Shown here: positions 1-64,000 of the stretch, one piece after another
How the letters are laid out: every line of letters begins with the position of its first letter
How positions within the stretch are numbered: position 1 is the first letter of the stretch
From: Deltaproteobacteria bacterium
GTDB lineage: Bacteria > Desulfobacterota > Binatia > HRBIN30 > JACQVA1
DNA: 64,000 nt
Direction of reading: 5' to 3'
Assembly (NCBI GenBank): GCA_016210005.1
Contig: JACQVA010000168.1
Location: 9,547 to 73,546 of the forward strand
Notes under the pieces: generated by a model
The model's input: only the letters and a program-made list of their open reading frames with translations
Told to the model about the DNA's origin: nothing
Database searches by the model: none
Program-made: the position numbers and the translations under genes

Positions 1-164
1 TTTTTGGCGAAAGTACCTCGCGGCGCTACCGCGGCGAATCGGTGCGAGAAACGGCACGCGGCGCCCCCTGTGGCGCGCACAGATGCCCCAGGTGTCGGCG
101 TTCTACGTTCGGGTAGGGTGGCGCTAAGGGGCGAAGATCGACGGGCGTCGCGTGGCGCAACCAT

Positions 165-392
165 TCACCTCATGGCGATCTTGCGCACGGTTTCGACCGC
201 CCAAGGTCTGCCGGTGCGTGCCGGGATACGGTCGGCGCTCAGCTTGGCGGCGATGGCGGCAAAGCTCAACCGCTCACCAGCGCGCGGTTTGCGGCGTAGC
301 CGCTGAAGCAGCGTCACCACTTCGGCTTCACCGGGTCGCGTGCCAAACGGCTTGCGCCTCTCGCGGTTTGGACCGGTGTCACGCGCGGTCAT
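165..392 (-). pseudogene. Orphan helix-turn-helix fragment resembling the region just after the catalytic domain of serine recombinases; no catalytic domain present
   Basis: The minus-strand ORF tail reads RKPFGTRPGEAEVVTLLQRL...GERLSFAAIAAKLSADRIPARTGRPWAVETVRKI. This fits the PxG ... G-x-S-x-x-x-IA-x-x-L ... G-x-x-W-x-x-x-x-V-x-x-I pattern of recombinase-family proteins. There are only about 75 codons from ATG 392 and nothing resolvase-like upstream. Confidence 0.35.
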
Positions 393-490
393 GGGGTTAC
401 CCCCGCGATGCGGACCAAATGCGGACCAGCGTCGGGCAACGTGGGAATACCTCGCGCGGGCAAAGGCTTTTGGGCGCCTCGAAAGGCACG

Positions 491-540
491 TTCGGTTCTT
501 AACCGATTGGTCGCTGGTTCGAGTCCAGCCCAGGGAGCCA
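491..540 (+). other. Truncated tRNA 3' half (Lys-like, anticodon CTT) ending in CCA; acceptor 5' strand and D arm missing
   Basis: Reads TTCGG/TTCTTAA/CCGAT (anticodon arm), TGGTC (variable loop), GCTGG/TTCGAGT/CCAGC (T arm), then CCAGGGA-G-CCA. The 26 nt upstream contain no TCCCTGG-type pairing strand and no D arm. Confidence 0.5.
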
Positions 541-985
541 TTCTTTCTCCACCACGCGCTCGTGGCGGAGGGGCGGTCAACGGCAGCCCCGCGAGGCGAC
601 TCGCGGGGCCGCGCCTGAAACCGCCGATGTCCGCGGGCTTCCGAACCGCGACCCACTCGAGCCCATCGTGGCCGCATCCAAGTGGTGGCTGCGATCGAGG
701 TGATCTTCCACTCGCGATAGTGCTCGGCGAGGTAGCGCAGCCCGCATTGATGTCGGGCAGCTTGGATATCGATCTCCAGTGATCTTTCGTCGGGAACAGC
801 AGGAACGAAGGGGGAAGCAGCCGGCTTGCGTAGAGCGGACGACCAAGCCGCCGGTAGTTGGCGCTATCGGCGCTGGCGGCCGGAGCGTAAGCTTGCCGCG
901 CTTTAGACCGATAGGCTTCCAGAACAGCTGCCACCCTTCGTCGGCCTTTGCCAAGCGCAGGCAGTCGGGGTACAGGGCCTCAGCC

Positions 986-2107
986 ATGGCGACGGACGCG
1001 GAGGAGCTGGGCTTCTGGATCGCCCTGAAGCTGGTGCGCGGTGTCGGCTGCGTCGGCTATCAGGGCTTGCTGCGCGCCTTCGGATATCCCCGGGCGGTGT
1101 TCTCGGCCAGCGTGCACGCGCTCGAATGCGCCGGCGTGCGGCGCGAGGTGGCGCAGGCGGTGCGTGGTTTCGATGGTTGGCCGGCGGTGCGCGAACAGCT
1201 CGCGCGCGCCGAGCGCGCGGGCGCGCGCGTCATCACTTGGGCGGACGCTGAGTATCCCGCCAACCTCAAACAGATCCATGATCCGCCGCCGTTTCTGTTC
1301 GTCCGCGGCCGCTTGCAGGATCGCGATCGGCTGGCGGTGGCGCTGGTCGGCTCGCGCGCGGCCTCGAGTTACGGCTTGCAGCAGACGCGCGAAATGAGCG
1401 AAGGCTTGGCGCGCGCGGGGGTCACCGTGGTGAGCGGATTGGCGCGCGGCATCGACGCCGAAGCCCACGCCGCGGCGGTGCGCGTCGGCGGACGCACCAT
1501 CGCGGTGTTGGGCTGCGGCGTTGACGTAGTCTATCCAAGTGAGCATCATGCGCTGTTCATGGCCATCGCAAACCACGGCGCCGTGGTGTCCGAGTTCCTC
1601 ATGGGCACCAAACCCGACGCGGAGAACTTCCCCAGCCGCAACCGCATCATCTCGGGCCTGTCGCTGGGAACGGTGATCATGGAAGCGACCGAAAAGAGCG
1701 GCTCGCTGATCACTGCCCATGCCGCGCTGGAACAGGATCGCGAAGTCTTCGCCGTGCCCGGGCCGGTCAGTGCCCGCAGCCGCGGCACGCATCGGTTGAT
1801 CCGTGAGGGCGCCAAATTGACCGAACGGGTGGAGGACATTCTCGAGGAAATCGCTCCGCATTTGCTGGCGCGCCGCCCCGAACCCGTTCCCACGGTGACC
1901 CTCGAAGGCCTCGAAGCGGAAGTGGCGGCAGCGCTGGGCGAGCAGACCCGCCACGTCGATGAGTTGATCACCCGCAGCGGACTGGCCGCTAACCAAGTGC
2001 TGGAGGCGTTGTTGCTGTTGGAGCTCAAAGGGCTTGTACAACAGCTTCCAGGTCAGTACTACAGCGCGCGGGGTGCGTTGCCCGCGGCGCGTGCGCCACA
2101 CAAGTGA
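986..2107 (+). CDS. dprA: DNA processing protein DprA/Smf
   Basis: Contains VVSGLARGIDAEAHAAA and GSLITA...EQDREVFAVPG Rossmann-fold motifs and a C-terminal winged-helix-like tail. Start moved to ATG 986 (MATDAEEL), where the DprA similarity begins. Confidence 0.9.
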   Translation: MATDAEELGFWIALKLVRGVGCVGYQGLLRAFGYPRAVFSASVHALECAGVRREVAQAVRGFDGWPAVREQLARAERAGARVITWADAEYPANLKQIHDPPPFLFVRGRLQDRDRLAVALVGSRAASSYGLQQTREMSEGLARAGVTVVSGLARGIDAEAHAAAVRVGGRTIAVLGCGVDVVYPSEHHALFMAIANHGAVVSEFLMGTKPDAENFPSRNRIISGLSLGTVIMEATEKSGSLITAHAALEQDREVFAVPGPVSARSRGTHRLIREGAKLTERVEDILEEIAPHLLARRPEPVPTVTLEGLEAEVAAALGEQTRHVDELITRSGLAANQVLEALLLLELKGLVQQLPGQYYSARGALPAARAPHK

Positions 2108-2113
2108 ACTGAT

Positions 2114-4429
2114 ATGGCAAAGAACCTGGTGATCGTGGAGTCGCCGGCCAAGGCGAAGACGCTCAGTAAGTACCTCGGCCGCGACTACCAAGTGAAAGCC
2201 TCAGTCGGACACATCGTTGACTTGCCCAAGAGCAAACTCGGCGTCGAGATCGCCAAGGGCTTCGAGCCCGAGTACCAGATCATCCACGGCAAGGGCAAGA
2301 TCGTCACCGAGCTCAAACAGGCGGCCAAAGGCAAGGACAACATCTTCCTGGCGCCCGACCCCGACCGCGAGGGTGAGGCGATCGCCTGGCATATCGCCGA
2401 GCGGATCAAGGACAAGACCAATCACGGCCGGATTCACCGCGTGCTGTTCAACGAGATCACCAAGCGTGCGGTGCAGGAGGCGATCAAGAAGCCGCAGCCG
2501 CTCGATCGCCACCTCTTCGATGCCCAGCAGACCCGGCGCATTCTGGACCGTTTGGTGGGCTACCAGATCAGCCCGCTGCTGTGGAAGAAAGTGCGCCGCG
2601 GCCTCTCCGCCGGCCGCGTGCAGAGCGTGGCGGTGCGCATCATCTGCGAGCGCGAGCGCGAGATTCAGGCTTTCGTTCCGGTCGAGTACTGGTCGATCGG
2701 CGCGCAGCTCGAAGGCGACACCCCGCCGCCGTTTGCGGCGCGCTTGCTGCGCATCGGCGATCAGCGGCTCGACCCGGAGAAGTTCCGCGTCGAGAATCAA
2801 CAGCAGGCCGAGGACCTCGTCAGCCGGCTCGGGCGCGCGAGCTGGACCGTCAGCAAGGTCGAGCGCAAAGAGCGCCGGCGTTTCCCCACCCCGCCGTTCA
2901 TTACCTCGCGCTTGCAGCAGGAAGCCTCGCGCAAACTCGGCTTCGCCCCCAGCCGCACCATGCGCATCGCCCAGCGCCTCTACGAAGGCATCGAACTCGG
3001 CGCCGAGGGCGCGGTCGGCCTGATTACTTACATGCGCACCGATTCCATCCGGGTCTCACCCGAGGCCGTGCAGGCCGTGCGCGCGCTCATCGGCGAGCGC
3101 TTCGGGCCGGACTACCTGCCGCCGCAGCCGAACAATTACGCCAGCAAGAAGGGCGCGCAGGACGCGCACGAGGCGATTCGCCCGACCTCGACGGCGTACC
3201 CGCCCGAGCGGCTCACCGCCTTCCTGGCCAAGGAGGAGCTGGCGCTCTACACCCTGATCTGGAACCGCTTCGTTGCCAGCCAGATGGTGCCGGCGGTATT
3301 CGATCAGACCGCCGTCGACATCGCCGCTGCCGACACCACCTTTCGCGCCAGCGGCCAGGTGATGAAGTTCGACGGCTTCATCCGCGTTTACACCGAAGGC
3401 CGTGATGACGATCCGAAGAAGGATGATGAGGACGACGACGAAGCCGAGCGCTCGCTGCCACCGCTGCGTGAAGGCGAAGTGTTGCGGCTGCACGAACTCA
3501 AGCCGGAGCAGCACTTCACCCAGCCGCCGCCGCGTTTCAGCCAAGCCACGCTGATCAAGGAGCTGGAAGAAAAGGGCATCGGCCGGCCCTCGACCTACGC
3601 CTCGATCGTAGCCACGATCCTGGGCAAGGAGTACGTCTTCGAAGACAAGTCGCGCCGGCTGCGGCCGTCCGAACTCGGCTTCCTGGTCACCGACCTGCTG
3701 GTTGACGCTTTTCCCGACATCCTCAACGTCGAGTTCACCGCCGGCATGGAAACCATGCTCGACGAGATCGAAGACGGCAAGGAGCAATGGCGCACCGCGC
3801 TGCAGCGCTTCTACGATCCCTTCCAGCGCGACCTCGAGCACGCCGAGGAACGCATGCGCGACGTCAAGCGCGAAGGCCAGCCGACCGAATTCAAGTGCGG
3901 TACCTGCGGCGGCCAGATGGTGATCAAGTGGGGCCGCAGCGGCGAGTTCCTCGCCTGCTCGCGTTACCCCGAGTGCCGATACACTCGCAACTTCACCCGC
4001 GATGGCGAAGGCGGCCTGACCATAGTCGAGGACGAAGTCACCGACGAGGTCTGCGATCAGTGCGGCCGGCCGATGAAGGTCCGCTTCGGCCGCTTCGGTA
4101 AGTTCCTCGGCTGCACCGGCTATCCCGAATGCAAAGGCGTGCGCTCGCTGGTGCGGCCGGTGCCGACCGGCGTCAATTGTCCCGATTGCAAAGAGGGCGA
4201 GATCATGGAGAAGCGCTCGCGCAACGGGAAGATCTTTTACAGCTGCAATCGCTACCCCAAGTGCCGCTTCGCCACCTGGGAGCGGCCGATCCCCGACCCC
4301 TGCCCACAGTGCAACGCGCCTTTCATCGTCGAGAAGACCACCAAGCGCGCCGGCACCGTGCGCCGCTGCCTCAGTGAAGGCTGCCGCTACAATGAGACCG
4401 TCGAGGAGCCGGCCGCCGAAGCCGTCTGA
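2114..4429 (+). CDS. topA: DNA topoisomerase I
   Basis: Toprim N-terminus MAKNLVIVESPAKAKTL, active-site region ITYMRTDS, and four C-terminal Cys4 zinc-ribbon repeats (CGTCG..C..C and similar). Confidence 0.97.
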   Translation: MAKNLVIVESPAKAKTLSKYLGRDYQVKASVGHIVDLPKSKLGVEIAKGFEPEYQIIHGKGKIVTELKQAAKGKDNIFLAPDPDREGEAIAWHIAERIKDKTNHGRIHRVLFNEITKRAVQEAIKKPQPLDRHLFDAQQTRRILDRLVGYQISPLLWKKVRRGLSAGRVQSVAVRIICEREREIQAFVPVEYWSIGAQLEGDTPPPFAARLLRIGDQRLDPEKFRVENQQQAEDLVSRLGRASWTVSKVERKERRRFPTPPFITSRLQQEASRKLGFAPSRTMRIAQRLYEGIELGAEGAVGLITYMRTDSIRVSPEAVQAVRALIGERFGPDYLPPQPNNYASKKGAQDAHEAIRPTSTAYPPERLTAFLAKEELALYTLIWNRFVASQMVPAVFDQTAVDIAAADTTFRASGQVMKFDGFIRVYTEGRDDDPKKDDEDDDEAERSLPPLREGEVLRLHELKPEQHFTQPPPRFSQATLIKELEEKGIGRPSTYASIVATILGKEYVFEDKSRRLRPSELGFLVTDLLVDAFPDILNVEFTAGMETMLDEIEDGKEQWRTALQRFYDPFQRDLEHAEERMRDVKREGQPTEFKCGTCGGQMVIKWGRSGEFLACSRYPECRYTRNFTRDGEGGLTIVEDEVTDEVCDQCGRPMKVRFGRFGKFLGCTGYPECKGVRSLVRPVPTGVNCPDCKEGEIMEKRSRNGKIFYSCNRYPKCRFATWERPIPDPCPQCNAPFIVEKTTKRAGTVRRCLSEGCRYNETVEEPAAEAV

Positions 4430-4540
4430 CGATTGCGGATCGGCGATTGCGGGTTGCGGATTTGGCGAGACCGCAATGAGACCAGCGTTTTCATTGTTGC
4501 GAGGTGAGCACGCGCCGCCTTGCCACCTTACGGCCAGCTT

Positions 4541-5890
4541 ATGAGTGAGCCCGTTACGGTTATCGGCGGAGGCCTGGCCGGCTGCGAAGCGGCCTGGCAA
4601 TTGGCACGGCGGGGCGTGGCCGTGCGGCTGTACGAGATGCGCCCGGGGCGTACGACCGAGGCGCACCAGACCGATCGACTGGCGGAGCTGGTGTGCTCGA
4701 ACTCCTTTCGCAGCGCCGCGCTCGACAGCGGCGTGGGTTTACTGAAGGCGGAGATGCGGCGGCTGGGCTCTTTGATCATGAGCGTCGCCGATCAGGTGCA
4801 GTTACCGGCCGGCTCGGCGCTGGCGGTTGATCGCGAGCAGTTCGCCGCACGGGTCACCGCCGCAATTGCGGCCACGCCGGAGATCACGGTGGTGCGTGAG
4901 GAGTGTACCGCGTTGCCCGACGGCCTGGCGATCGTGGCGACCGGACCGCTGACCTCGGCGGCGCTTTCCGGCCAGCTGCAAGCGCTGCTGGGCGAGCACC
5001 ACCTCTATTTCTACGATGCCATCGCGCCGATCGTTACCGCTGAGTCGATCGACCGCGCGCAAGTGTTTTCGGCCTCGCGCTACGGCAAGGGCGGCGATGA
5101 CTACGTCAATTGCCCGCTGACGCGCGAGCAGTACTACGCCTTCGTCGATGCCGTGCTGCTGGCCGACAAGGTGCCGGCTAAGGAGTTCGAGCGCTGCGTC
5201 TATTTCGAGGGCTGCATGCCGATCGAGGAGATGGCCCGCCGCGGGCGCGACACGCTCGCCTTCGGGCCGATGCGGCCGGTCGGCCTGATCGATCCGCGCA
5301 CCGGCCGGCGGCCGTTTGCGGTGGTGCAGTTGCGCCAAGATGATCGTGCCGGCCGGCTCTACAACTTGGTCGGCTTTCAGACCAAGATGACCCACCCGGC
5401 ACAGCGGCAGGTTTTGCGTATGATTCCGGGCCTGGCGGCCGCCGAGTTCGTGCGCCTGGGCAGCTTGCACCGCAACACCTTCATCAACTCGCCGGCGTTG
5501 TTGCTGCCGACATTGCAGTTGCGCCGCCAGCCGCGTCTTTGGCTGGCGGGACAGTTGATCGGCGTCGAAGGCTACGTCGAGTCGGCGGCGGCGGGCTTGC
5601 TAGCGGGCCTCAATGTGGCGCGCGTGGTGCGAGGCAAGGCGCCGATCGTGCCACCGGCCACGACGGCGCTGGGGGCTTTGCTGGCATACGTCAGCGACCG
5701 CAGCCGGCGCGGGTTTCAGCCGATGAACGCCAACTTCGGGCTGTTAGCGCCGTTGCCCGGGGCTAGTCGCGGGCGTGATAAGCGCCGCCAGCTGGCTGAG
5801 CGGGCCTCGGCGGAGCTGGAGCAATGGCTGGCGCAGCACGGTTTGGCCGCCGTCGAGCCGGTGGCTGCGGCGGCGGTTGAGCTGGCGTGA
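4541..5890 (+). CDS. trmFO: Methylenetetrahydrofolate--tRNA-(uracil-5-)-methyltransferase TrmFO (Gid)
   Basis: FAD-binding [25 protein letters not shown] and FAGQ-like [16 protein letters not shown] motifs. ATG 4541 is preferred over TTG 4520. Confidence 0.94.
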
Positions 5891-8800
5891 GCGCGTTTAC
5901 CAGTACCGCTGCGGCAACGCTCGCCCGCTTCGGCGTCGATCCCCAGCGTGTGGCGCGCGCCCAAGCCGCCATCCCCCCGGGCGAATTTGGCGCCGCCCTG
6001 GCCGACCTGGTTGCCGGGGCGCCCGATCCGGTGTTGGCGCTGGCCAATTGGGAACGGGCGGCGCAGTGGCCGGAGGCGGTGGCGGTGGTGGCGAGTTGGC
6101 CGGCGGCGCGCTGGCCGCCGCTGTTCACGCTGCTTGGTGGCAGCCAGGTGTTGTCGGCGACCTTGCTGAGCGCGGCGGCGGCGTGGCCCGAGTCGTTTGC
6201 GGCCGTTTTGACGGCCGGCGCCGTCGCGGCCCGCGAGCACATCGGGGCGCTGGCGGCGGCGGTGAGTGCACCGTGGGAGGAATTCGCCGGCGTGCTGCGG
6301 CGCTATCGCAGCCGCGAGTACTTGCGCATCGGCTTGAGTGATCTCACCGGCGGTGTCGAGTTGGAAGCTACGCTGGCCGACCTCACGGCGCTGGCCGAAG
6401 GTGTGTGCGAGGCCGCGTACCGCTGGGCGCGCCACGCGGTGGCGGCGGACTTCGGCGCGCTCAGTCGGCCGGATGGCCGGCCCAACGGCTTCGTGGTCTT
6501 GGCCATGGGCAAGTTCGGTGGCGGCGAGTTGAACTACAGCTCGGATATCGACCTCACCTATCTGTATGAATCCGACCAGGGCGAGAGCGCGGGCGGGCCG
6601 CGCGGGCGGCTGACGGCGGCGGCGTTCTTTATCCGCGTTGCCGAGCTGATTACCCGCGCGCTGCAAGAGCGTACCGATACCGGGTTCGCTTTTCGCGTCG
6701 ATCTGCGGCTGCGCCCCGAAGGGATCAACGGTCCGATCACTAATTCGGTCGACAACGCCTTGCTCTACTACGAATCCTGGGGGCAGACGTGGGAGCGCAC
6801 CGCGCTGATTCAAGCGCGCCCGGTCGCCGGCGATCATGCCGTGGGTCAGCGGTTCCTGCGCGAGGTGCAGCCGTTCGTTTATCGGCGCTATCTCGACTTC
6901 GCCACCGTGGCCGACATGAAGGAGCTCAAGTCCCGTATCGAGCAACAACTGGGGCACAAAACGCGCGGCAACGTGAAACTCGGCCGCGGCGGTATTCGGG
7001 AGATCGAGTTCGTCGTCCAGGCGCTACAGCTGATTCACGGCGGGCGCGACGAGCGCCTGCGCGGGTCGGGCACCTTGCCCGGGTTGCAGCGGTTGGTGGC
7101 CGGCGGGGTGTTGCCGGCGCCGGAAGGGCAGGAGCTGGCGGTAGCCTATCGCTTCCTGCGCCAGGTCGAGCACAAGATCCAGATCGTTCATGAACGGCAG
7201 ACCCATAGCGTGCCCGCCGGGGAAGCCGAGCAAGAGACGTTGGCGCGCCGGCTGGGGCTCGCGAATGCCCCGGCGCTGTGGGCGGCTCTCGAGGCCCACC
7301 GAGCGCCCGTGCGGCGCGCCTTCGAGCAGCTCTTCTACGCGCCGCAAGCGGAGGTTCAGCGCGCTCGTGCCCCCGAGCTGGTGGCGCTGGTGGACGGCTT
7401 GGAGGATGCGGCGCTGGCGCAGGGCGAGCTGGGGCGGCTAGGGTTTGCCGACCCCGAGGCCAGTCATCGCGATCTGATACTGCTGCGCGACGGCTCGCCG
7501 TCGGCCCCGGCACGCCCGGGGCGAAAGAAGGCGCTGCGTGAATTGGCGCCGGTGTTGCTCCAGGCGGTGGTACAATCGGCCAATCCCGATCAAGCGCTGC
7601 ACAACCTGGCCACCTTCATTACCAACATCGGCGCGCGCACCAGCTTTCTGGCGCTGCTGCGCGAGAACCCGGCCACGTTGCAGATGCTGGTGCGCTTGTT
7701 CGCCGGCAGCGAGTTCCTCGCCCAGGCGTTCTTACGCCGCCCGGAGATGCTCGACTCGCTGGTGCGCGCCGATCTGGTGCGCGTGCGCGTGCCCAAGGCC
7801 GCCTTGGTCGAGGAGCTGGGCCGCCAACTGGCGCCTTGTGCCGATTTCGAGGCAGCTCTCGATGTCTTGCGCCGCTTTCGCAACGAGCACTTCTTGCGCA
7901 TCGGTATCAACGACCTGGAGCAGCTGCTGGCGCTCGAGGACGTCAGCAGCGAGTTGACGGCGCTGGCCGAAAGCTGTCTGGAGGCGGCGTACGATATCGC
8001 CGTGGCGGCGGTGCGCGAGAAATTCGGCCGCGCCGCGCCGCCGGGTCAGTTCGTGATCGTGGCCCTGGGCAAGCTCGGTAGCGGCGAGTTGAACTACAAT
8101 TCGGACTTGGACCTGATCTTCATTTACGAAGCGGGCGAGGAGGCGATTGCCCACGAGTTCTTCTCCAAGCTGGCGCAGCGGCTGTTGACGGTGTTGCAAG
8201 TACCGACGACCGAGGGGCTCGTCTATCGCATCGACACGCGGCTGCGGCCGTCGGGGCGGGCGGGGCCGCTGGTATCGTCGCTGGAGTCATTCCGGCGCTA
8301 CCACGAGCAGAGTGCGCGGTTGTGGGAACGCCAAGCGTTGATCAAAGCTCGGGCGGTAGCCGGGGACGCGGCGCTGGCGGCGGCGGTGGCGCCGATCATT
8401 GCGGACTTCGTCTATCGCCGGCCGCTGGCGGAGGCCGAGGTGCGGGAAATGGTGCACTTGCGCGGGCGCATGGAGCGGGAGCTGGCACGCGAGAGCGCCC
8501 AGCAGGTCAACATCAAGACCGGCCGCGGCGGCCTGGTCGATATCGAGTTCGTCACCCAGATGCTGCAGCTGCGTCACGGCAGCACGCACTCAGCGGTGCG
8601 TGTGCGGGCTACCTTGACGGCGCTGGCCGCGCTGCAATCGGCTGGGGTCTTGCCCGCTGCTGACGCTGAGCTGTTGCAGTCGGGTTATCGGTTCTTGCGG
8701 CGGTTAGAGAACCGCTTGCGGCTGGCGCACGACCAGCCGGTCGAGGTGCTCGATCGCGGCGGTATCGATTTGGGGCCGCTGGCACGCCAGCTCGGCCTCG

Positions 8801-8943
8801 GCGGCGCAACCGCCACGCCCGCCGCCGCGGCCGAAGCCCTGTGGCGCGAGTACGGCGAGCGCCGGGAAGGGATCCGCGCCTGCTACGAGAAGTGGTTCGG
8901 CAGTAGCCCGGCGGTAACTCCCGGTGACGACGAGGCGCGTTGA
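5887..8943 (+). CDS. glnE: Bifunctional glutamine synthetase adenylyltransferase/adenylyl-removing enzyme
   Basis: Two nucleotidyltransferase modules ([16 protein letters not shown] and [16 protein letters not shown]) in a protein of about 1000 aa. The GTG start overlaps the trmFO stop (GTGA at 5887-5890). Confidence 0.95.
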
Positions 8944-9021
8944 CTTCGCCGGCTAGGTTCGGATAGGGGCGGCGTGACGGCCGCCTTGACGCCGAGCGAT
9001 GGCGGCCGAAGGAATCGAGTG

Positions 9022-9945
9022 ATGGAGAAGAGCGAGCAAATCTGGCTTGACGGAAAGTTCCTGCCGTGGGACGCGGCGCAGGTGCATGTGCTGACCCACA
9101 CGCTGCACTATGGTCTCGGGGTCTTCGAGGGCATTCGCTGCTACCAGGGCGAGGGCAGCCGCTCGGCGATTTTTCGCTTACCGGAACACATCGATCGGCT
9201 GTTCGGCGGCGCCCACATTCTGGGGCTGAAGATTCCCTTCAGCCGCGCTGACATCACCCAGGCGTGCGTGGCAGCGGTGCGGCTGAATCGCCTGCGCTCG
9301 TGTTACATTCGGCCGCTGGTGTTCCTCGGTGCCGGCGAGATGGGCCTGGCGGCGGTGCACAACCCGGTGCGGGTGGCGGTGGTGGCGTGGCACTGGGGCG
9401 CGTATCTCGGCGACGAAGGCGTGCGCAAAGGCATCCGCTTGAAGACCTCCTCGTTCGCGCGCTTTCACATCAACACGCTGATGACCAAAGCGAAGGCCGT
9501 GGGCCATTATGTCAACTCGATCCTGGCGGCCGTTGAGGCCCGCCGCCTCGGCTACGACGAGGCGCTCATGCTCGATACCGACGGCTACGTCGCGGAGTGC
9601 AGCGGGGAGAACATTTTTGCGGTTCGCAACGGCGTGGTGCAAACGCCGCCGCTGGGCTCGGTGTTGCCCGGCATTACCCGCGACTCGGTGATTGCCTTGT
9701 TGGCGGAGCAGGGGCTGGTGGTACGCGAGGAGCGCTTTACGCGGGATGCGCTTTACGTTGCTGACGAGGTGTTTATGACCGGCACCGCTGCGGAGGTAAC
9801 ACCGGTGCGCGAGGTCGATGATCGCGAGGTCGGTCCCGGCCACCCGGGTGAGATCACGCGCCAGTTGCAGCAGCTGTTTGCGCGGGTGACTGCCGGGGCG
9901 GAACCGCGTTACGAACGCTGGCTGACGCCGATTCAGTGGAGCTAA
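9022..9945 (+). CDS. ilvE: Branched-chain amino acid aminotransferase (class IV)
   Basis: Contains IWLDGKF..W..A.VHV.TH.LHYG.GVFEG.RCY, the EC(S)GENIF motif and LPGITR. ATG 9022 follows AAGGAA. Confidence 0.93.
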   Translation: MEKSEQIWLDGKFLPWDAAQVHVLTHTLHYGLGVFEGIRCYQGEGSRSAIFRLPEHIDRLFGGAHILGLKIPFSRADITQACVAAVRLNRLRSCYIRPLVFLGAGEMGLAAVHNPVRVAVVAWHWGAYLGDEGVRKGIRLKTSSFARFHINTLMTKAKAVGHYVNSILAAVEARRLGYDEALMLDTDGYVAECSGENIFAVRNGVVQTPPLGSVLPGITRDSVIALLAEQGLVVREERFTRDALYVADEVFMTGTAAEVTPVREVDDREVGPGHPGEITRQLQQLFARVTAGAEPRYERWLTPIQWS

Positions 9946-9980
9946 GATAGCGTCGGCAGATGGGTTTCCCGGGATTTGGC

Positions 9981-10009
9981 TTGACACACCAGGGGTCGGG
10001 CAGTATAAA
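9981..10009 (+). promoter_or_regulatory. Near-consensus sigma70 promoter for paralog unit 1 (TTGACA-17 nt-TATAAA)
   Basis: TTGACA at 9981-9986, a 17-nt spacer, and TATAAA at 10004-10009. It lies about 80 nt upstream of ATG 10092. Confidence 0.65.
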
Positions 10010-10091
10010 CCTCGACCCTGTGATGGGCTGCGTGCGAGGGCGGTGGGTGTCCCAACTCATGCAATGGGGAAATTGGGGAAGGAGAGCCTGG

Positions 10092-11195
10092 ATGGGTCGC
10101 GAGCGGGGAGTGCGGGGCGCGTGGCTCGGAGCGCTGCTAGCGGCGGTGACGGCAGCCGCCCCGGCGTTGGCTGAGGTCACCACCGAGCGGCCCGGCTCGA
10201 TCGTGATCTTCCCCAAAATCATCGCCTCTGGCGGACGCGATACCATCATCCAGATTTCCAATGTCTCCAACTCGATGGTGCACGCCCATTGCTTTTACGT
10301 GAATGCGGCGCTGGGGCCGAATCCGGACCCGCTGGGGCAGCCCATACCACGCTGGCAAGAGGTCGACTTCGATATTTGGCTGACCAAACAGCAGCCCACC
10401 CACTGGATTGCCTCGGCCGGCCGGCGGGTGTACCCGCTCGATGATGAATGCACCTTGACCAATGCGGAGTGCAACGATGCCGGGCTCGATCCCGGACGTG
10501 TGCCGCCGTTGCCCCCGGATTTCGTTGGCGAGCTGAAATGCATCGAGGTGGATTCCTCGGGCGCACCAATCAGCGGCAACCACCTCAAGGGCGAGGCCAC
10601 ACTAGTGGTCGTCGCCGGTGGCGCCGACGCCGGTGATGCGAGCAAGTACAGCGCTCTGGCCGTGGTTGGCCTCGATACCAACGACGCCAACAATACCTTG
10701 TGCTTGGGGGGCGGAGTTACGGCGAAATGCCGCAGCGGTGCGGAGTACAACGCCTGCCCGCAGACCACCCTGGTCAACAACTTCGCCACCGGTGCGGATA
10801 ACCCGCAGCTGGGTGTCGATTCCGAGGTGACCACGGAGCTGACCATCGTGCCGTGCACGCAGGATTACGAGAGCCAGACGCCCGCCAGCGTGGTGGTGCA
10901 GTTCGATGTCTTCAACGAATTCGAGGAGCGCTTCTCCGCGAGCACGACCGTCACCTGCTGGGGAAACTTCGAACAGAGCGAAGTCAATTCGGTGGTGTTC
11001 GACGTTGACACGGTCGGAACTCGCTTCCTCCACACGCGCATGGCTCCGGCTACCCGAGACTACCCGGGATTCGTGGCGGTCGTAGAGGAGTTCCACGCGG
11101 TGGCGGGCGTCGGTACCGGGAGAGCAGCGTTCAACCTACACACGATCGGCGAGCGTCCCACGGCCGACGTGATCACCATCCCGGAAGGGCCGTGA
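10092..11195 (+). CDS. Secreted Cys-rich protein, paralog A1 (unknown family)
   Basis: RBS GGGGAAGGAGAG precedes ATG 10092. Signal peptide MGRERGVRGAWLGALLAAVTAAAPALA|EV. Nine Cys in the mature part. Full-length homology to the three downstream genes. Confidence 0.85.
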   Translation: MGRERGVRGAWLGALLAAVTAAAPALAEVTTERPGSIVIFPKIIASGGRDTIIQISNVSNSMVHAHCFYVNAALGPNPDPLGQPIPRWQEVDFDIWLTKQQPTHWIASAGRRVYPLDDECTLTNAECNDAGLDPGRVPPLPPDFVGELKCIEVDSSGAPISGNHLKGEATLVVVAGGADAGDASKYSALAVVGLDTNDANNTLCLGGGVTAKCRSGAEYNACPQTTLVNNFATGADNPQLGVDSEVTTELTIVPCTQDYESQTPASVVVQFDVFNEFEERFSASTTVTCWGNFEQSEVNSVVFDVDTVGTRFLHTRMAPATRDYPGFVAVVEEFHAVAGVGTGRAAFNLHTIGERPTADVITIPEGP

Positions 11196-11211
11196 GCAGG
11201 TGAGGACTCGG

Positions 11212-12534
11212 ATGATGATGAGGAGCCGAAGCATGCGGGTGGGGCGAGTGCTGGCTGCCGCAGCGGCAAGCCTGCTGCTGGCCGGAGTGGTGCGGGCAGA
11301 GATTTCGTCCGATCAGGCCGCCGCCATCGTGCTGCTGCCGAAGCTGACGGTGGATCTCGACAACGGCATTGATACCCTGGTGCGGCTGAGCAATACGTCC
11401 CAAAATCCGTTGACGCTGCACTGCTTCTGGGTTGATGCGACACCGCGCTGCGTTAACGGAACGGGCAACTGCATCGTTGCCATCGGCGCGCCCGATCGCT
11501 GCACTGGGCAGTGCGTTGACGATCGCTGGAATGAAACCGACTTTCGCATCGTGTTGACCGCCCGCCAGCCGATCGGCTGGCGTATCTCCCAAGGAATGCG
11601 GGATTGCAGGGCGACCGCCGACCCAGACCAGCCTTGTTTTCGACTCGACGGGATTACCCAGGTCGGACCGGGAGGCCAGAGCAACAAGGGGAGCAACATT
11701 CTGCCCGTGCCACATGATGAGTTCATCGGTTACCTCCAATGCATCGCAGTGGACGATACCGGCGCCCCGGTGGACCGCAACGATCTCAAGGGGGAAGCGC
11801 TGATCGTGCATTCCGGCCAGATCGGGGTGCCGACGCAGGTGGATGTGGAGGGCTACAACGGGATCGGCTTCCAGGCCATTGCCGGCCGCAACGATCGCGA
11901 CAACACGCTCTGTTTGGGCGGTTGCAGCCCGGGGCAGTGCCGGCTGACCCGCAGCCGGAGTTGCTTCTCGGACGCCGAATGCCCCGCCGGCGAGACCTGC
12001 ACCACCCAATGCGGGCGAAACGACAACTGCCCCAGCACCGGCCCAGAGTACGACGGCTGTCCCAACATCTTGATCCTCGATCATTTTTTTGACGGTGCCG
12101 TTGATCCGATCGCCGAGCTGCCGGTGGTGACCGACCTGACTTTGGTGCCCTGCAGCCAAGATTACCTGCGCCAGAGCCCGACGCCGACTACAGTACAGTT
12201 CTTGGTTTTCAACGAGTTCGAGCAGCGTTTTTCAACCAGCCGGCGGGTGAATTGCTTCAAGGAATTCCAGATTTCCAAGATTGATACAGATTTCAACGCC
12301 AACTCGATCTTCAGTGCGGCGGTGAATGGTACGATGACCGGGCAAACCCGTATCCGGGGGGTCGCCGACAGCGACGACGACCACGGCCATGCCATGGTGG
12401 GGGTTGCCCGGGAATTCCGCTGCGCCGCCGGCAGTCCGCTGGACAATTGCGCGGTGGTGAGCTCGGCATCCTTTAACCTGCATTCCCAAGGGCGGCGGCC
12501 CCAGGCCGACCTGATTTGGCTGCCCCCGGAATGA
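11212..12534 (+). CDS. Secreted Cys-rich protein, paralog B1 (unknown family)
   Basis: Starts 16 nt after the A1 stop; the exact start lies between 11200 and 11233. Signal peptide ...VLAAAAASLLLAGVVRA|EI. 21 Cys. Shares ordered motif blocks with A1/A2/B2. Confidence 0.85.
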   Translation: MMMRSRSMRVGRVLAAAAASLLLAGVVRAEISSDQAAAIVLLPKLTVDLDNGIDTLVRLSNTSQNPLTLHCFWVDATPRCVNGTGNCIVAIGAPDRCTGQCVDDRWNETDFRIVLTARQPIGWRISQGMRDCRATADPDQPCFRLDGITQVGPGGQSNKGSNILPVPHDEFIGYLQCIAVDDTGAPVDRNDLKGEALIVHSGQIGVPTQVDVEGYNGIGFQAIAGRNDRDNTLCLGGCSPGQCRLTRSRSCFSDAECPAGETCTTQCGRNDNCPSTGPEYDGCPNILILDHFFDGAVDPIAELPVVTDLTLVPCSQDYLRQSPTPTTVQFLVFNEFEQRFSTSRRVNCFKEFQISKIDTDFNANSIFSAAVNGTMTGQTRIRGVADSDDDHGHAMVGVAREFRCAAGSPLDNCAVVSSASFNLHSQGRRPQADLIWLPPE

Positions 12535-12572
12535 TTTCTTTGGCGGAGAGGGCTTCAAAGGTCGCTTTTGAC

Positions 12573-12601
12573 TTGACAAGTTGTGACCCCGTCGATATAA
12601 G
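12573..12601 (+). promoter_or_regulatory. Near-consensus sigma70 promoter for paralog unit 2 (TTGACA-17 nt-TATAAG)
   Basis: TTGACA at 12573-12578, a 17-nt spacer, and TATAAG at 12596-12601. It lies about 70 nt upstream of ATG 12671. Confidence 0.65.
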
Positions 12602-12670
12602 GCCGACACCTATTTGGGGGGTTTTGCGCCACGCCCATTTCGGCGCTGAGTGATTGAAAGGAGGAGGGTA

Positions 12671-13810
12671 ATGCGTAGGCAGCAAGAGCGAATCGGGTTC
12701 ATGAGGCGTGCGCTGGCGGTGGCGGGCGCGCTGGCGCTGCTGGCTGGCACAGCTGGAGCCGACGTGACGACCGAACGCAGTGCGTCGATCCTGGTGTTTC
12801 CGAAGGTGATTAGCACCGCCACGAGGGACACCATCGTCCAGATAACCAATACCAACAACTCGATGGTCCACGCGCATTGCATTTACGTCAATGGCGCGCT
12901 GGGACCCAATCCCAACCCGCTGCTGCCGCCCGTGCCGGTGTGGACCGAGCTAGATTTTGATATCTGGCTCACGCGTCAGCAGCCGACCGTCTGGATCGCC
13001 TCGGCAGGCCGCCCGGCCAACCCGACGGACGCACCTTGCGATCCGACCGTCACGGCCTGCTACGGCGCCGGTATTGACCCCGGCTTCGTACCGCCGGTTC
13101 CGGTGGACTTCACGGGTGAGCTGAAATGCATCGAGGTCGACAGTTCGGTGGTCCCGACCGCCGGCAACCACCTCAAGGGCGAGGCGACGCTGGTCGACAC
13201 CGTTACCGGTGACGTTGCCAAGTACAACGGAATCGGAATCCTAGCCGATCCCGACAGACTCAACGACGACAACTTCCTGTGCCTCGGCGGGGCTGAGTCG
13301 GAAAATTGCCCCGACGGCGCCGAATACAACGGATGCCCGAATATCTGGGTGCTCAATCACTTCTCGGAAGGGGCGCTAGACCCGATCGCCGAGAACGCTG
13401 GCGCTGCTGGCAGCAGCTCAGTGAACACCGAGATCACGGTGGTGCCATGCACGGAAGACTTCGAGAACCGGACACCGACAGCAGTTACGCTGCAATTCTT
13501 GGTGACGAACGAGTTCGAGACGACGTTTTCTGCCTCGACCACCGTCACTTGCTGGGGGAACACCACCCTAGAAGACATCAACTCGAGTGCCTTCACGCGC
13601 GCGGCTCTGAACACCGACTTCGCGCAGACGCGAATCCGCGCTGTCGGAGAGGGTGGCGTGCTGCTCGTCGCGGAGGAATTTCACTCCGCTACGATTCCAG
13701 CGGGGGGGGTCGCGCGAACGGCGTCAGCGGCGGTCAACGCGCACGTCGAGGGTGAGCGCGCTGGGCAGGATCTGATTACCCTGCAGCCGGACCTACGCAC
13801 AGAACCGTGA
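12671..13810 (+). CDS. Secreted Cys-rich protein, paralog A2 (unknown family)
   Basis: RBS AAAGGAGGAGGG precedes ATG 12671. Signal peptide ...ALAVAGALALLAGTAGA|DV. Nine Cys at positions equivalent to A1. Confidence 0.85.
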   Translation: MRRQQERIGFMRRALAVAGALALLAGTAGADVTTERSASILVFPKVISTATRDTIVQITNTNNSMVHAHCIYVNGALGPNPNPLLPPVPVWTELDFDIWLTRQQPTVWIASAGRPANPTDAPCDPTVTACYGAGIDPGFVPPVPVDFTGELKCIEVDSSVVPTAGNHLKGEATLVDTVTGDVAKYNGIGILADPDRLNDDNFLCLGGAESENCPDGAEYNGCPNIWVLNHFSEGALDPIAENAGAAGSSSVNTEITVVPCTEDFENRTPTAVTLQFLVTNEFETTFSASTTVTCWGNTTLEDINSSAFTRAALNTDFAQTRIRAVGEGGVLLVAEEFHSATIPAGGVARTASAAVNAHVEGERAGQDLITLQPDLRTEP

Positions 13811-13848
13811 CCGAGCCGACGTCCAGGGGATAGGGAAAGGAGAGGAAT

Positions 13849-15057
13849 ATGCGCAAGGTGAGATGGGAAAGCTGGACGATAGCGGTGGCCCTGCTGGCGA
13901 CCTCGCACGGCGTGCGAGCGGACGTGACCTCGGATCAGGCAGCGGCGATCGTGGTCTGGCCGCTGGTGAGCGTGAGCGACCCCGCTGCCCCAAGTCTTAC
14001 GCCGTATGCTGAAGATACATTGATCCAACTCAGCAACACGAGCAGCAGCCCGGTCGAGGCTCATTGCTTCTACCTGAACGCCAACAGCCATTGCACCAAC
14101 GACGGCAGTATCTGCCAGTACGGCGCTCAGTGCTGCGGCGGCGGCGGCTGTGGTCTCTGCCTGCCGGCGTGGAATGAAACCGACTTCAACATTGTTCTGA
14201 CGCCGCGTCAGCCGATCGCTTGGATCGCATCCGAAGGTCTGTCGGCGTTCTGTACGCCGACGCAAACACCCGGCGAGCGCTGCATTCCGCTAGACGGAAG
14301 AGCGCGGCTGGGTGCAGTGGATTCCTCGGGTCGCCCGACCAGCAATGCGGGAACGAGAATCCTGCCGGTGCCGGAAACGCCCTTTGTCGGCGAGTTGAAG
14401 TGCGTGGCGATCGACTCCGACACCGGTGAGCCGCTCTCTGGGAGCGGCGCTAACGTCCTGAAGGGCGAGGCTACGCTGGAGAACGCCACCGGCACGCGTC
14501 TGGATGTGGGCAAGTACAACGCCATTGGAATCCGCGCGCTGGCAGACCCGGTGGACGACGGCAGAGCCAATGTGCTGACTCTTCAGACCGAAGGCGGCGA
14601 GTACGAAGGCTGCCCCAACGTGCTCATCTTCAACCACTTCTTCGACTTTGCCACCAACCCGGCCAACACCGCTCTCCAGGTTATGACCTGGCCGGTATTC
14701 GTGCCGTGCACGCAGAATCTGCTGCAGCAGATCCCCGGTACCGCAATAGCTCAGTACCTGGTGTTCAACGAGTTCGAGCAGCGGTTCTCAACCAGCAACA
14801 CTGTGCCATGCTTCCGCGCCACCGGGCTGTCCAGCATTGACACCACGCAGCCGGCGAACTCGATCTTCAGCGTGGGAATCGCCGGCTCGTTGGTCGGGCA
14901 GACGCGCGTGACGCCGATCGGGGCTGGGCTGCTGGCAATCCAGCTTGAATCCCACGGCGTTGATCCGGCAACGATGCTCTCCACCGGCCAGCAGGCCGAT
15001 ACCAACGTGCATTACCAGGGCCGGCGCGCGTCGGCAGATGTAATCACGTTGCCGTAG
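13849..15057 (+). CDS. Secreted Cys-rich protein, paralog B2 (unknown family)
   Basis: RBS GGGAAAGGAGAGG precedes ATG 13849. Signal peptide MRKVRWESWTIAVALLATSHGVRA|DV. 13 Cys. B1 is its closest relative. Confidence 0.85.
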   Translation: MRKVRWESWTIAVALLATSHGVRADVTSDQAAAIVVWPLVSVSDPAAPSLTPYAEDTLIQLSNTSSSPVEAHCFYLNANSHCTNDGSICQYGAQCCGGGGCGLCLPAWNETDFNIVLTPRQPIAWIASEGLSAFCTPTQTPGERCIPLDGRARLGAVDSSGRPTSNAGTRILPVPETPFVGELKCVAIDSDTGEPLSGSGANVLKGEATLENATGTRLDVGKYNAIGIRALADPVDDGRANVLTLQTEGGEYEGCPNVLIFNHFFDFATNPANTALQVMTWPVFVPCTQNLLQQIPGTAIAQYLVFNEFEQRFSTSNTVPCFRATGLSSIDTTQPANSIFSVGIAGSLVGQTRVTPIGAGLLAIQLESHGVDPATMLSTGQQADTNVHYQGRRASADVITLP

Positions 15058-15080
15058 CTGCAAAGCCGAAAGTGCTTGCA

Positions 15081-15120
15081 AAAAGGGCGGGGCCCAAAGG
15101 GCCTCGCCCTTTTTGTTTTG
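15081..15120 (+). terminator. Rho-independent terminator closing the paralog array
   Basis: GGGCGGGGCCC-AAA-GGGCCTCGCCC forms an 11-bp GC stem with one G-U pair. It is flanked by AAAA upstream and followed by TTTTTGTTTTG. Confidence 0.8.
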
Positions 15121-15242
15121 TAGCAAGCTTGCACGCGGTGTGGACGCTGGATGTTGTGGCGTAGGACCGGTGAGGTGCGGCGGCCTCTCGATGTTACCTC
15201 GTGGGGGCGCTGAGCTGGGAGCCAGGTAGGCGCGAAGTGCGG

Positions 15243-15271
15243 TTGTCGTTCAGCAACGCGGCGCGTATAAG
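15243..15271 (+). promoter_or_regulatory. Candidate sigma70 promoter (TTGTCG-17 nt-TATAAG)
   Basis: The hexamers have exact 17-nt spacing and lie about 36 nt upstream of the small ORF at 15307. Confidence 0.35.
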
Positions 15272-15306
15272 GCGTGGGGGTGCACGCCGTATGGGCGGGA
15301 GGAACG

Positions 15307-15489
15307 ATGACCAGGGATGAGAAGCTGCGCTTGGCGGTCAGTGTGGCGCGCGCCGCTGCGCACTCGGGTGAGTATCGCCGGCTCGATAAGCTGATCGAGG
15401 TGGTTTTTCGCAAGCTCAACGAGCTCGTGCCCAGTGAGCCGGAGGCTGGATCACACGAGCGCGAGCAGGACAAGGAGTTCAAGCTCTGA
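15307..15489 (+). CDS. Small hypothetical helical protein (60 aa)
   Basis: GGGAGGAACG precedes ATG 15307. Sequence MTRDEKLRLAVSVARAAAHSGEYRRLDKLIEVVFRKLNEL... No recognisable family. Confidence 0.3.
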   Translation: MTRDEKLRLAVSVARAAAHSGEYRRLDKLIEVVFRKLNELVPSEPEAGSHEREQDKEFKL

Positions 15490-15516
15490 GCGGGCGTGGG
15501 GGCGAGTTGAGGCAGG

Positions 15517-15645
15517 ATGACGGAAGGGACGCGCCAGCTAGTGGTAGTATTCGGCCTCGGCATCCCGATTGCCGCGCTGCTGACGTATCTGCATTTTCGG
15601 ATCCTGCGCTATTTGCGTGAGCGCTCGCGAGGCTCAGGTCGGTGA
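15517..15645 (+). CDS. Possible 42-aa single-TM micro-protein
   Basis: Read by eye; it is below the ORF-track cut-off. Sequence MTEGTRQLVVVFGLGIPIAALLTYLHFRILRYLRERSRGSGR, with a hydrophobic core and a basic tail. Speculative. Confidence 0.2.
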   Translation: MTEGTRQLVVVFGLGIPIAALLTYLHFRILRYLRERSRGSGR

Positions 15646-15707
15646 GGCGGTGGTGCTGACTGGTGCAGTAGTCGGCGCCGGCACAATCTCAGATCAAGCA
15701 AGGTAAG

Positions 15708-16715
15708 ATGCCAAAGAAGACAGTGAAATCGAAGGTGGCGCCGGCGCGCAAAAGTGCCCCGGTGCGTAAGAAGGCGCTGGCCCGCAAGGCCGCACCTCCC
15801 AAGCGGGCGGCGGCTGCCGGCCGCAAGCGCGAGCGACCGTTGCGTAAAGCCGCGGTGCGGGAGCCGGCCGCGCGCCAACCCCGCCGCGCGATCTTCATCG
15901 ACGTTGAGAACACCAGCAGCGAGGCCGATCTGATGGGGGTGTTGGACGCTCTCAAGGTGGATCGGCTGGCGGAACCGACCGAGTTGACCGCGGTTGGCAA
16001 CTGGAAGTCTGTGGGGCAGCGTTTGGCGCGCCATCTGGCTGCCATGGGGGTGCAGCTTGTTCACAGTGCCCCGGCTACTGGCGTGCGCGATTGGAGCGAC
16101 CTCTGGATCGCTGTGGCTGCTGGGTGCTGGCTCGGTACCGCGCTGCCCGGCGACAGCCTCGAGGTTGTTTCCGACGACCGTGCCTTTGATGCCGTCGGTG
16201 ATGCCGCAGCGGCTCGAGGCGTGCGTTTTCAACGCGTTTCGTATCGAGCGGCGCCGGCCGCGGCAGAGTCACCGGCGACCGCCGAGGGCCGCCGGCGCCG
16301 CCGCCGGCGTGGTGGCCGCGGACGCCGTGCGGGGGAGACCCACACGCAGCACACAGCCGCGCCGGCGGCAGGCGCGGCTCCAATCCGCACGGTTACGGCC
16401 GCGGTGCCGAATCCGCCTGCGCGTGCGGCGACGGCAGCGGCAACGCGCCCGGAGTCGGCCCACGAAGAAGCCCACGCAGCTCCCCATGCCCAGATTGTTG
16501 CCGTGTTGACGCGGCTGGTTGGTGGAAGCTCGGAGCGTTGGGTGAATTTGGACATCCTGGCCAACGCTTTGAAGGCCGAAGGGTTCACGCGCCCGCCGGG
16601 ATCACCACGCCTGGTGACGAGGCTGCGCCGCATGAAGGACCTCGAAGTCAGCCCGAACGGGATGGTGCGCTTGGCCGGTGCGGCGCCAGGGGCGCAGAGT
16701 GACGCTGCGCCCTGA
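15708..16715 (+). CDS. NYN/LabA-like (PIN-fold) domain protein with Lys/Ala/Pro-rich basic N-tail, poly-Arg linker and C-terminal OST-HTH/LOTUS-like domain
   Basis: NYN-like blocks: AIFIDVEN...AVGNW...GVQLVH...DWSDLWIAVAAG...LEVVSDDRAFDAVGDAAAARGVRF. N-terminus is PKKTVKSKVAPARKSAPVRKKALARKAAPPKRAAAAGRK. C-terminus WVNLDILANALKAEGFTRPPGSPRLVTRLRRMKDLEV is LOTUS-like. Confidence 0.6.
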   Translation: MPKKTVKSKVAPARKSAPVRKKALARKAAPPKRAAAAGRKRERPLRKAAVREPAARQPRRAIFIDVENTSSEADLMGVLDALKVDRLAEPTELTAVGNWKSVGQRLARHLAAMGVQLVHSAPATGVRDWSDLWIAVAAGCWLGTALPGDSLEVVSDDRAFDAVGDAAAARGVRFQRVSYRAAPAAAESPATAEGRRRRRRRGGRGRRAGETHTQHTAAPAAGAAPIRTVTAAVPNPPARAATAAATRPESAHEEAHAAPHAQIVAVLTRLVGGSSERWVNLDILANALKAEGFTRPPGSPRLVTRLRRMKDLEVSPNGMVRLAGAAPGAQSDAAP

Positions 16716-16718
16716 GTG

Positions 16719-18023
16719 CTACTCGGCTTGCTTGCGCAGGAACGCCGGAATGTCGTAGGCGGCGTCGTCCTCTTCGGAGATCGTGAAACCCTGCACCTGC
16801 TCGACCCGTTGGTCCATGCGGTCGAGCGACTTAGGTCGCTGCCAGGTCGGCGACTCGGTGTCATCTATGATCGTGCCCATACGCACGATTCGACGCGGAG
16901 CCGCAGTCGTGGCTGGTGGCGGCGGCGACGGCCGGAGAGTTGCCGGCCGCGGTTCGGCTGGCGGCGGTGGGCTGGCGTCGTGCTGCGGCTGCGGCTCGCG
17001 GAGGCCGTTGCCGTTGGTGGGTGGCAGTGCGCTCAGTGGCGGCTGGCGCAGCTCAACGCCAGCCTCGCCAAACCCAGTGGCGATTACGGTGATGCGGATC
17101 TCATCGCCCATGCGTTCGTCAATCACCGCGCCGAAGATGATGTTAGCGTCGGCGTGCGCCTCCTCCTGGATGAGCGAGGCGGCGTCGTTGACTTCGTGCA
17201 GCGACAGGTTGGGGCTGCCGGTGATGTTGATCAGCACGCCGCGAGCGCCGTGAATCGAAATATCCTCGAGTAGCGGGCTGGCAATCGCCTTCTGCGCCGC
17301 CTCGATCGCCCGGTTCTCGCCGGTGGCGATGCCGCAACCCATCATCGCCATACCCATCTCGGACATGATCGCGCGCACGTCGGCGAAGTCGAGGTTGATG
17401 AGCCCGTGTACGGTGATGAGGTCGGAGATGCCCCGGACCGCTTGCAGCAGGATGTCGTCGGCCTTCTTGAAGGTATCCAGCAGTGAGGTGTTGCGGCCGG
17501 CGACGGCGAGCAGCCGCTGGTTGGGGATGGCGATGAGCGTATCGACCGCATCGCGCAGCTGCTTGATGCCGTCGTCCGCCTGTCGCATGCGCTTCTTGCC
17601 TTCGAACTGAAAGGGTTTGGTTACAACACCTACTGTGAGTATACCCAACTCCTTGGCCACGCGCGCTACCACCGGGGCGCCGCCGGTGCCGGTGCCCCCG
17701 CCCATGCCGGCAGTGATGAACACCATGTCGGCGCCGGCCAGAGTCTCGCGCAGGCGCTCGGCGTCCTCCAGTGCGGCTTCGCGGCCAACGTCCGGGTTGG
17801 CGCCGGCACCCAGCCCTTTGGTGAGGCGCTCGCCCAGCTGGAGCTTGGTCGGGGCCAAGCTCGCCCGCAGCGCTTGCATGTCGGTGTTAGCCGCAATGAA
17901 CTCGATCCCGGGCAGTGACGAGGCGATCATGGTATTGACCGCGTTGCCGCCACCACCGCCGATGCCCACCACCTTGATCGCCGCCCCCACCGCTTCCTTG
18001 CCCGCCAGCTCAATCATCGTCAT
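16719..18023 (-). CDS. ftsZ: Cell division GTPase FtsZ
   Basis: Contains [11 protein letters not shown], the tubulin signature [16 protein letters not shown], a Pro-rich linker and the C-terminal peptide DIPAFLRKQ. Start set at ATG 18023 (MTMIEL), preceded by AAGGAGG. The 116 codons upstream in the ORF track are artefact. Confidence 0.97.
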
Positions 18024-18084
18024 CCTCCTTCTCCCCGCGGATCCCACTACCACAACCGACCCGCCACAATAAGTTGGTTCTTCG

Positions 18085-19359
18085 TCAGAAGAATTCCTTG
18101 ATCCACTCCACCATGCGGCTACGAACCTTGCCCAATCTCCGCGTCTCCTCCGGCACCGCAGCGGCACTGTCGCGCGGTTTGGCGCCGTATGATACCAGGC
18201 CGACCGCGGTGGCGAACAGTGGGCCGGTGCTGTCGTCAAACGGCGGCGGGCCGCCGCCGTTGCCGGAGCCATTGCCCGAGTTGCCCGAAGTCGCCGGGCT
18301 GCCCAGCCGGGTCGGCATCTGAAATACCTGCTCCGCCAGCCCGACCGCGCCCGCAACCAGCGCCCCGCCACCGGTCAGGACGACACCGCTTGTCAGCGCC
18401 TGTTCGAAGCCGCTGCGAATGATTTGCCGGTGGGCCAGCGTGAAGATCTCCTCGAAGCGCGGCTCGATGATCTCCGCCAGCGTCTGCCGCGCCAGCACGC
18501 GCGGCGTGCGTCCGCCGACGCTGGGCACCTCCACTGATTCGGCGGGCTGTACCAGGCGTGCCAGTGCGCAGCCGTGCCGCTGCTTGAGGCGCTCGGCTTC
18601 CCGGAAGGGCGTGCGCAAGCCCGCGGCGATGTCGCTGGTGACGTGGTTGCCGCCGAGGCCGAGCACGGCGCTGTGCTTGAGCGCGCCCTGGCTGAAAACC
18701 AGCACGTTGGTGGTGCCGGCGCCGATCTCAACCAGCGCGACGCCGAGTTCGCGTTCCTCCGCGGTCAGCGCCGCCTCTGCCGCCGCCAGCGGGGCGAGCA
18801 CTAGATCGGCCACATGCAAACCGCTGCGCTGGCAACACTTAACCACGTTCTGGGCCGCGGCGATGGCGGTGGTGACGACATGCACCTTGGTCTCCAGGCG
18901 CACGCCCGACATGCCGAGTGGGTCTTTGACGCCGTCTTGACCATCGACCACGAACTCCTGCGCCAGCACGTGCAAGATGTCGCGATCGAGCGGCAATGCC
19001 ACCGCCCGCGCCGCGTCCAGCACGCGGGCGACGTCGCCTGGTGCCACCTCGCGGTTCTTCACCGCGACCACGCCGTGGCTGTTGAACGACTTGACGTGGG
19101 TGCCGCCGATGCCGGCGAAGACGCTGTGAATCTGGCAGCTAGCGGAAACCTCGGCCTCTTTGACGGCGCGCTCGATCGCTTGCACGGTAGCGTCGATGTT
19201 GACCACCATGCCCTTGCGCAGCCCGTCGCAAGGGGCGCTGCCGAGACCTGCAACTGTGACGGTGCCGTCGTGGACCTCGCCCACCACCGCCGCTACCTTG
19301 GCGGTGCCGATATCGAGTCCGACGAGCAATTCGCCCTTCTTGTCTCCCCGCTTAGCCAT
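18085..19359 (-). CDS. ftsA: Cell division protein FtsA
   Basis: Actin-fold motifs [10 protein letters not shown] and GGTHVKS, plus a C-terminal amphipathic helix [10 protein letters not shown]. Confidence 0.95.
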
Positions 19360-19361
19360 AA

Positions 19362-20222
19362 CTAGGCCCGCATTCCCGACTTCGCGCCGCTGCGCGGCGT
19401 CGTCCGCGTTTTGATCGGCGAGGGCCGTAGACGCACGACCACCTGATCAGAGAAGGTGGCGTCAAACAGGGCGACACGCGATTCCTGCCCTTCCCAGGCT
19501 GCCAGCACACGCTTGGTGCGCGCCAGTTTGGTGCGCCAATTACCCCAGCCAACCACTATCGGCACCGGCTGGCGCAGCGGGATGAGCGTGACGCCCCGGC
19601 GTGGATCGATGTTGACCTCGGAAAGGCCCGCGCCGCAGCCCTCGCGCTGACACAAGCGAATCATCCGGGCAGCGCGGCGTAGCATCAAGACGTCTTCCCG
19701 GTTGGCGGGCGTGATGCCCAAGCCCGTTATGAGCGGCAAGTCGCGGCTGTCATCTTCGCGCAACCGGTTCATCAGCTGTCCCGAGCGGTCCACAAAGTAA
19801 AGATCATCGAGCACTGCGATCGCTGCGGGAACGCGCTCGCGTACGCTGACGACGAGGCGGTGTGGAAAGTCGCGCCGCACCCGCACATCGGCCAGATCGG
19901 CATGGAGGCGCAGGCGCAGGCGAATAGCAGAGGGGTTGGCGTCCCAGATGCTCATGCCCGGGCGTAGACCGGCGGACTGCAAGAGTTGCTCGCGGCCCCA
20001 GCGGCTGTTGCCGCGTACCGTGACTTCGGTGAGCGCGAAGTAGGCATGGCTCTTGGTGGCAGTCCAGACCCGCGGCACGGCCCACCGCATCGTCGCCACC
20101 ATGCCGGCGGTGCACACCGTCAGACCCCCGATCAGCCCGATGCGACGCCATGGGATGTTGGTGGTGCGGCGCGAGCGCCGCCGTCGCGCACCTGCCGTGC
20201 GACCGCGAGCTAGGTGGCGCAT
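19362..20222 (-). CDS. ftsQ: Cell division protein FtsQ (POTRA)
   Basis: Basic N-terminus, one TM (IGLIGGLTVCTAGMV) and a POTRA-like FALTEVTVRGN. ATG 20222 overlaps the murB stop (TGATG). Confidence 0.8.
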   Translation of the reverse strand: MRHLARGRTAGARRRRSRRTTNIPWRRIGLIGGLTVCTAGMVATMRWAVPRVWTATKSHAYFALTEVTVRGNSRWGREQLLQSAGLRPGMSIWDANPSAIRLRLRLHADLADVRVRRDFPHRLVVSVRERVPAAIAVLDDLYFVDRSGQLMNRLREDDSRDLPLITGLGITPANREDVLMLRRAARMIRLCQREGCGAGLSEVNIDPRRGVTLIPLRQPVPIVVGWGNWRTKLARTKRVLAAWEGQESRVALFDATFSDQVVVRLRPSPIKTRTTPRSGAKSGMRA

Positions 20223-21147
20223 CAGGCGGGGTCCTCCCAATGGCCAACGAGTCTCACTTCCGGATCGAGGCGAACTCCCCACCGCTCCCACACGCTGCGG
20301 GCGATTTCGTTCATCAGCGCTCGCACCTCGGTCGCGGTGGCGCCGCCGAGATTGACGATGAAATTGGCGTGTTGCTCTGAGACCCTTGCGCCGCCGATGC
20401 GGCGGCCCTTGAAGCCGGCCGCTTCGATGAGCTCGCCGGCATGCCGGCCCGGCGGGTTCTTGAAGATCGAGCCGGCGTTGGGGTAGCCCAGAGGCTGATG
20501 AAGTTGGCGCCGCTGCTTGTACTCAGCCATCAGGTCTCGGATTGAGCCCGGATCCCCCGCCGCCAGACGCAAGCTGAGGTGGGTCACGATCCATCCGCGG
20601 GGCAGATCGAAGTGGCGGTAGCCGAAACTGAGGTCGGCTTTGGGCAACTGCTGCGGGCCGGTAGCAGCATCCACGCCTTCGATGGCTTCGACCACATTGG
20701 CGATCTCGCCGCCAAAGGCGCCGGCGTTCATGAGTAACCCGCCCCCCAGCAACCCGGGAATCCCTTCGGCAAACTCCAGCCCGGTCAGCCGGCGCTGCGC
20801 GGCTTCGACCACCAGCTTCTTGAAGGGCACCGCGGCCCCCGCTCGCACCTTGGTGCCGGAGCCGTTTGCTTGCCACTCCATGGCGGCGAAGGCCCGCCCG
20901 AGCTTGAGCACAATGCCCCGAATTCCGTTATCGCTGACCAGAATGTTGGTGCCGCCGCCGAGGACGAACAGCGGCGTACCCGCGCGCGCAGCGAGGGTGA
21001 GAACTTCGTGCACCTCCGCCACGCTGTCGGCCTCGATGAACGCATCGGCTGGCCCGCCAATGCGAAATGAGGTGTGCCGGCTGAGGGGCTCGCCGGTGCG
21101 CAGGCGCTCGCCGAAGGCGGCGCGCAGGGCGGTCAGGTCGGCTGCTG

Positions 21148-21163
<16 letters not shown>
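20222..21163 (-). CDS. murB: UDP-N-acetylenolpyruvoylglucosamine reductase
   Basis: Contains HTSFRIGGPADAF and the FAD-binding GGGTNILV motif, plus C-terminal SEQHANFIVN. Confidence 0.93.
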
Positions 21164-22546
<1,383 letters not shown>

Positions 22547-22554
<8 letters not shown>

Positions 22555-23623
22555 GGGTTCTCTCCTGGGCGATAACCTCGCGGCAGACGGCGAGTACGCG
22601 GGCGGCGGCATCGGGAATTGCCAGGCGGCGGGCGGCCGCAGCCATGGCCTGCAAGCCGTCGGGATCGGCGGCCAACGCGGCGACCCGCGCAGCTAGAACC
22701 GTGCCGGTGAGCTCGCGGTCGAGCAGCATCTGCGCGGCGTTGCCGTGCACCAAGACCTCGGCGTTGGCACGCTGATGATCATCGGCGGCGAAGGGGTAGG
22801 GGACCAAGATCGCCGGCTTGCCCAGGGCGGTGATCTCCGCCACGGTGGTGGCGCCCGCGCGGCAGACGACGAGATCGGCCTGGCCGTAAGCGCTACCCAT
22901 GTCTTCGATGAACGGACTCACCTCGGCGGTTACGCCGGCCTGGGCGTAACGCTGCCGCACCCAGCCGGCGTCGGCAGCGCCGGTTTGGTGGATTACCCTC
23001 AGCTCGGCGATTTGTCGCCGCAGTATCGCGGCTGCTTCGGTGGCGGCGACGTTGAGGCGGTGCGCGCCTTGGCTGCCGCCGAAAACCAGCAGGGTGAAAC
23101 CGCTGCCGGGTGCCGCCGCTGGTGCCGCCAGCGTACGCACCGGGTTGCCGGTTAGCGTGGTGCGCCCGGCGGGGAAGAACGGCGCGGCTTCGGTAAAGGC
23201 GGTGCAGACGCGCTGCGCCAGCCGTCCGAGGCGGCGGTTGGTCAATCCGGGATGCGCGTTTTGTTCGAGCAGCACCCGTGGCACCCGCCGCAACCAGGCG
23301 GCGAGCACCATGGCCGCCGAGGCATAGCCGCCGACGCCGACGACGATGTCCGGGCGGAAATCGCCCAGGATGCGCCAGGCGCGGACCAGCGCTACCGGCA
23401 GCTGTTGCAGCAGGTCCGCCACGCCGCGCCAGCCGCGGCCGCGCAAGCCGCGCATCGGCAGTGCTTCAAAGGGAAATGTCGTCTGGGGAATGACGCGCGC
23501 TTCGATGCCGTAGCGGCTGCCGACAAACAACACCGCCGCGCCCTCTGCGGCGGCCGCTTGCGCTACCGCCAAACCGGGAAACAGATGCCCACCCGTCCCG
23601 CCGCCGGCTACGATCATCCTCAT
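22547..23623 (-). CDS. murG: UDP-N-acetylglucosamine--LPS/undecaprenyl-PP-MurNAc-pentapeptide transferase MurG
   Basis: MRMIVAGGGTGGHLFPGLAVA begins at ATG 23623, 3 nt after the ftsW stop. It is 358 aa. The rest of the 820-aa track ORF overlaps ftsW in another frame. Confidence 0.94.
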
Positions 23624-23625
23624 CC

Positions 23626-24771
23626 TCAACCCGTCTGCCGCGACAGCGCCGCCAGGATGCCGATCTGGACGAGCGCCACCATCATGGCGGAGCCACCGCA
23701 GCTCAAAAAAGGAAGGGCTAAGCCTTTGGTCGGAAGCAGCCCCAACACCACCCCCACATTCACAACCGCCTGCAGCAATAGCACTAAAGTGAGGCCGAAT
23801 GCCAGCAGGCTGGCGAAGCGATCCGGGTGCCGGTAGGCGATGCGAAAGCCGCGCATGCCGAGCAGCCCGAACAGCCCCAAGACCAGCAGCACGCCGATCA
23901 ACCCCAGCTCTTCGCCGACCAGAGAGAAGATGAAGTCGGTGTGGGCTTCGGGCAGGAAGAACAACTTCTGCTTGCTCTGGCCCAGGCCTACGCCCGTGAG
24001 GCCGCCGGAGCCAAAGGCGATCAGCGACTGGGTGAGTTGGAAGCCGAGGTCGCGGCTGTATTTCCAGGGGTCGCGGAACGCCATGATCCGCCGTATGCGA
24101 TAATCGGCGTGCATCACCGCCGCTGTCGCTAGCAGCACCCCGGGTAGTGCCAGCGCCAGCAGATGCTTGAGGCGGGCGCCGCCGGCGAACAACATCGCCA
24201 TTAACAGCAGACCCAAGATCGTGGCAGTGCCGAAATCCGGCTCCACCACGATCAGCCCGGCGAACAGCCCGACTACGATCAGATGCGGCAGCACGCCACG
24301 GACGAACTCGCTCATCTGCTGGCCGCGGCGGGCAATGGAATGCGCCAAGTACACCACCAGCACCGTCTTCACCCACTCCGACGGTTGTACCGAGAAGCCG
24401 CCGACGCCAATCCAGCGGCGCGCGCCGCCGCGCACCATGCCGACGTGCGGGATCAATACCAGCGTGATCACCGCTAAGCCGAGCAGCAAGAGCGCATAGA
24501 CGCCGCGCTCGAGTAACTCGATGCGGATCTTGGAAGCCGCTACCGCCAGTACCGTACCCATGGCGATGGCGACCAGGTGCTTGCGGAAGTACAGATACGG
24601 GTCGCCATGGTTTTCCAGCGCGAAGAAGTAGCTGGCGTTGAACACCATGACCACACCGAGACCGACCAGGCCGGCGGTGGCGATGATGAGCCACCAGTCG
24701 GGCCGGTTGAGACGCGGCATCACTAATCGTTGGTGCAATACCCGGATGCCGGGAAGCGCTAGTGTCGTCAT
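23626..24771 (-). CDS. ftsW: SEDS-family peptidoglycan polymerase FtsW
   Basis: Polytopic membrane protein of about 10 TM with SEDS blocks (PSEWVK, LPEAHTDFIFS). Its dcw position lies between murD and murG. Confidence 0.9.
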   Translation of the reverse strand: MTTLALPGIRVLHQRLVMPRLNRPDWWLIIATAGLVGLGVVMVFNASYFFALENHGDPYLYFRKHLVAIAMGTVLAVAASKIRIELLERGVYALLLLGLAVITLVLIPHVGMVRGGARRWIGVGGFSVQPSEWVKTVLVVYLAHSIARRGQQMSEFVRGVLPHLIVVGLFAGLIVVEPDFGTATILGLLLMAMLFAGGARLKHLLALALPGVLLATAAVMHADYRIRRIMAFRDPWKYSRDLGFQLTQSLIAFGSGGLTGVGLGQSKQKLFFLPEAHTDFIFSLVGEELGLIGVLLVLGLFGLLGMRGFRIAYRHPDRFASLLAFGLTLVLLLQAVVNVGVVLGLLPTKGLALPFLSCGGSAMMVALVQIGILAALSRQTG

Positions 24772-26108
24772 AAGGCCTCCACCAATTCGCAGAAGCGCCG
24801 CCCGCGAGCGGCGTAATCGGTGAACTCATCGAAGCTGGCGCAGCCAGGTGAGAGCAACACCGTGTCGCCATCGCATGCGGCGGCGGCAGCGGCGGCCACG
24901 GCCTCGGCCAGCGCCGGCGTTTCGATGAACTCGACGCTACCGGTGATTTGCGCGGCGATGCTGTGGCGCGCGGCGCCGAACAGCACGGCGCGTTTGACGC
25001 GCTGCTCAAGCAGCGGGCGCAGTGCGTGGAAGTCGCTGCCCTTGTCGTACCCGCCGGCGAGCAGGATGACGTTGGCCGAAAAGCTCTGCAGCGACTTGAT
25101 CACCGCGCCGACGTTGGTGCCCTTGGAGTCATCGTAATAGCTTACCCCGGCCCGCTCGCGCACCAACTGCAGCCGATGCGGCAGGCCCGCGGTTTGTTCG
25201 AGCACGCGTTGCACGATCGACGCCGGCACCCCCCAGACCGAGGCGGCGGTGAGCGCCGCGAGCATGTTCTCGCGGTTGTGTGCGCCCTGGAGCCGCACGC
25301 GCGCGAGCGGGAAACGCCGCGCCTGCGGCTCCGGCCCCCAGTACACCAGGTCATCGCCGTCCACGAAGCCGCCGAATTCGACCGGCTCGCGGCCGAACGA
25401 GATGGTCGTAGCCCGGGTGCGACGGCGCTGGTTCCACACCCAGCGGTCGTCGCGGTTGAGCACCGCGATATCCCCCGGCCGCTGCCGCATCAGCAGCTGC
25501 GCCTTGGCCAGAGCGTACTCCTCCACGCTGCTGTAACGATCGAGGTGGTCGGGTGTCAGATTGAGCATGACCGCAATCCGCGGGCGAAAGCTGTGTACCC
25601 ACTCGAGCTGGAAACTCGAGATCTCGGCCACCGCGGCCTCGTAGGGTGGGGCGTCTTCCTGCACCGCGTCGATCAAGGGTGTGCCGAGATTGCCTCCGAC
25701 AAACACCGGTGCGCCGGCCGCGCTCAGCATCGCCCCCAGCAGCGTGGTGGTGGTGCTCTTGCCGTTGGTGCCGGTGATCGCCAGCAGAGGGCAGGGCAGG
25801 AAGCGGTACGCCAGCTCGATCTCGCTGATCACGGGCACGCCGGCAGCCAGGGCGCACTGCAAGAGCCGATGAGTGCGCGGCACGCCCGGGCTGGGGACTA
25901 CTAATTCCACGCCCCGCAGCTGCGCCTCGGTGCCGTCATCGAGGATGCGCTCGATCTCGGCCGGCAACGGCAAGCGCTCCAGTCGTTCGGGCTGACGTTC
26001 AAGCAGGCGCACTGCGGCGCCGCGTGCGGCCAGAAACCGCGCCGTGCTCTGCCCGGTCCGGCCGGCGCCGACGACCACCACGCTACGACCGGCGAGATCC
26101 ATAGTCAC
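24768..26108 (-). CDS. murD: UDP-N-acetylmuramoylalanine--D-glutamate ligase
   Basis: Contains VVVVGAGRTGQS and ITGTNGKSTTT. Its stop overlaps the ftsW start. Confidence 0.95.
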   Translation of the reverse strand: MTMDLAGRSVVVVGAGRTGQSTARFLAARGAAVRLLERQPERLERLPLPAEIERILDDGTEAQLRGVELVVPSPGVPRTHRLLQCALAAGVPVISEIELAYRFLPCPLLAITGTNGKSTTTTLLGAMLSAAGAPVFVGGNLGTPLIDAVQEDAPPYEAAVAEISSFQLEWVHSFRPRIAVMLNLTPDHLDRYSSVEEYALAKAQLLMRQRPGDIAVLNRDDRWVWNQRRRTRATTISFGREPVEFGGFVDGDDLVYWGPEPQARRFPLARVRLQGAHNRENMLAALTAASVWGVPASIVQRVLEQTAGLPHRLQLVRERAGVSYYDDSKGTNVGAVIKSLQSFSANVILLAGGYDKGSDFHALRPLLEQRVKRAVLFGAARHSIAAQITGSVEFIETPALAEAVAAAAAAACDGDTVLLSPGCASFDEFTDYAARGRRFCELVEAL

Positions 26109-26109
26109 C

Positions 26110-27189
26110 CTAGCGCAACTTGAGCGTGCTCAAGGCCGCCATCGCACAGATCGCGGAAACGACCCAGAACCGTACAATGATCTGCGGCTCCGGCCAGCCC
26201 TTCAGCTCGAAATGGTGATGAATCGGCGCCATGCGGAACACCCGCTTGCGCCGCAACTTGTATGAGCCCACCTGGATGATCACCGATAGTGCCTCGGCAA
26301 CGAACACGCTGCCCGCCAGCGGCAGCACCAGTTCGTGCTTGGTCAGCAGCGCCACAACGCCGAGCGCGGCGCCGAGCGGCAAGGCGCCGACGTCACCCAT
26401 GAACATCATCGCCGGGTAGGCATTGAACCACAAGAAGCCCAGCCCAGCGGCAAGAATGGCGGCGCAGAAAATGGCCAGTTCACCCGCCCCCGCCACGTAT
26501 TCGAGCTGCAAGTAATCGGCGTACTTGACGTTGCCGGTCACCCAGGCGAAGACCACGTAGGTTCCGGCGGTGGTCATCACCGGGCCGATCGCCAAGCCGT
26601 CGAGCCCGTCGGTGAGATTGACGGCATTGGAGGCACCCACCAGCACCAGGGCGGCGAAGGGGATGTACCAAAGCCCGAGGTCGGGGTGGAGGTCCTTGAA
26701 GAAAGGGAAGTTCAGGGTCGTGGAAAATCCCGGCTTGCAGTACAACACCGTTGCCGCCGCGAGCGCGACGCCGAACTGGCCGAGCAGCTTATAGCGGCCC
26801 CACAGGCCCTCCGCGCTCCGGCGCACCAGCTTGCGATAGTCGTCCATGAAGCCGATGACCGCAAACCCCAGCGTCACCAGCACGGCCACCCACACGAAGA
26901 GATTGCTCAGGTCGGCGAGCAGCAAGGTGGCGAGTATGAACGAGAACAGGATGAGAGTGCCACCCATGGTCGGGGTTCCGGCCTTGCCCAAATGGCGCTC
27001 GGGACCGTCGCTGCGAATGACCTGACCGATCTGCAACGCGGTCAGACGCCGGATCAGCCAAGGGCCGAGCATGAACGAAATGGTCAGCGACAGCAGTGCC
27101 GCCAGCAGCGAGCGAAAGCTGATGTAGCGAAAGACGTTGAAGACGCTGTATTCGGTGTGTAACGGGTAGAGAAGGTGATATAACATCAA
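26110..27189 (-). CDS. mraY: Phospho-N-acetylmuramoyl-pentapeptide transferase
   Basis: Contains [13 protein letters not shown] and APIHHHFE, in a polytopic membrane protein. Confidence 0.96.
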
Positions 27190-28655
27190 GCGTGGCCCCC
27201 GGCCTCTTGCAGTAACCGCACGACCTCCGCCATGCGGGAGCCGCGCAGGCGCACAACCTCTTCGGTGGCGGCACCGCGCGAGCCCTTGATCAGAATGACG
27301 TCACCCGCTCGCCACAACCCGGCCACCGAGGTCGCGGCCGCAGCCGGATCGGCGCAGACGTGCACCGCGGCGGCGTCCAGGCCGCCGGCGCGGGCACCGT
27401 CGGCCAGGGCCTCGGCTTGCTCTCCCACACCGATCAGCAAGCGCACGCCCAGCCGCGCCGCCAATTCTCCCACCTGACGGTGCCAGGCCGCGCTAGCCTC
27501 GCCCAGCTCGCGCATTTCACCCAACACCGCGATCGCACGGCCGGGCTGCTGCACCAGCACGCGCAGCGCCGCTTCGACGTTGGCGGGATTGGCGTTGTAC
27601 GAATCATTCAGCAAGGTGGCGCCGTTGGCGAGCTTCACCACCTGCATCCGCTTGGGCGGCGCGGCGATCGCTTCCAAGCCCGCGCGGATCGTCGCCAGGT
27701 CGACTCCGATCGCGTGGGTAACCGCGGCGGCCGCCAGAGCGTTCTCCACGTTGTGCCGGCCGGGGAGGCGCAGGCGCACTCGGGTCGCTTGTTTGCCGAT
27801 GCCCAGATCGAAGGCAATGCCGTCGAGACCGCAATCGGTAATCGCCGCCGCGTGGACCTCGCCGCCGCTGCCGAACTCGATACGCCGGCCGCGAAATCCG
27901 GCGGCGATCTTGACCACGCGCTCATCGTCAAGGTTGACGGCGACCGTGGCGTCCCGGCGCATGCCCGCAAACAACTCGCCCTTGGCCGCCGCCACGCCCT
28001 CGATGCTGCCGCAGCCTGCGAGGTGTACGGGTCCGATATTGGTGACCACCCCGACATCGGGACCGGCAATCTCGACCAGGCGCGCAATCTCGCCCGGCAC
28101 GCTCATGCCCATCTCGACCACCGCCACCGCGTCGCTGCCGGTCACCCGTAGCAGCGTGAGCGGTACGCCGATGAGATTGTTTTCGGTGCCGATCGACTTG
28201 ACTACGCCGGTACGCGGCGCCGGAAAGCTGGCGTGGTCACAGATGGCCGCCGCCATCTCTTTCGTCGTGGTCTTACCGTTACTGCCGGTGATCGCGATTA
28301 CGAGCGGCTGCTCGCGCCGGCGGGTCCACGCGGCGAGGTCGCCCAGAGCCCGGAGCGTGTCGGGCACGACGATGGCTTGGGGCTGTGGTACTTCGCTGGC
28401 TACGTGCTGCACGAGGACGGCGCGCGCACCCTGCGCCAAGGCGTCGGCCGCGAAACGATGCCCGTCGTGCGTCTCGCCGATGAGGGCAATGAAGAGCGCG
28501 CCAGGCGTGAGACGGCGCGAATCGGTCGCTATCGAGTCGAATGTCAGCGAGCGGTCAGCAGCGTAGGCGACCGTGCCGCCGGTCGCGGCGATTACTTCAG
28601 CGAGGGTCCAAGTCATGCTGGGAACGAGTGCGAGCGCCAGCTCCGCGTCCCTCAT
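27186..28655 (-). CDS. murF: UDP-MurNAc-tripeptide--D-alanyl-D-alanine ligase
   Basis: Contains [35 protein letters not shown] and C-terminal ILIKGSRG. There is no DNPR motif, so this is MurF and not MurE. The start could be ATG 28616 instead. Confidence 0.9.
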
Positions 28656-28658
28656 ATC

Positions 28659-30590
28659 TCAAAGTGCGGGGGTGCCAAATACCAGGCGGAGCGTACGCCC
28701 GTTGCCGGCCGCTGCCCCCGGCGGCGGTTCTTGGGCGACAACAAAACCGCTGCCTTCGAGCTGCACTTCCCAACCGGCGCGGTGCGCACGCACGAGCGCT
28801 TCCCGCATGCTCAAGCCCAGGAAGCTCGGCATGCCGCCGCTGGAATCAACGACCTGCCACACCACCGGCTGGGGCACGAGCGCCGCCAACTCGGAAGCGG
28901 GCACCAGTGGCAACTGCGGCCGCAATCCCAGGCGCTCAAGGCTGTACTCGGCGATGCGCCGGAATACGGGCGCGGCCACTAGGCCGCCATAGGTCACGCC
29001 TTTCGGCGTGTCGATTACCACCAGAATGACCAGGCGAGGATCATCCGCCGGGACAAAGCCGACAAACGACGACATGCGGCCGCGCGCCGAGTAGCGCCCG
29101 GTGTGCGGGTCCACCTTCTGTGCAGTGCCGGTCTTGCCCGCCACGCTGAAGCCGGCGACGGCGGCCTTGGTTCCGGTGCCGCTCTCGACCACGCGCTGCA
29201 GCATCGTTGTGAGCGCGGCGGCCGTCTCCAAGCTGATCACCCGGCGTACCACTTCCGGGCGCGGTGCTCGCTCGACCCGGCCGTCTTCGGTAATCACCCG
29301 TTGTACGACTTGCGGCTTGAGCAGCAGCCCGCCGTTGGCAATCGCCCCGTAGGCGCTCGCGAGTTGCAGGGGAGTCACCGCGATACCTTGCCCGAAACTA
29401 GTGGTTACAAGGTGAATGCGGCCCCAGCGCTCGATCGGACGTAACAGGCCGCTGACCTCGCCCGGCAGTTCCACCCCAGTGGGTTTGCCGAAGCCGAAGG
29501 CCTCGATCGCGGCAGCTAGACGGGCGGCGCCGAGGCGTTCGCCGATCTTGGCGGTGCCGATGTTGCTCGAGTGCTGGATCACTTCAGCGAAAGAGAGCCA
29601 GCCGTAGCGCTCGTGGTCGTGGATGACGCGGCGGCCGACGCCGTAGTGGCCGTTTTCGCAGTAGATGCGGTCGTCGGGTTTCACTAGGCCCGCTTCCAAC
29701 GCGGCGGCGGCGGTGAAGGTCTTGAAGGTCGAGCCGGGCTCGAAGGAGTCAGTCACGATGCGATTGCGGCGCGCGGCCGCCGTGGCCTTGCCGGCTTCGT
29801 TGGGGTCGAAGGTCGGCACATTGGCGAGGGCCAAGATCTCGCCCGTGCGCGGGTCGAGCACCACGGCGGCGCCGGCTTCCGCCTGATGGGCGGTTACGGC
29901 TTGCGCCAGCTCGGTTTCCGCGACGTGCTGGATGGCGGCATCGATGGTCAATTCAATCCGCGCCCCTGGCTGCGGCCGCTCCGGCTGGGTGGCGCTCAGC
30001 ATCATGGGACGCCCGTGGGCGTCATGTTCCACCGCGCGCGGCTCAACCCGGCGGAGCAGACTGCGATTGTGGCGCAGCTCGATCCCTTCGATGCCTTGAG
30101 CGTCGATGTTGGTCAGGCCGATGACGTGCGCAGCCAGCTGGCCGTGCGGATAGTGACGGCGCCGGCTGGGCTCGCTGCCAACCCCGGCCAAGTGCAGTTC
30201 GGACAGCGCCTGCCAGCGGTCGATAGACATCTGGCGGTCGAGCCAGATGAAGGGCGACTTGCTGCTGGTCTTAGCGGTGATAGTTGACTGTGGCAGGCCG
30301 AGCGCACTGGCCAGTGCTTGCACCGATTGGGCGCCAGTAAGCTCGCGCGGCCGCAGGTAGACCGCAGCCGCATCAACCGTTAGCGCCAGCGCTTCGCCGG
30401 TGCGATCCAGAATTGCACCCCTCGACGGTGGTTCCGCCAGCCGGCGCTGATGCTGGCGTACGGCCAGTTGCTTGAGGTTCGGGCCTTGGATTACTGTGAG
30501 ATACACCGCCCGCGCGATCACGGCCCCAAGGAGGACGCAGAACACCGCTGCCGTCGCCTGAATGCGCCCGCGAGCGGCAGCCATGGTCAT
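28659..30590 (-). CDS. ftsI: Division transpeptidase FtsI (class B PBP) with C-terminal PASTA-like domain
   Basis: Contains STFK (GSTFKTF), SSN (HSSNIG) and KTGT (AGKTGTA). ATG 30590 (MTMAAARG, followed by a TM) overlaps the ftsL stop (ATGA). Confidence 0.9.
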   Translation of the reverse strand: MTMAAARGRIQATAAVFCVLLGAVIARAVYLTVIQGPNLKQLAVRQHQRRLAEPPSRGAILDRTGEALALTVDAAAVYLRPRELTGAQSVQALASALGLPQSTITAKTSSKSPFIWLDRQMSIDRWQALSELHLAGVGSEPSRRRHYPHGQLAAHVIGLTNIDAQGIEGIELRHNRSLLRRVEPRAVEHDAHGRPMMLSATQPERPQPGARIELTIDAAIQHVAETELAQAVTAHQAEAGAAVVLDPRTGEILALANVPTFDPNEAGKATAAARRNRIVTDSFEPGSTFKTFTAAAALEAGLVKPDDRIYCENGHYGVGRRVIHDHERYGWLSFAEVIQHSSNIGTAKIGERLGAARLAAAIEAFGFGKPTGVELPGEVSGLLRPIERWGRIHLVTTSFGQGIAVTPLQLASAYGAIANGGLLLKPQVVQRVITEDGRVERAPRPEVVRRVISLETAAALTTMLQRVVESGTGTKAAVAGFSVAGKTGTAQKVDPHTGRYSARGRMSSFVGFVPADDPRLVILVVIDTPKGVTYGGLVAAPVFRRIAEYSLERLGLRPQLPLVPASELAALVPQPVVWQVVDSSGGMPSFLGLSMREALVRAHRAGWEVQLEGSGFVVAQEPPPGAAAGNGRTLRLVFGTPAL

Positions 30591-30967
30591 TGCAGCGATC
30601 CTAGCTGTTCGGGCTGCGGCCGTTGTAGGCCGAGTCGCCGGCGCGCCTCCTCTTCCAGTCGGCCCGGCGTGTCGGCGGCCGCAGCTTCCACCGCGAGTTC
30701 CTTCGCTTCCTGCTCCAACCGCCCCACAAGCTGCTGCACCGCCGACAGCCGGTAACCGATCTCCACCACCCGCAACCGCACCCACACATATCCCAGCGCC
30801 ACCAAGACGCCCGCTAGCACCAACACCCCGATCCAAGTTGCCAACCCCTTCACTTCTGCGCTGACGGCAAACGGAACATTCGCCGGTCGCCAGTGTGCCT
30901 CACGCAAGACGGCCTCGATTGGGTCACGCCGTGCAAATGCCCGCTGATCGATCGACACTGGCAACAT
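30587..30967 (-). CDS. ftsL: FtsL-like division protein (single TM + coiled coil)
   Basis: ATG 30967 lies 2 nt after the mraZ stop. TM segment WIGVLVLAGVLVALGYVWV is followed by a heptad-like LSAVQQLVGRLEQEAKEL. The position is typical of dcw clusters. Confidence 0.6.
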   Translation of the reverse strand: MLPVSIDQRAFARRDPIEAVLREAHWRPANVPFAVSAEVKGLATWIGVLVLAGVLVALGYVWVRLRVVEIGYRLSAVQQLVGRLEQEAKELAVEAAAADTPGRLEEEARRRLGLQRPQPEQLGSLQ

Positions 30968-30968
30968 C

Positions 30969-31421
30969 TTAGATCCCCAGATCGGATAACATCCCCGGGT
31001 CATCCATGAACGCCTGTTCCGAATCGGCAAAGACCTTCGTCCATACCCCACGGTCCCAGATCCGAAACTTCTCCCCGATGCCGACAAAGGTGACATCGCG
31101 AGCCAGTCCGGCATAAGTCCGCAACGCTGGCGGGAGCAGGATTCGCCCCTGCTTGTCGATTTCGCACTCGTGTGCGCCAGCCAGATAGTAGTTCTGGAAC
31201 CGCATCATCTTGTTATCGAACTGCGGTCGTTCCCGCAGGCGTTTTTCAAACTCGACCCAGGCAGGGTAGGGGTAGGCGTCTAAGCAGCGGGCCGATTCCG
31301 AGAAGAAGTTGGTGATGACGACCCGCCCGGCGCTGGCGGCGAGGAGGAAGTCGCGGAACTTGGCTGGCACACTGACGCGCCCCTTATCGTCCACCGTGTG
31401 CTCATAGTTTCCGCGAAACAC
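30969..31421 (-). CDS. mraZ: Transcriptional regulator MraZ
   Basis: Duplicated SpoVT/AbrB-like halves: DDKGRVSVPAKFR and IDKQGRILLPPALR. Confidence 0.95.
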   Translation of the reverse strand: MFRGNYEHTVDDKGRVSVPAKFRDFLLAASAGRVVITNFFSESARCLDAYPYPAWVEFEKRLRERPQFDNKMMRFQNYYLAGAHECEIDKQGRILLPPALRTYAGLARDVTFVGIGEKFRIWDRGVWTKVFADSEQAFMDDPGMLSDLGI

Positions 31422-31445
31422 TTTACACCGCCGCTTGGCCTATCC

Positions 31446-31471
31446 TCCCACCACCTGCCACTTTGCCCCAC
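31446..31471 (-). promoter_or_regulatory. Putative MraZ operator: three direct GTGG(G/C)(G/A) repeats phased at exactly 10 bp
   Basis: The minus strand reads GTGGGGCAAA-GTGGCAGGTG-GTGGGA, immediately downstream of the -10 box. Confidence 0.5.
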
Positions 31472-31481
31472 AGCGTGCCAG

Positions 31482-31510
31482 GTTATAGGCGGGTCCGTCC
31501 CACCTGTCAA
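31482..31510 (-). promoter_or_regulatory. dcw promoter (TTGACA-17 nt-TATAAC)
   Basis: Minus strand TTGACA at 31510-31505, a 17-nt spacer, and TATAAC at 31487-31482. It lies about 60 nt upstream of the mraZ ATG. Confidence 0.6.
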
Positions 31511-31552
31511 GAACAAATTTTCAAAAAAGCGGGGGTGGCCGCCAGAGCGAAT

Positions 31553-31990
31553 TCAGGACGAGGCGAGAACCTCGACCTCCAGCTGGACTGGCGCCTTCAG
31601 GGAGCGACTGACCAGGCAGCTCTGCTCGGCCTTGTGGGCAACGCGCTCGATGCGCCCATGTTCGACCTCGGGCGGCGCGGTGATCTTGACCTTGAGAGCG
31701 ATCGCACTGAAGGCGAGCCCGCCTTCGACCCGGTCAAGAATCCCCTCGGCTGCGCACTCGATCGTTGAGAAGCTTATCTTTGAAGCTGCGGCGATGGCCC
31801 TGAAGGTGAACACAAAGCAGCTGGCTACCGCAGCAACAAGCAGCTCTTCCGGCGACCACCGATCGCCCGGGCCGTCGAAGGCGGCGGGTGGCGCGAGGGT
31901 GAGCAGATCGAGCCCGGCAGCGCTTGCGGTTGCCGGGCCGCTGGCCTCGGCTCGCAGCGCAATCCGATAGTAGTGGGGAAGTTCGTGCAT
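31553..31990 (-). CDS. OsmC/Ohr-family protein
   Basis: About 145 aa. It has the two conserved Cys contexts of the family, ELLVAAVASCF and AEQSCLVS. Confidence 0.8.
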   Translation of the reverse strand: MHELPHYYRIALRAEASGPATASAAGLDLLTLAPPAAFDGPGDRWSPEELLVAAVASCFVFTFRAIAAASKISFSTIECAAEGILDRVEGGLAFSAIALKVKITAPPEVEHGRIERVAHKAEQSCLVSRSLKAPVQLEVEVLASS

Positions 31991-32073
31991 CCGACCCTCC
32001 GATAGATCCGTACGACAACCCTAACTCCGAGGAGCGGCAGAAGTCCAACGCCGAGAACAAACGAGTGGCGGCG

Positions 32074-32102
32074 TTGACTTCACTTGGGGCGGTCGCTATC
32101 TG
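32074..32102 (+). promoter_or_regulatory. Candidate promoter of the initiator tRNA (TTGACT-17 nt-TATCTG)
   Basis: Good -35 box and correct spacing but a weak -10 box. It ends 17 nt before tRNA position 1. Confidence 0.35.
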
Positions 32103-32119
32103 TTAGCGGCTGAAGTTGG

Positions 32120-32193
<74 letters not shown>

Positions 32194-32198
32194 CGTTC

Positions 32199-32241
32199 GA
32201 GGCCCTGCAAAATCAACAGTTTGCGGGGCCTCGCTGTTTTC
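32199..32241 (+). terminator. Rho-independent terminator after the tRNA
   Basis: GAGGCCCTGCAAA-ATCAACAG-TTTGCGGGGCCTC forms a 13-bp stem with one G-U pair, followed by GCTGTTTTC. Confidence 0.7.
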
Positions 32242-32311
32242 GGGAAGCTGCGCGAGCGCTGCTTTGACAGCCACCCGCGCAAATTGGCCGGTATGCCCGT
32301 TTCTGCTCCTT

Positions 32312-32605
32312 CTACAGGCGCTGAGCGCCGGGTGTGACCCGTGCCGCCACTATTCCCAGCAGCACCAGGGTAAGGCCATTGAGGCCGAGCAGCATGCCGG
32401 CGGTGGCGCCGGTGATTTGAAAGGCGCGGCGCACCTGCGCCCCTTTGAACTCGGCTTCGTAGAGCACGTTGCCGGGATTGCGCGCCGCCACCAGCGCTGC
32501 CTTGCGGTAGTCCTCGTCGCGCACCACCTGGAGGGTACAAGTGATGACAAGGGCGAGGCCAAGCACGACCACCGCCGCCCCGAGCAGCTTGCACAACCGG
32601 GCCAT
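32312..32605 (-). CDS. Small two-TM membrane protein (97 aa)
   Basis: Its ATG directly abuts the coaW stop (TGAATG). Two hydrophobic segments: LLGAAVVVLGLALVITC and GMLLGLNGLTLVLLGIVAA. Confidence 0.5.
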   Translation of the reverse strand: MARLCKLLGAAVVVLGLALVITCTLQVVRDEDYRKAALVAARNPGNVLYEAEFKGAQVRRAFQITGATAGMLLGLNGLTLVLLGIVAARVTPGAQRL

Positions 32606-33418
32606 TCACGCCTCCGCGCCCAGGCTGCGCGCCGCGCCGATCGCGGTGGCGTACTCTGCGTGCTGCGGGATGGTGAAGTTGCGCTCGAACAGAAAGCGGG
32701 TGGCTTTAATGCGCTCGACAAACGGGCGCACGCGCAGGAGCTTGCCGGTGAGTACCACATCGCGGTGCTCGGCGGCGCGCGCCGCCAGTACGCTGAGTAC
32801 CACGATCACCTCGGCGATCATGTTGACCAGCGCCTTGGCCTTGTCCTCCGCCGTCGCGTCGGACGAGAGTTTACCGAAGTTGCTCGCCGTCGCGTCGGCC
32901 GGCACGTAGCCGACCGGCCCGCCGGTGATATCGCCGACGGTGAGATCGATGCGCGAGAGGTCGCCCTTCTCGGCGAGCTGTTCGAGGGTTTCGAGGCGGA
33001 TCACGTTGAGCAAATGCTTCGACAGGCCGAGCAGCGTGCCGCCGCCGACGCCGGTACCGCCGACATGGGCGATGTGCTCGCCCTTCACCGAGACAATGGC
33101 GGTGCCGGTGCCGAGCGAGACCACCAGCGCATCACGCATGCCCGACAGCGTTGCCCCGCCCACGCCGATGGCCGTGATTTCGGAGACCTTGTGAACCGGG
33201 ATCCCGAGCAGTTCTTCGCCCAGCAAGCGCGCCCCGCCGCCGGTGGCCGCTATGGCCGTAATCCCACTGAGCCGCGCGTTGAGGTCACTGACCAGTCTAC
33301 CGAGCGCGCCGGCAGCCGCGGCGACCGGGTCGTTGGCCTCGACCGAGACGACGTGAATCTGCTCGCCCAACACCACCGCGTCGGTGGTCGAGCCGCCGAT
33401 ATCTATGCCGATGATCAC
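32606..33418 (-). CDS. coaW: Type II pantothenate kinase (CoaW-like)
   Basis: Block-by-block match to staphylococcal/eukaryotic PanK-II: IGIDIGGS, ATGGGA, SLGTGTAIV, VGGTGVGGGTLLGL, GDLSRIDLTVGDI, ASNFGK, AIGAA. The GTG start overlaps the upstream stop (GTGA at 33415-33418). Confidence 0.8.
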   Translation of the reverse strand: MIIGIDIGGSTTDAVVLGEQIHVVSVEANDPVAAAAGALGRLVSDLNARLSGITAIAATGGGARLLGEELLGIPVHKVSEITAIGVGGATLSGMRDALVVSLGTGTAIVSVKGEHIAHVGGTGVGGGTLLGLSKHLLNVIRLETLEQLAEKGDLSRIDLTVGDITGGPVGYVPADATASNFGKLSSDATAEDKAKALVNMIAEVIVVLSVLAARAAEHRDVVLTGKLLRVRPFVERIKATRFLFERNFTIPQHAEYATAIGAARSLGAEA

Positions 33419-34662
33419 CCGTGCACCTCCTGGGCCAAGTCTAGCCGGTACACCGCCACCTGCTGGCGGCGGGCGGGGTCGTAGTCTCGCCACTTCGCCG
33501 CCGCCACCTCGCTGGTGCCGACGCGGCGAAATCCTTGGCGCTCGAAAAATGCCTGTGCCCGAACCTCGGTGGTGCAGGCAAAGACGTACGCCAAGCGCAG
33601 GGCGCGGGCGTCAGCCAGCACTTGCTGGACCAAGCGCGCACCCACCCCTTCACCCTTGAAGCGCGTGATGGTGTAGAGGCCGACGATCTCGCCCGCGCGC
33701 TCGGCGCTGTAGGGCGCGGTGACGAGCGCGCACACGCCGGCGAGATGGTGCGTGCTGATGGTTGCACCGTAGCCCGTCAGCAAGATTTCGCTGATCTCGT
33801 CCGGCCGGCGCAGCTTGAGAAAACCCTCGCGCTGGCCGCGCTCGATCAGCCGCTCGACCTCCTCGAAGTCGTCGATGCGCAGCCGCTCGACCCGACAGTA
33901 ATCCTGCAAGGTGAACAGCGTACCCGAGCCCTCGTAAGTGAACAGCTCGCGCGCCAGACCGGCGAGCGCGCATAGATTGACCGAGCCGACCCCGCCGCGC
34001 AGCGCGGCACGCACCACGCTGAGCGTGGCACGGCGGTCCGCCAGACCGGCCCACTCGGCTTCGCCGGCGTGCAGGATGGTGGTCAGGGTCGGCTCGTCCA
34101 TGAATGACAGTTGCCGCCCGTCGGCGCCGGCGATGCCACCGGCCGGCTCCACCAGCACCAGTTTGTGCACGCCGAAGCGCTGAGCCAGCGTAGCGCTGAC
34201 CTGGTACAGCGCGGCATCGTCTTCCACCGCGCCGACGAACAGCGGGCCGCCGCGCAAGATGCTCCACACCCGCGCCAACGCCTCGGCAGCGGTGCCGGCG
34301 TCGATCAGCTCGGCGGCGGACAACTGGGCAAACGCGGCCGGGCGGCCGCGCTGCCCGCGCACTTGCGGGAACAGCGGCAGAGTCTCTTCCCGGAACAGCA
34401 GCGGGCCGAGCCGGCGCTGCAACCGGCGCAGCAATTGCTCACCCGAGAGCCGCCCGGTGCCGCCGAACAACAACAGCGCTCGCGTATCGTTGCGCAGCAA
34501 CTCGCGCGCGATTGCCCCGATGGCGTCGTAGTGCTCCTCGTTGCCGAACTCGGCCAGCGGCAGCGCGAACACCAGCGTGCGCCCGCGAAACTCGTCGAGG
34601 TAGAATTCCTTCTCGCTGAACAGCAGATCTGCCGCCGCTTGGGCTGGGGCTGCGCTGGTCAC
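33415..34662 (-). CDS. N-acetylglutamate synthase-like protein (amino-acid-kinase-like N-domain + GNAT C-domain)
   Basis: The C-terminal GNAT core is GEIVGLYTITRFKGEGVGARLVQ...AFFERQGFR. The N-terminal half is AAK-like but looks degenerate. Confidence 0.65.
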   Translation of the reverse strand: MTSAAPAQAAADLLFSEKEFYLDEFRGRTLVFALPLAEFGNEEHYDAIGAIARELLRNDTRALLLFGGTGRLSGEQLLRRLQRRLGPLLFREETLPLFPQVRGQRGRPAAFAQLSAAELIDAGTAAEALARVWSILRGGPLFVGAVEDDAALYQVSATLAQRFGVHKLVLVEPAGGIAGADGRQLSFMDEPTLTTILHAGEAEWAGLADRRATLSVVRAALRGGVGSVNLCALAGLARELFTYEGSGTLFTLQDYCRVERLRIDDFEEVERLIERGQREGFLKLRRPDEISEILLTGYGATISTHHLAGVCALVTAPYSAERAGEIVGLYTITRFKGEGVGARLVQQVLADARALRLAYVFACTTEVRAQAFFERQGFRRVGTSEVAAAKWRDYDPARRQQVAVYRLDLAQEVHG

Positions 34663-34748
34663 GCCGACCCCTTACCACAATTGCACCGTGGCGGTAACTC
34701 GGTGTTGCCGGCCCCGTACTCCACCCGCCCTGGCGGTGGGTCTCTCGC

Positions 34749-36233
34749 TCACACCGCCAGCGAGCGTACGGCGGCGACGGCGCGGCGCCAACCCTGGTAG
34801 AGCGCCTCACGCGCCTCGGGCTTCATCTTCGGCTTGAAAACCCGGTCGGTCTGGCGCACACGTTCCAGCGCCCTGGCATCCTTCCATAAGCCGACGCCCA
34901 GGCCGGCCAGCAGCGCGGCCCCGAGTGCGGTGGTCTCGATCACCTTCGGGCGATCCACCGCGGCGCCGAGGAGGTCGGCTTGGAACTGCATCAAGAAGTC
35001 GTTGGCCGCCGCGCCGCCGTCCACCCGTAAGCCGCCGAGGTGCTCCGCCGACTCCGTCAGCATGGTGTCGACGACGTCCCGCGTTTGGTAGGCCAGCGAT
35101 TCCAAGGTTGCCCGCACCACGTGTGCTCGGGTCACCCCGCGTGTTAGTCCGAGCAGGGCGCCGCGGGCCTGCGCGTCCCAGTAGGGCGCGCCGAGTCCGA
35201 CGAAGGCGGGCACCAGGTACACGCCCAAGGTCGAGTCCACCTGCCGCGCCAGCCGCTCGCTCTCGGCGGCTTTGGCGATGATGCCGAGCCCGTCGCGCAG
35301 CCACTGCACCGCCGCCCCGGCAATGAAGATCGAGCCTTCGAGCGCATAAGCCGGGCCGCCGTCGGCCGCGCAGGCCATGGTGGTGAGCAGGCCGCGGCGC
35401 GACTCGATGATCTCGTTGCCGGTGAACAACAGCAAAAAGCAGCCGGTGCCGTACGTGTTCTTGACCAGTCCGGGACGAAAACAGGCTTGTCCGAAGAGCG
35501 CGGCCTGTTGATCGCCGGCCACGCCGGCGATCGGCACCTCAGCACCGAAGACCTTCTTGTCGGTGGTTGCGATCACGCCGCTGGATCGCACCACCGGCGG
35601 CAGGATGCTGGCCGGCACTTCCAGTGCGCGCAGCAACTCGGGGTCCCACTGGTGCTCGCGAATGTTGAACAGCAACGTGCGCGAGGCGTTGGTGAAGTCG
35701 GTGGCGTGTACGCGGCCGCCGGTGAGCTGCCAGATCAGCCAGCTGTCGATGGTGCCGAAGGCGAGCCGGTCGGCCTTGGCGCGGGCGCCTTTGACGTGAT
35801 CGAGTAGCCACTTTACCTTGGTGCCGGAGAAGTACGGATCGAGCACCAGGCCGGTCTTTGCGCGCACGCTGTATTCGAGGTCCGCCGCCTTGAGGTTGTC
35901 ACAGATGGGTGCGGTGCGGCGGTCTTGCCAGACGATGGCGCGATGGATGGGCCGGCCGCTCTTGCGCTCCCAGATCACCGTGGTCTCGCGTTGGTTGGTG
36001 ATGCCGATGGCGGCGATCTCGGCGGGCGTCAGCCGCGCCTGGCGCAGCGCCTGCTTGATAACTCGCTGCGTGACGGCCCAAATCTCGTCGGCGTCATGCT
36101 CGACCCAGCCGGGTTTGGGATAATACTGGTGGAATTCCGAGTAGCCGCGGCCACGCACGCGGCCGCTGTCGTCGAACACCATCGTCGTGCTGCCGGTCGT
36201 GCCTTGATCAATGGCCAAAACGAACCGCGCCAT
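34749..36233 (-). CDS. glpK: Glycerol kinase
   Basis: FGGY family: [31 protein letters not shown] and the C-terminal YQGWRRAV region. Confidence 0.96.
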
Positions 36234-36353
36234 ACCGCATCTCCTCTGCGAGCGCGACAGTCGTCACTCGGAGCGGGAAAGTCAAGGACTGCGCCCAGAG
36301 GCAGATCTCCGCGGCGCGGGTTGAAAGCGGCACAACCACAACGGGCGTGTAGC

Positions 36354-38933
36354 CTACAAAGCCGCTAGCGCGGCGCGCTCGAGCCAGCCGCGCTGGCCGT
36401 CGCGCCGAGCCACTTGCGCCCAGCCCTCACGCTCGGTGATTATCCGCACCACGCTGCCGGGCTTGACGGCGTAGTGGGCGGTGCCACTGGCGGAGGGCTC
36501 GAAGCGCACGGTGGCTTCGGCCGCGGCGACCACGACCGCGTACGGCGGCAGCTCCATCGCCGCCAGACGATAGACCCCGGAACTGAGCACGAGCGCCAGC
36601 ACCAACCCCGCCGCCAGCGCCAGGCGGGCGACCAGGCGCCGAGTTGTGGGCAGCAGCCGGCCGCAAATGAGCACCAGCACCAGTGCGGTGTAGACGGCGG
36701 TGGCGGCGAGCAGCAGCTCGTCGCCGGTCATGCGCTCGGCCAGCGGGAACAGCAGGCGCGCCCACATCGGCAACGCCTCCGTGTCCCCGCTCAGTTCCTG
36801 GGCGTAACCGAGATTCGCCCGCACGTCGGGATCACGCGGCCGCAGGCGGTGAGCACGTTGATAGTTGAGCGCCGCACGGCCGGCGTCGCCGGCCTTGAAA
36901 TAGGCGTTGCCGAGGTTGAAGTACAGGCTCGCACTGGCCCAGCCGCTAGTCAGAACGCGCTCGTACTCGGCCGCGGCTTCACCATAGCGCTCCTCGCTGT
37001 AGAGGGCGTTGGCGTGGAAGAAGATCGTGTTAGGTGCTTCGGCTGCGGGTGTTGCTGCCACGGCCAAGCCGGCGAGCGCCAGCAGCATCAGCAGTGCTGC
37101 CGCCGAGCGGGCCAAGCGCCGCTCGCGCTCGAGCGCACGAACAATGGCATCGGCACGTTCGAGCGTACGTTCCATGCCGTCAGCGCCGGCCGCACCGGGC
37201 GAAAAACGCACGCGCTCGCAGGTGGCGAAGAATTCCTCCAACTCGATGGCGAGCGCGCCCGGCAAGCCTCTGGCCTGCAACCGGGCGCTAGCGCTGTCGG
37301 CAGTCACGCTGCCCGGCGGCAGGTCGAGCTTTGCTGAGAGATAATCACTCACTGCACGCGCCACCGCGTTGTAGAACCCGGCCTGGTCGCCGGCCTGCAG
37401 CGCCGCCCGCGCCCCCGCAATCGCCTGGCGCGCCGCCCGCCCGGCACGGGTAAAGCGGGCGTAACGCTCATCGCCGCTCAACCGCAGCCGGCGGCGGTCG
37501 TACAAGACCACCGCGATCCAGGCCAGTAACGGAATCGGCTGGTAGAGCCAGAACAGCGCGCCATGGTAGCGGCGCGCGCCGATCGGGGTGAATTCGCCCG
37601 GGGCATCCTTGATGAAGACGATGTCGCGCCCGAGCGGCTCCTGTACCCGCGGCCAGGCCGGCGGCGCGGCCCCGACGATTTGCGGCGCCGCCTGGGCCTG
37701 TGCCGACGGGCGCACCGCCAGCGCGATCGGTGGCGGGCTAATGGTGCGATACGCCCGTGCCGCCGGGTCGAAATAGCTGAAGCGCAGCGCCGGCAGCGTC
37801 ATTGCCCCCGGCTGCTGTGGCATGACCACCTGCTCGAAAACTTTCTCCTGCGGCTGGTCGCTCGGCTGCGCCTGCACCGGGTATGCTCGCAGCGTATCGC
37901 TGCCCGTAATCGCCGGGGCGGTGACGTTATCGAGATTGCCGGCGCCGCTGATCGTCACCGTCACAGTCACCGGATCACCAACCGCTAACTCCAGCGGTGC
38001 CGCTTTGGCCTCGAACTCGAATGCGCCGACAGCGCCGGAGAAATCCGCCGGCTTGCCCGCCTCGGGCAGCGGCAGCACGGTTAGAGTCAACGGCTCGGAT
38101 TGTAGCTCGACCGGCCGCCGTTGCGTTGAAAACGGGTCGTCGCCGAAGAAGCGCTCGAAGAACGGATCGCCGCCGCCGCGGCGACGTGACAATACATTGA
38201 GCGACATCTTCGCCGGTCCAAGCGGGAGCGGACCGCTGCGCAACGGCGTGAGCATGGTCTGGAAGTCGACCACTTGGAAGACGCCCTCGGCGGTTTGTTC
38301 CTGGCGCTGCGTGGGCTCGGGAAACTTGTCCACGGCCAAACCCTCGCCGGGCAGCGTCGGGTACTGCACATCGGCCACGCGCACGTTGCCGATGTAGAGC
38401 TTGAGCGTCAGCGGCACCCGCTCGTGCAGGTACAGTTCAGCCTTTGGGGTGGACAAGACCAGTCGCAGCACCTCGGCCGGCGCGGCCGCGCCTGAACCGC
38501 CGGCCCGCGGCGGTGCGCCGGCAACGGCCTGTAGTGTGACGCTGCCGGCATCAAGCTGCTGGCCGCCGAGGTCGACGATAATCGGCCCGAGCGTATAGGT
38601 GCCGGCCTTCAGCGCGGTGACCGCGTAGCGGTGGGTTACCGATGCCGACATCTGGCCGTTGACGATCGACACCTGGGTCGCGGGTCCGAGGTAGCGCAGG
38701 CTGAGCCCGTCGGGCGCGCTAAGAGCGGGCGCCGGCGCGTTCTGCGCGCCGGCCACCTCAATCGACAGATTGGCAGCGCTCCCGACCTGCACTTGCGAGC
38801 GATCGAGGTGGGCGCGCGCACTGACCTCAGCCAACGCCGCGCCGGCGCAAAGCAGTACCAGCGCCAGAGCGCTAGCCACAGCCGGTGAGCGCCGCTTGCC
38901 GCATCCGCAAGCTCGAACAACTCCGGCAGCCAT
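36354..38933 (-). CDS. BatD-like protein fused to BatE-like TPR + SH3b module
   Basis: Signal peptide, then BatD-type repeats (AHLDRSQVQVG...TYTLGPIIV). TM segments follow, then TPR (ANALYSEERYGEAAAEYERVL, YFNLGNAYFKAGD) and a C-terminal SH3b-like ATVRFEPSASG...GWAQV...GWL. ATG 38933 lies 3 nt after the batC stop. Confidence 0.75.
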   Translation of the reverse strand: MAAGVVRACGCGKRRSPAVASALALVLLCAGAALAEVSARAHLDRSQVQVGSAANLSIEVAGAQNAPAPALSAPDGLSLRYLGPATQVSIVNGQMSASVTHRYAVTALKAGTYTLGPIIVDLGGQQLDAGSVTLQAVAGAPPRAGGSGAAAPAEVLRLVLSTPKAELYLHERVPLTLKLYIGNVRVADVQYPTLPGEGLAVDKFPEPTQRQEQTAEGVFQVVDFQTMLTPLRSGPLPLGPAKMSLNVLSRRRGGGDPFFERFFGDDPFSTQRRPVELQSEPLTLTVLPLPEAGKPADFSGAVGAFEFEAKAAPLELAVGDPVTVTVTISGAGNLDNVTAPAITGSDTLRAYPVQAQPSDQPQEKVFEQVVMPQQPGAMTLPALRFSYFDPAARAYRTISPPPIALAVRPSAQAQAAPQIVGAAPPAWPRVQEPLGRDIVFIKDAPGEFTPIGARRYHGALFWLYQPIPLLAWIAVVLYDRRRLRLSGDERYARFTRAGRAARQAIAGARAALQAGDQAGFYNAVARAVSDYLSAKLDLPPGSVTADSASARLQARGLPGALAIELEEFFATCERVRFSPGAAGADGMERTLERADAIVRALERERRLARSAAALLMLLALAGLAVAATPAAEAPNTIFFHANALYSEERYGEAAAEYERVLTSGWASASLYFNLGNAYFKAGDAGRAALNYQRAHRLRPRDPDVRANLGYAQELSGDTEALPMWARLLFPLAERMTGDELLLAATAVYTALVLVLICGRLLPTTRRLVARLALAAGLVLALVLSSGVYRLAAMELPPYAVVVAAAEATVRFEPSASGTAHYAVKPGSVVRIITEREGWAQVARRDGQRGWLERAALAAL

Positions 38934-38935
38934 CT

Positions 38936-39784
38936 TCACCAATCCTGCGCCGGCTCAGCTACTACTGCGCCGTGGAGCTTCTTGAGCACTTCGTCGGGCT
39001 GCACTTCCTGGTCGCGTTGCGAGTCGAGGACGGCAGCGGCCTCCTGCTTGGACATCTCCCCCTCCTGCTTCTCGCCCGACTCCTCGCCGGCGCCGGCCGC
39101 CTGTTGCTCGGGCTGACTCGGTTGCTGCGCTTGCTGCTGCTCGGGCTGTGGCTGACTCTCGCCTTGCTGCTTCTCTTGCTGCGTTTGCTCCTTCGGCTCG
39201 CCTTGATCTTGTTGCTGGTCCTGATCTTGCGGCTGCTGTTGTTGCTGTTGCTGTTGCTGTTGCTGCTCTTCGAGCTTCTGCTTGAGCTCGGTGAGCTTCT
39301 TGTGCACGAACTCGTAGTTGAATTTGCTATCGCTGTCTTGCGGTGCGACCGCCATGGCGCGGCGATAGGCGACGAGTGCCTCGGCGTAGCTGGTCAATGC
39401 GGCCTTCGGATCTTTAGCCTCCGCTGCCTCGCCGAGTTTGTACTTGGCATTTCCAAGGGCGACGGCCACGCGCGCCGTCTCGGCGGGCTTGTCATCGCCG
39501 GCCGGCACCAGCTGCAAGGCTTTGATGGCCTCGTCGTATTTGCCCTGGCGGTATTGGGCGAGCCCGAGGTTGAAGTGCAGTGCGGCCGAGTCGGGTTGAT
39601 CGACCAGGGCTTCGTTGTATTTGGCCACCGCCTCTTCGTACTTGCTGGCGGCGTAGAGGCGGTTGCCTTCACGGGCACGGGCGTGGGGATCGAGCCAGGC
39701 GATGCAGCTGGCGGCAAGGAGGCTCAACAGCAAACCCGCCTGGGGATGCGCTCTCCTCATTCGCCGCTCCTCCCCGGCCGTCAT
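38936..39784 (-). CDS. BatC-like TPR protein with Gln/Glu-rich low-complexity tail
   Basis: TPR region is GNRLYAASKYEEAVAKYNEAL...FNLGLAQYRQGKYDEAI. The tail is QQQQQQQQQQQPQDQDQQQDQGEPKEQTQQEKQQ. ATG 39784 overlaps the batB stop (ATGA). Confidence 0.7.
   Translation of the reverse strand: MTAGEERRMRRAHPQAGLLLSLLAASCIAWLDPHARAREGNRLYAASKYEEAVAKYNEALVDQPDSAALHFNLGLAQYRQGKYDEAIKALQLVPAGDDKPAETARVAVALGNAKYKLGEAAEAKDPKAALTSYAEALVAYRRAMAVAPQDSDSKFNYEFVHKKLTELKQKLEEQQQQQQQQQQQPQDQDQQQDQGEPKEQTQQEKQQGESQPQPEQQQAQQPSQPEQQAAGAGEESGEKQEGEMSKQEAAAVLDSQRDQEVQPDEVLKKLHGAVVAEPAQDW
39233..39267 (-). repeat. CAG/CAA (poly-Gln) trinucleotide tract inside batC-like gene
   Basis: The plus strand reads CTGCTGTTGTTGCTGTTGCTGTTGCTGTTGCTGCT, encoding 11 consecutive Gln. 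Confidence 0.9.
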
Positions 39785-40830
39785 CGTACCGTCTCCTGGG
39801 CCCGGCGCCACCAGCGCCGGCGCCGCGTGCCTTGCGCCTCGCCGGCGCGGCGGTCGCCGATGAGCGGCTCGATCAACAGCAGCAGCAGCGCGACCGCCAG
39901 CGGCAGCTGGAAGCGATGCTCGAAGCGGCGCTCGAGCGTGCTCGCCAGCTCGCGCTTCTCCATCTTCGCGATGTAGTCGCGATACAACTCGGTCAGACCG
40001 AACGACGCGCCGGCAGCGTGTAAGTAGACGCCCCCGCTGTCGACGGCGATCTGCTTGAGCGCCTCCTCGCCCAGGCGCGATTTGATCACCTGGCCGCTCT
40101 TGTCCTTGACGAATCCGCCCGACTCTCCCGGGACCAACTCGCCCTCGGCCGTGCCGATGCCGACCGAGTAGATCTTCAGACCGCGCTCGGCGGCGCGCTG
40201 CGCGGCTTCCTTGACCTGTCCTTCGTGATCCTCACCGTCAGTGATCAAGACCAGCGCCTGGTGGCTGCCCTGGCGGCCTTCGAAGGCTTCGAGGGCGACG
40301 TTGATGGCCTCGGCGATGGCGGTACCGCCTTTCGGGATCAAACCGACTTCGACCGCCTCCAGGCTTTGGGCGAAGGCGCCGTAGTCCAGCGTGAGCGGGC
40401 ATTGCACGAAGGCGGTGCCGGCAAAGGCCACCAGGCCGACGCGGTCGCCGTTGAGTTGGGTGAGCAAATCCTGCACCGCCAGCTTGGCACGCGCCAAGCG
40501 GTTAGGTTTGACGTCGGTGGCGAGCATGCTGCGCGAGGTGTCGATGGCAACGACGAGGTCGATGCCTTCGCGGTGCACCTCCTGCCAGTGAAAACCCCAC
40601 ATCGGGCCGCCGAGCGCGAGGATGAGTGCGAGCACCGCCAGCGTCAGCAACGCCGCCCGCACCGTGCGGCGTCGCGGATCGATATCGGGCACGACCACCG
40701 GCAGCAGTCCGGCGGCAATGAACGTCTCGAGCGCCAGCTGGCGGCGGCGGCGCGCCCACAGCCAGAAGGCCAGCAGCACCGGCAGCAGCGCCAGCGCGAT
40801 CAAACTGAGCGTGTCGCGCCAGAGTATCAT
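39781..40830 (-). CDS. VWA-domain membrane protein BatB-like
   Basis: Two N-terminal TM segments, then VWA with MIDAS DLVVAIDTSRSM...TA(I/G). ATG 40830 overlaps the batA stop (ATGA). Confidence 0.85.
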   Translation of the reverse strand: MILWRDTLSLIALALLPVLLAFWLWARRRRQLALETFIAAGLLPVVVPDIDPRRRTVRAALLTLAVLALILALGGPMWGFHWQEVHREGIDLVVAIDTSRSMLATDVKPNRLARAKLAVQDLLTQLNGDRVGLVAFAGTAFVQCPLTLDYGAFAQSLEAVEVGLIPKGGTAIAEAINVALEAFEGRQGSHQALVLITDGEDHEGQVKEAAQRAAERGLKIYSVGIGTAEGELVPGESGGFVKDKSGQVIKSRLGEEALKQIAVDSGGVYLHAAGASFGLTELYRDYIAKMEKRELASTLERRFEHRFQLPLAVALLLLLIEPLIGDRRAGEAQGTRRRRWWRRAQETVR

Positions 40831-41822
40831 GGCAACTTCCGCAGCACCGTTTCGCTCAGCCCGATTTCCAGCAGCAGCAGGCCGAGCGCAGGCCAAACCA
40901 GCCAGGCATAAAGTTCACGGTAATCGTGAAACTGTGGAGCTTCGAACGGAGTCTTTTCGCTGCGGTCGATCTCGGCGTAGATGTCGCGCAGGCTCGGGGT
41001 GTCGGTGGCACGGAAGTAGCGCGCCGAGGTGGTGGCCGCGATCTGCTTCAAAGTCGGCTCGTCGATATCGACCTGCATGGGGCGATAGACCTTGTTGCCG
41101 AACAGATCTTGCGCCGGATACGGGGCCACGCCGCGGGTGCCGGCGCCGATGGTGTAGACCTTCACTCCCAGTGTGGCCGCGGCCTCGGCCGCGGTCTGCG
41201 GCGTAATCCGCCCGGCGTTGCTCTGGCCGTCGGTGAGCAGGATCACGAACTTGGTCTTGGCCGTCGACGCCCGCAGGCGATTGACCGCGGTCGCCAGACC
41301 TGAGCCGATCGCGGTGCCGTCTTCGATCATGCCGACTTTCGCTCGCTCGAGGTTCTGGTTGAGCCAGCCGTGATCGAGGGTGAGGGGGCACTGGGTGTAG
41401 GGGCGGGCGGCGAACAGGACCAAGCCGATGCGATCCTCGGGGCGGGCGGCGATGAACTCTTTGACCACCGACTTAACCACGTCGACTCGGCTGGCGCGCG
41501 CACTGCCGAGAGTGAAGTCCTCGGCGAGCATGCTGCCGGAGACATCGACCGCCAGCACGATATCGACGCCTTCGCGGTGCACGCGCGTCAGGGCGGTGCC
41601 GAGCTGCGGCCGGGCCAAGGCGAGCACGATGAGGAGCAAGGCCAGCGCGCGCAACAGCCCGAGGAGCGCGCGCCGGCGTGCTGCCCCCGCCGGCGCTACC
41701 GCCCGCAGCACCGCCAACGTCGGATAGCGCACGGCGCCCGCGCGTGCGTCCCGCCGCCGGCCCGGCCACAGCAGCGGCAGCAGCCCGAGCAAGAGCAGCA
41801 GCCATGGGCTAGCGAGCCGCAT
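40827..41822 (-). CDS. VWA-domain membrane protein BatA-like
   Basis: N-terminal TM segments, MIDAS DIVLAVDVSGSM, GTAIGSGL, and a C-terminal TM. Confidence 0.85.
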   Translation of the reverse strand: MRLASPWLLLLLGLLPLLWPGRRRDARAGAVRYPTLAVLRAVAPAGAARRRALLGLLRALALLLIVLALARPQLGTALTRVHREGVDIVLAVDVSGSMLAEDFTLGSARASRVDVVKSVVKEFIAARPEDRIGLVLFAARPYTQCPLTLDHGWLNQNLERAKVGMIEDGTAIGSGLATAVNRLRASTAKTKFVILLTDGQSNAGRITPQTAAEAAATLGVKVYTIGAGTRGVAPYPAQDLFGNKVYRPMQVDIDEPTLKQIAATTSARYFRATDTPSLRDIYAEIDRSEKTPFEAPQFHDYRELYAWLVWPALGLLLLEIGLSETVLRKLP

Positions 41823-42846
41823 GCTTGCCCTCCGGCGGCGCGCCCAACAGGTTGGCGGCGGTCTCGTCGATGAAGCGTTTGGCGGCGCTGAAGGCGCGCT
41901 CGCTGTCGGCGATGGTCGGTACGTGGCGGGCGAACTTCACCATGTCCGACTCGGTCAGGAATTCTCCCAACAGGCCGCGATGCGTCGCCTGCAGCCGCCC
42001 GTTACGGGCGCTGCCGAGCAAGAACTCTTCCGTAGTCATCTCGGGGGCGCGCATGCCGAAGCGTTGCTCGACATAGGCGCGCACCACCGCCGAGAGCGCG
42101 GAGTAATATTCCTTGAAGTTGCCCTCCTCGATCAGCCCGCGCCGGCGCAGGCGGTTGAGCGCCTCGAAGGCGACTTCGTGCGGCGGCTTGGGCGGGGCCG
42201 TCGCCGCCGCACGCCGCGAGCGGTTGAGCACGCGGTACAACACGGCGGCGAGCACCAACAACAATGCCAGCGCGCCGCCGACGAAGTAGTAGGGCCGCCA
42301 GTCGATGGGAAAGTCAGCCACTTCTTTGATTTCGCGGATGTCGTTCGGGTTGCCGGCTTGGGCGAGCAGGCTCTCGACCGTGACGACGATCTCCTGCCCG
42401 GCAGCTTCTTTGAGTTCCTCGCCGGGTTGGCGATAGTACACCGGCGGTGACTTCACCAAGCGCTCGCCGATCTCGTAGCCCGACAGCGTGTACCAACGAG
42501 TGAGCACCGTCCGGCCGTCGCGCTGGACCGGCGGGGCATCGCCGAAATCGATGATGTCGAAGTCGCCGATCCTCTCCGTCGGTTGCGCTAGGACGATTTC
42601 CACTTCCGCCGGGGCGCTGACCGCAACGGTATAGCGAAAGCGTGTGCCAATGGTGACGCTGTTGGGCTCGGCCTGGGCGTGAATTTCGACCGGTGCAGCC
42701 GCGGTGGGCGGCGCTGTCTCGTCGGCTAACGCGGCGGTGGCGGCGACGAGCAGCAGCGTAACCACGAGCGCGGCTCCGCTCACCGGCTGGCGCCGCAAGC
42801 GGAGAGGCGAAGGCGGAGCGAGAGAAGGGCACCTCACGGCGTTCAT
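41809..42846 (-). CDS. Bat-operon membrane protein (BatD-like N-domain + TM + DUF4381-like C-domain)
   Basis: Signal/TM, then a beta-rich segment (PNSVTIGTRFRYTVAVS), a TM (YYFVGGALALLLVLAAVLY), then PPHEVAFEALNRL...YYSALSAVVRAY. ATGA overlap with the DUF58 gene. Confidence 0.55.
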   Translation of the reverse strand: MNAVRCPSLAPPSPLRLRRQPVSGAALVVTLLLVAATAALADETAPPTAAAPVEIHAQAEPNSVTIGTRFRYTVAVSAPAEVEIVLAQPTERIGDFDIIDFGDAPPVQRDGRTVLTRWYTLSGYEIGERLVKSPPVYYRQPGEELKEAAGQEIVVTVESLLAQAGNPNDIREIKEVADFPIDWRPYYFVGGALALLLVLAAVLYRVLNRSRRAAATAPPKPPHEVAFEALNRLRRRGLIEEGNFKEYYSALSAVVRAYVEQRFGMRAPEMTTEEFLLGSARNGRLQATHRGLLGEFLTESDMVKFARHVPTIADSERAFSAAKRFIDETAANLLGAPPEGKHAAR

Positions 42847-43718
42847 TGCCGCCGCTCGCGCATGCGAAAGAAGCGCAGCAGCGCTTCGGTGTAGGGCTTG
42901 TCGGTGTCGACCACGATGGCGTCGACGTTGCAGGCACGCAGTAGGCGATCGCGTTCGGCGCGCGCCTGCGCGGCCTGCTGGGCGAAGGCCGCGCGAATAC
43001 CGGCATCGGCGGTGTCGACCACGTAGCGGGCGCCGGTTTCGGCTTCTTCCAACTCCACCAGCCCGACATCCGGCAGCACCGCCTCACGCGGGTCGTTGAG
43101 CACGACGGCAATCACGTCGTGCCGGCGGGCGGCAATCTTGAGTGCCTGGCGGCAGTTGGGATCGAGGAAGTCCGAGACGATGAAGACGACGCAGCGCCGT
43201 TTGGTAACGCGGCCGAGATGTTCCAAGGCGGCGGGGATGTCGGTGCCGCGGCCGGCGGGCTTGAGCGAGAGCACCTCGCGGATCACCCGCAGAACGTGGT
43301 GGGTGCCTTTACGCGGTGGCAGCGCCAACTCCACCCGATCGCTGAATATCAGCAAGCCGACCTTGTCGTTGTTGGTGATGGCCGAGAAAGCGAACAGCGC
43401 CGCCAACTCCGCCGCCAGAGCGCTCTTCAGCTGCCGCACGCTGCCGAAATATTGCGAGGCGCTGGCATCGACCAGCAGCATAACAGTAAGCTCGCGTTCT
43501 TCGGCGTAGCGCTTGACGTAGGGGACGCCGCTGCGCGCGGTGACGTTCCAGTCGATGGTGCGAACTTCGTCGCCCGGCTGGTACAGCCGCACCTCGGCGA
43601 ACTCCATGCCGCGGCCTTTGAAGACGCTGTGGTACTGGCCGGCGAACATGTCGGTGACCAGATGGCTGGTGCGGATCCGGATTTTGCGCACCGCCTTGAG
43701 CTGCTCGCGTGAGAGCAT
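42843..43718 (-). CDS. DUF58 (VWA-like) protein of MoxR operons
   Basis: Contains [27 protein letters not shown] and LLVDASASQ. It sits in the classic position after moxR. Confidence 0.85.
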
Positions 43719-43761
43719 GGCCTCGCTCGTTGCTACCTACTGCCTTGGTCCCTTTGCCCGC

Positions 43762-44751
43762 TCACGGCACCGGCACGCCGTCGAAGACGCGTTTGACGAT
43801 CTCGTCGGAGTCGATTTCCTCGGCCTCGGCCTCGTAGGTGACGATGACGCGGTGGCGCATGACGTCGGGGCCGATCGACTTGACGTCCTGCGGCGTGACG
43901 TAACCACGCCCTTGCAGGAAGGCATGCGCTTTGGCCGCCAGCGTCAGGTACAGTGTCGCCCGCGGCGAGGCGCCGTACTCGATCAGCGGAGCGAGATCGA
44001 GCTGGTAGGCCGCCGGCTCGCGGGTGGCGAACACGATGTTGATGACGTACTCCTTGATCTTGTCGTCGATGTAAATCTGATCGACCAGCTTGCGCGCGTG
44101 CATGATGTCGGCCGGGGACACCACCGCAGCGGCGCCTTGATGATCGCCGGTGCTCGCCATGCGATCGAGGATCTGGCGCTCCTCTTCGCGCGAGGGGTAG
44201 CCGATGCGCAGCTTGAGCATGAAGCGATCGACCTGGGCCTCCGGCAGCGGATAGGTGCCTTCTTGCTCGATCGGATTTTGTGTGGCCAGCACCAGGAACG
44301 GTTCGGGTAGCGAGTGGGTGGCGTCGCCGAGGGTGACCTGATGCTCCTGCATGGCTTCGAGCAGGGCGCTCTGCACTTTGGCTGGGGCGCGGTTGATCTC
44401 GTCGGCGAGGATGATCTGGGCGAAGAGCGGGCCTTTCTTGGTGGTGAACGAGCCGTCGCTCGGACTGTAGATCATGGTACCGATGAGGTCGGCCGGCAGC
44501 AGGTCGGGGGTGAATTGAATGCGCCGGAAGCTGGCACTGACGGCCTGGGCCAGGGTTTTCACCGAGAGGGTTTTGGCCAGCCCCGGCACGCCTTCGAGCA
44601 GCACGTGGCCGTTGGCGAGCAGGCCGATCAGTAGCCGATCGATCAAGTAACGCTGGCCGACAATGACTGTACCGATCTCCTCGCGCAGGCGGTATGCGAA
44701 GGCGGAGGCTTCCTTAACCTGGTCGTTGAGCGCTGCGATTCCCGTGTCCAT
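43762..44751 (-). CDS. moxR: MoxR-family AAA+ ATPase
   Basis: Walker A is [11 protein letters not shown] and Walker B is ILADEINRA. Also [10 protein letters not shown] and a length of about 330 aa. Confidence 0.93.
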
Positions 44752-44963
44752 CTTCAGTCATCCTATCTTGTTGTCGCGGTAGTGATCGACTCCGCCGTCG
44801 TTGGACGGCGAGCCCCGGGGCCGCATTCAGCACTGCACCAGCGCCGCCGCGGCCAGCGTTGTGGTGTAGCGGCCACCTGCGGGTGGGTCAAGCGCGCATG
44901 GCTCAGCCGGAAGCGATCTGATAGGAGGTTGCTGGCGGTCAGCACATCGCCACCCGGATCGAC

Positions 44964-45875
44964 ATGTCGGCAACGCAGCTGCTCTTCGTGATTGGAAAAG
45001 GCGGGGTGGGCAAGACCATCGTTGCCGCGGCGCTGGCGCGCGGGGCGGCCGAGCGCGGACGCCGGGCGCTGGTGGTGGAAACGGCGAACGACGGGCGGTT
45101 GGCCCAGCTCTTCGGCGGCCGCCCGCTGGCGAGCGAGCCGCAGCGGCTAGCGGCGCGGGTGAGCGGCGTTCGCCTCGATCCGCGCCAACTAGTCGAAGCC
45201 TATTTCACCCGCCTGCTGCGGGTGCCGATGCTGGCGCGGCGCCTGTTCGCCAGCGCCTCGTTCAACGCCTTGACGGCGGCGGCTCCGGGCGTCAGCGAAT
45301 TTCTCATCCTCGAACGCTTGCTGGAGTGGGTGGCGCCGTCGGGGTTGCTGGCGCGGCGGGCTTACGACCTGGTGATCGTCGACGGGCCGGCGACCGGCCA
45401 GGCGCTGGCGTTGCTGCGCACGCCGCGTAACCTCGCCAGCATGGTGCCGGCCGGCCCCATCGGCTCGACCGCCCGGCGGTTGCTCGGGTTGCTGGGTAAT
45501 CAGAGTCGCACGCGCGTGCTGCTAGTCGCTATTCCGGAAGAGCTGGCCATAAACGAGACCATCGAGGCGCACAGCGCGCTGGTGGCGGACCTGGCGCTGC
45601 GGGTGGAGCGGCCGGTGTTGAATCGGGTATTTCCGCGACGTTTTTCGCGGGCTGAGGCGGCGCAGCTGGCGGCGCAAACGGGCGACGACGGCATGCTGCT
45701 GGCCGCCGCGCGCTTTCAACTGGCGGCGCGGCGCGAAGCCGAGCGCCATCTCGGCCGGCTGCGGCGCGCGCTCGGGGTCACGCCGATTGTGCTGCCGCAA
45801 ATCTTCAGCGAGGCGTTGGCGGCGCCCGAGCTCGACGGCGCCGCTCGCCGACTTTGTCGGACGCTGCTGGACTAG
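44964..45875 (+). CDS. ArsA/Get3-like P-loop ATPase, subunit 1
   Basis: P-loop FVIGKGGVGKTIVAAALA and DGPATGQALALL (A-loop/switch region). Confidence 0.75.
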   Translation: MSATQLLFVIGKGGVGKTIVAAALARGAAERGRRALVVETANDGRLAQLFGGRPLASEPQRLAARVSGVRLDPRQLVEAYFTRLLRVPMLARRLFASASFNALTAAAPGVSEFLILERLLEWVAPSGLLARRAYDLVIVDGPATGQALALLRTPRNLASMVPAGPIGSTARRLLGLLGNQSRTRVLLVAIPEELAINETIEAHSALVADLALRVERPVLNRVFPRRFSRAEAAQLAAQTGDDGMLLAAARFQLAARREAERHLGRLRRALGVTPIVLPQIFSEALAAPELDGAARRLCRTLLD

Positions 45876-45920
45876 GTGCGCTGGTTGATACGCTCGGCGA
45901 TGTATTCTCCGCCTGACTCA

Positions 45921-47048
45921 ATGAAACCAATGACCGCCAGCAACAAGACTCCCGCTGCGCCGCCCAGTTATCCGTTGCTGCGCAAGCGGCTGCTGATTTG
46001 TGTCGGCTGCGGCGGTGTCGGCAAGACCACGGTGGCGGCGGCCCTCGGGGTGGCTGGCGCACGCAGCCAGCGGCGGGCCGCGGTGATCACCTTCGATCCG
46101 GCGCGGCGGTTGAAGGATGCACTCGGTATCCCCCGCCTGACCACCGAACCCCATCCCGTGCCGCTCGGCGACCACGCCGCCGCGCTCGAGGCGATGGCTT
46201 TGGATACCAAGCGCACTTTCGATGCCGTGGTGCGTCGCTTCGCTCCGAGTCCGGAGACCGCCGCGCGCATTCTTGCCAACCGTCTCTACCAGCAGCTCTC
46301 CGACGAGCTCGGCGGCTCGGCGGAGTACATGGCGATGGAGACATTGCACGAATTGATGCACCACACGCGCTATCAACTGCTGGTCGTCGATACGCCGCCG
46401 AGCGCCCATGCCCGCGATCTGCTGGCGGCGCCCGCCCGCCTCAGCGACTTGCTCGCCTCACGGGCAGTGACGTTGATCAAGGACCCGGCCTCGTTGCTCG
46501 GCAGCGCGGGGTCGGGGGCGGCCCGCGTCGGGCTGTCGGCCCTGCTCAAAGCGCTCGAGCGCTGGACCGGCCTGAGCGTGCTCGACGATCTTGCCGGCTT
46601 TGTCTCCGGTTTTGAAAGCATGATCGGCGGCTTTCAAGACCGTGCCGCCGAGGTCGGCCGGCTGCTGCGTGCCGCCAGCACCGCCTTCGTACTGGTGACG
46701 ACACCCGAGCCCGACGCCGTCGCCACCGCGATCGAATTCCACCGCGAGTTACAGGCCGGCGGCTTTCGCGTCGCGGGCGTGGTCGCCAACCGGGTACTGG
46801 CTTTTCCCCGGCGCGAGACCCTCGCCCTCGAGGAAAGCCAATGGCCGCCGGTGCTGTTGCGCAAGCTGCTGGGCAATTACGGGGATCTTAACACCCTGTC
46901 GCGGCGCGATCGGCGCACGCTGGCGCAACTGCATGCGGCCACGGGCTTGCCGCTGCTGGCTGCCGTGCCGATGCTGCCGGAGCCGCCGAACTCACTGGCA
47001 GCCTTGCACCGCTTCGCCGGCTTTCTGGCCCCGGGTATCGCGGACTAG
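45921..47048 (+). CDS. ArsA/Get3-like P-loop ATPase, subunit 2
   Basis: Deviant P-loop ICVGCGGVGKTTVAAALG and DTPPSAHARDLL. The start (ATG 45921) is uncertain. It follows subunit 1 directly. Confidence 0.72.
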   Translation: MKPMTASNKTPAAPPSYPLLRKRLLICVGCGGVGKTTVAAALGVAGARSQRRAAVITFDPARRLKDALGIPRLTTEPHPVPLGDHAAALEAMALDTKRTFDAVVRRFAPSPETAARILANRLYQQLSDELGGSAEYMAMETLHELMHHTRYQLLVVDTPPSAHARDLLAAPARLSDLLASRAVTLIKDPASLLGSAGSGAARVGLSALLKALERWTGLSVLDDLAGFVSGFESMIGGFQDRAAEVGRLLRAASTAFVLVTTPEPDAVATAIEFHRELQAGGFRVAGVVANRVLAFPRRETLALEESQWPPVLLRKLLGNYGDLNTLSRRDRRTLAQLHAATGLPLLAAVPMLPEPPNSLAALHRFAGFLAPGIAD

Positions 47049-47163
47049 GGCAGCGCGTACGGTCCGATCGGTGCCCTGGAGACAAACGCGGCGACGCCGA
47101 GAGGCGCGGAGGAAGGAGCGTTCCTGCGCTTCTCGGCGCCGCTGCGGCGCAGGGGGGCCTGCT

Positions 47164-48414
47164 TCAGAAAGCGTAGATCAACTCGGTCGCCACGGTATCC
47201 TGACCGCGCAGGCCGCTGTCGCCGTTGGCGATGTTGCGCTCCTCTTTGTCGAAGAAGCGCTTGTCCGATTCGTCGTGGCGGTACTCCGCCCGCAAGGTCA
47301 AACCGTCGGTGATCTTGTAGGCGACCGCCGGGGTGACTTCCCAGAAAGTAGCGCCGGGGCCGAAGCCGTCCTCCTGGAAGCCGGTGCGCACGCCATCAGG
47401 ATCGTCGAAGATCTCGCCGCGCACGGCCACTTGCAGCTCGTCCGTGGCCGCCACCACCACGTAGCCGGCGATGCCCTGCCACATCGAGCTGCCGGCGGCG
47501 GGGACGACTGATTTGAAGCCGGTGGGCGCGGGCGTCGAGTCGAGCGCGATGTCGCTCTCGTTGCCGTAGTTGTAATCGATGATGAGCGTGAGCTGCTCGA
47601 CCGGCTTGATGGTGACCAGCGGCGTAACCATCAGCCGCTTCGACCGGCCGCTGTCGCTTTGCTCGGCCCCGTAGGTTCCCGACAGCGCGAACGAGACCAT
47701 CGGATGTGGCGTCAGGGTCAGCATCGCGTGGGCGCTCTTACCGTCGTTGTTGTCGACGACGTTGTCCCAGCCGTTCACCACCCCGGCACTGATGCTGCCC
47801 AACTCGTTGGGTAAGGTGTAGGTGCCGACGAGGCCGGTGTGAGTGAATGGGATCGAGTTGCCGAACAGTATCCCACTCGAGATGTTGTAGTTCTGATTGT
47901 TGTACGCCTTGATGATCTCGGCGCCGTGGAAGGTGACGAACTTGCCCGCTTGGAGGCTGAAGGGGGTGTTGGCGATCGAGTACTTCAGGTAGGCCTGGCG
48001 CAGCTCGAAGGAGTTCGAGCTCTCCGAGCTTGAACCGTTGCTCCAGCGGGTGAAGCGGCCGACCACTTCGGCGGTCTTGCCGAAATCGAGATCAACCAGG
48101 AAGCCGAGCCCCTCGGGTTTGTTGCGCTGGATGTTGAGGTTCGCTTGGTCGAGGGCGAAGGTGTTGGCGTCTTCATCAAAGACGTGGAGGCGGTTGGCCT
48201 TCGAATCGGGCGAGTTGAAGTTGTAGCTGTAGTTACCTGCGACAAAGCCGTGGAACTCGACACCGAGCGCCTCGGCCACGCTACCGCGGCCCTCGCCGAT
48301 CTTCTTCTCCAGCGTCTCGACCCGCTGCTGCAGGGTCTGCGCGGCCGCCCCACCGGCCCACGCGAACAGCAAGACAGCAGCCATGATCCAAGTCTCTCTT
48401 GATACTCTGCGCAT
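47164..48414 (-). CDS. Outer-membrane beta-barrel porin (unassigned family)
   Basis: RBS GAGGAGGAGGGG precedes ATG 48414. Signal peptide MRRVSRETWIMAAVLLFAWAGGAAA|Q. Alternating hydrophobic strands and the terminal ...TELIYAF typical of OMPs. Confidence 0.65.
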   Translation of the reverse strand: MRRVSRETWIMAAVLLFAWAGGAAAQTLQQRVETLEKKIGEGRGSVAEALGVEFHGFVAGNYSYNFNSPDSKANRLHVFDEDANTFALDQANLNIQRNKPEGLGFLVDLDFGKTAEVVGRFTRWSNGSSSESSNSFELRQAYLKYSIANTPFSLQAGKFVTFHGAEIIKAYNNQNYNISSGILFGNSIPFTHTGLVGTYTLPNELGSISAGVVNGWDNVVDNNDGKSAHAMLTLTPHPMVSFALSGTYGAEQSDSGRSKRLMVTPLVTIKPVEQLTLIIDYNYGNESDIALDSTPAPTGFKSVVPAAGSSMWQGIAGYVVVAATDELQVAVRGEIFDDPDGVRTGFQEDGFGPGATFWEVTPAVAYKITDGLTLRAEYRHDESDKRFFDKEERNIANGDSGLRGQDTVATELIYAF

Positions 48415-48491
48415 TTTCCCCTCCTCCTCGGGTGTTGTGGCTCGAACAAACAACATGCTTCGCCGCCTGGCGGCGCTACGCATCCTTGGCC

Positions 48492-48507
48492 AGCAACGCG
48501 GATGCCA
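48492..48507 (-). promoter_or_regulatory. Sigma54 (-24/-12) type promoter upstream of the porin gene
   Basis: The minus strand reads C-TGGCAT-CCGCG-TTGCT, with GG and GC at canonical spacing. It lies about 80-90 nt upstream of ATG 48414. Confidence 0.5.
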
Positions 48508-48695
48508 GAGCGGAGTATGAAACCGGTTCGCCACTTCGCCGGGGACATGTCCGGTCGCCGCGCCGCGGCGCCAAGTTGCGCTGCCCATTAATCAGGCGTT
48601 GCCGTAAAATCAAGCACGAAAAGATGAGCCTCACGCGGTGGCTCTTCTATTGGCTGGGCGGCCGGGGTATGCAGAGCGGCGGGAGGAGTGAACAC

Positions 48696-49511
<816 letters not shown>

Positions 49512-49602
49512 CCGGCGGGGAGCGCGGCGGGCGAGCCGGAATGCCCGCTGTCGCGCTTAGGCCACATGGCCTCACTGCTCATCCGGTGCTAGGTTGCGGC
49601 TC

Positions 49603-50835
49603 ATGATCAGCGTGCGCGAGGCGCTCACGACGGTGTTGCTGGAGTTGCCGCGCCTGGGCTCGGAACAGGTGCCGCTGCCAGCGGCTTATCGGCGCGTGCT
49701 GGCGGCTGCGGTGCGCGCCAGCCGTGATGTTCCGCCGTTTCGCAACTCGGCGATGGACGGCTTCGCCATTCGGGCCGCCGACGCCGCACAGGCATCGGCG
49801 GCGGCGCCGGTGACCTTGCGGGTGCTCGAAGTCATCGGCGCCGGTTCGCTACCGACCCATCCAGTCGAAGCCGGCACCGCCACCAAGATCATGACCGGGT
49901 CACCGCTACCGGCGGGGTCGGATGCGGTGGTGCGAGTTGAAGATACGCACGAAGGCAACGGTACGGTGACGGTGCAGGTGCCGGTGACGCTCGGCGCCAA
50001 CGTACGCGAGCCGGGCGAAGACATGCGGGCGGGGGAGACGGTGCTGAATGCCGGCCGGCCGTTGCGGCCGGCGGACGTCGGCCTGCTGGCGTCGCTTGGG
50101 CTGGCGGTGGTGCGCGTGACTCGCCGCCCCCGGGTGGCGATCTTGACCACCGGCAACGAGTTGGTGGAACCCGGCGAAGCGTTGGGGCCGGGCCAGATCG
50201 TCAACAGCAACGCTTACACCTTGGCGGCGGCGGTGGCCGAAGCCGGCGCCGAGGCGGTCATGCTCGGCATCGTGCGCGATCAGCCGGAGCAGATCGAGGC
50301 GGCTTTCGCCGACGCCTTCAAGGCGGATGTGGTGCTATCGACCGGCGGCGTATCGGTCGGCAGCTTCGATTTCGTGCGCCGCACGCTGCGCCAACTGGGA
50401 TACGAGGAACGCTTCTGGAAGGTGGCGCAGAAACCGGGCAAACCGCTCACCTTCGGCTTGCGCCAGGGCACGCCTGCCTTCGGGCTACCGGGCAACCCGG
50501 TGTCTTCGCTGGTGTGCTTCTATCTCTATGTGGTGCCCGCGCTGCGGGCGATGATGGGCATGGAACGGATCCACCTGCCGAGCATCGAAGCCGAGGTCAC
50601 CGAGGAGGTTACCACCGCGGCCGGCCTGACCGAGTTCGTCCGTTGCGTCGTGGAGCAGGGCGACGGCGGCTATCGCGTGCGGCCGGCGGGCTCGCAAAGC
50701 TCGGGCGTGTTGCGCTCGATGGCGGCGGGCGAGGGGCTGCTGGTGGCGCCACCGGAGCAAGCCGTGGTCGCGCGCGGCAGCCGCGGGCGGGTCATATTGT
50801 TGAGCCAGGAGGCGGCGGCCACCCCGCCGTTTTGA
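49603..50835 (+). CDS. moeA: Molybdopterin molybdenumtransferase
   Basis: MoeA fold blocks: FRNSAMDGFA, IMTG.PLP.G.DAVV, LSTGGVSVG and GLPGNPVSS. Confidence 0.92.
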   Translation: MISVREALTTVLLELPRLGSEQVPLPAAYRRVLAAAVRASRDVPPFRNSAMDGFAIRAADAAQASAAAPVTLRVLEVIGAGSLPTHPVEAGTATKIMTGSPLPAGSDAVVRVEDTHEGNGTVTVQVPVTLGANVREPGEDMRAGETVLNAGRPLRPADVGLLASLGLAVVRVTRRPRVAILTTGNELVEPGEALGPGQIVNSNAYTLAAAVAEAGAEAVMLGIVRDQPEQIEAAFADAFKADVVLSTGGVSVGSFDFVRRTLRQLGYEERFWKVAQKPGKPLTFGLRQGTPAFGLPGNPVSSLVCFYLYVVPALRAMMGMERIHLPSIEAEVTEEVTTAAGLTEFVRCVVEQGDGGYRVRPAGSQSSGVLRSMAAGEGLLVAPPEQAVVARGSRGRVILLSQEAAATPPF

Positions 50836-50928
50836 GAACCGGCGGCGCGCCGCCGGCAGCGGCCGCCGCCGAGCGGGCAACGACTCCAATAGACGGTCAC
50901 GCGCAGTGACGTGGCCGGGGAGGTGCGT

Positions 50929-51414
50929 ATGCGCATTGGACACGGATTCGACATCCACCGCTTAGTCAGCGGCCGGCCGCTGCGGCTCGCTGGCATCACC
51001 GTCCCGTACGAGGCCGGGTTGCTGGGGCATTCCGACGGCGACGTGGTGCTGCACGCCGTTTGCGACGCCTTGCTCGGTGCGATCGCGGCCGGCGATGTGG
51101 GCCGGCTGTTCCCCGACAGTGATCCGCGCTTCAAGGGCATCGACAGCACCGAGCTGCTGCGCGAGGTGGTGCGGCGCGTCCACGGCTTGGGCTACGTCGT
51201 GCGCAACCTCGATGTCACGGTGCAGGCCGAACGGCCTCGGCTGGCCGAGCACATCGAGAGCATGCGCACGCGCCTGGCCGAGCTGCTGGTGGTGGACAGC
51301 AGCATGGTCAGCGTGAAGGCGAAGACGATGGAGGGCCTTGACGCCGTTGGCCGCGGGGAGGCGATCGCCGCCACCGCGGTGGTGCTGTGTAAGCCGGTGA
51401 CGAAGGACGAGTGA
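50929..51414 (+). CDS. ispF: 2-C-methyl-D-erythritol 2,4-cyclodiphosphate synthase
   Basis: Contains MRIGHGFDIHRL, GHSDGDVVLHA and DVTVQAERP. Confidence 0.95.
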   Translation: MRIGHGFDIHRLVSGRPLRLAGITVPYEAGLLGHSDGDVVLHAVCDALLGAIAAGDVGRLFPDSDPRFKGIDSTELLREVVRRVHGLGYVVRNLDVTVQAERPRLAEHIESMRTRLAELLVVDSSMVSVKAKTMEGLDAVGRGEAIAATAVVLCKPVTKDE

Positions 51415-51430
51415 GCAACTGCTCCGGCGG

Positions 51431-54070
51431 CTAACGCGCCGCCAGCCAGACTTGCAGCCCCTTGCCCGCCCGCTGGCGCAGTTCCTGATTGAGGGCGAAG
51501 CGCTCGAGCGCTTGCTTGAGCGCGCGCGCCGCCGTCGGTACGGGGTGGGCACGAAAGAAGGCGGCAACCTCGTGCTTATAGGCGCTGGTTTGCAACTGCG
51601 TGGTGGCATCGATCACCCGCGACACCATCATTGGCGGTAGGCGCTGCGAGAGCTCGGCCCAGCGCCGCTTCAGGAACTGCCACGCCGCTGCGCGTGCTCC
51701 CGGGTTGGCGAACAGCCGCACCAGCAGGAGGCCGACATCCTGCGTCGACACCTCCTCGCTGAGCGTGAGTTCGAGCGTGCGCTCGATCAGCGCCGGGGAG
51801 CGGAAATCGCCGAGCGCCAGCTGGTACCGGCGCCGCTCTTGCGGCGTCTGCGCCTGGCGCACCGCGGCGAGGAATTGCTCGTAACGATCGCCATCGCCTT
51901 CACGCGCCGCCATCGCGATCAGCGGATCGGCGAGATTGGGTTCAAGCGCATGGCGGTCGCGCAGGTAGGCGGCGAAGCGATCCGGAACTTCGGCAACGAT
52001 TGCCGGCGACGAGGCGATGTCGCCGGCCAGCCGCAGTACCGAGGCGCGCCGCAAGCGCACGTCGTCGGTTTCTCCGGCTGCCGCCTGCCAGCCGAGCTGC
52101 TGCCACGCCGCTTCATAGGTCCCCGCCAGCCAGCGGCGGAAGGTCGGGCCGCCGTCAACCGCGGGAACCAACTGGTCGTCGACAAAACGCAACGCCGAGG
52201 CTAGGGCGTCGAGGACGTCGAAATCGCTCTCGCTCCCAAGACTACCGGCGAGGTCGAGGAAGCTGCCAATCTCGGCGTGGCCGGCGCGCACCGCAGCCCA
52301 CTGATGACCGACCAGGCCGAGGCGCTCGACTGGGGTGAGCGCGGTGAAGTTGCCGGCGCGCAGCGCCGCTAGTGTCCCCTCGTCGTGCAGCACGTGGTAG
52401 AAGCCGCCTTCCGCGGCGTTAGCGTAAACCCAAGGCACGCGCCGGGCCGGACCCAGCGCCATTGCGCCGCGGCCGGCGGTCAGCAGCTGGCGCGCAGGCT
52501 GCCGCGTAGCGGGTGACTTCACGACCACGGGTAACGGCCAGCGCTGCCCCGTCGGTTTAGCCTTCGGGTTGGCGAAGAAGCGTGTTTGGCGCAGTTCGAG
52601 CACGGCTTGTCCGTTGCGCTCAATGCGGCGCGCCGCCAGCAGCGGAAAGCCGGGCTGCTCGATCCAACCGCGCGCCACCCGCGCCACCTTCTGGCCCGAG
52701 GCTGCTTCGAGCGCGCGCCACAAGTCGGCGGCGGTGGCGTTGCCTTCGCGGTGACTACGGATGTATTGGCGCACGCCCCGGCGAAAGGCGGTCGGTCCGA
52801 GGTAGCTCTCGATCATGCGCACCACCGCGGCGCCCTTTTCGTAGGTGATCGCGTCGAAGTTCTCGGTCGCCTGAGCCGGGCTGCGCACTTCGGTATAGAT
52901 CGGGTGGGTGTTGGCCAGCGCATCGAGGCTGAGGGCGGTGGCGCGGTGGTGGGCGAAGTTGTTCCACATCCGCCACTCGGGCTTCCACTCGTCGACGATG
53001 CGAATCGCCATCCAGGTGGCAAAGGCTTCATTCAGCCAGAGATCGTCCCACCAGGCCATGGTAACCAGATCGCCGTACCACATGTGCGCCAGCTCGTGGG
53101 CGATGACCTCGGCGATGCGCTTCTGCTCGGCCAGGGTGATGGTGGCGGGATCGACCAGGAGCAACGTTTCACGAAAAGTGACGGCGCCGGCGTTCTCCAT
53201 TGCGCCGGCCTCGAAGTCCGGCACCGCCAGCAGATCGAGCTTGGCGTAGGGGTACGGCAGGCCGAAGTACTTCTCCAAGCGCGCCAGCGATTCGGCCGCC
53301 GCTTCGAGCGCGAAGCCGGTGAGATGATCTTTGCCCGGGACGTGCCAGATACGAATCGGGGTACGGCCGACGAAGCGCTCGGCCGTGGCCTCCAACTCGC
53401 CGATAGCGAGTGCGCACAGATAGGTCGACAGCTTGGGCGTGGTCGTGAAGAATACCGTCTTGCGGCCCTGGCCGTGGTGCTCGACGCGCTCGACCGGGTT
53501 ATTGGAGACGACCTCGTGCTGCGCCTCGGTGGTAACGGAGAAGGTAAAGCGGGCCTTGTAGGCGGGTTCGTCGAAGCAGGGAAAGAAGCGGCGCGCGTCG
53601 GCGGCTTCGAGCTGGGTGAAGGCGTAGCGGCGCCCGTTGCTGGTGGCGGCGTACAAGCCGCGCAAATGTTTCTGAAGTGCGCCGGAAAAACCCAGCCGCA
53701 GTGTGGCGGCACCGGCGCCGACACGGGCCGGTAGCCGCAACTCGACGGTCTCGCGTTTCGGGTGAGGGGTGACGGTTGCGGTTACGTTGGTGTCGCCGGC
53801 GACCAACTCGGCGTGCTCGATCGCGAGATCCGCCGCGTGTAGTTCGATGGCGTTGCACGCGCGCCCGAGCTCCAGCGCCATGCTGACCTCGCCCTCAAAG
53901 CTGCCGGCGGTAAGGTCGGGGGTGATGTGCACAGCGTAATGCGATGGGCGCACGTGCGGATCGAGCCGGAATTCCGCTTCCGGCACTCGGCGGGCGGCTG
54001 CACCTCGCCCTGCCCGCGCCTGGGTTTGTGATCGCTTAGTGGTTCCTCTACCTTTCACAGCTGCCTCCAT
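51431..54070 (-). CDS. pepN: M1-family aminopeptidase N
   Basis: Contains GAMENAG, and HELAHMWYGDLVT...WLNEAFAT (HEXXH+E). The start is uncertain (ATG 54070 or GTG 54079). Confidence 0.92.
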   Translation of the reverse strand: MEAAVKGRGTTKRSQTQARAGRGAAARRVPEAEFRLDPHVRPSHYAVHITPDLTAGSFEGEVSMALELGRACNAIELHAADLAIEHAELVAGDTNVTATVTPHPKRETVELRLPARVGAGAATLRLGFSGALQKHLRGLYAATSNGRRYAFTQLEAADARRFFPCFDEPAYKARFTFSVTTEAQHEVVSNNPVERVEHHGQGRKTVFFTTTPKLSTYLCALAIGELEATAERFVGRTPIRIWHVPGKDHLTGFALEAAAESLARLEKYFGLPYPYAKLDLLAVPDFEAGAMENAGAVTFRETLLLVDPATITLAEQKRIAEVIAHELAHMWYGDLVTMAWWDDLWLNEAFATWMAIRIVDEWKPEWRMWNNFAHHRATALSLDALANTHPIYTEVRSPAQATENFDAITYEKGAAVVRMIESYLGPTAFRRGVRQYIRSHREGNATAADLWRALEAASGQKVARVARGWIEQPGFPLLAARRIERNGQAVLELRQTRFFANPKAKPTGQRWPLPVVVKSPATRQPARQLLTAGRGAMALGPARRVPWVYANAAEGGFYHVLHDEGTLAALRAGNFTALTPVERLGLVGHQWAAVRAGHAEIGSFLDLAGSLGSESDFDVLDALASALRFVDDQLVPAVDGGPTFRRWLAGTYEAAWQQLGWQAAAGETDDVRLRRASVLRLAGDIASSPAIVAEVPDRFAAYLRDRHALEPNLADPLIAMAAREGDGDRYEQFLAAVRQAQTPQERRRYQLALGDFRSPALIERTLELTLSEEVSTQDVGLLLVRLFANPGARAAAWQFLKRRWAELSQRLPPMMVSRVIDATTQLQTSAYKHEVAAFFRAHPVPTAARALKQALERFALNQELRQRAGKGLQVWLAAR

Positions 54071-54288
54071 CACCGACACCTAAGAGAAGAGACTTCACCA
54101 CAGAGGCACAGAGACGCGGAGAACGACGGCTTTGCGGCTTCGGGAAGCCCGCTTCTGAAACCTTCTTTCCTTATGAGGTTCAACTTCATGTCTCCGGAAC
54201 TCGGTCTTCCGGCCTTCTCTGGACTCTACTGCCTCTGTGGTGGAACCGCGTTGTCCAATCAAGGTTAGGTTTGTACGCGCACCGGTTC

Positions 54289-55392
54289 TCAGTTCTCAGC
54301 GTAACGGAACAAGCGCTGGCCGATGGCGAACGACACCGCGCCGTAGGCCAGCAGGAGCGCCAGCGTCGGCGCGATCTCAAGCAGGGTGCGGTTGCGCAGC
54401 ATGACGTCGTGCAGCGCCACCATCGACCATGTCGTCATCGCTCCCTGGGCAACCACTTGCATCCAGCGCGGCTGTTCGAAGAACGGCCACCAACAGCCGC
54501 CGATCGCCGCCAGAATGAACATCGCCGACAGGCCGACGGGGATAATCTGCTCACGCGTCCGCGCAACCGCGGCGATGATCACACTGAAGCTGGCCATCGA
54601 GAACACGATGGCAAACACCGTCAGTACGAACGCCAGTACCGAGTGGCCGAGTGAGAGCCGGTACATAAAATGGCCGAAGAGCAGCAGCAGCGTGAGCTGG
54701 GCCACGCCCACGAGCACCCGCGCCAGCAGCTTGCCGCCGAGTACGGCCCACGGTGCAATCGGCGCGATCGCGATCCGCCCGCTGGTGCCCCAGGCCTCTT
54801 CGTCGCGCAGGCCGAAGGCGACGCTCAAGAGCAGGCTCAGCAGCACGAAGGTTACGCTGAAACCCGGCACGTTCTGCTCCAGCGAGGAGAACTTCAAGCG
54901 CTCGCCGGTGAGCGGCCGTTCTGCAAGTGTAAGCAACTCCTCGTGGAAGGGATCGCCGAGCGCGGCCGCTTCGCGATCCGCCAGCAGCATCACGATCTTG
55001 ATTGCGCTCAGTTCGGTCCCTTGCGCCGGGTCGGTGAGCAACTCGATGGTAGAGGGCCGGTTGGTGAGGTAGCGCTTGCTCATCCCCGCCGGCAACACCA
55101 TCGCCGCCGCCGCGGTCTTGCCGTCGCGCACCCAGGCCGCGGCCTGGCCCCGTTCCACCTCTCGTACCTCGACGTGCTCGCGAAAGACCTTCATCAAGGC
55201 GTTGGCCACCGGCCCCTGGTCTTCGTTGACCACCGGCAGCACGATGTTGGCGCTGCCGCCGCCCTGGGTTTCGGCGACCACCAGGATCACGATGATCGGC
55301 ACGATGACGACGAACACCAGCGCCGAGCGGTCGCGGGCAATCAGGCGCAAGTCCTTGCGCACCACCCAGAGCAGTTTGCGCAGATTGTTCAC
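54289..55392 (-). CDS. ABC-2 type transporter permease
   Basis: An N-terminal TM, a large periplasmic loop and five C-terminal TM segments. It overlaps the upstream gene's stop by 4 nt. Confidence 0.8.
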   Translation of the reverse strand: MNNLRKLLWVVRKDLRLIARDRSALVFVVIVPIIVILVVAETQGGGSANIVLPVVNEDQGPVANALMKVFREHVEVREVERGQAAAWVRDGKTAAAAMVLPAGMSKRYLTNRPSTIELLTDPAQGTELSAIKIVMLLADREAAALGDPFHEELLTLAERPLTGERLKFSSLEQNVPGFSVTFVLLSLLLSVAFGLRDEEAWGTSGRIAIAPIAPWAVLGGKLLARVLVGVAQLTLLLLFGHFMYRLSLGHSVLAFVLTVFAIVFSMASFSVIIAAVARTREQIIPVGLSAMFILAAIGGCWWPFFEQPRWMQVVAQGAMTTWSMVALHDVMLRNRTLLEIAPTLALLLAYGAVSFAIGQRLFRYAEN

Positions 55393-56009
55393 GGCGTGTC
55401 GTCCGTTGCGCCGCCGAACTTGCGCCGCATGCTGTCGAGCAGGGTGTCGACCGCGCCCTTGCTCAGTTGACGATCGAGCTGTTGGCGGAAGTTGCTGGTG
55501 AGGCTCAAGTCCTCCACCTGGATGTCGGTGGCCAGCCAGCGGCCGCTTGCCGCCCGCATGCGGTAGGAGACCAGAAACTCATCGCGCGGGGTAACGATCT
55601 TGGTGTTCACCTGCGTCAGCGCGCCGGCCGCGGCCTCGCCGACGTACTCGAACACCGGTTTGTCGAAGAACAGTAGCTTTTGCAGATAGGTGCGCTGGAA
55701 CAGGGTGCGGAACAACTTGAGGAACTCCTGCTGCTGCGTGGCGGTGAAGTGCTTGACGTGCTCGCCCAGCGCGTCCTTGCCCATGTAATCGGTATCGAGG
55801 AAGCCCTCCAGCAGTTTTTCCAGCTCGGCGAGCTTTTGGTTGTGAGGGTGATCGGCGTTGACGATCGCGCGGGCACGTTCGAGCACCTCGCGGGTGTAAT
55901 CGAGCGCGGTGCCGGCGCGGGCGGGCGAGCCGCTGCCGCAGCAGACGCCGGCTAAGAGCAATGCCACAAGCAGGCTTCCGCGCCGGCCCGTTTGCAAGCG
56001 CTCGACCAT
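55389..56009 (-). CDS. MlaC/Ttg2D-family periplasmic lipid-binding protein
   Basis: Signal peptide, then DTDYMGKDALGEHVKHFT..QQQEFLKLFRTLFQRTY...W.ATDIQVEDLSL..N.R.Q, characteristic of the toluene-tolerance Ttg2D/MlaC family. Confidence 0.7.
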   Translation of the reverse strand: MVERLQTGRRGSLLVALLLAGVCCGSGSPARAGTALDYTREVLERARAIVNADHPHNQKLAELEKLLEGFLDTDYMGKDALGEHVKHFTATQQQEFLKLFRTLFQRTYLQKLLFFDKPVFEYVGEAAAGALTQVNTKIVTPRDEFLVSYRMRAASGRWLATDIQVEDLSLTSNFRQQLDRQLSKGAVDTLLDSMRRKFGGATDDTP

Positions 56010-56010
56010 G

Positions 56011-57021
56011 CTAGTCCCGCAGCTCCTTGCCGGTCAGACGCAGGAAGAGCGTCTGCAAACTGAGCGGTGCGATCTGGATGGCGACGGTATCGCTATAGCG
56101 GCCGATCAAGGCACTGACCGCGGGCAAGGCGCGGCCGGCGCCGTCGGTGAAGATGCGCAGCACCCCGTCGCCGCGTTCGCTGCCGCACACGCCGGCGGCG
56201 CTGTTGAGCGGGCTCAGGTCGGTCGCCGGCGGCAAGCCGCGTAGCTCGATGACCTCGGCACAGCCGGCCGCAGCCAACAGGTCGCCGAGGTGGCCCATGG
56301 CGATGAGGCGGCCCTCATCGACGATGGCGATGCGATCGCACAGCTGCTCGGCCTCCTCCATGTAGTGCGTGGTGTAGAGGATGGCCGTACCCTCTTGGCG
56401 CAGGTTGCGCACGATCGAGAAGATGTGCTCGCGCGAGTGCGGGTCCACGCCCACGGTGGGTTCGTCGAGCAGCAGCAGCCGCGGCCGGTGAATCAGACTC
56501 ACGGCCAGATTGAGCCGCCGTTTCATGCCGCCGGAAAACGTCACCACCGGATCATCGGCGCGGGCGTCGAGCTCGACCAAGGCCAGCAGTTGGCGCACAC
56601 GCTCGCGCAGCGCCGCGCCGCGGACGCCGAAAATGCGGCCGAAGAAGCGCAGGTTCTCGGCTGCACTCAGCCCCGGGTAGAGCGAAATCTCCTGCGGCGC
56701 CACGCCGATGAGGGTGCGAACCGTAGCCGCCGCGCTGACGTTGTGGCCGAAGACGTAGGCCGCCCCGCCCGATGAACGCAGCCAGGTGGCGATGATCGAA
56801 ATGGTCGTGGTCTTGCCCGCGCCGTTGGGGCCGAGCAAGCCGAAGACTTCGCCCTCGTGGACCTCGAAGGTGACCCCCCGGACCGCCTCGATCTCGCCGT
56901 AGCTCTTGCGCAAGTCCTCCACCCGCAAAGCGGCAGCTGCCGAGTGGCTGCGTTCGGCCGCTGACTGTAGTATCGCTGGCGGCTGGGCGGCGGGGCGAGG
57001 CGCGACGGTAACGGTGGCCAT
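56011..57021 (-). CDS. ABC transporter ATP-binding protein (ABC-2 subfamily with C-terminal extension)
   Basis: Contains GLLGPNGAGKTT, SGGMKRRL, LLLLDEPT and H-loop TTHYMEE. ATG 57021 (MATVTV); the upstream part of the track ORF is artefact. Confidence 0.93.
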   Translation of the reverse strand: MATVTVAPRPAAQPPAILQSAAERSHSAAAALRVEDLRKSYGEIEAVRGVTFEVHEGEVFGLLGPNGAGKTTTISIIATWLRSSGGAAYVFGHNVSAAATVRTLIGVAPQEISLYPGLSAAENLRFFGRIFGVRGAALRERVRQLLALVELDARADDPVVTFSGGMKRRLNLAVSLIHRPRLLLLDEPTVGVDPHSREHIFSIVRNLRQEGTAILYTTHYMEEAEQLCDRIAIVDEGRLIAMGHLGDLLAAAGCAEVIELRGLPPATDLSPLNSAAGVCGSERGDGVLRIFTDGAGRALPAVSALIGRYSDTVAIQIAPLSLQTLFLRLTGKELRD

Positions 57022-57150
57022 GGTTGCTGACGCGAGACGAGTCACGTCCGGTTGAGATTGCAGGAAACCAGATTTGGTTGCTCGGGGAAAGAGGTCAGGC
57101 AAAACTTTCCGCCCAGTAGCGGGAGTCTTTTTAGGCGTCGGAGGGACGGT

Positions 57151-58509
57151 ATGAAGCAGGTAACGGCAGTCGGGGCAATGCTGCTGGCCTTGATGCTGGG
57201 GTCGGCGGCGGGCGCGAGCGAGGCCGGCGGGGCGTTGAGCCTGGGCGAGTGCATCCGGGCGGCGCTCGCCTACAGCCCCGATCTGGGCGTGGCGGCCGCC
57301 GATATTGCCGCGGCTCAGGCCCGGCTGGCGGAAGCCGAGGCCGGCCGCCTGGGCGAGGCCGGCTACACCCAGGTGCTGGGTTTGGTCAACGAGGCCCGGG
57401 GGAATGCGACCTACTCGCCCGACACCAAGGATGCGTTCTTCAGCGGTCTGGCGCCTTTCACCCGACTCGATCTGCACTTGGCGATTCCGCTGATGACGTT
57501 TGGCAAACTGCAGGCGGCCCTGGCGGCGGCCCAGCACGGCTTGGAGAGCCAGCGTGCCCTGAGCGTGGAGCGGCGGGCGGCGATCGTCGACAGCACCAAG
57601 CAGCTGTACTACGGCCTGATGTTGGCGCGCCAGCTCGGTGGCGTACTGCGCGAGATGCAGGAGACCCTGGACAAGGCGGTGGCGACGACGGAGCAGCGCA
57701 TCGCCGAAAAGGCCGCGGGTGTCACCCAGCTTGATCTCCTCAAGCTCAAAGTGGGGCGCGCGCGCTTTGCCAAAGGCGTCGTCGAGGTGGAGGCTTCGGC
57801 GCAGCTGGCGCGAACGGCGCTAGCGCGCATGGTAGGCCGGCCGGGTGACGCTGCCTTCGACATTGCCGATCGTAGGCTGCAGCCGGTGGCGATCGCACTC
57901 CTGCCGATTGATGACTACCTCGCTCGTGCCCTCGATCGACGCGCGCAGTGGGCGGCGTTGCAGGCCGGTTTGGCGGCGCAGCAAGCCAAGGTCGCAATCG
58001 AGGAAGCGGAGTACTATCCTAAGGTGTTCTTCTCCACCGGCTTGCAGTTCGCCCGCGCCGGCAATCGCACCGAACAGAGCAACCCGTTCGCCAACGATGA
58101 GTTCAACTACCTGCGTCCCGTCGGTGTGTTGGGGGTGGACTGGGATCTCAATTTCCTCAGTACGCGCGCCAAAGTCGATCAGGCACGGGCCGAGCTCGAG
58201 CGCCTGCGCGCCCAGCGCCGTGAGGCCGAGACCGGCCTGCCGCTGGAACTGCGCAAGGCCTACCTCGACGTCACCCGCACCCGCGACACCGTGACGGCGG
58301 CCGAGGAGGGTCGCAAAGCGGGCCGGGGCTTGCTGGTGCTTACGGTCAGCAACTTCGACCTGGCGCTCGGCAGTGCCGAGGAGCTATTCGACGGTCTGGG
58401 AGCGTACACCGAGAGCAGCAGCGACTACTTCCGCGCGGTGCACGACTACAACGTAGCGGTGGCCACGCTGAGTCGGATCGTCGGTGAGCTGACCGACTTG
58501 CAGTACTGA
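57151..58509 (+). CDS. TolC-family outer membrane efflux protein
   Basis: GGAGGGACGGT RBS and signal peptide MKQVTAVGAMLLALMLGSAAGA. Duplicated coiled-coil/beta repeats. Divergent from the ABC operon. Confidence 0.8.
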   Translation: MKQVTAVGAMLLALMLGSAAGASEAGGALSLGECIRAALAYSPDLGVAAADIAAAQARLAEAEAGRLGEAGYTQVLGLVNEARGNATYSPDTKDAFFSGLAPFTRLDLHLAIPLMTFGKLQAALAAAQHGLESQRALSVERRAAIVDSTKQLYYGLMLARQLGGVLREMQETLDKAVATTEQRIAEKAAGVTQLDLLKLKVGRARFAKGVVEVEASAQLARTALARMVGRPGDAAFDIADRRLQPVAIALLPIDDYLARALDRRAQWAALQAGLAAQQAKVAIEEAEYYPKVFFSTGLQFARAGNRTEQSNPFANDEFNYLRPVGVLGVDWDLNFLSTRAKVDQARAELERLRAQRREAETGLPLELRKAYLDVTRTRDTVTAAEEGRKAGRGLLVLTVSNFDLALGSAEELFDGLGAYTESSSDYFRAVHDYNVAVATLSRIVGELTDLQY

Positions 58510-58560
58510 CGCCCATATGGGAGCGGCGCTGGCTACGTGCCTTTCCGCCTCGGCCCGTTC

Positions 58561-58731
58561 CTAACGCGACAGTCGTAGAGCGGTATCAGCCGTGATCGCG
58601 CGCTTGCCGAGGATGATAGCGTTGATCCGGCGCGACTCCACGTTGATATTCCGCGCCAAACGATACTGGCCCAACCCAAGCGGCTTGAGCAACTCCTCGT
58701 TCAGCGGATTCTCTACCCGGCCCGCAAACAC
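58561..58731 (-). pseudogene. higA: Truncated HigA-family (XRE HTH) antitoxin remnant, no partner toxin
   Basis: NEELLKPLGLGQYRLARNINVESRRINAIILGKRAITADTALRLSR matches the HigA core. It stops where full-length proteins continue (FG..EFW.NLQ..YDL). No ATG is present, and the possible GTG 58731 has no RBS. Confidence 0.45.
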
Positions 58732-58895
58732 GCGACCGGCATCTTGACGGGGTTCCGGGTGGCGCAGGCAAGAACTATCTGCGGCGGGGCGCGCAGGCCT
58801 GACCTCGCCTCTGCCACGTGGTCCCTTCGAGGCGGGAATGCCACGGAATCGCGGGGGCACCCGGCGAGCAGAGGCAGCGAGTTCCAGGTCAGGGC

Positions 58896-61334
58896 TTAAC
58901 GGCAGGCGCGCTTGTATAGTTCGCTCAGCTTGTTGCGCAGGTCGGCATCGCTGAGGCCGGGCATGGCCGGTTTGAGCTCCGTGAGCTGCGCGCACGACTT
59001 GTCTGCCTTGCCTGTAGCCAGCGTCAAGCGAGCGGTCTCGTAGGCGGCCTCGTACCACGGCAGGTCGCCGGGCCGGACCGTCTTGGCGATCCGCTGCCAG
59101 TGGCTCAAGGCCCCGCTGGGGTTGCGGTTGGCCTCGGCGATCCGCGCCAGGCCGCGTAGCGCGGCCAGCGAATTGGGTTCAGCAGAGAGAACCTCCTGGT
59201 AGAGGCCGTCGGCTTTGCCCAGCTCCTGCGCCCCCTCGTATAGCCGCGCCAGGGTGAGCTTGGTTTTGTTGCTGCCTTCAGAGTCGGCCAGCAGTAGCTC
59301 ATATAGACGCAGGGCGGTTTGCTGCGCCGCCGGCCAGGCCTCGCTCTCGCCTTTGTTCTTGCGGCGCGTGCCTTCCTTGACGAACCCGGCGGCCAGGGTC
59401 TCGATGGCGTCGCTCTTAGCATCGGCGCGCAACGCCGCGCCGTGCGCCTGCACCTCCGCCTGCGCTTGCGCGAAGCGACCCAGCCGTTGCAGCGCGCCCA
59501 GCCGCAGGCGGGTCACCTGCGCGAAAAGATCCGACTGATTGGGGTACTTCTGTTCGAAGTCGGTCAAGGTGGCCAGCGTTTGCTCATCGCGCGGCGGTGC
59601 CAGCAGGCTGCCATGCACCGCGTTCATGATCGCCGCCTTGGCCCGGATCTCCGCCAGCGGTAGCGCCTGCAGGTCGCCGCGGCGCTCGTAGTCCGCGGCC
59701 AATGGGGTGAAGGCAGCAAGGTCCTTGCCGATATCCGCGATCAATGCCTGGCGTTCCGCCCCGGTGACTTTGCCCTCCGCGCCGGCCTGCAAGAGCTCGA
59801 AGCGCGACTGTAGGGCGCCGAAGCGCGCGCGCAACTCGAAGCCCGGGTCGCCGCTCACTTGCCGGTATTGTTCGAGCGCCTCGTCAAACTGTTTGTGCGC
59901 CTGCAGCCATTCGCCGAGGCGGTAGCGTGCTTCATAGGCGGAGCGATGATCGCCGTATTGCGCCAGGTAGCTGCGCATGGCCGCCTCGTAGTCCTGCAGG
60001 GTGGCCTCGTCCTGCAAGGCGGCCTCGGGGTTCTTGGCGGCGACGGCTTCGAGGGCCTTGAAGCGCATGTAGGCGGCGTCGGCGCCGTAGCTGGGGTTGG
60101 GCTTGGCCAGCGCGGCGGCGAAGTGCGCGGCGGCCTCCGGGTACTCGGCGGCCTGGAACAAAGCCAGCCCTAACAGGTAGTGAGCTTCGGTCTGGACGCG
60201 CTTGGAATCGGCATCGCTGCTGGCGACGATGGCAGCGAGTAGCGGGCGCGCCTCTTTGTACTCACCCTTTTGCGCCAGCAGTCGCGCCACGGTCCATTTC
60301 GCCGCCGGGCTACCGGCCTGGGCCGCGAACTGCTGCGGGTCATCCAGCTCTGCCTGCATCAGCGCTTCGACCTTCTCCTGCCAGGCCGCGCCCGCGCGGC
60401 GCAGCTGATCCATGCCGCTCATGGCCTCCTGCCGGTAACGGGCGGCTTGGGCACCTGCCGACGCCTTGGCGGCGGCGAGCAGGGCGCGCACGCGGTAGTA
60501 GCGGATCAGCGCGGCATCGGCCGATTCGCTCGCCAGCAGGCCGTCGGCGATCCCGATGGTCTCCCGGTGCTTGCCGCTGCGGTAGGCGGCGTCGAGCAAA
60601 CCCAGCCGAGCTTTGGCCCGCCGCTCGGCGGAAGTGTCTTTGTCGTCGACTACAATCTGGAAATCACGCGCCGCCCACTCGTAGTTACCCAGCTCGAGAT
60701 GCGCCAAGCCGCGGCCGAGTAGGCTTTCGATGATCAACTCGTTGCGGCGCTCGCCGGCGGCGAATTCCGAGAAGCCTTGCGCCGCCTTTTCGAGCAGCGT
60801 CTTGCGCGGCTGACCGCCGTACAGGCGGGCGCCGTAGTAGTGCAGCCAGTTGAGGTAGTAGAGCGTTTGCGACGCCAGGGCCTGGGCTTCCTTCCAGTCG
60901 GCGGTTTCGTAGAGCGCTTCGAGGTCACCATCGGCATCCATCACCTGCTTCGCCGCTTGTTCCAGTTTGCCGCTGTTGGCGGCGTAAATACGTTCGAGCG
61001 GTGCGCTGATGGCCTCGTAGTCGCCGAGCAGCGTCTCCTTCTCACGCGCCTCGGTACCGGCACGCACGGCGCGATCGCTCAGGTCGATGAAGCCGAGGGC
61101 GAGCTGGCCGAGCTGCTGGATTGCCGCTTGCTGCGCGCGGGCATCGAAGCGGCCGCTGGCTTGTTGGGCGGCCATGTCGTCGGCGATCCGGCGCGCACGC
61201 CCGCGCAGATCGGGGGCCTGGGCCGCGGCACCCTCTGCCAGAACCAGCGCCAGAACCATCGCCGCCGCAGCGCGCCGGCGCCGGGCGGGGGTGGAGCGCG
61301 TGGAAGTCGCGGCTGCGAGCGGTTTCATCAGCAT
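58896..61334 (-). CDS. Large secreted TPR-repeat protein (about 810 aa)
   Basis: ATG 61334 (MLMKPLAAATS...AAAMVLALVLAEGAAA|Q signal peptide). Many TPR-like helical pairs run throughout, e.g. LGNYEWAARDFQIVV and AEYPEAAAHFAAAL. Confidence 0.7.
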   Translation of the reverse strand: MLMKPLAAATSTRSTPARRRRAAAAMVLALVLAEGAAAQAPDLRGRARRIADDMAAQQASGRFDARAQQAAIQQLGQLALGFIDLSDRAVRAGTEAREKETLLGDYEAISAPLERIYAANSGKLEQAAKQVMDADGDLEALYETADWKEAQALASQTLYYLNWLHYYGARLYGGQPRKTLLEKAAQGFSEFAAGERRNELIIESLLGRGLAHLELGNYEWAARDFQIVVDDKDTSAERRAKARLGLLDAAYRSGKHRETIGIADGLLASESADAALIRYYRVRALLAAAKASAGAQAARYRQEAMSGMDQLRRAGAAWQEKVEALMQAELDDPQQFAAQAGSPAAKWTVARLLAQKGEYKEARPLLAAIVASSDADSKRVQTEAHYLLGLALFQAAEYPEAAAHFAAALAKPNPSYGADAAYMRFKALEAVAAKNPEAALQDEATLQDYEAAMRSYLAQYGDHRSAYEARYRLGEWLQAHKQFDEALEQYRQVSGDPGFELRARFGALQSRFELLQAGAEGKVTGAERQALIADIGKDLAAFTPLAADYERRGDLQALPLAEIRAKAAIMNAVHGSLLAPPRDEQTLATLTDFEQKYPNQSDLFAQVTRLRLGALQRLGRFAQAQAEVQAHGAALRADAKSDAIETLAAGFVKEGTRRKNKGESEAWPAAQQTALRLYELLLADSEGSNKTKLTLARLYEGAQELGKADGLYQEVLSAEPNSLAALRGLARIAEANRNPSGALSHWQRIAKTVRPGDLPWYEAAYETARLTLATGKADKSCAQLTELKPAMPGLSDADLRNKLSELYKRACR

Positions 61335-61375
61335 GGTGTCACGACCGCGGATTGGTCTTGGTGGCGGAGTTGTCG

Positions 61376-62530
61376 TCACGACAACTCGCCCATGAACTTC
61401 GCCATCTCGACCTTCCAGCGGCTGCCGAAGGTCAGCACCACCACTTCGCGCAGCAGCGCCTTCTGCTCGTCGAGTTGAATCAACTCGCCGCCGCCAGCCT
61501 TGGCCAGCTCGCCGAAGACCTGCGAGACCTGGTGATAGAACTCGGGCATCGGCGATGGCTTGAACGGCTCCTTGCCGTGCAGTGAGCGCCACAGCTGGCG
61601 ATCGAACTCATCGTGCATGCGCTTGGTGACGTCGACGGCGCTGACATAGCCGCCCTGGGCGTGAAAAGCTGCGATCAGGTCGCGCACCGCATCGACGTCC
61701 TCCGGGTGCGGCGGCGAGCCGCCCACCAGCACGATGATTTTCTTCGACTGCTTGCGCCAGCTCAACTCGTTGATGGCGGCGGCCATTCCTTCTTGCACCG
61801 CTTCCTCCCAGTCGCCCCCGCCGGAGGCGTTGATCTGCGCCAGGAAGTCACGCAGTTTCTGCGTCTTGAAGCTGAGGTCGCTCCATTTGACGACGTAATC
61901 GTCGCCTTGGTCGCGGTAAACCACGATGCCGATCCGCGCCGTGGGTACCATCCGGTGGATCGTCGCCACCAGTTTGGTCAGTTTCTCTTTCACGTCATCA
62001 ATGACGAACTGCATGCTGTCGGTGGTGTCGATGACCAACGCGACATCGAGACCGACCTTGCGCAAGCCGCCGACGTAATCACCGAAGCCGCCGCCCAGAC
62101 CGCCGATCGCCCCGGCGCCGAACGACAGCGGCGTCGACAGGTTGTCCACGCTCGGGCCGGCGCCGAGCTTGGGACCGATGCCTGCCAGCTGCGGCATTTC
62201 CGGAGCGCGCACGTTTTGCACCACCGGCCCGCGCGGCCGGGCTTGCTGCGGCGCCGTGCGCTGCACGTTGAGCACGCCCTCGAGGTCTTGCAGCGACGGC
62301 TCACCGTCGAGCTGCTCGGGGCCGACGCTGCTGTCGTCGATGACCTTGACCTTGATCTGCTCCGCCTGGCGGATGACGGTCAGCGTCATGGTGCCCAACA
62401 GCAACAACAGCGCGACGTGAACCGCGGCCGAAAACCCGAACCAGCGCAGCCCCTGTAAGCGCTGCCCCGACCACGGATCGAAGCGGGCGGGCTCGGGCGG
62501 TGCCGGCGGTTTGGCTAAGTCCTCGGCCAT
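61376..62530 (-). CDS. Membrane-anchored VWA-domain protein in the TonB position of an ExbBD operon
   Basis: Pro-rich cytoplasmic N-terminus (KPPAPPEPARF), one TM (FGFSAAVHVALLLLLGTMTL) and an extended linker. VWA follows, with MIDAS-like VALVIDTTDSM...GGGDWEEA. Confidence 0.75.
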   Translation of the reverse strand: MAEDLAKPPAPPEPARFDPWSGQRLQGLRWFGFSAAVHVALLLLLGTMTLTVIRQAEQIKVKVIDDSSVGPEQLDGEPSLQDLEGVLNVQRTAPQQARPRGPVVQNVRAPEMPQLAGIGPKLGAGPSVDNLSTPLSFGAGAIGGLGGGFGDYVGGLRKVGLDVALVIDTTDSMQFVIDDVKEKLTKLVATIHRMVPTARIGIVVYRDQGDDYVVKWSDLSFKTQKLRDFLAQINASGGGDWEEAVQEGMAAAINELSWRKQSKKIIVLVGGSPPHPEDVDAVRDLIAAFHAQGGYVSAVDVTKRMHDEFDRQLWRSLHGKEPFKPSPMPEFYHQVSQVFGELAKAGGGELIQLDEQKALLREVVVLTFGSRWKVEMAKFMGELS

Positions 62531-62538
62531 GCCGCGGC

Positions 62539-62958
62539 TCAGCTCCCGGAGCGGCGCTCAGCGGCAATCGCCACTTGCTGGGCGCCGGCCTTCTGCGCCA
62601 AGGAGAGGATTCGCACCGCGTTGCCGAAGAGCACTTCGCGATCGCCTTCGAGCACGACCGGGATGTCCGGCCGCGCGCTGACCAGGCCGCGCAGGACTTG
62701 TTCGAGATCGTCGAAGGCGGTGAGTTGGCTATTGACGAAGACCTCGTTCGCAGGCGTGACGGTGATGGTAATCTCGCGCGGCTGCGAGGTGGTTTGGTCC
62801 ACCTCCGGCAAGCTGATCTTGGCGCCCGACTCCACCATGGCCGCGCTGGTGACCATGAAGATGATCAGCAGCACGAGGAAGATGTCGGTCAGCGGCGTGA
62901 TGTTGATCTCGGCGACGATGGGCGAGCGCGCCCGCTTTTTGAGACTACCGAGCGCCAT
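62539..62958 (-). CDS. exbD: ExbD/TolR-family protein
   Basis: [19 protein letters not shown] contains the conserved TM Asp. Length about 140 aa. Confidence 0.88.
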
Positions 62959-63589
62959 TGGCCTGCCGTCCCAAGTGGATGGCGTCGATCACCCGGTTGC
63001 ACGCAATGGTCATGGCGGCTTCGATGCGCTCGACACGCGTTTGGAAGTAATTGTAAGCGATAACCGCGATGATCGCGACGGCTAAGCCCAGGGCGGTGGC
63101 GACCAGCGCCTCGGAAATACCTGCGGCCACCACCGAGAAGCCGCCGCTACCCATCAGCGCCATGTTGTGAAAGGCCTTGATGATCCCGACCACGGTGCCG
63201 AACAGGCCAATGAACGGTGCGCTGGCGCCGACCGTCGCCAGTACCCACAGCGGTCCCTTGAGGGCTTCGAGCTCCTCGAAGCGCTTCTCCTCGGTCAGAT
63301 CGGCGAGGTATTCGAGCGAGTCCTTCTGATGGCGGGCGAGCACGTCGGAGAAGATCCGGCCCGCGGGCAGGTCGCCCTGTTCATGCGACAGCGCCAGCGC
63401 GTCGGGGAAGTTGCCCTGCTCCAGCGCCGGGCAAAGCCGATTGGCCAGACTCAGGCTGCCGGAGATCAAGTTGCGCAACGACCACAGCCGTTCGAAGATG
63501 ATGGTCACGGTGACGAGCGAGAACACGATCAGGGGATAGGTGGCGAGCCACCCCTGCTGAATCATGTCGAGGACACTTAAGCCTTCCAC
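62945..63589 (-). CDS. exbB: MotA/TolQ/ExbB proton-channel protein
   Basis: AAGGAGG RBS plus GTG 63589. Three TM segments and the conserved [14 protein letters not shown]...ALVATALGL. Confidence 0.9.
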
Positions 63590-64000
63590 GAGCGGACCTC
63601 CTTAGTATGCGCTTGCCGGGTGTGGCTGTTCCCAACCGGTCTGCATCGGCCCGCGGCGGCACCGGTGATTGCCGTGCGCGCGCGATAACGCGATGGGCGA
63701 AGGGAAGAACCCTGCTTCAGTTGTCTCGGCAGCCACGATCAGCCGGCGCGCAAGTCTGAAATTTCGTATCGGCAATCCGGCACTCTGTCAAACCTTTTCC
63801 ACGCCAGCGGCGCGTTGTCGAGGCCGAGTGCCTGTGGCAGCATTCCACCGGTCGAAAACGCAGCCCAAGCTGGTCGCATGCGACATGAAGAGCTCGGAAG
63901 GACATGGGCGAGCGCAGGCGCTGGCCGAAGAGCAGCGGCGCATGCGGCAACTGCGAGCGCGGGTGGACATCGCGGCGGCGGCGGTGCGGGTCTATCCGTT

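Follow-up and report, generated by a model that had tools for sequence, protein, structure and literature searches.

A family of paired, predicted exported, cysteine-rich paralogs encoded by adjacent genes in Candidatus Binatia

We describe a previously undescribed family of proteins, seen so far only in Candidatus Binatia, whose members are encoded as adjacent pairs of paralogs (A and B). Two such pairs lie in tandem (A1-B1-A2-B2; Table 1) in the window, by which we mean the whole 64,000-nucleotide stretch of DNA that we analyzed. Because the family always occurs in co-transcribed A-B pairs, its members probably act together as an A:B complex within the cell envelope. Our preferred explanation, to which we assign a probability of roughly one half, is that A and B are co-expressed and form a heteromeric, non-enzymatic binding or assembly module of the envelope or the cell surface in Binatia. 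Below, we give the evidence for the family and its pairing, and the mechanism that we infer from it.

All four + strand open reading frames were found where the original prediction had placed them. The block that they form begins at 9981, with the -35 box of promoter P1, and ends with the terminator at 15120. Each gene has a Shine-Dalgarno sequence 5-9 nt upstream of its start, the database copy of A1 (P0001) has 367 amino acids, as does A1 in the window, and the ATG of A2 and its ribosome-binding site (GAAAGGAGGAGG) are kept in 29 genomes, so the predicted start codons are supported. The genes are separated by 16 nt (A1 stop to B1 start), 136 nt (between the pairs), and 38 nt (A2 stop to B2 start).

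Table 1. Genes and regulatory features of the A-B-A-B block, with positions in the window.
Feature	Coordinates	Strand	Description
Promoter P1 of the A1-B1 operon (predicted)	9981..10009	+	TTGACA-N17-TATAAA
A1	10092..11195	+	367 aa; A-type two-domain beta-sandwich (model), predicted exported; signal peptide at about residues 1-27; 9 Cys
B1	11212..12534	+	440 aa; B-type paralog; 21 Cys; Cys-rich loop insertions
Promoter P2 of the A2-B2 operon (predicted)	12573..12601	+	TTGACA-N17-TATAAG
5' leader of A2, conserved	12602..12670	+	Extended Shine-Dalgarno GAAAGGAGGAGG; conservation across genomes
A2	12671..13810	+	379 aa; A-type paralog; 9 Cys
B2	13849..15057	+	402 aa; B-type paralog; 13 Cys
Intrinsic terminator closing the block (predicted)	15080..15120	+	GC-rich hairpin followed by a T-run

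The four proteins can be aligned across their full lengths, which confirms the proposed whole-length homology. Global identities are well beyond chance: 53% for A1-A2, 47% for B1-B2, and 40-44% between A and B, so each protein is closest to its counterpart in the other pair, as had been claimed. The window proteins score 240-600 bits against the family HMMs; for instance, A1 scores 585 with A and 241 with B. The shared motif blocks of the original prediction are present as written, except that A2 has ILVFPK instead of IV.FPK. All four proteins end in D(V/L)I(T/W)LP, without a tail. We considered whether they were GC-anchored surface proteins of the MYXO-CTERM type (TIGR03901) and rejected this, as they lack the C-terminal Gly-Cys/TM/Arg tail. 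By eye, two other family members (P0241 and P0250) have a GC-TM-Arg-like segment at the C-terminus; these had no match in NCBIfam at E ≤ 0.1, TIGR03901 included.

The original prediction saw no recognizable family, and our searches agree. A1, B1, A2, and B2 had no family match above the cut-off in Pfam, NCBIfam, PADLOC, or PHROGs, and a sequence search of the PDB with these proteins gave no match. Among 105 family members scanned at E ≤ 10, we found only sporadic matches to Cys-rich loops (EGF_integrin and Dickkopf_N, at most 4 members each), and the catalytic families of Pfam, NCBIfam, and the PDB gave no match. Loops of family members hold Cys-rich inserts of EGF-like or Myxococcus type. One of these may be residues 251-267 of B1, which resemble the Cys-rich repeat TIGR04201 (15.9 bits, E = 0.011; cut-off 25 bits) in a loop insertion only and not in the family core. 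The family comprises 1,836 clusters at 50% identity, and all of its named sources are Candidatus Binatia or a probably mislabelled MAG.

Across 74 loci from 45 species-representative assemblies, the gene after an A-type gene is essentially always a B-type gene in the same orientation. A-type or B-type genes that occur independently, which would have counted against the original prediction, were essentially not seen. We recovered 101 full-length pairs; genomes have at least 4 pairs each, and in each genome A precedes B at three or more separate sites. The median gap from the A stop to the B start is ~28 nt (n = 115), and the gap from B to the next A is ~129 nt (n = 46). Some solo pairs have a 4-nt stop/start overlap. 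In three proteins (P0249, P0387, and P0388, with mutual identities of 48-49%), A and B are fused in that order into one chain, and six lipoproteins have the N-domain of A followed by a full B. In operational terms, the pair groups with obligate heteromers encoded by adjacent genes, given its conserved adjacency and order, co-transcription, and fused forms. The distance matrices of A and B are correlated (r = 0.78-0.90), and this correlation is confounded by shared phylogeny.

For both A and B, the nearest neighbors of pair-1 genes are pair-1 genes (33/37) and those of pair-2 genes are pair-2 genes (25/31), so the two pairs form separate orthologous groups across genomes. Also, the third pairs of loci L021 and L026 are recent and were copied whole, with both genes near-identical to their sources. 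These observations bear out the suggestion that the A-B pair was duplicated as a unit, and this duplication is ancient. Contrary to the original prediction, the block itself is not an accessory insertion: the order dprA-topA-trmFO-(glnE)-ilvE-ABAB is kept in ~35 loci, including genomes that are only ~55% identical in A1, and the family is absent from the plasmid, phage, and IMG/VR collections. The A-B-A-B array downstream of ilvE is an ancient syntenic locus. Its neighbors are housekeeping genes and give no functional hint.

Near-consensus promoters (TTGACA-N17-TATAAG, at least 10 of 12 bases matching) were found upstream of the A gene in 39/42 first pairs and 35/41 second pairs, versus 0/122 for B genes and 2.8% of random windows. 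Across 29 genomes, the P2 region together with the leader shows at least 80% conservation; we did not find a convincing conserved RNA structure in the A2 leader. The region of the terminator (15070-15125) folds at -35.7 kcal/mol (z = -5.55), and no comparable hairpin follows B1. With promoters before A genes only, short or overlapping A-to-B gaps, and a single strong terminator after B2, A and B are probably co-expressed, in line with the original prediction.

Every window protein starts with a basic N-region and a hydrophobic core that lead to a cleavage site of the AxA type, and signal peptides were predicted in 227/239 homologs. Sec export of all four is therefore likely, as originally proposed. 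The absence of a lipobox also holds, in that no window protein has a Cys within its first 60 residues or matches the test for bacterial lipoproteins (L-x-x-C at the end of the signal peptide). In homologs, the cysteines in the signal peptides are not lipoboxes (12/107 match by chance); lipoboxes are present in some distant multidomain members of the family. Large surface proteins of the FG-GAP, beta-propeller, dockerin-like, or lipoprotein kind also carry the module as their C-terminal part, and the fusion partners of the module include FG-GAP, CARDB, and EF-hand/dockerin-like domains, beta-propellers, lipoboxes, and Pro/Thr-rich (PT) linkers. Six cysteines are fully conserved (A1 positions 67, 120, 127, 150, 222, and 255) and a seventh (289) is 98% conserved. 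A and B probably contain disulfides.

The AF2 models of A1 (pLDDT 87.6, pTM 0.84) and B2 (pLDDT 85.9, pTM 0.85) are all-beta; an N-terminal helix and a low-confidence stretch precede the first strand. Foldseek found no global match in the PDB for either model. The only match with a probability of 1.0 that was common to both was TM1070 (PDB 1nc7 chains), and it covers one domain only, or ~116 of ~340 mature residues. TMt, the TM-score normalized to the target, was 0.67-0.76 for A1 and 0.63-0.66 for B2, with E of ~4e-4 to 3e-3. The sequences give no support for this likeness, as there was no match to DUF1362 in 105 members even at E ≤ 10. TM1070 is a member of the ASRT/ASRAH superfamily, for which sugar binding has been predicted and which is marked by a conserved Trp in strand 1 and a conserved Asn in strand 2; tandem copies of extracellular ASRAH domains are present in surface proteins that are secreted or are lipoproteins (PMC2739507). 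A viral jelly-roll capsid was rejected: the matches to CPMV, picornavirus-like, and IBDV structures had TM ≤ 0.18 with rmsd of ~20 Å or more, PHROGs gave no match, and neither phage records nor IMG/VR contain the family.

Under our preferred explanation, two tandem operons, P1-A1-B1 and P2-A2-B2-terminator, would each yield one A-type and one B-type protein from a single mRNA. Both proteins would leave the cytoplasm via Sec, and each would then fold into two disulfide-stabilized beta-sandwich domains. They would most likely assemble 1:1, as a dimer or as a polymer in which A and B alternate, and this heteromer would act as a module for binding or assembly rather than for catalysis and may be extracellular rather than periplasmic. 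Our best guess for the ligand is a glycan, possibly bound in a Ca2+-dependent manner, because one domain resembles the predicted sugar-binding protein TM1070 and because the invariant residues are mostly acidic and aromatic. In a diderm cell, reaching the surface requires a further step beyond Sec. No such step is encoded near the block, which counts against a surface location. The housekeeping neighbors, the confounding by shared phylogeny, the one-domain extent of the TM1070 match, and the invariant polar residues and high conservation described below, which would suit an enzyme as well, count against the explanation.

A more specific version, which is possible but tentative, is that A and B would be the subunits from which a surface structure assembles itself (an S-layer-like lattice, a sheath, or a fibre, for example), with larger module-bearing proteins docking into it. 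The near-consensus, strongly conserved promoters, the conserved leader, and the strong Shine-Dalgarno sequence point to constitutive expression at a very high level; the mature proteins are acidic, with a net charge between -17 and -28; each genome has several paralogous pairs; the C-terminal position of the module in large surface proteins is the one expected of an anchoring domain; and two-gene S-layers are known. But the window proteins matched no SLH or other S-layer domain, and S-layer proteins are typically almost Cys-free and fast-evolving, while the A/B family is Cys-rich and highly conserved. In its fullest form, which we would also hold only tentatively, A:B heterodimers would be the building blocks of a hitherto undescribed, Binatia-specific surface lattice or matrix, possibly with an inter-subunit disulfide via the conserved Cys of the VxC(W/F) motif. 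Few proteins of the cell would then be expressed more highly than A and B, and the FG-GAP, beta-propeller, and dockerin-like proteins would plug in via the same module.

Somewhat less probable is that A and B are the two subunits of an extracytoplasmic enzyme or of a metal-binding protein (glycan-active, redox, or cation-binding) with active-site residues kept in both paralogs. A and B have in common at least 12 polar or acidic residues that do not vary in 105 diverse members (E90, Q101, D154, N163, E168, E218, Y219, E276, E278, S282, E333, and D359), and the family is 55-77% conserved across the class, both of which would fit an enzyme. So would the alternating NEFE motif, which sits on a beta strand, the nearly invariant H66-C67 pair, and the seven conserved core cysteines, since with an odd number one thiol may be free. 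However, the searches for catalytic families described above were empty, and the top 50 Foldseek matches include no jelly-roll hydrolases, lyases, or cupredoxins. Also, there are too few conserved His for known Cu sites, and binding modules are the more usual C-terminal appendages of adhesin-like proteins.

It is unlikely that A and B do not interact at all and that their adjacency reflects an old tandem duplication of a gene for a secreted protein, whose copies diverged in ligand specificity. A and B are homologous with the same predicted fold, and tandem paralogs are common. But A precedes B in all 74 loci and at three or more sites in each genome, the two genes were later duplicated together again, the reading frames of some pairs overlap in a translationally coupled way, the promoter is before A only, and the fusions retain the same order. 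Finally, a bi-component secreted toxin or pore-former like staphylococcal leukocidin S/F would have a similar layout (adjacent, paralogous, Sec-exported, all-beta proteins of 35-45 kDa), but this is very improbable given the lack of a Pfam match to Leukocidin (PF07968), aerolysin, or Toxin_10, the absence of haemolysins and leukocidins from the top 50 structures matched by Foldseek, the absence from plasmids and phages, and a locus that is core, syntenic, class-wide, and present as several pairs per genome rather than variable or accessory.

Binatia are uncultured and are globally abundant in soils, sediments, and sponges. Published analyses of their genomes cover metabolism only (PMC8262859). 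With ~1,800 clusters, at least 4 pairs per genome, a class-wide syntenic core locus, and near-consensus promoters, the family is likely a major, lineage-defining component of the envelope. The pair is a clean new example of obligately paired paralogs, with natural fusions that predict the interface, and the modelled fold is a confident all-beta architecture without a counterpart in the PDB. A surface lattice, if true, would represent a novel type of surface architecture in bacteria, with a new fold family as its defining feature. The family could serve as a lineage marker and as a tractable target for structural biology, and it could be targeted to detect Binatia by metaproteomics or to capture their cells with antibodies or in the manner of lectins.

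Among known systems, ASRT/TM1070 (ASRAH, DUF1362) is similar to A and B in that its eight-stranded beta-sandwich (1nc7) superposes on one domain of the A1 and B2 models. The A/B family lies outside the DUF1362 sequence profile, and it has two domains, conserved disulfides, and obligate A/B pairing, whereas ASRT is an intracellular homotetramer. The leukocidins and gamma-haemolysins (S and F) are likewise two paralogous, Sec-exported, all-beta proteins from adjacent co-transcribed genes, and they act as a hetero-oligomer; they match A and B in neither sequence nor fold, and A and B differ in being Cys-rich, in their core syntenic locus, and in their number of pairs per genome. Two-gene S-layers, such as TfsA/TfsB of Tannerella and HMW/LMW SlpA of C. 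difficile, are co-expressed, exported, beta-rich pairs that assemble on the surface, and they share with A and B strong promoters and families of surface proteins with a common anchoring module. In contrast to these fast-diverging proteins without Cys, A and B have 9-21 Cys and no detected S-layer or SLH domain, and a lattice of A and B would be putative. SoxY-SoxZ is an obligatory periplasmic heterodimer of two beta-sandwich proteins in which one conserved Cys is the functional thiol. SoxY and SoxZ are single-domain proteins of ~110-150 amino acids and are not paralogs of comparable length; they have no sequence match to A and B, and there is no sox context at the block. What the two systems share is a pair of beta-sandwich proteins encoded by adjacent genes, which form an established heterodimer in SoxYZ and probably form one in A and B.

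The four ORFs of the original prediction are present in the window on the + strand, as two A-type and two B-type genes in the order A1-B1-A2-B2 (see the table). The proteins align end to end and contain the motif blocks that had been described, so they are homologous over their full lengths: A1 and A2 are 53% identical, B1 and B2 are 47% identical, and A-types are 40-44% identical to B-types (global identity). All four have the proposed basic N-region, hydrophobic core, and AxA-type site, and a signal-peptide-like N-terminus is found in 227 of 239 full-length homologs. (The signal peptides of some homologs contain cysteines, which are not lipoboxes.) Once mature, the proteins are acidic (net charge -17 to -28). 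A1 and A2 contain 9 cysteines each, B1 contains 21, and B2 contains 13. Shine-Dalgarno sequences support the proposed start codons, as do the database copy of A1 (367 aa) and the ATG and ribosome binding site of A2, which are conserved in 29 genomes.

Coordinates of the A and B genes, their expression signals, and other features of the window
Feature	Position	Strand	Remarks
tRNA-Lys (CTT)	467-540		
Promoter before A1	9981-10009	+	TTGACA-N17-TATAA(A/G)
A1	10092-11195	+	ORF read in window
B1	11212-12534	+	ORF read in window
Promoter before A2	12573-12601	+	TTGACA-N17-TATAA(A/G)
A2 5' leader	12602-12670	+	
A2	12671-13810	+	ORF read in window
B2	13849-15057	+	ORF read in window
Intrinsic terminator after B2	15080-15120	+	folding energy of segment 15070-15125, -35.7 kcal/mol (z = -5.55)
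NYN-domain protein	15708-16715	+	335 aa
ftsZ	16719-18371	-	longest ORF, 550 aa, GTG start
ftsA	18085-19359	-	
tRNA-Met (CAT)	32120-32194		

To survey the genome neighborhoods of this family, we scanned GTDB species representatives (146 relatives), retained 74 loci from 45 assemblies, and typed every family ORF in these loci with separate HMMs for A and B. Throughout the loci, B lies directly after A on the same strand. In about 35 loci, A-B-A-B is immediately downstream of ilvE, and some of these loci add a third pair or another B. The block upstream (dprA-topA-trmFO-(glnE)-ilvE) is kept even where the A1 orthologs are only ~55% identical. The downstream side varies: it is the apparent division and cell-wall (dcw) cluster in the window, and gshB-rsmE-prmA or tpiA-pgk-gap elsewhere. 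Two other conserved sites in the same genomes hold additional solo A-B pairs.

The nearest neighbors of first-pair genes are usually first-pair genes from other genomes (33/37 for A and 30/37 for B), and second-pair genes group with second-pair genes (25/31 each for A and B). This implies that the duplication that formed A-B-A-B predates the sampled radiation. The third pairs at two loci (L021 and L026) are recent joint copies, with distances of 0.008-0.017 for A and 0-0.04 for B. Thus, as predicted, the A-B pair is copied as a unit.

Given the conserved synteny and the old duplication, the four-gene block is a core, ancient locus, and not the accessory insertion that had been proposed. A mobile element is also unlikely, because the synteny on the ilvE side is conserved in ~35 loci and because homologs are absent from the plasmid, phage, and IMG/VR collections. 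The block (window 10001-15000) does have a lower G+C content than its flanks (0.60-0.64 versus 0.65-0.70) and a lower GC3 (0.76-0.78 versus 0.80-0.87), but because the synteny is conserved, the difference does not point to a foreign origin. Amino-acid composition or expression-linked codon use may account for it.

Downstream of B2, on the side that is not conserved in relatives, two short ORFs (within 15300-15700) precede a gene whose product has an NYN (PIN-like nuclease) domain and an N-terminus rich in Lys, Arg, and Ala. Between 16719 and 30836, the minus strand is filled by long ORFs in what looks like the dcw cluster; we read only the first two, ftsZ and ftsA. The longest ftsZ ORF overlaps ftsA by ~290 nt, so the real start of ftsZ is probably further downstream. 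No RNA genes other than the two tRNAs were detected in the window.

The family is large. At 90% identity, A1 matches at least 1,664 clusters and B1 matches at least 1,132; a profile search found 1,836 representatives at 50% identity, including 642 at E ≤ 1e-30. All of the members are named "hypothetical protein" in their sources. The organisms named are mostly Candidatus Binatia, and the remainder have other MAG labels such as Deltaproteobacteria. Among the GTDB matches, other labels include Myxococcales, Margulisiibacteriota, Mycobacterium, and Patescibacteria. Because these loci share synteny or sit on short contigs, the labels are probably wrong, and the non-Binatia MAGs that carry the family probably reflect mislabeled taxa or mis-binned contigs. 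Eight cases (L010, L050, L052, L029, L051, L058, L061, and the protein P0010) are labeled as Margulisiibacteriota, Gemmatimonadota, Patescibacteria, Terriglobales, Mycobacterium, or Kryptonia. Only L010 has the Binatia synteny; the other seven are on short contigs or at other sites.

Each A-B pair appears to be expressed from its own promoter. A generic consensus scan had missed both promoters in the window because it accepts only a T at position 6, the last base of the -10 element. We scanned the related loci, with controls, for at least 10 of 12 matches. We found the promoter before 39 of 42 first-pair A genes and 35 of 41 second-pair A genes, but before none of 122 B genes (random windows, 2.8%). 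Between the stop codon of A and the start codon of B, the median gap is ~28 nt (n = 115); between B and the next A it is ~129 nt (n = 46). Since promoters are found only before A and the A-B gaps are short, each pair is an operon with a conserved, near-consensus promoter. A strong intrinsic terminator follows B2, and we found no comparable hairpin after B1. In three solo pairs (L053, L056, and L064, near 11221, 11260, and 11266), the stop codon of A overlaps the start codon of B by 4 nt, suggesting that the two are translationally coupled there. Solo pairs mostly lack a TTGACA-N17-TATAAG promoter, which is found before 6 of 28.

The 5' leader of A2 contains an extended Shine-Dalgarno sequence (GAAAGGAGGAGG). 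Across the same region of 29 related loci, the nucleotides are at least 80% conserved, while the proteins there are only ~50-60% identical. A conserved RNA structure in the leader was unsupported (RNAalifold, -1.85 kcal/mol), and an Rfam search of the four-gene block found nothing.

The neighbors of the A-B loci gave no clue to function, as the flanks are housekeeping: gshB, rsmE, prmA, GDPD, cvpA, and dnaG; tpiA, pgk, and gap; ugd; arginine decarboxylase; or ABC exporters. As ugd and A are separated by ~300 nt, they do not form one operon. Several "conserved neighbor" clusters from crude gene calling (9, 11, 13, and 27-29) were antisense artefacts. At five loci (L053, L056, L057, L064, and L071, ~4300-8200), the solo pairs, which are of one locus type, are downstream of a secreted protein of ~900-990 aa with ~44 cysteines, PD40 repeats, and an EB-module-like cysteine-rich region. 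This is followed by a second ORF of the same cluster, usually shorter (319-704 aa), and by a UDP-glucose dehydrogenase gene.

Some family members are multidomain proteins. Three proteins (P0249, P0387, and P0388; 48-49% identical to each other) contain an A module and then a B module in a single chain, which is also the gene order; one of the three is encoded on a 2.6-Mb contig. Six lipoproteins comprise, in this order, a lipobox, beta-propellers (of the YncE, Vgb_lyase, or NHL type), Pro/Thr-rich linkers, the N-domain of A, and a full B module. As truncated fusions show, a module divides into an N-domain (HMM positions ~25-221) and a C-domain, and neither is a detectable repeat of the other (hhalign probability 0.07). 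In other members, 700-1,770 aa in length and with FG-GAP, CARDB, and EF-hand domains, a single A-type module forms the C-terminus, and still others combine a B module with Myxococcus-type cysteine repeats and dockerin-like EF-hand pairs. Such partners are characteristic of extracellular or surface proteins. The gene after P0388 (L079, 10907-14416) encodes a 1,169-aa protein whose only match, a faint one, is to the Lactonase beta-propeller; this arrangement recalls the beta-propeller lipoproteins.

P0241 and P0250 (L080, 8001-10394) are single ORFs in which a B module, a Pro/Thr-rich linker, and a tail (Gly-Cys, a transmembrane segment, and an Arg-rich stretch) precede an A module that has a signal peptide of its own. 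By eye the tail resembles MYXO-CTERM, but the MYXO-CTERM HMM matched neither protein. These are either fused, membrane-anchored proteins or two genes without an intervening stop codon.

Across 240 A and B sequences, the cysteines at A1 positions 67, 120, 127, 150, 222, and 255 are invariant or nearly so, and position 289 is 98% cysteine. This gives an odd number (seven) of core cysteines; A-types have a further pair at 204/213, and B-types have four more in a loop. The cysteine at 289 (in the motif VxC(W/F)) is retained in the canonical, unfused A and B proteins. It is absent from every equivalent position that we could locate in the single-chain A-B fusions (both halves in two of the three; only the B half was locatable in P0387) and from the B half of all six lipoproteins. 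This fits a predicted disulfide between A and B through position 289 that fusion would make dispensable, although the fused proteins also represent divergent subfamilies. Among unfused pairs, the last conserved cysteine is present in both proteins in 97, lost from one in 3, and lost from both in 1, which is too few losses to be informative. Counts of cysteine parity were made over trimmed sequences and are noisy.

The AlphaFold2 models of A1 (pLDDT 87.6, pTM 0.84) and B2 (85.9 and 0.85) are confident, and each contains the signal-peptide helix followed by ~22 beta strands. Foldseek found no global match to either model, with query-normalized TM-scores of at most 0.26 in the PDB and 0.23 in BFVD. 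Its lists were filled with generic matches to tandem beta-sandwiches or jelly rolls, each with an rmsd of ~20 Å or more: capsids (comovirus, picornavirus, and IBDV), factor XIII barrels, arrestin/Vps26, and RbmA. The only match with a probability of 1.0, which was obtained independently for A1 and B2, was TM1070 (1nc7), with target-normalized TM-scores of 0.63-0.76. [quoted passage not shown]

We predict that A and B form a heteromer, with a probability of roughly 0.7, given their conserved order and adjacency, their co-transcription and coupling, their duplication as a unit, and the "Rosetta stone" fusions. The best-supported interpretation is that this is an exported, disulfide-stabilized heteromer of tandem beta-sandwiches, obligately co-expressed, which acts as a putative binding or assembly module at the envelope or surface. 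A structural lattice would be an attractive special case. The promoters and the copy number favor a lattice, but the high conservation and the cysteine content are atypical for S-layers. Alternatively, the many invariant acidic and polar residues hint that A and B may be enzymes or metal-binding proteins. An enzymatic role is opposed by the lack of a catalytic signature; together with the ASRT-like domain and the placement of the module at the C-terminus of adhesin-like proteins, this leads us to propose a non-enzymatic role in binding or assembly. It is unlikely that A and B are a toxin pair.

The original prediction that these proteins belong to no recognizable family held up. Searches with the four proteins against Pfam, NCBIfam, PADLOC, and PHROGs, and a profile search of PDB sequences, found nothing. 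When we scanned 105 diverse members singly at E ≤ 10, there were only sporadic matches of cysteine-rich loops to EGF-like models. We also found nothing about these proteins in the literature on Binatia or Binatota. The family is absent from all of the curated libraries that we searched and from the Binatia literature. Neither the PDB nor BFVD contains a structure that matches it globally. No described system has this genetic organization, in which an obligate pair of paralogs is replicated four or more times in each genome of a single lineage. The similarity to TM1070 and ASRAH is a likeness in fold of one domain of the A1 and B2 models, rather than membership in that family.
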